Of a stretch of DNA of 17,829 bases, positions 1 to 17,829 are shown one piece after another. Source of the stretch: an archaeon (GTDB taxonomy: Archaea; AGJL01; Methanococci; Methanococcales; Methanocaldococcaceae); assembly GCA_024278985.1 (NCBI GenBank), contig JAJRSC010000008.1, positions 1-17,829 of the forward strand, in the 5' to 3' direction. Both the position numbers and the translations under genes were made by a program. The notes beneath the pieces are model-generated. The model did no database searches. It was not told where the DNA came from and saw only the letters and a list, made by a program, of their open reading frames with translations. How positions within the stretch are numbered: the first letter of the stretch is position 1; every line of letters begins with the position of its first letter.

Positions 1-1181
1 TCATTAGTTACAGCATATATTCCATAATTTCCAGAAGCTCTATCGTTCCATTCATTTAATTTTATATATCCTGTTACAGGTTTAACTCCGAATTTTCCTT
101 CAGAGTATTTTATGGTGTTTTCTTTAATTAATTTAGCTAATAAATCTGCATCATATTTTCCTTCTTTTTCTAACATCTCTGCATAGGATAATGATAAAAC
201 CCATGCTGCATCATAAACATTTAAAGCATACTGATCTGGCTCTCCACCAAATTTATTTTTAAATTCTTCTTTTAATTTTTTAGCTTCATCAGATTCTGAA
301 TAAAACATTGTTGAATATAATTTAATTTTTGCAGCTTTATTTTTAACTTCCTCAACTACTTTTTTACTGTTTGCAGTTCCATCACAACCTATCCATATAT
401 GATTTAATAGAGGTGATTTATCATCTAATTGAGATAATAATGTAGCTACCTCTTCATAACCAATAAATACAATGGCTGTATCATTACCTTTATTTTTAAT
501 AGCATCAGAAGCTGTTTGAATTATAGGACTCCAATCTCCTATATCAGGAGGATATCTTATTTCTTTAATTATATTTATTCCCATTTCTTTGGCTCTTTTA
601 ACAGTTGCTTCTTTTAAACCATCTCCCCAGGCATCTCCTCTATATATAACAATTAAATTTTTAATTCCTAAATTTTTAGCTAAATTTGCTATAACATTAC
701 CCTGGAAATTATCATTAGGGACAAATCTAAATATATATTTCTTCTGCTCTGGGGATGTAAAGCCCAATATTTCTGGAGCAGCAGTTGATGATGGAGATAT
801 AATAATTATTTTATTTGAATTTACATAATCTTTTATATTTTTTATTTCTCCACTGGACATAGGTCCAAGGAATACATTAATTCCTCTGGCATGAAGTGCT
901 TGAATTTTATCTAAACATATTTTTGGATCTGCTCTTGTATCTTCAGTATATATTTTTATAGTATAAGGAAGACCTTTTTCTTTAAAGTAGTTGTTTATTT
1001 TTTCTTCTGCTAATTGACAAATTTCTTTTTCATTATTTCCATATGTTGCCAATCCTCCAGATAAATCAACTAATAATCCAATATCTATTTCATTACTATT
1101 TTTCTCTGTTGTATTTTGTTGGGTACATCCTGCAAAGATTCCAATTAAAATTATTGACAGTATCAATAAAATTTTTCTCAT
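1..1181 (-). CDS. Branched-chain amino acid ABC transporter substrate-binding lipoprotein (LivJ/LivK-like, type I PBP); partial, runs off the left edge
   Basis: Not in the ORF track; translated by hand from ATG at 1181: MRKILLILSIILIGIFAG-C-TQQNTTEKNSNEIDIGLLVDLSGGLATYG...EDTRADP...VFLGPMSSG...IIISPSSTA...FRFVPND. Has a lipobox (FAGC) and LivJ-type motifs. RBS GGTGA at 1190-1186. Confidence 0.88.
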   Translation of the reverse strand, partial: MRKILLILSIILIGIFAGCTQQNTTEKNSNEIDIGLLVDLSGGLATYGNNEKEICQLAEEKINNYFKEKGLPYTIKIYTEDTRADPKICLDKIQALHARGINVFLGPMSSGEIKNIKDYVNSNKIIIISPSSTAAPEILGFTSPEQKKYIFRFVPNDNFQGNVIANLAKNLGIKNLIVIYRGDAWGDGLKEATVKRAKEMGINIIKEIRYPPDIGDWSPIIQTASDAIKNKGNDTAIVFIGYEEVATLLSQLDDKSPLLNHIWIGCDGTANSKKVVEEVKNKAAKIKLYSTMFYSESDEAKKLKEEFKNKFGGEPDQYALNVYDAAWVLSLSYAEMLEKEGKYDADLLAKLIKENTIKYSEGKFGVKPVTGYIKLNEWNDRASGNYGIYAVTN

Positions 1182-1210
1182 TAAATCACCTCTTTTAAGT
1201 GAATATAATC

Positions 1211-1263
1211 TATATAAAAATCAATTTCAATAAATTATTTTCGGTATAGAATATCTTTATATA
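1211..1263. promoter_or_regulatory. Divergent pair of archaeal TATA boxes (TTTATATA on - at 1218-1211 for the binding protein; on + at 1256-1263 for cheC)
   Basis: Two identical TTTATATA octamers pointing outward in the intergenic region between divergent genes. The AT-rich background lowers specificity. Confidence 0.5.
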
Positions 1264-1317
1264 CTATTAAAAATACTAAATAAATAATAAGAAATTTTAT
1301 TAAATGTGTGGGGATTT

Positions 1318-1926
1318 ATGAGTCTTTTAGAACCAATAAATAAATTAATTGATATTGGGAAAGAAGCTACAGAAAATATGACAAATGCTTTTATGGAATT
1401 AACTGGAGAAAATGTAGAAATTTTCTTTTTAGGTTTAAGATTTGCATTAATTGAATATGTTCCTGAACAATTTGGTGATGAGACATACAAAGCTACCAGA
1501 ATAGATTTTGATGGAGTACTTAAAGGAAAATCTCTTTTACTTCTACCAGAAAAAGATGCTGTAAAATTAGAAAAATTATTATTATTGGATATATTATGGG
1601 ATAGCTTAGTACATAAGGAACAACTACCTGATTATGAGGAAATGGAGAAATCATTAATCAATGAAGTCGGAAATATAGTTATATCATCTTTTTTAAATGT
1701 ATTTGCTAATAAATTAGGTGGAACTATAAATATAACACCACCAGAATTTATAAAAGATATGGGATTTAGTATTGTAGAATCGTTAATTACTGAAATTGCT
1801 GAAAAAACAGATATTGTTATGTTATTTGATAATAAAGTAGAGATAGTCGGAAGATTTCCAATAAAATGTCATATGATTATATTTATAGACCCAGAATCAT
1901 TTGAAAAATTAGATAAAATATTTTAG
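1318..1926 (+). CDS. cheC: CheC-family CheY-P phosphatase
   Basis: Motif S-x3-E-x2-N-x22-P (SLINEVGN...ITPP) in the C-terminal half, plus a 'FDGVLKGKSLLLLP' strand typical of CheC. Start placed at ATG 1318 after GTGGGGA (the track starts at 1306). Confidence 0.85.
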   Translation: MSLLEPINKLIDIGKEATENMTNAFMELTGENVEIFFLGLRFALIEYVPEQFGDETYKATRIDFDGVLKGKSLLLLPEKDAVKLEKLLLLDILWDSLVHKEQLPDYEEMEKSLINEVGNIVISSFLNVFANKLGGTINITPPEFIKDMGFSIVESLITEIAEKTDIVMLFDNKVEIVGRFPIKCHMIIFIDPESFEKLDKIF

Positions 1927-2780
1927 CTTTCTAATGGTTTTTGATATATTCTTTCTCTTGCGTTATATGTTTTGAAAAGTTCTTTTGCCTTTCCATGTAA
2001 GATTTCAGTTTTTCCTAAAATTAGAAAACCTCCTGGATTTAATGCTTCATAGAACTTTAAAAATATTTCAGCCTGAATTTTTTTATCAAAGTAAATAATG
2101 ACATTTCTACATAAAATCATATCCATATTTTTTAATGGAGGGTCTTTAATTAAATCATGAATTTTAAAGGTTACTATTTTTTTAATTTCAGGTTTTATCA
2201 TATATTCTTCTTCATTAAGCTTAGTAAAGTATTTTTGAATTATTGTTGGAGGAAGATTTTTTAATTGTTTTATATGATAAACTCCTCTTCTTGCCTTTGC
2301 TAAAACCTCTTTATCAATATCTGTTCCTGTAATTTTGGCATCAAATAATTTTCTATTATGTTTGTTCATAGCTTCTTTAACAATTATTGCAACACCATAA
2401 GGTTCTTCACCTGAAGAACATCCTGCACTCCAAATTCTTAGTTTTTTTCTGGATTTATCCTTAACAAAGTTATCAATAATTTTTTGAATTTCTTTATAAA
2501 CTGTAATATCTCTCCAAAATTCTGTAACATTTACAGTTAGAGTTTCTTCAAGTTTTTCCTTTTCTTCAGGATGAGTTCTTAGATATTCATAATATTCTTT
2601 AAAAGTGTTGCATTTTGTAGCTTTCATTCTAACTCTTAATCTTCTCATGATATAGTTATCTTTATATTGTGTAACATCAATTTTTAAAACTGTCTTAATA
2701 TAGTTTAATAATCTTTTATAATACATTTTTTCAATTGCATCTAAATCATCAATACTTTCAGGATTTCTATTTATTACCAT
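1923..2780 (-). CDS. cheR: Chemotaxis protein-glutamate methyltransferase CheR
   Basis: Motifs TVNVTEFWRD, RIWSAGCSSGEEPY, GTDID, DMILCRNVIIYF and LNPGGFLILGKTE. Confidence 0.96.
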   Translation of the reverse strand: MVINRNPESIDDLDAIEKMYYKRLLNYIKTVLKIDVTQYKDNYIMRRLRVRMKATKCNTFKEYYEYLRTHPEEKEKLEETLTVNVTEFWRDITVYKEIQKIIDNFVKDKSRKKLRIWSAGCSSGEEPYGVAIIVKEAMNKHNRKLFDAKITGTDIDKEVLAKARRGVYHIKQLKNLPPTIIQKYFTKLNEEEYMIKPEIKKIVTFKIHDLIKDPPLKNMDMILCRNVIIYFDKKIQAEIFLKFYEALNPGGFLILGKTEILHGKAKELFKTYNARERIYQKPLES

Positions 2781-2902
2781 ATAAAATACCCCATAATTAT
2801 ATTTTTTAGGTTTTAAATATAGATTATCTGATATTTAAGTATTTTTCTTTATTCTATTAATATATTATGACAATCATAATAATAATGTAATGAGTGAAAG
2901 AT

Positions 2903-3388
2903 ATGGATGTTTATGATGTTCTTTATAATTTATGTTTAGAGCATAAGGTTAAATATAATAATTCTTTTTTACCCTTATGGAAAGTGAAGGAAGAGAAAAT
3001 AAATATTGATGATGTTGATTTAAATTTACCATGGAAATGTTTAAGAGAGTTATCTATATATTTGTATGAGTTAAAGTTAAAACAGAGAGATAGTAAGGAA
3101 TTGATTAATTTTGATATTATAAAAGTCTTAGTAGGAGCAGCCTTTTTAAAAAATAGTGAAAGTTATTCTTTTACAGATAGTAATGTACCAATATCCTACC
3201 TCTCAGATATTCTTACAATTAGAATTAATATTTTATTGAGATACTATTACTTTTTAAATAAACCAAAAAATACCACAATATTTGAGGAAATAATACTAAA
3301 ATTTCCTCAAAAAAAAGATTTAAGAACAAATAATAAATATGATTTACAAAACTTAGTAAAAAAACTTAAAGATTTTTTGGTATATTAA
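2903..3388 (+). CDS. Hypothetical soluble protein (about 161 aa)
   Basis: Open frame with ordinary composition. ATG at 2903 follows GAGTGA (the track starts at GTG 2894). No recognisable motif. Confidence 0.75.
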   Translation: MDVYDVLYNLCLEHKVKYNNSFLPLWKVKEEKINIDDVDLNLPWKCLRELSIYLYELKLKQRDSKELINFDIIKVLVGAAFLKNSESYSFTDSNVPISYLSDILTIRINILLRYYYFLNKPKNTTIFEEIILKFPQKKDLRTNNKYDLQNLVKKLKDFLVY

Positions 3389-3568
3389 TCTTCTCAATTG
3401 CTATTTTTCTCTATTTTTTTAGTTCTTCTGTTATTAATTTTTTTCTCATAAGTAATGCTACAGTATTATTTTTTATACTATATTATTTATACTATATTAT
3501 AGATTATTTATAATAGTAATACTCATATTATAATGATGATTGAGGGGTGAAATTTGGGGTAGGGTATT

Positions 3569-4036
3569 ATGAATAAAGGAGCATATTTTTTTATAACATT
3601 AATTATTTTATTAATGTTATGTGGATGTATATTTAGTAATAAATATCCAGATATCTTATATAAAGATTTTAATGTTGTAAAAATCCAAAATACAACTATA
3701 GAAGGTAAGAAAGTAATCATTGTATATCAAATTAAAGATTATATAAATCCAGAACTTACTCCAGGAACTTTAGATTTAGATACTAAATACCAGATAGTGG
3801 CTATAACATACTATGTCTTTAAAAATACTGATGCAGATGAAGTTCAAATTATCTGTTACTATACAGCAAAAGATGGTAACTTAGTTCCATATTATAAATT
3901 TAAGATTTCAAGAAGAGATGCTAAATTAGCAGGACTTTTAGATATCTCTGATAAAGATTTATCTCAGATGGTTCTATACTTATTTAGTAGATTAAAAGCT
4001 TTAGGAGAATTATGGGTAAATCCTAAGCTACCATAA
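3569..4036 (+). CDS. Putative lipoprotein of unknown function
   Basis: N-terminal Lys, a hydrophobic stretch and a lipobox-like LCG-C. G-rich RBS (GGGGTAGGG) upstream. Confidence 0.75.
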   Translation: MNKGAYFFITLIILLMLCGCIFSNKYPDILYKDFNVVKIQNTTIEGKKVIIVYQIKDYINPELTPGTLDLDTKYQIVAITYYVFKNTDADEVQIICYYTAKDGNLVPYYKFKISRRDAKLAGLLDISDKDLSQMVLYLFSRLKALGELWVNPKLP

Positions 4037-4059
4037 AAAAGTATTTGGTGGTGATTAAA

Positions 4060-4635
4060 ATGGTTTATATAATTCCATTAACTGATGAAGAAAAAATGAG
4101 TATAATCTCAGGATTAAGAAGTACTGTTCCAGCAACAAGATTAGTTACTATTAGAAAATTACAAGAAATTTGTGAAATAAGACCTGAGGCAATATTATTT
4201 TTAGATGCTTATGATAAAACTACATTAAATGAAATTATAAGTCTATTAAAGCATATTATAGAATATGACCCTGATGAGATTATTAGAAGAGAGGCAGTTA
4301 TAGCTTTAGAAAAATTAAAAAAGGCATTAGGTACTAAATTTACAACATATGTTCCATTATGTAACAACTGTAAAAAACCTATTGATTTAGGTTGGGAGTA
4401 CTGTACTAACTGTGGCGCGGAAATAGATAAAATGACTTTTGAAGAAGATGTAAAAAGATGTAAAAAGTGTAATAAATATATTTTTGATACTTGGGTATAC
4501 TGTGCCCATTGTGGAACTAAATTAAAAGATATAGTAGTTGAAGAAGAACTAAGATGTCCAAACTGTAAAAGACCAATACAGCCAGAATGGATGGTTTGTC
4601 CATATTGTGGTTATAGACTAAAGAGAAAACCATAA
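4060..4635 (+). CDS. HEAT-like repeat plus three tandem zinc-ribbon (DZR-like) protein
   Basis: Helical N-terminus with DPDEIIRREAVIALEKL, then three CxxC-x10-CxxCG units (CNNC/CTNC, CKKC/CAHC, CPNC/CPYC). ATG 4060 follows GGTGA. Confidence 0.8.
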   Translation: MVYIIPLTDEEKMSIISGLRSTVPATRLVTIRKLQEICEIRPEAILFLDAYDKTTLNEIISLLKHIIEYDPDEIIRREAVIALEKLKKALGTKFTTYVPLCNNCKKPIDLGWEYCTNCGAEIDKMTFEEDVKRCKKCNKYIFDTWVYCAHCGTKLKDIVVEEELRCPNCKRPIQPEWMVCPYCGYRLKRKP

Positions 4636-4649
4636 AAAAGTGATTTTAA

Positions 4650-5312
4650 ATGAGTAATGTAGAAAAAGCAATAAAATCATTAAAGTCTGGCAAAATTGTT
4701 TTAGTATATGATTCTGATGATAGAGAAGGAGAAACTGATATGGTTATTGCCTCTCAATTTATAACTCCTGAAATAATAAGAATTATGAGAAAAGATGCAG
4801 GAGGATTAATTTGTACTGCTATACACCCAGATATTGCTAATAAATTGGGAATCCCTTACCTTGTAGATATTTATAAAGAGGCTATTAATAAATACCCAAT
4901 TTTAGAAAGTTTATATCCATATGATATTCCATATGATGAAAAATCTTCATTTTCTATAACCATTAACCATAGGAAAACCTTCACAGGGATAACTGATAAA
5001 GATAGAGCTTTAACAATAAAAAAATTAACAGAACTTGTTAGGTTAGGGTATTATTCAAACTTTGGTAAGGAATTTAGAAGTCCTGGACATGTGATCTTAT
5101 TAAAAGCAACTGAAGGATTAGTTAAAAAAAGAAAGGGTCATACTGAAATGACAGTTGCCTTAGCAGAAATGGCTGGGCTTATCCCAATAACTACAATATG
5201 TGAAATGCTTGGAGATGATGGATATGCTTTAAGTAAAAATGAAGCTAAGAAATATGCTGAAAAGCATAATTTAATATTTTTAGAAGGTGAAGAATTAATT
5301 AATACTACTTAG
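4650..5312 (+). CDS. ribB: 3,4-dihydroxy-2-butanone 4-phosphate synthase
   Basis: Motifs [35 protein letters not shown] and ICEML. Confidence 0.96.
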
Positions 5313-5319
5313 AAAAATT

Positions 5320-5667
5320 TTAAGCTGCTCCTGGTTGTTGTAAAATTTTTTGTAATTTTTCTTGGAATTCTTTTAATTTTTCTTTTAATTTTTCTTCCTG
5401 TTTTGTTAAAGTTTTTAATCTTAATTCTAATGTTTCTATTTTTTCTTTTAATTCTTTAATTATCTCTTCCTTATTTCTTTTTATAAATAATCCTCCAACT
5501 AATTTATAAACTTCATTATCTGTTGCTTTTTCTAATTCTTCTAATGCTTTCTGACTTTCTTTTAATTCTGCTTCAACACCTTGCTTTTGCATTAAAATCA
5601 TTTGTAATTGTTGTTGAAATTGTTGCAATTGCATTAATTGAGCTTGTACTTGTGGTGGAACTTCCAA
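5320..5667 (-). CDS. pfdB: Prefoldin beta subunit
   Basis: Gln-rich N-terminal helix, single hairpin VYKLVGGLFIK, C-terminal coiled coil. TTG at 5667 is the likely start given RBS GGTGA spacing; alternatives are 5673 and 5676. Confidence 0.93.
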   Translation of the reverse strand: MEVPPQVQAQLMQLQQFQQQLQMILMQKQGVEAELKESQKALEELEKATDNEVYKLVGGLFIKRNKEEIIKELKEKIETLELRLKTLTKQEEKLKEKLKEFQEKLQKILQQPGAA

Positions 5668-5767
5668 AATCATCACCTATAAATTTTTTATTATTATTTT
5701 ATTTTTAAAGAAGTTATATTTAAAAGTATCTGAAAGCTATAAAATAAAAACTAACCTTTAATATTAA

Positions 5768-5801
5768 TAAAAATAGTAAAAATATAGTAAAAATAAAGTA
5801 A
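5768..5801 (-). terminator. Probable oligo-T terminator of the r-protein operon
   Basis: Directly after the rps19 stop the - strand reads TACTTTATTTTTACTATATTTTTACTATTTTT, i.e. three T5 tracts in an imperfect ~11-nt tandem repeat. Confidence 0.5.
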
Positions 5802-6254
5802 TTATTTAATTGGTACGAACATACTTGACCTTGTTGCTCCCATACCTGGAGCTCCGTGTTGTACTGGTTTTCTTGTTAATGAAAACTCTCCTAAATAGTG
5901 CCCTATCATTTCAGGAGTTATTTTTACTTCGACAAACTCTTTTCCATTATAAACTCCAAAAGTTAGTCCAACCATATCAGGAGTTATAACAAAATCTCTA
6001 CAGTGTGTTCTTATAATTCTTGGCTCTTTACCTTTGTTTAATAATCTTCTTGCTCTTTTAATTTTTATAGCTAATTTTCTTTGTTGAGGAGTTAATCCTC
6101 TTAGTATAGTTCTTCTTTGTCTTGCAGGAAGTAATTTTATAAATTCTTTCATAGGCATTTGTTGTAACTCTTCTAAAGTATAACCTCTATATCTAAATTC
6201 TACCTTTTTAGATATAGTTTGTTTCTTTTTTCTTGCTCTTCTTTTTGATGCCAT
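5802..6254 (-). CDS. rps19p: 30S ribosomal protein S19 (uS19)
   Basis: [45 protein letters not shown] 6254 follows GGTGGG. Confidence 0.97.
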
Positions 6255-6268
6255 ATTACCCACCTAAA

Positions 6269-6997
6269 TTATTTCCTTACTCCTGTTCTTCTTGCTGAAA
6301 TATGTCCTACTTTTCTACCAGCAGGAGCTTTTTTTCTTGATACAGTAGTTGGTTTTCCAGTGTGTTGGTGTCTTCCACCACCAAATGGGTGGTCTACAGC
6401 GTTCATTGCAACTCCTCTAACTCTTGGCCATTTAATAGCTTTAGCTCTTAATGCATGGTATTTTTTACCTGCTTTAACTAATGGTTTTTCTAATCTACCT
6501 CCCCCAGCAACTACACCAATAGTAGCTCTACATTTAGAATCAAATGCTTTAATTTTTCCAGATGGTAATTTAACATATGTTGTATCTTCATCATGAGTCA
6601 TAACATATGCATAGCCTCCTCCAGCTCTAACTAACTTTCCACCATCTCCAGGAATAGTTTCTATATTAAATACAGGAATACCTTCTGGAATTTCTCCTAA
6701 TGGTAAAACATTACCTGGTTTTATACTTGCTCCATAACCACATTCAATAATATCTCCAACTTTAACCCCTTCAGGAACGATATATAATTTCTCTTCACCT
6801 GTTTCAAATAATATCTTTGCAAGTGGAGCACTTCTACCTGGGTCGTGAAGAATATCAATAATTTTTCCAATAACTTTTCCATTTTTTTCAGCATCATCAT
6901 ACTTTCTATATTTTGCCTCTCCCCTTCTTTTATGGGAAGGACATGTATATACACTTCCTCCTCTACCTCTTCTTTGAGAAATTAATCTTTTTCCCAT
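6269..6997 (-). CDS. rpl2p: 50S ribosomal protein L2 (uL2)
   Basis: MGKRLISQRRGRG, HDPGRSAP, WPRVRGVAMNAVDHPFGGG. ATG 6997 follows GGTGA. Confidence 0.98.
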   Translation of the reverse strand: MGKRLISQRRGRGGSVYTCPSHKRRGEAKYRKYDDAEKNGKVIGKIIDILHDPGRSAPLAKILFETGEEKLYIVPEGVKVGDIIECGYGASIKPGNVLPLGEIPEGIPVFNIETIPGDGGKLVRAGGGYAYVMTHDEDTTYVKLPSGKIKAFDSKCRATIGVVAGGGRLEKPLVKAGKKYHALRAKAIKWPRVRGVAMNAVDHPFGGGRHQHTGKPTTVSRKKAPAGRKVGHISARRTGVRK

Positions 6998-7010
6998 TAA
7001 AATCACCTTT

Positions 7011-7271
7011 TTAGTAGATTCCTAAACTTGCAGCAATTTTACCTGCATCATATCCTTCTTTAAGCTTTATATATGCCTTTTTTTCTCCTTTAGGTGTTAT
7101 TAAAGTATTTACTTTTTCTACTTCAACATCAAATAATTCCTTCATAGCTCTTTTTATATCCTGTTTTGTTGCTTTTCTATGTACAATAAAAACTAATTTA
7201 CCCTCTTCTTCTAACAATCTAACAGCTTTTTCTGTTACTACTGGGGCAATTATTACCTTAAATGGGTCCAT
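7011..7271 (-). CDS. rpl23p: 50S ribosomal protein L23 (uL23)
   Basis: [25 protein letters not shown]; conserved operon position. Confidence 0.97.
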
Positions 7272-7273
7272 GT

Positions 7274-8035
7274 TTATTCACCAAATCTTTCTTTTAATTT
7301 CTCTATAGCATTTTCTGTAAATACTGTTAATCTTCCAGCTACTCCTCCAGGAGCTAAATGTATAATTCCTAAATCTTTAGCAGTTATAACATCAACTCCT
7401 GGTAAGTTTCTTGATGCAAGAATTGCCTCACATCTATCTCCTACAACAACTAAAACACTTTTAGGTTTTTTGTATCTTCTACCTCTCATTTTTCCTTTTC
7501 CAGCTCTAATTTTTATTCCTTCTTTAGCCCTTATAATATCTTCAGCTATTCCAAATTTTTCAAAAACATTATAAACTTCTTTAGTTTTTTTAAGATTTTC
7601 AAATTCATTATCTACAACTATTGGCAATTCTGTAATACTAAACTTATGTCCTCTTTCTTTAACTAATTCTATATCTTTAGTTGCTGATAAAGCACTTTTA
7701 ATTGCCTTAATTCTTTCTTTTTTATTAATTCTTTCCCATAAGATTTTTTCAACTTTTGGAGGGTGTGCTCTTCTACCCCCTACAGCCATAGGTGCAAAAG
7801 CTGCTCTACCTCCTGGTAATCTTGGTACTCTTGCTAATCCATATCCTTTACCATAACTTTCTGCACTTCTTCTTTTTCCAGCTAATAAATCAGTCCCTTT
7901 TGGTTGTAATCTTGCAGTAAATGCTGATAAAAATGCTCTTTTTATTAAATCAGGTCTATATTCTTCATTAAAAAATGAAGGTAATTCTATCTCTTTAAGT
8001 GTTTCTCCTTCTAAGTTATATACCTTAGCCATCAT
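7274..8035 (-). CDS. rpl4p: 50S ribosomal protein L4 (uL4)
   Basis: [43 protein letters not shown]. Start is 8035 or 8032. Confidence 0.97.
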
Positions 8036-8046
8036 TATTACTCACC

Positions 8047-9045
8047 CTATTTTTTTGGCTCAGTGCTTATATATGTTATTTCTGGAACTTTAATTAATGG
8101 CTCTTCTGGTCTTATTGCACTTCTTAAAACTATTAATCTCTTAGCAGGTCCTTGAACTGAGCCTTTTAATATTACATATTTGTTTTTTATTATTCCATAA
8201 TGTGGGAATCCTCCTTTAGGAACTATTTCTTCTCCATTATCTCCAATTTTTAAAATTCTCTTGTTATATTCTGTTCTTTGATGATAACCCATTTGTCCTG
8301 GTCTTGGAACTGTCCACATTATCATTTTTGGTTGCCATGGGTTTATAGAACCAACATGTCTTGCATGTCCTTGTCTTTTATGTTTTCTTGGTTGTATTTT
8401 AACTCCCCATCTTTTAATAACTCCTTGAAACCCTTTACCTTTTGTTATTCCAATAGTATCAATTAATTCTCCTTCTTGGAAAACATCTGTTATATTTAAT
8501 TGTTTTCCTAAGATTTCTTTAGCATAGTTTAATCTTTCTTCTAAATTATTTCCTCCAATTCTTATTTCTAAAATTTCTGGCTTTTTCTTAGGAAGACAGG
8601 TTAATTTTGGATTTGTATGGATAAGAACTCTAACATCTTCAATTCTATCCTTTATTTCATCTAAGTAATCAACAGTTTTTCTATCTTCTTTTTTAGGAAG
8701 TTGTATTTTTCTTTCTAACTCTTTATCTAATTCATCTGCCCAAATTTCTGTTAATGTTGTTAAATAGTTTCTTTCATTTCTTCCATAAACTCTAATACCA
8801 AATACATTAATTGGTGGAGCTTCCATTATTGTTATTGGAGTAAAAACTTCTTGTCCAGCTCTTGGACTTTTTTGATTGTCTTCTTTAATTAATGCATGAC
8901 TCATTCCTGCCTTATATACTGGATAAGCTTGCAATCTAACTTTATCTTCATCTGGCCAGCTTCTAATTCTTGGTACTGGTCTTTTTGCTCTTTTTCTTGG
9001 ACTAAATCCTAACGAACCTCTTCTTGGTCTGTGATATTTAACCAT
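8047..9045 (-). CDS. rpl3p: 50S ribosomal protein L3 (uL3)
   Basis: [53 protein letters not shown] upstream. Confidence 0.98.
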
Positions 9046-9094
9046 ACCTATAAACCTCCTATAATATTTTAAAGAAATGATAATTTTTAATTAA

Positions 9095-9153
9095 TATTTT
9101 GTGTTTTGCCTGTCATTGCCAAAATCTGGCTTTTCAGGCGAGACCCCAAAATA
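9095..9153 (-). promoter_or_regulatory. Structured 5'-leader hairpin upstream of rpl3 (candidate r-protein leader RNA)
   Basis: Nested inverted repeats TATTTTG/CAAAATA, GCCTG/CAGGC and GCCA/TGGC form a GC-rich island in an otherwise very AT-rich spacer. Confidence 0.6.
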
Positions 9154-9188
9154 GGAAATGTAATTCTAATTAAAAATATATTCTAAGT

Positions 9189-9203
9189 ATATATAATTTT
9201 TGG
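9189..9203 (-). promoter_or_regulatory. Putative BRE/TATA promoter of the rpl3 operon
   Basis: The - strand reads CCAAAAATTATATAT, a purine run followed by TTATATA. This implies a transcription start near 9165 and a leader of about 120 nt. Confidence 0.5.
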
Positions 9204-9218
9204 TATATGGAAAAATAG

Positions 9219-11402
9219 TTATTCAAGCTCTCCCATAATTTTTGGAAAACCTGAATAATATTTATCTTTTAGTTCTTCTAATGTAATACTAATATTTTTG
9301 TTATTTATACTAATATTTAGTTTATCCTTTCCTACTTTACCAATTACAAAGCCATCTATTTCTTTTAAAATATCTTCTACATTTTCAGGTCTTACAGATA
9401 ATATAATTCTTCCAGAAGTTTCTGAGAATAATAAAATATCTTCTCTTAAATTATTTTTATTATATTCAGATAGATTTACATCTAAACCTACATTATAATT
9501 TATACAAAACTTAGCTAAAGCTATAGCTAACCCTCCTCTTGAACAATCTTTTGCTCCTGTTATAAGAGACTTATTAATTAACTTTCTAACTTTATCATAA
9601 ATTTGTTTTTCTTTTCTTAAATTTACCCTTGGAACTATTCCACATTCTGTATTATGAATAACCTTATAATATTCACTACCTCCCATTTCATCCTTTGTTT
9701 CATTAGTTATAATTAATATATCTCCTTCTCTTGGTTTTATAAATATTCCAGGAATTTTTTCGACATCTTCAATTTTTCCAATTATAGCTACTGCAGGAGT
9801 TGGATTTATTGGATAATCTTTAATATTTATTATTGTTTCATTATACAAACTTACATTTCCTCCCACTACAGGAATTTCAAAAGCATAACATGCCTCAGCT
9901 AATCCTTCAATACATTTTTTTAGTTGCCAATATCTTTCAGGCTTTTCTGGATTTCCAAAGTTTAAATTATCAAGCATAGCTATTGGTTTAGCCCCAACTG
10001 TTGCTAAATTTCTTACACACTCAGAAACTGAATAGACAGAGCCAATATATGGGTTTAATTTACAAAATCTTGAATTACAATCAGTTGCTAATCCAATTCC
10101 CATAGGATATAGTTCATCTATTTTTAAAACAGCAGCATCTTTTCCAGGTTTAACAACAGTCCTAATTTGAACATCATAATCATATTGACTATAAACCCAT
10201 TCTCTTGAGCAAATATTTGGACTCTCTAAGATTTTTAATATTGCATCTTTCAAATCAACTAATGGAATTTTATTTTTATCATCTATTTTTTCTCTAATAT
10301 CTGCCTTTTCTTCTCTGTCATATAGAGGGGCATTTGTTAATAAGTCAATTGGTAAATCTACAACTACCTCTCCATTGTATTTAGCTATTATCCTTTTATT
10401 GTCTGTTGTTTCACCAATAACAGAGGCAGGTAAGTTATATTTTTCAAATATCTTTATTATCTCTTCTTCACTTCCCTTTTCTACTGCTAATAACATTCTC
10501 TCCTGACTTTCAGATATCATAATTTCATATGGAGTTAATGGCTCTCTTAGAATAACATTATTTAAATTTAAAATACATCCTGATAAACACATTTCAGTAG
10601 ATGCTCCAGACAATCCAGCAGCTCCTAAATCTTTCATTGCCTTAACTTTACCTGTTTTTACTGCCTCTAAAATAGCATCAATTAAACATTTTTCAGTAAA
10701 TGCATCTCCTATTTGGACAGAAGGTCTATCTTCTTCACTTTCCTCTGTTAAATCTTTGGATGCAAAACTTGCCCCTCCTATTCCATCTCTTCCTGTTGAA
10801 CCAACTAAAATTAAGGAATATCCAGGTTTATCAATTTTTCCTCTTATTATCTCCTTTTCTCTAACTAATCCAATACATACAACATTTACCAAATTGTTAA
10901 AGTTAAAAGAATCATCAAACTCTACCTCTCCTCCAACAGTAGGAACTCCTATTCTATTTCCATAATCTCCAATACCTCTAACAACTCCATCTATTAACCA
11001 TCTAACTTTTTCACCTTCTTCTCCAAAAGGATTACCAAACCTTAAAGGGTCTAATAGAGCTATTGGCCTTGCTCCCATTGATAAAACATCCCTAACAATT
11101 CCTCCCACTCCAGTAGCTGCTCCATTGTATGGGTCAATATATGATGGATGATTATGACTTTCCATAGCTAAAGCTAAACATATATCTTTATTTAACCTTA
11201 TAACAGCAGCATCATCCCCTATTCCAACAACAATATCCTTATTAGTTTTTTCATTTATTGTTTTAGAAAAAATTCTCAAAAGTTTTTTAGAACTTCTATA
11301 AGCACAGTGCTCACTCCAGAGATTCTCAAACATTGCTAATTCAATTTTATTTAACTTTCTGCCTAACTTCTCCTCAATATATTTTATATCTCTTTCATCC
11401 AT
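9219..11402 (-). CDS. purL: Phosphoribosylformylglycinamidine synthase subunit PurL (small type)
   Basis: [57 protein letters not shown]; 727 aa. Confidence 0.97.
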
Positions 11403-11419
11403 ATTTATCCAAACCTTAA

Positions 11420-12196
11420 TTATTCTTCTACAATAACATCAATACTGTATATTTTAGATGCTTTTTCTCCATTTATTTCATACTCAATATAAAAATCTAA
11501 TGGTAACTCTCCCAATTCCATAGGTTTTATATATATAATATATGATTTAGATTCTTCTTTTTCTAAGTTACTTATTTTAGGCAATTTTTTACCTTTAAAC
11601 TCCTCACCTAATAGTTTAATAGTGATATTACTAATTTTATTTTCACTAATATTTTTTATAGTGAGTGTGACTTTTGTCCATCTATTAACCTTAAAGTTGT
11701 TCTTATCAATATTAAGTTCAATATCTTTTATTTGTTTAATTTTCTTTTCAACAATTTCTTTAGTTTCTTTGGCAGATTGATAGTCTGGTTTAAGTTTTAA
11801 AACTTTATCAAAACATTTGATAGCTTCTTCATATCTACCCAGTTTTGATAGGGCTAATCCTAAATTGTACCATGCATCTACATAATTAGGATTGATTTGA
11901 ATAGCCTTTTCATAACACTTAATAGCCTCCTCATATCTTCCCAATTTAGCTAAGGCAACTCCTTTATTGTTCCAGGCATAATAATAATTAGGGTCAATTT
12001 CAAGGGCTTTATCATAACACTTAATAGCCTCTTCATATTTTCCTAACTTAGCTAAAGCTACTCCCTTATTGTTCCATGCTGGTGCAAAATTAGGATTTAA
12101 TTCAATTGCTTTATCAAAACATTCAATAGCCTCTTCATATTTTCCTAACTTAGCTAAAGCTAATCCCTTATTATACCAAGCCATAAAATCTTCCAT
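11420..12196 (-). CDS. Tetratricopeptide-repeat protein (4 TPRs) with a C-terminal Ig-like/CARDB-like beta domain
   Basis: Four 34-aa units AW(Y/N)N(K/L)G(L/V)AL.KLG.YEEAI.C, then a beta-rich tail (VTLTIKN...[18 protein letters not shown]). ATG 12196 follows GGGGAGTGG (the track starts at 12217). Confidence 0.88.
11820..12172. repeat. Intragenic 102-bp-period direct repeats (TPR units)
   Basis: AATAGCCTCTTCATATTTTCCTAACTTAGCTAAAGCTA (38 bp) is identical at 12023-12060 and 12125-12162. More diverged copies lie near 11921 and 11820. Confidence 0.9.
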
Positions 12197-12506
12197 AATA
12201 ATCCACTCCCCACACATTTATAAATATTGAAAATTAAAAATAACAAATAATTATACGTCATTTGAGGTTTTATTTTTAATTCTAAATCTTGCAGGATAAT
12301 ACATAATTTTTTTACAATACATAATTAACCATAATCTAATATTTAAACTTATTTTTTAAACTTATTTTTAGTTAATTAATATTTTTTATCTGTTTTATTT
12401 TGTATTATAAATATAGAAATATATACAACCTTAAAACCAAAAAATATTTATAGAACTTTAAAGTAATATAATATATGAGAAAAAAAATAGCTAAAAAGGT
12501 GAAAAA

Positions 12507-12938
12507 ATGGTTGACAAAAATGTAGATGTTAATGAATTAGTAAGAGCATATGTTTCACAAATTGAGGGATTAAGAGCAGAAATTGCAAGAATTGATACTG
12601 CAATATCAGCATTAAGACAATCATTAGCTACCTTAAGAAGTTTAAAAGAGTTAGGAGAAGGTAAAATAGTATTAGTTCCTGTTGGAAGTATTGCTCAGGT
12701 AGAAATGAAAATTGAAAAAATGGATAAAATTGTTGTATCAGTAGGACAAAATATTTCAGCTGAGTTAGAATTTGATGAGGCATTAAAATACATTGAAGGA
12801 GAAATTAATAAATTATTAGCTTTAAGATTAATATTAGAACAAAGTATAGCAGAACTATATAGTAAAATAGAGGATGAAATAGAAAAATTACAAAGTGGTG
12901 AAGAAAAAGAAGAGGAGGAAAATGCTAAAGAAGAGTAA
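12507..12938 (+). CDS. Gamma-prefoldin (filament-forming, alpha-type prefoldin paralogue)
   Basis: Closely matches my recollection of M. jannaschii gamma-PFD (MJ0648): VRAY..QIEGLRAEI, LRQSLATL.SLK.LGEGK.VLVPVGSIAQVEMK.EKMDK.VVSVGQNISAELE..EALKYIE, and an acidic tail. Two beta-hairpins. RBS GGTGA at 12498-12502 and TATA-like TTTATA at 12447-12452. Confidence 0.9.
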   Translation: MVDKNVDVNELVRAYVSQIEGLRAEIARIDTAISALRQSLATLRSLKELGEGKIVLVPVGSIAQVEMKIEKMDKIVVSVGQNISAELEFDEALKYIEGEINKLLALRLILEQSIAELYSKIEDEIEKLQSGEEKEEEENAKEE

Positions 12939-13074
12939 AGAAGAAATTATAAAATTTATAAAAAATCTCCCTGAAAATAGAAAAATATTTATTAATCTAT
13001 CAGGAATTTGGGTAGAGGTTAATAAAGAAGAAGCATTAAAATATCTTGAAGAGTTAGATGAATCTAAGGATTAA
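12922..13074 (+). CDS. Uncalled 50-aa mini prefoldin-hairpin protein
   Basis: ATG 12922 to TAA 13074 gives MLKKSKEEIIKFIKNLPENRKIFINLSGIWVEVNKEEALKYLEELDESKD. GAGGAGG at 12912-12918. Overlaps gamma-PFD by 17 nt, fills the whole gap to cobT, and resembles the hairpin/helix junctions of both prefoldins in this window. Confidence 0.78.
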   Translation: MLKKSKEEIIKFIKNLPENRKIFINLSGIWVEVNKEEALKYLEELDESKD

Positions 13075-14070
13075 TTCTTCTGTTTTTTCCATTATTTTTT
13101 TTCCACTAAAACCAGATTTTTCACAATAAACTGCTAATCCCCCTGCTCCTACTCCTTCTTTTACTGCTCCAAGGCAGTATTTTTTTAGACCTTCTATTTT
13201 TGAGTTTTTAAATGGTAATTCAGCTCCATAAATTGGAATCTTTCCAATTTCTTTTATTATTCCAATAATATCAGAGTATTTATCATTGATTACAAACTCT
13301 GTTGTAGCAAGACAGATATTTTTTAATTTATAGAGTTCTTTTATAACTGCTAAAACAGCAGTCATTTGAGTACCTCCAGCCAAAATTACTTTTTTATTTT
13401 CTTCAATAAATGATATTGCCAATGCTGCATTAACTACAATCATTTTATCTCCAACAGCATTTAAAATACTAAAAACATTATCATCCCCAGAATATTTTAG
13501 ACCTTTTTTAACAATCTCTAATTTTAAAGAATGGGGATTATTTATAGAGCCAGAACTAACTTTTCCCTCAGCATTATATCCTAATCCTAATAAAACACCC
13601 AATGCTGAAGTTGTACCTCCAGGAACACATTCACCTAAGATTAAAGATTCAGATGGAAGATTTTTTCCTAATAAATATGCAATATTAAATAATTTTTCAC
13701 TGTCCTTTATAGCTTGTCCTTTCTCTAACCTTCCAGTAGGTTCATTATCTAAATTTATGTATGGAACCTTTGGCTTAATAAAAGAACCAGCATCAATAAT
13801 AAGACTCTTTATATTATTTAGCTCAATACAGGCTCTACTTATAAATGCAGGTGTTGGGGAAAAGTTTGAATCTACAGGAATTTTATTTAATGTTTTTGGC
13901 TTACCATAAAAAACAATTTCAGCATCTAAAGCAGGAGTATATTTTATAATATCTCTATGAACTCCTGAAATAGGATAAAAAAGAGTTGTCTCAATTGATG
14001 ATAAGGTACATATAAATAGAGGGTTATTAAAAGATTCTAAAAATTTATTATCATCATAATATACTATCAT
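13054..14070 (-). CDS. cobT: Archaeal CobT-type nicotinate-nucleotide:dimethylbenzimidazole phosphoribosyltransferase (UPF0284)
   Basis: YTPALDAE, PTPAFISRA, LGECVPGGTTSA, VILAGGTQM, VKEGVGAGG. Confidence 0.85.
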   Translation of the reverse strand: MIVYYDDNKFLESFNNPLFICTLSSIETTLFYPISGVHRDIIKYTPALDAEIVFYGKPKTLNKIPVDSNFSPTPAFISRACIELNNIKSLIIDAGSFIKPKVPYINLDNEPTGRLEKGQAIKDSEKLFNIAYLLGKNLPSESLILGECVPGGTTSALGVLLGLGYNAEGKVSSGSINNPHSLKLEIVKKGLKYSGDDNVFSILNAVGDKMIVVNAALAISFIEENKKVILAGGTQMTAVLAVIKELYKLKNICLATTEFVINDKYSDIIGIIKEIGKIPIYGAELPFKNSKIEGLKKYCLGAVKEGVGAGGLAVYCEKSGFSGKKIMEKTEELILRFI

Positions 14071-14186
14071 ACTATCACTTTAATATAAAAATTCTAAAAA
14101 TTTTTTCCTAAAAGTTAAATTTAATAAAATATATATTTATCTTAAACTTAATAAATAATTACAAAAATATATAATAAGGGATTAAC

Positions 14187-14963
14187 GTGAATCTAAACCT
14201 TAAAGATATCGGTTTAAAGATATTTTCAGTTATTTGTCTTTTAGTATTTTGGGAAGGCTTAGCAATTTATATAAATAATCCTGTAATTCTCCCAAAAATT
14301 GAAGATGTTCTTAATGTTCTTATCCATCCTTATGTTAGTTTATTAGGAACTGGAAGCTTAATAGATAATGCTATTGTAAGTATTAAAAGAGTTCTATTAG
14401 GGTTTATTATTGCAGCTATTTTAGCAGTTCCAATTGGTATATTGATGGGATACTATAGAGTTGTCTATAATTTTTTAGATACTATAATAGAGCTTATAAG
14501 ACCTATTCCTCCATTGGCATGGGTACCTTTATCTCTTGCCTGGTTTGGGATTGGAGATGTATCTATGATATTTATTATATTTATTGGAGCATTTTTTCCA
14601 ATATTAATAAACACCATTTCTGGAGTTAAAAGTGTTCCAATTCCACTGATTGAAGCAGCTTTAACATTGGGAGCTAAAGGAAGAGATATATTATTAAAGG
14701 TTATAGTCCCAGCAAGTTCTCCATATATATTAACTGGTTTAAGAGTTGGGATTGGTATAGCATGGATGTGTGTAGTTGCTGCTGAAATGCTTCCAGGAAG
14801 TAATTCAGGTTTGGGTTATCTTATAATGTATGCATACTCTTTAAGTAGAATGGATGTAGTAATTGCAAGTATGATAGTTATTGGATTAATTGGGTTAGTA
14901 TTGGATAAAATCCTAAGATTCATAGAAGATAAGTATTTTGTATGGAAAAAAATGATGAAGTGA
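14187..14963 (+). CDS. ABC transporter permease, NitT/TauT/SsuC family
   Basis: RPIPPLAWVPL, EAA loop (LIEAALTLGA), VVAAEM, GLGYLI; several hydrophobic segments. Confidence 0.92.
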   Translation: MNLNLKDIGLKIFSVICLLVFWEGLAIYINNPVILPKIEDVLNVLIHPYVSLLGTGSLIDNAIVSIKRVLLGFIIAAILAVPIGILMGYYRVVYNFLDTIIELIRPIPPLAWVPLSLAWFGIGDVSMIFIIFIGAFFPILINTISGVKSVPIPLIEAALTLGAKGRDILLKVIVPASSPYILTGLRVGIGIAWMCVVAAEMLPGSNSGLGYLIMYAYSLSRMDVVIASMIVIGLIGLVLDKILRFIEDKYFVWKKMMK

Positions 14964-14968
14964 GATAA

Positions 14969-15745
14969 ATGGAAGTAAAATTAAAAGTAGTAAATCTTTC
15001 TAAGGTTTTTGAGTTCAATGGAAATAAAATAAAAGCTCTTGAAAATATAAATTTAGATGTTTATGAAAATGAATTCTTAACAGTTATGGGTCCTTCTGGT
15101 AGTGGAAAAACAACATTATTAAGGATTATTGCAGGATTAGAAAAACCTACTGAAGGGAAAATATTATTAGATGGAAAAGAAGTTAAGGGTCCTGGAGCAG
15201 ATAGGGGTGTTGTATTTCAGCAATATACACTAATGCCATGGAGAACTGTTCTAAAAAATGTAACTTTTGGTTTAGAATTAAAAAAAATTCCAAAAAATGA
15301 AAGAATTAAAATAGCTAAAAAATTTATAAAAATTGTAGGTCTTGAAGGGTTTGAAGATGCATATCCCTGGCAGTTAAGTGGAGGAATGCAACAGAGGGTA
15401 GCAATAGCAAGAACATTAGCTAATAATCCTGAAATTGTTTTAATGGATGAACCCTTTGCTGCTTTAGATGCACAAACAAGGGTTATAATGCAAAATGAAT
15501 TATTAAAAATTTGGGAATCTGAAAAGAAAACTGTTTTTTTTGTTACTCATAGTATTGACGAGGCAATATATTTATCTGATAGAGTTGTCATTTTAACAGC
15601 AAGGCCAGGAAAAATAAAGGATATAATTGAGATTGATTTAGATAGGCCAAGAGATAGGACAAGTGTTGAATTTTTAAAATATAGAAAAATTATTTATGAT
15701 ATTTTAAAAGAGGAAGTTATTAAGACAATAAAGAGGGGAGAATAA
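14969..15745 (+). CDS. ABC transporter ATP-binding protein, NitT/TauT/SsuB family
   Basis: Walker A GPSGSGKT, signature LSGGMQQR, Walker [22 protein letters not shown]. Confidence 0.95.
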
Positions 15746-16473
15746 TGAAAGGTTATGAAATTGTAGAAATTATTGAAAATTTTGCACCTCCAGAGTTGGC
15801 TATTGAAGGGGATAATATTGGACTACTTTTTGGAGAGTTAGATAAGGAAGTAAATAAAATAGGTATTGCTTTGGATTGTTCTTTAATGGTTATTGAGAGA
15901 GCATATAATGAGGGAGTAGATTTTTTAATTACTCATCATCCAATTATTAAGAATCCTGTTAATAGATTTGTTGATTTAATATATAAGAAGATTTCACTTC
16001 TATCTAAAGCAGATATTACATTATATACTGCCCATACAAATTTAGATATATGTAAAAATGGGCTAAATGATTGTTTAGCAGAGCATTTTAATTTAAAAGA
16101 TGTAAAAGAGTTATATCCAAATGGTTTAGGTAGAATTGGAATATTTGAAGGGTCTTTTAATGATTTCTTAAAAAAGGTTGAAGAAGTTGAAAAAAATTAC
16201 ACTTTAGTAAAAAGTAAAGAAGTAGAGGATAATTTTAAATTGGCAGTATTATCTGGTTATGGCCTTTCTCAGAAAGATATAGAATATGTATCTAAAATAG
16301 CAGATGTTTATCTTTCAGGAGATTTAACACACCATTCTAAGATATTGGCTGAAGAATTGGGGTTAATTGTAGTTGATGCTACTCACTACTCAACTGAGGT
16401 TTTTGGATTAAAGAAATTCTTAAAATATCTTAATAAAAATATAAACTTAGATATTGTTAGTTTAGATTTCTGA
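15745..16473 (+). CDS. Nif3-like dinuclear metal-centre protein (DUF34; HcgD-like in Methanococcales)
   Basis: [31 protein letters not shown]. Start overlaps the upstream stop (TAATG). Confidence 0.9.
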
Positions 16474-16492
16474 TAAGAAGGGTGATATTATT

Positions 16493-17829
16493 ATGAAAAA
16501 AACTTTTCTACTGTTATTTTGTATATTTTTATTATCTGGAGTTTATGGAGTTGTTATAAAAGCTCCAGCAGTTTCACAAACAGAAGCAGGAACTTATGTT
16601 GGAGTTCCTATAACAATAGTTATTAATGTTAGTAAAGGAAGTGGTCATGTTTATATGGATACACTACCCTTAACTCAAATGGATATGCAAGGTTCTGCAA
16701 GAATTGCTGCAAAAGTTGCAGGAGAAGTTACTGGAAAAGATATGAATAAATACAATGTTTATATAACTGTAAGAAGTGATGTTCCTTTTGTTGGAGGTCC
16801 TTCTGCTGGAGGAACTATGTGTGTTGGAATAATTGCAGATTTATTAAACCTCTCTTTAAATCCTAAGGTTATGATGACAGGAATGATAAATCCTGATGGT
16901 TCCATAGGACCAGTTGGAGGTATTTTAGAAAAAATCGAAGCTGCTAAAAAAGCAAATTGTACAATTATGCTAATTCCAAAAGGTCAGAGATATGTTGAAG
17001 TTGATGGAAGAAAAGTAGATGCTGTTGAATTTGGTAAAAAAATAGGTGTTAAGGTTTATGAAGTAAGTAACATTTATGAAGCCCTCTCATACTTTACTAA
17101 TAAAAAATTCAAAATGAAAGAATATCCTGAGAATCCAGCTATAGAAAAGAAATATAAAGAGATTATGAAAAAACTTGCTGATAAGATTATTAAAATGGCA
17201 AATGATAAATATAATAAAATATCCAACATTTTAGAGACAGAATATTTTGGTTATGAGTATCAATATATGTTAAAAAATAATCTAAATCATGCAAAAAATT
17301 TACTTGATTTAGCAAATTCAGAATACTTAAATGGAGATTATTATTCAGCAACATCAAGAGCATTTAATGCTTTAATTATTCTTGAAAAAATACATGGAAT
17401 TATTAATTATTTGAATGGAGAAAATGTTAAGGATTATTTAATAAATATTCAAAATGAAATTGACCATAATAAAGAGATTATTTATAGCAAACCAATAACA
17501 ACAGATAATTTTGAGGTAATCTTAGCTGGAAGAGAAAGAATTTTTGAAGCAAAAAATTTAATGGACAAAGCTTGGAAATCCTATTATCTTGGAGAACTTG
17601 ATAAAGCTATAGAATATGGTGCATATGCTAAATTAAGAAGTGAATCAGCAATATGGTGGATAAATTTAGATAATGATACAGGTAAAAAAATAGATATTAA
17701 GAAACTTGAACCATTAGCACAGCAATATTTATCAAATGCAGAAGTTATTTATGCATACATAACAAGTATGTATCCAATGTTAAATATAGATTCAAATGAT
17801 TTGGAATATGCTAAAAAAGCATATAATAA
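16493..17829 (+). CDS. Secreted Lon-like S16 serine protease without an AAA+ domain (COG1750-like); partial, runs off the right edge
   Basis: Not in the ORF track; translated by hand: [19 protein letters not shown] (signal peptide)...VGGPSAGG...[20 protein letters not shown]. Ser codon at 16802 and Lys codon at 16931 are 43 residues apart, as in the Lon dyad. RBS GGTGA upstream. Confidence 0.9.

Follow-up and report, generated by a model that had tools for sequence, protein, structure and literature searches.

The gamma-prefoldin (gPFD) gene of the window, by which is meant the whole stretch of 17,829 nucleotides analysed here, is overlapped at its 3' end by a second, much shorter gene. Comparison of sequences and of predicted structures relates its 50-residue product (here called the mini protein) to the beta-class prefoldins, as a form reduced to the hairpin core. 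It is probably gPFD's own, so far unstudied, partner. A finding that is new, on the basis of homology searches, is that the pair of gPFD and mini genes is present also in bacteria. The full explanation that we propose is that the mini gene encodes a translationally coupled beta-prefoldin partner which acts as a chain stopper for gPFD, and we give this a probability of roughly 0.4. The features discussed are listed in Table 1.

Table 1. Features of the gamma-prefoldin locus, in coordinates of the window.
Feature	Position	Strand	Description
gamma-prefoldin (gPFD) gene	12507..12938	+	143 aa, alpha-class prefoldin, two hairpins
mini beta-prefoldin gene	12922..13074	+	50 aa plus stop; conservation 9/9, dN/dS, PF01920, 3aei_A profile match
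overlap of the two reading frames	12922..12938	+	17 nt, mini gene in frame +1
mini-gene translation-initiation region	12906..12924	+	AGGAGG Shine-Dalgarno-like motif, 3-nt spacer, ATG
predicted beta-hairpin codons	12985..13020	+	residues 22-33, strands 22-26 and 29-33 (AlphaFold2)
T-rich tract	13075..13105	+	directly 3' of the mini gene; possible oligo-T terminator of archaeal type for a transcript of both genes

The upstream gene is classed as a gamma-prefoldin from its score against Pfam PF02996 (84.4 bits, cut-off 23.2) and its close identity (72%) to the filament protein encoded at the M. jannaschii locus L009. It also matches PDB entry 6vy1_A, 'Prefoldin subunit alpha 2' (E=3.9e-57). Orthologues are found in eight further Methanocaldococcus genomes at 70-83% identity, and the remaining Methanococcales matches are 24-31% identical, which is the level of PfdA. 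gPFD, a heat-shock chaperone with 26-fold induction, has also found wide use as a scaffold for protein nanowires. The M. jannaschii protein forms homo-filaments (PMC11117396), and its orthologue in the window would be expected to do the same. In vitro the filaments exceed 2 um in length; in M. jannaschii cells, where filamentous gPFD has been observed, the structures reach up to about 500 nm (PMC11117396). Cell size alone could account for this limit. A genetic system exists for M. jannaschii. The same imaging paper, from 2024, describes the form and role of gPFD in the cell as unclear, and reports the canonical alpha and beta subunits without interaction with gPFD (PMC11117396).

The mini gene is a real gene. 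It is not a chance reading frame, because it is conserved in place in all nine genomes that carry gPFD, and because it is under purifying selection. Over the 37 codons that lie outside the overlap, 27 of the 36 pairs have a defined dS and give Nei-Gojobori dN/dS values of 0.026-0.35, the remaining 9 being saturated, and the variable columns at codon positions 1, 2 and 3 number 16, 11 and 31 of 37. The frame is intact in every locus read, these being 9 from Methanocaldococcus, 15 related-locus matches and 11 further bacterial loci. It opens at the ATG at 12922 and is offset by one from the gPFD frame, (12922-12507) mod 3 being 1. A GTG at 12895 would lengthen it to 59 residues, but of the two starts only the ATG is kept in 9/9 loci. 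The sequence-only reading had placed a 50-codon frame here, starting 17 nt inside the gPFD gene, and its coordinates are reproduced; two checks that it proposed, for a conserved position directly after gPFD and for a dN/dS below 1, came out in its favour. It had called the frame hidden, and this does not stand: in five named genomes RefSeq lists the mini gene as coding for a hypothetical protein, the accession for M. jannaschii being WP_244409488.1.

The gene follows gPFD closely in its distribution. The Methanococcales set comprises 41 genomes, of which 9 have a gPFD orthologue, with the mini gene directly downstream in each case; no mini gene was found in the other 32, which have no gPFD orthologue. 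Within the genus Methanocaldococcus (17 genomes) both genes are present in 9 and neither in 8. Where the pair is lacking the slot tends to be empty, the flanking genes abutting one another in 4/5 of the gPFD-lacking genomes examined.

The overlap between the two genes is 17-29 nt long across all nine Methanocaldococcus loci, and the initiation region of the mini gene is, judging from their alignment, constrained. The 16-nt string spanning the start is identical in 9/9 loci except at one R position. A single codon is used in all nine genomes at 4/5 of the EEEEN codons in the gPFD tail, compared with 6/82 of the codons for other invariant residues (Fisher p=4.4e-4). It is within these EEEEN codons that the AGGAGG lies, ending 3 nt upstream of the ATG, so the motif that had been read as a ribosome-binding site in the acidic tail is confirmed in place. 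The 16S rRNA of the same genome terminates ...GGATCACCTCC, and its 3' end carries CCTCC. The 3-nt spacing is short, and glutamate codons give purine-rich strings in any case.

In the T-rich tract downstream, two runs of T, one of 6 and one of 8, follow within 30 nt of the mini stop. A run of at least five T is present no more than 80 nt after the mini stop in 9/9 loci, and none was found in these loci between the gPFD start and the mini start. An oligo-T terminator at this point is possible but weakly indicated, because the tract belongs to an AT-rich genome and is at the same time the antisense of a convergent gene (13054..14070). One terminator-like hairpin, at 13162-13179, is located inside that convergent gene. 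A sigma-70 promoter scan gave 6 matches against a shuffle mean of 7.1, using a model that does not apply to archaea. Twelve runs of the RNA library, drawn from 5 studies, contain the L009 stretch of M. jannaschii. RNA contigs from X1, X2 and X7 span gPFD and the mini gene; the one raw-read run, X14, has just 3 partial reads at the locus. As such contigs reveal nothing about strand, about a single transcript or about translation, the RNA data were dropped as support for expression of the mini gene.

The fold of the mini protein was predicted by AlphaFold2 from an alignment of the mini family. The model (mean pLDDT 85.2) has one beta-hairpin between an N-terminal helix (residues 6-14) and a C-terminal helix (residues 35-49), exactly the helix - hairpin - helix order that the sequence-only reading had proposed. 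The helices are just 9 and 15 residues long, and so are not the long coiled-coil 'tentacles'. A Foldseek search of the PDB returned beta-class prefoldin chains throughout ranks 1-8, with TM(query) of 0.55-0.66 and no match at E<=1e-3; the top match was 2zdi_B (E=8.3e-3, TMq 0.65, rmsd 2.2 A, 43 columns). Pfam PF01920 (Prefoldin_2) matches 8/9 of the mini orthologues at E<=1, the best at E=7.7e-8. The copy in the window covers profile positions 28-72 of 106 and scores 15.6 bits (E=0.016), which is below the gathering score of 27.6, and two bacterial orthologues score 29.6 (L058, which passes) and 26.6 (L052). By these scores the family straddles the PF01920 cut-off, and the window copy itself falls below it. 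The profile of the mini family has as its top PDB match 3aei_A, 'Prefoldin beta subunit 2' (E=6.9e-5).

Two peptide alignments noted earlier are also correct. The mini protein is identical at 8/17 positions to a stretch of the window's PfdB (5320..5676, minus strand), and an EALKY(I/L)E stretch is common to the mini protein and to the second gPFD hairpin with its following helix. The mini alignment was compared with both proteins using hhalign, giving E=4.9e-4 and a probability of 31.7 for PfdB, and E=0.0046 and a probability of 7.5 for gPFD, the latter alignment passing over the two middle strands in a gap of 21 columns. On sequences this short the values do not discriminate between PfdB and gPFD as the origin of the mini protein. 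One protein cluster has members of 600 and 607 residues; these bear no relation to the mini protein and are apparently an artefact of the table.

The best structural match of the mini protein is archaeal PfdB (PF01920; 1fxk_A/B, 2zdi_A/B, 2zqm, 3aei_A). Both have a single beta-hairpin between two helices, both carry the hairpin motif LP-x-x-R-K-I-Y ... V-E-V-x-K-E-E-A (profile positions 28-72 of 106), and each is encoded beside an alpha-class protein; the presumed partner of the mini protein is gPFD, that of PfdB being PfdA. They differ in length (50 residues as against about 110-120) and in that the mini protein has short helices where PfdB has long coiled-coil arms. It is these long arms that hold the substrate in prefoldin.

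The pair is not an oddity of Methanocaldococcus: the two genes form a module that is found widely among bacteria of the phylum Aquificota. A gPFD-like gene is present in 55/178 genomes of the Aquificota set. A mini partner was found in 54 of these 55 (E<=3.7e-7), at most 200 nt downstream of the gPFD-like gene in 48/54, and the 55th has a divergent partner that was spotted by eye. The 123 genomes without a gPFD-like gene yielded no partner save two weak matches (7e-4) inside frames of 465-563 residues. Bacterial partners are 50-99 residues long, and overlap or adjacency to the gPFD-like gene is not universal. Some lineages have a partner of 81-99 residues, with a long N-terminal helix, encoded 0.8-2.6 kb away, and therefore neither translational coupling nor the 'armless' state defines the partner, both being specific to certain lineages. 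One bacterial example of a partner is SMP08084.1 of Desulfurobacterium pacificum. In 5/5 bacterial genomes checked the pair are the sole prefoldin-family genes, with no canonical PfdA or PfdB above cut-off. To our knowledge, no group II chaperonin is to be expected in the bacteria that carry the pair. The findings document transfer of the pair as a unit between the two domains, and among archaea and vent bacteria alike the mini gene accompanies that of gPFD.

Over 378 pairs, the identity between mini proteins is correlated with that between gPFD-like proteins (r=0.72). Such a mirror-tree correlation was rejected as evidence of co-evolution, since it reflects shared history and is not independent. 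In Aquificota the pair has a larger conserved neighbourhood, which includes two membrane proteins, UPF0128 and a protein of 240 residues that belongs to no Pfam family. UPF0128 was considered as a part of the archaeal system and rejected, as it occurs in Methanocaldococcus with or without gPFD and at a great distance from the locus; a search of genome G000, which is 86% complete, did not find it. The 240-residue protein was likewise set aside, having one weak match only.

We hypothesise that the mini product is a beta-class prefoldin trimmed to its oligomerisation core, one hairpin with a short helix on each side, and that it would serve as a dedicated partner of gPFD translated from the same transcript. 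Its own start, an ATG that precedes the gPFD stop by 17 nt and is served by the AGGAGG in the tail codons, would tie its amount to the synthesis of gPFD. The beta subunits of prefoldin insert a single hairpin beside the hairpins of the alpha subunits in the beta-barrel, and by analogy the mini hairpin would fill a hairpin-binding site of gPFD. Having no second hairpin, the mini protein would form no bridge to the next subunit and, as a chain stopper, would restrict how long a filament becomes; mean length would depend on the gPFD:mini ratio.

The two steps of this proposal differ in strength. Binding of the mini protein to gPFD is what the complex models weakly suggest, and capping or length control is a further step that we infer by analogy. 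A complex of two gPFD and one mini protein was predicted with a score of 0.44, in a band that is more often wrong than right, the best of three controls reaching 0.14. The mark used for this score was reached by 58/80 solved complexes and 2/110 mismatched pairs, and those reaching it with scores <=0.60 comprised 7 of the 80 solved complexes and both mismatches. At least 89% of contacts agree between runs, with a partner pLDDT of at least 75. The score may reflect likeness only, because alpha/beta prefoldin complexes have been solved (1fxk, 2zdi). It should be added that to regard the mini hairpin as 'monofunctional' is an assumption, because a hairpin in the prefoldin barrel pairs on both edges.

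A precedent for capping exists in the engineered gPFD variant TERM, as the sequence-only reading had stated. Glover et al. (2016; PMC4895442) describe gPFD assembly as step-wise, and TERM as a variant with one dead beta-sheet interface, which caps filaments and whose ratio sets their length. Like TERM (PMC4895442), the mini protein would present one competent beta-sheet interface and none for extension, and length would be expected to follow the cap:gPFD ratio. TERM is a full-length gPFD with a mutated X2 sheet and its coiled coil kept (PMC4895442), whereas the putative natural cap is beta-class, armless and encoded by a separate gene. The earlier statement that no natural partner of gPFD had been described agrees with the literature searched, which contained neither such a partner nor a 'mini-prefoldin', 'truncated prefoldin' or 'bacterial prefoldin'.

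A different arrangement, possible though on balance doubtful, fits the data no less well than a cap, namely that the mini protein is a stoichiometric beta-like subunit that fills the beta slots of gPFD throughout. This would give particles of gPFD2-mini4 type, analogous to alpha2beta4 with two long arms, or a co-polymer of altered geometry, and the homo-filaments seen in vitro would result in part from omission of the partner. The canonical alpha2beta4 hexamer likewise combines a two-hairpin alpha-class with a one-hairpin beta-class protein, encoded as a pair; unlike the hexamer, gPFD polymerises into filaments (6vy1). An alpha-class and a beta-class protein forming the only prefoldin pair in 5/5 bacterial genomes, and the longer helices of the 81-99-residue partners retained in some lineages, speak for such a subunit, as does the reported failure of gPFD to bind canonical alpha and beta (PMC11117396), which would leave its beta sites unoccupied. 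The complex score backs it as weakly as it does capping. On the other hand, the partner does not abolish filaments, because M. jannaschii cells in which filamentous gPFD is reported carry the mini gene. The product downstream of an overlapped, reinitiation-type start is usually the less abundant, and less mini protein than gPFD would be expected; moreover, three lineages have lost the arms, an odd loss if the subunit holds substrate.

The mini protein might instead be real and have some job other than gPFD assembly, such as another client or control of gPFD expression, with linkage reflecting co-regulation in heat stress. We consider this unlikely. The low complex score and the larger Aquificota neighbourhood, which hints at further partners, would fit it, but what is conserved in the protein (49 gap-free core columns in 28 sequences) coincides exactly with the oligomerisation hairpin of prefoldin, its gene co-occurs almost perfectly with gPFD-type genes across two domains, and UPF0128 is unlinked in Methanocaldococcus. 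Resemblance to the window's PfdB and the choice of PF01920 as best Pfam family could also point to canonical prefoldin as the target, the mini protein competing with PfdB for PfdA and so re-tuning alpha2beta4 in heat shock. This is very improbable, given that in 5/5 of the pair-carrying bacteria checked neither PfdA nor PfdB of the canonical kind scores above cut-off and that 8/17 genomes of the genus lack both mini and gPFD, 3 of these eight showing weak matches of PfdA level. Least credible of all is a mini gene without function, either a chance frame in the acidic-tail region or the decaying remnant of a duplicated prefoldin. The frame is indeed very short, and its window copy falls under the Pfam cut-off, but dS is saturated and dN/dS lies far under 1, the frame is open in all loci read (9 + 15 + 11), and independent pipelines annotate it as a gene.

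Returning to the coupled mini beta-prefoldin as a chain stopper, a broader picture can be put forward tentatively, in which gPFD is one half of a mobile two-gene module, found in Aquificota and exchanged with Methanocaldococcus, and the mini protein is a genetically dosed chain stopper that sets polymer length in the cell. If so, the micrometre filaments of the nanomaterials work would represent the partner-free state. A conserved natural partner that has only the oligomerisation hairpin allows a cheap and concrete test of what controls the length of the filaments or their oligomeric state, and may provide a natural, hyperthermostable capping or tuning part of 50 residues for gPFD materials. 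A 2021 review states that prefoldins are absent from conventional bacteria (PMC8567396), and against this statement stands a pair of alpha-class and beta-class prefoldins that is common in one bacterial phylum. Prefoldin-type chaperones would then, contrary to such review statements, exist in bacteria.

The gamma-prefoldin (gPFD) of the window matches 6vy1_A, the solved M. jannaschii gPFD filament protein, with E=3.9e-57. Its gene is overlapped at the 3' end by a 50-codon open reading frame, and the coordinates bear out the sequence-only reading that this small frame starts 17 nt inside the gPFD gene, in the +1 frame.

Genes of the gPFD locus and other gene groups in the window
Feature	Position	Strand	Remarks
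gPFD gene	12507..12938	+	143 codons; Pfam PF02996 (alpha-class prefoldin), 84.4 bits
Small gene	12922..13074	+	ATG at 12922; 50 codons; stop ending at 13074
Convergent gene	13054-14070	-	338 codons (338 aa); last 21 nt overlap the 3' end of the small gene; sole Pfam match DBI_PRT phosphoribosyltransferase PF02277, weak (E=0.0029, below cut-off)
CheC-like and CheR genes beside a periplasmic-binding-protein gene	1306-2780		Start of the window; ordinary context
Ribosomal protein operon (L3, L4, L23, L2, S19) and PfdB, the canonical beta subunit	5320-9045		Ordinary context

The 50-residue protein was searched against 41 Methanococcales genomes, namely the window's own and 40 relatives. It matches at E<=1.4e-12 in exactly nine, all other matches being at 0.0076 or worse, and the gPFD protein matches at E<=1.5e-56 in those same nine; the remaining gPFD matches are 24–31% identical, which is the level of the canonical alpha subunit, PfdA. 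Within the genus Methanocaldococcus (17 genomes) both genes are present in 9 and neither in 8, but co-occurrence counts such as these overstate the number of independent events, because members of one genus or phylum are not independent of each other. The small frame stays open in 9/9 loci, always on the gPFD strand, and starts 17–29 nt before the gPFD stop, so that its position directly after gPFD is conserved. Over the 37 codons outside the overlap, dS is defined in 27 of 36 pairs, for which dN/dS (Nei-Gojobori) is 0.026–0.35, and is saturated in the other 9; the variable columns at codon positions 1, 2 and 3 number 16, 11 and 31 of 37. RNA contigs of the M. jannaschii locus prove neither strand nor translation. 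By exact look-up, M. infernus, M. vulcanius, strain FS406-22, M. jannaschii and M. indicus already have their orthologues listed as 'hypothetical protein'. Conservation, selection and existing annotation together therefore mark the small gene as real. The sequence-only reading called it hidden, but in public annotation it is not. We put the probability that it is a real gene of a beta-class-prefoldin-like family at about 0.9.

The surroundings of the pair vary among the nine loci, with three different contexts. In M. jannaschii its neighbours are a DUF2115 gene and an NADH-oxidase-like gene, and in 4 of the 5 gPFD-lacking genomes examined these two genes adjoin, 11–320 nt apart. The slot is thus empty in these four, and the two genes are therefore gained or lost together, as a single cassette. 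A tRNA-Leu(GAG) gene lies about 70 nt 3' of the small gene in the M. indicus locus (L002:1727-1814), and in the M. infernus locus (L003:2188-2264) a tRNA-Ala(GGC) gene precedes gPFD by about 150 nt. The cassette is thus flanked by tRNA genes in two lineages, and may have inserted at tRNA-adjacent sites. The M. indicus locus also carries, at about 1853-2104, a tandem repeat coding for a repeated IIIYHNYYIN-like peptide.

The start region of the small gene is well preserved. AGGAGG lies 3 nt 5' of its ATG, within the codons for the gPFD tail EEEEN, as had been read from the acidic tail; the 3' end of the genome's own 16S rRNA is ...GGATCACCTCC. A 16-nt string covering the Shine-Dalgarno-like motif and the ATG is identical in all nine loci except at one purine position, and upstream GTG or TTG starts are not conserved across them. 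The gPFD alignment has 87 columns with an invariant residue and a degenerate codon, only 10 of which keep the same codon throughout the nine genomes: 4 of the 5 EEEEN codons vs 6 of the 82 others (Fisher p=4.4e-4). Synonymous sites 5' of the ATG are constrained, a pattern that fits a conserved initiation signal and coupled translation. T runs follow the small-gene stop in 9/9 loci, and none occurs between the gPFD and small-gene starts in any of the nine; in so AT-rich a genome, this is weak evidence for a possible terminator of a two-gene transcript.

AlphaFold2, run on a nine-sequence alignment, predicts a helix (6–14), two strands (22–26 and 29–33) and a second helix (35–49), with mean pLDDT 85.2. 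Foldseek against the PDB places beta-class prefoldin chains at ranks 1–8 (2zdi_B, 2zdi_A, 2zqm, 1fxk_B, 1fxk_A, 3aei_A, 6nr8_2 and 6nr8_4), with query TM-scores of 0.55–0.66 and rmsd 1.7–2.7 Å over 39–44 columns; it gives no match at E<=1e-3, as expected for a query of only 50 residues. Of the 9 orthologues, 8 match PF01920 (best E=7.7e-8) and 7 match PF02996, while the window's copy alone scores 15.6 bits against PF01920, under the cut-off of 27.6. The best PDB match of the family profile is 3aei_A, 'Prefoldin beta subunit 2', aligned across the hairpin (E=6.9e-5). These results agree with the helix, hairpin, helix product read from the sequence, whose peptide comparisons with PfdB of the window and with the second gPFD hairpin are correct. 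In both topology and hairpin sequence, the mini protein therefore matches a beta-class prefoldin, although it is without the long coiled-coil arms. Its ancestor may have been either PfdB or gPFD itself. In the 90%-identity cluster of the 54-aa M. jannaschii mini protein, the representative and one member (P0024 and P0026) have 600 and 607 aa and are unrelated to it; the cluster table is apparently in error here.

The family extends to bacteria. When 1.84 billion representative proteins were searched with the family profile, 23 matched at E<=1e-3, and 14 of the 16 fetched are small proteins of 46–92 aa with the hairpin motif of the family; look-ups place them in Aquificota (Desulfurobacterium pacificum, Persephonella sp.). 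The family is thus already in databases, mostly as hypothetical proteins, with one RefSeq record named 'prefoldin subunit' and some IMG records 'chaperonin cofactor prefoldin'. A scan of species-representative genomes found 15 loci, in Desulfurobacteriaceae, Hydrogenothermaceae, Persephonella, other Aquificota, a WOR-3-labelled MAG, unclassified MAGs and one Methanocaldococcus MAG. In all 15 a gene of 147–160 aa lies directly upstream, matching PF02996 with 81–86 bits. Its product shares 50% identity with the window's gPFD (E=1e-40), to which it is far closer than archaeal PfdA proteins are. A 2021 review describes prefoldins as absent from conventional bacteria (PMC8567396). Our literature search found no description of a gPFD partner, in line with the sequence-only reading, nor of truncated or mini prefoldins or prefoldin pairs in Aquificota.

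Among 178 Aquificota genomes, 55 have a gPFD-like gene and 54 of these have the small partner at E<=3.7e-7; the 55th (G192) has a divergent 81-aa ORF in the same layout, 55 nt 3' of the gPFD-like gene. The 123 genomes without a gPFD-like gene give only two weak partner matches (7e-4), inside frames of 465–563 aa. The partner lies less than 200 nt downstream on the same strand in 48 genomes, 0.8–2.6 kb downstream in the same cluster in 5, and on another contig in 1. Depending on the lineage it is 50 to 99 aa long, with 49 core columns round the hairpin gap-free in 28 sequences; judged from this alignment, what is conserved is the oligomerisation core and not the arms. The Aquificota neighbourhood (L052:1098-4217; L070:324-3514; L071:176-3354) is conserved, with six genes: the pair, UPF0128 (PF03673, E=3.5e-100), a protein of about 240 aa that belongs to no Pfam family, and two predicted membrane proteins (about 161–186 aa). 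Another lineage has the same six in another order, with the partner 2.5 kb from the gPFD-like gene, and in Hydrogenothermaceae and Persephonella the gene after the pair is instead that of a YfdX-family protein (PF10938). One Hydrogenothermaceae genome has a second, partial gPFD-like match (G044:C13:4059-4211; N-terminal 49 positions, E=2.2e-16, 58-aa open frame), which may be a gene fragment.

A PfdA-rooted maximum-likelihood tree, which includes one shortened bacterial sequence (G186_L067), unites the gPFD-like proteins in a single clade (support 100/98). Methanocaldococcus gPFD (95/87) is sister to one bacterial group (100/99) and nested among bacterial sequences, which points to transfer of the pair between domains, in either direction. 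This sister group is GC-richer (loci L067-L069, genomes G185, G186 and G190); its gPFD-like proteins have a mean identity of 66% to Methanocaldococcus gPFD, the closest of all, and its partners, of 88–92 aa, have longer helices than the archaeal mini protein. It may lie near the donor or recipient.

In the alpha2beta4 prefoldin, the beta subunits place their single hairpin beside the alpha hairpins in beta-barrels, and gPFD polymerises through its two beta-sheet regions. We infer that the mini subunit would be gPFD's own beta-type partner, docking through its hairpin. Modelling two gPFD chains together with one mini chain lends weak support: the predicted complex scores 0.44 vs 0.14 for the best control, a score that solved alpha/beta prefoldin complexes may drive; at least 89% of contacts are shared between runs, and the partner pLDDT is at least 75. 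Of 80 solved complexes 58 reached the mark for this score, as did 2 of 110 mismatched pairs; at 0.60 or under, the range in which our complex falls, only 7 of the 80 did so, but both mismatches. All in all, we hold it somewhat more likely than not that the mini protein binds gPFD.

What binding would do is less certain. No prefoldin-family gene other than the pair comes above or near the cut-off in any of the 5 bacterial genomes tested, and therefore modulation of canonical prefoldin is ruled out as the role of the small protein there. gPFD itself reportedly binds neither of the canonical subunits, alpha or beta (PMC11117396). The main alternative to capping is that the mini protein is a stoichiometric beta-like subunit, giving discrete hetero-oligomers or a co-polymer, which we rate as only somewhat less likely than capping. 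For capping there is an engineered precedent: PMC4895442 describes step-wise filament assembly and a gPFD variant with one dead sheet, TERM, that caps filaments, as the sequence-only reading had stated of engineered variants, and sets their length by its ratio.

The cellular role of gPFD has been called unclear; it is induced 26-fold by heat shock, and its filaments exceed 2 µm in vitro, with structures of up to about 500 nm in cells (PMC11117396). Having one hairpin, the mini protein could not extend the chain, and would therefore act as a chain stopper in a step-growth polymer, its dose tied to that of gPFD by overlapped translation. By analogy with TERM, we tentatively propose that it may cap gPFD filaments or control their length.
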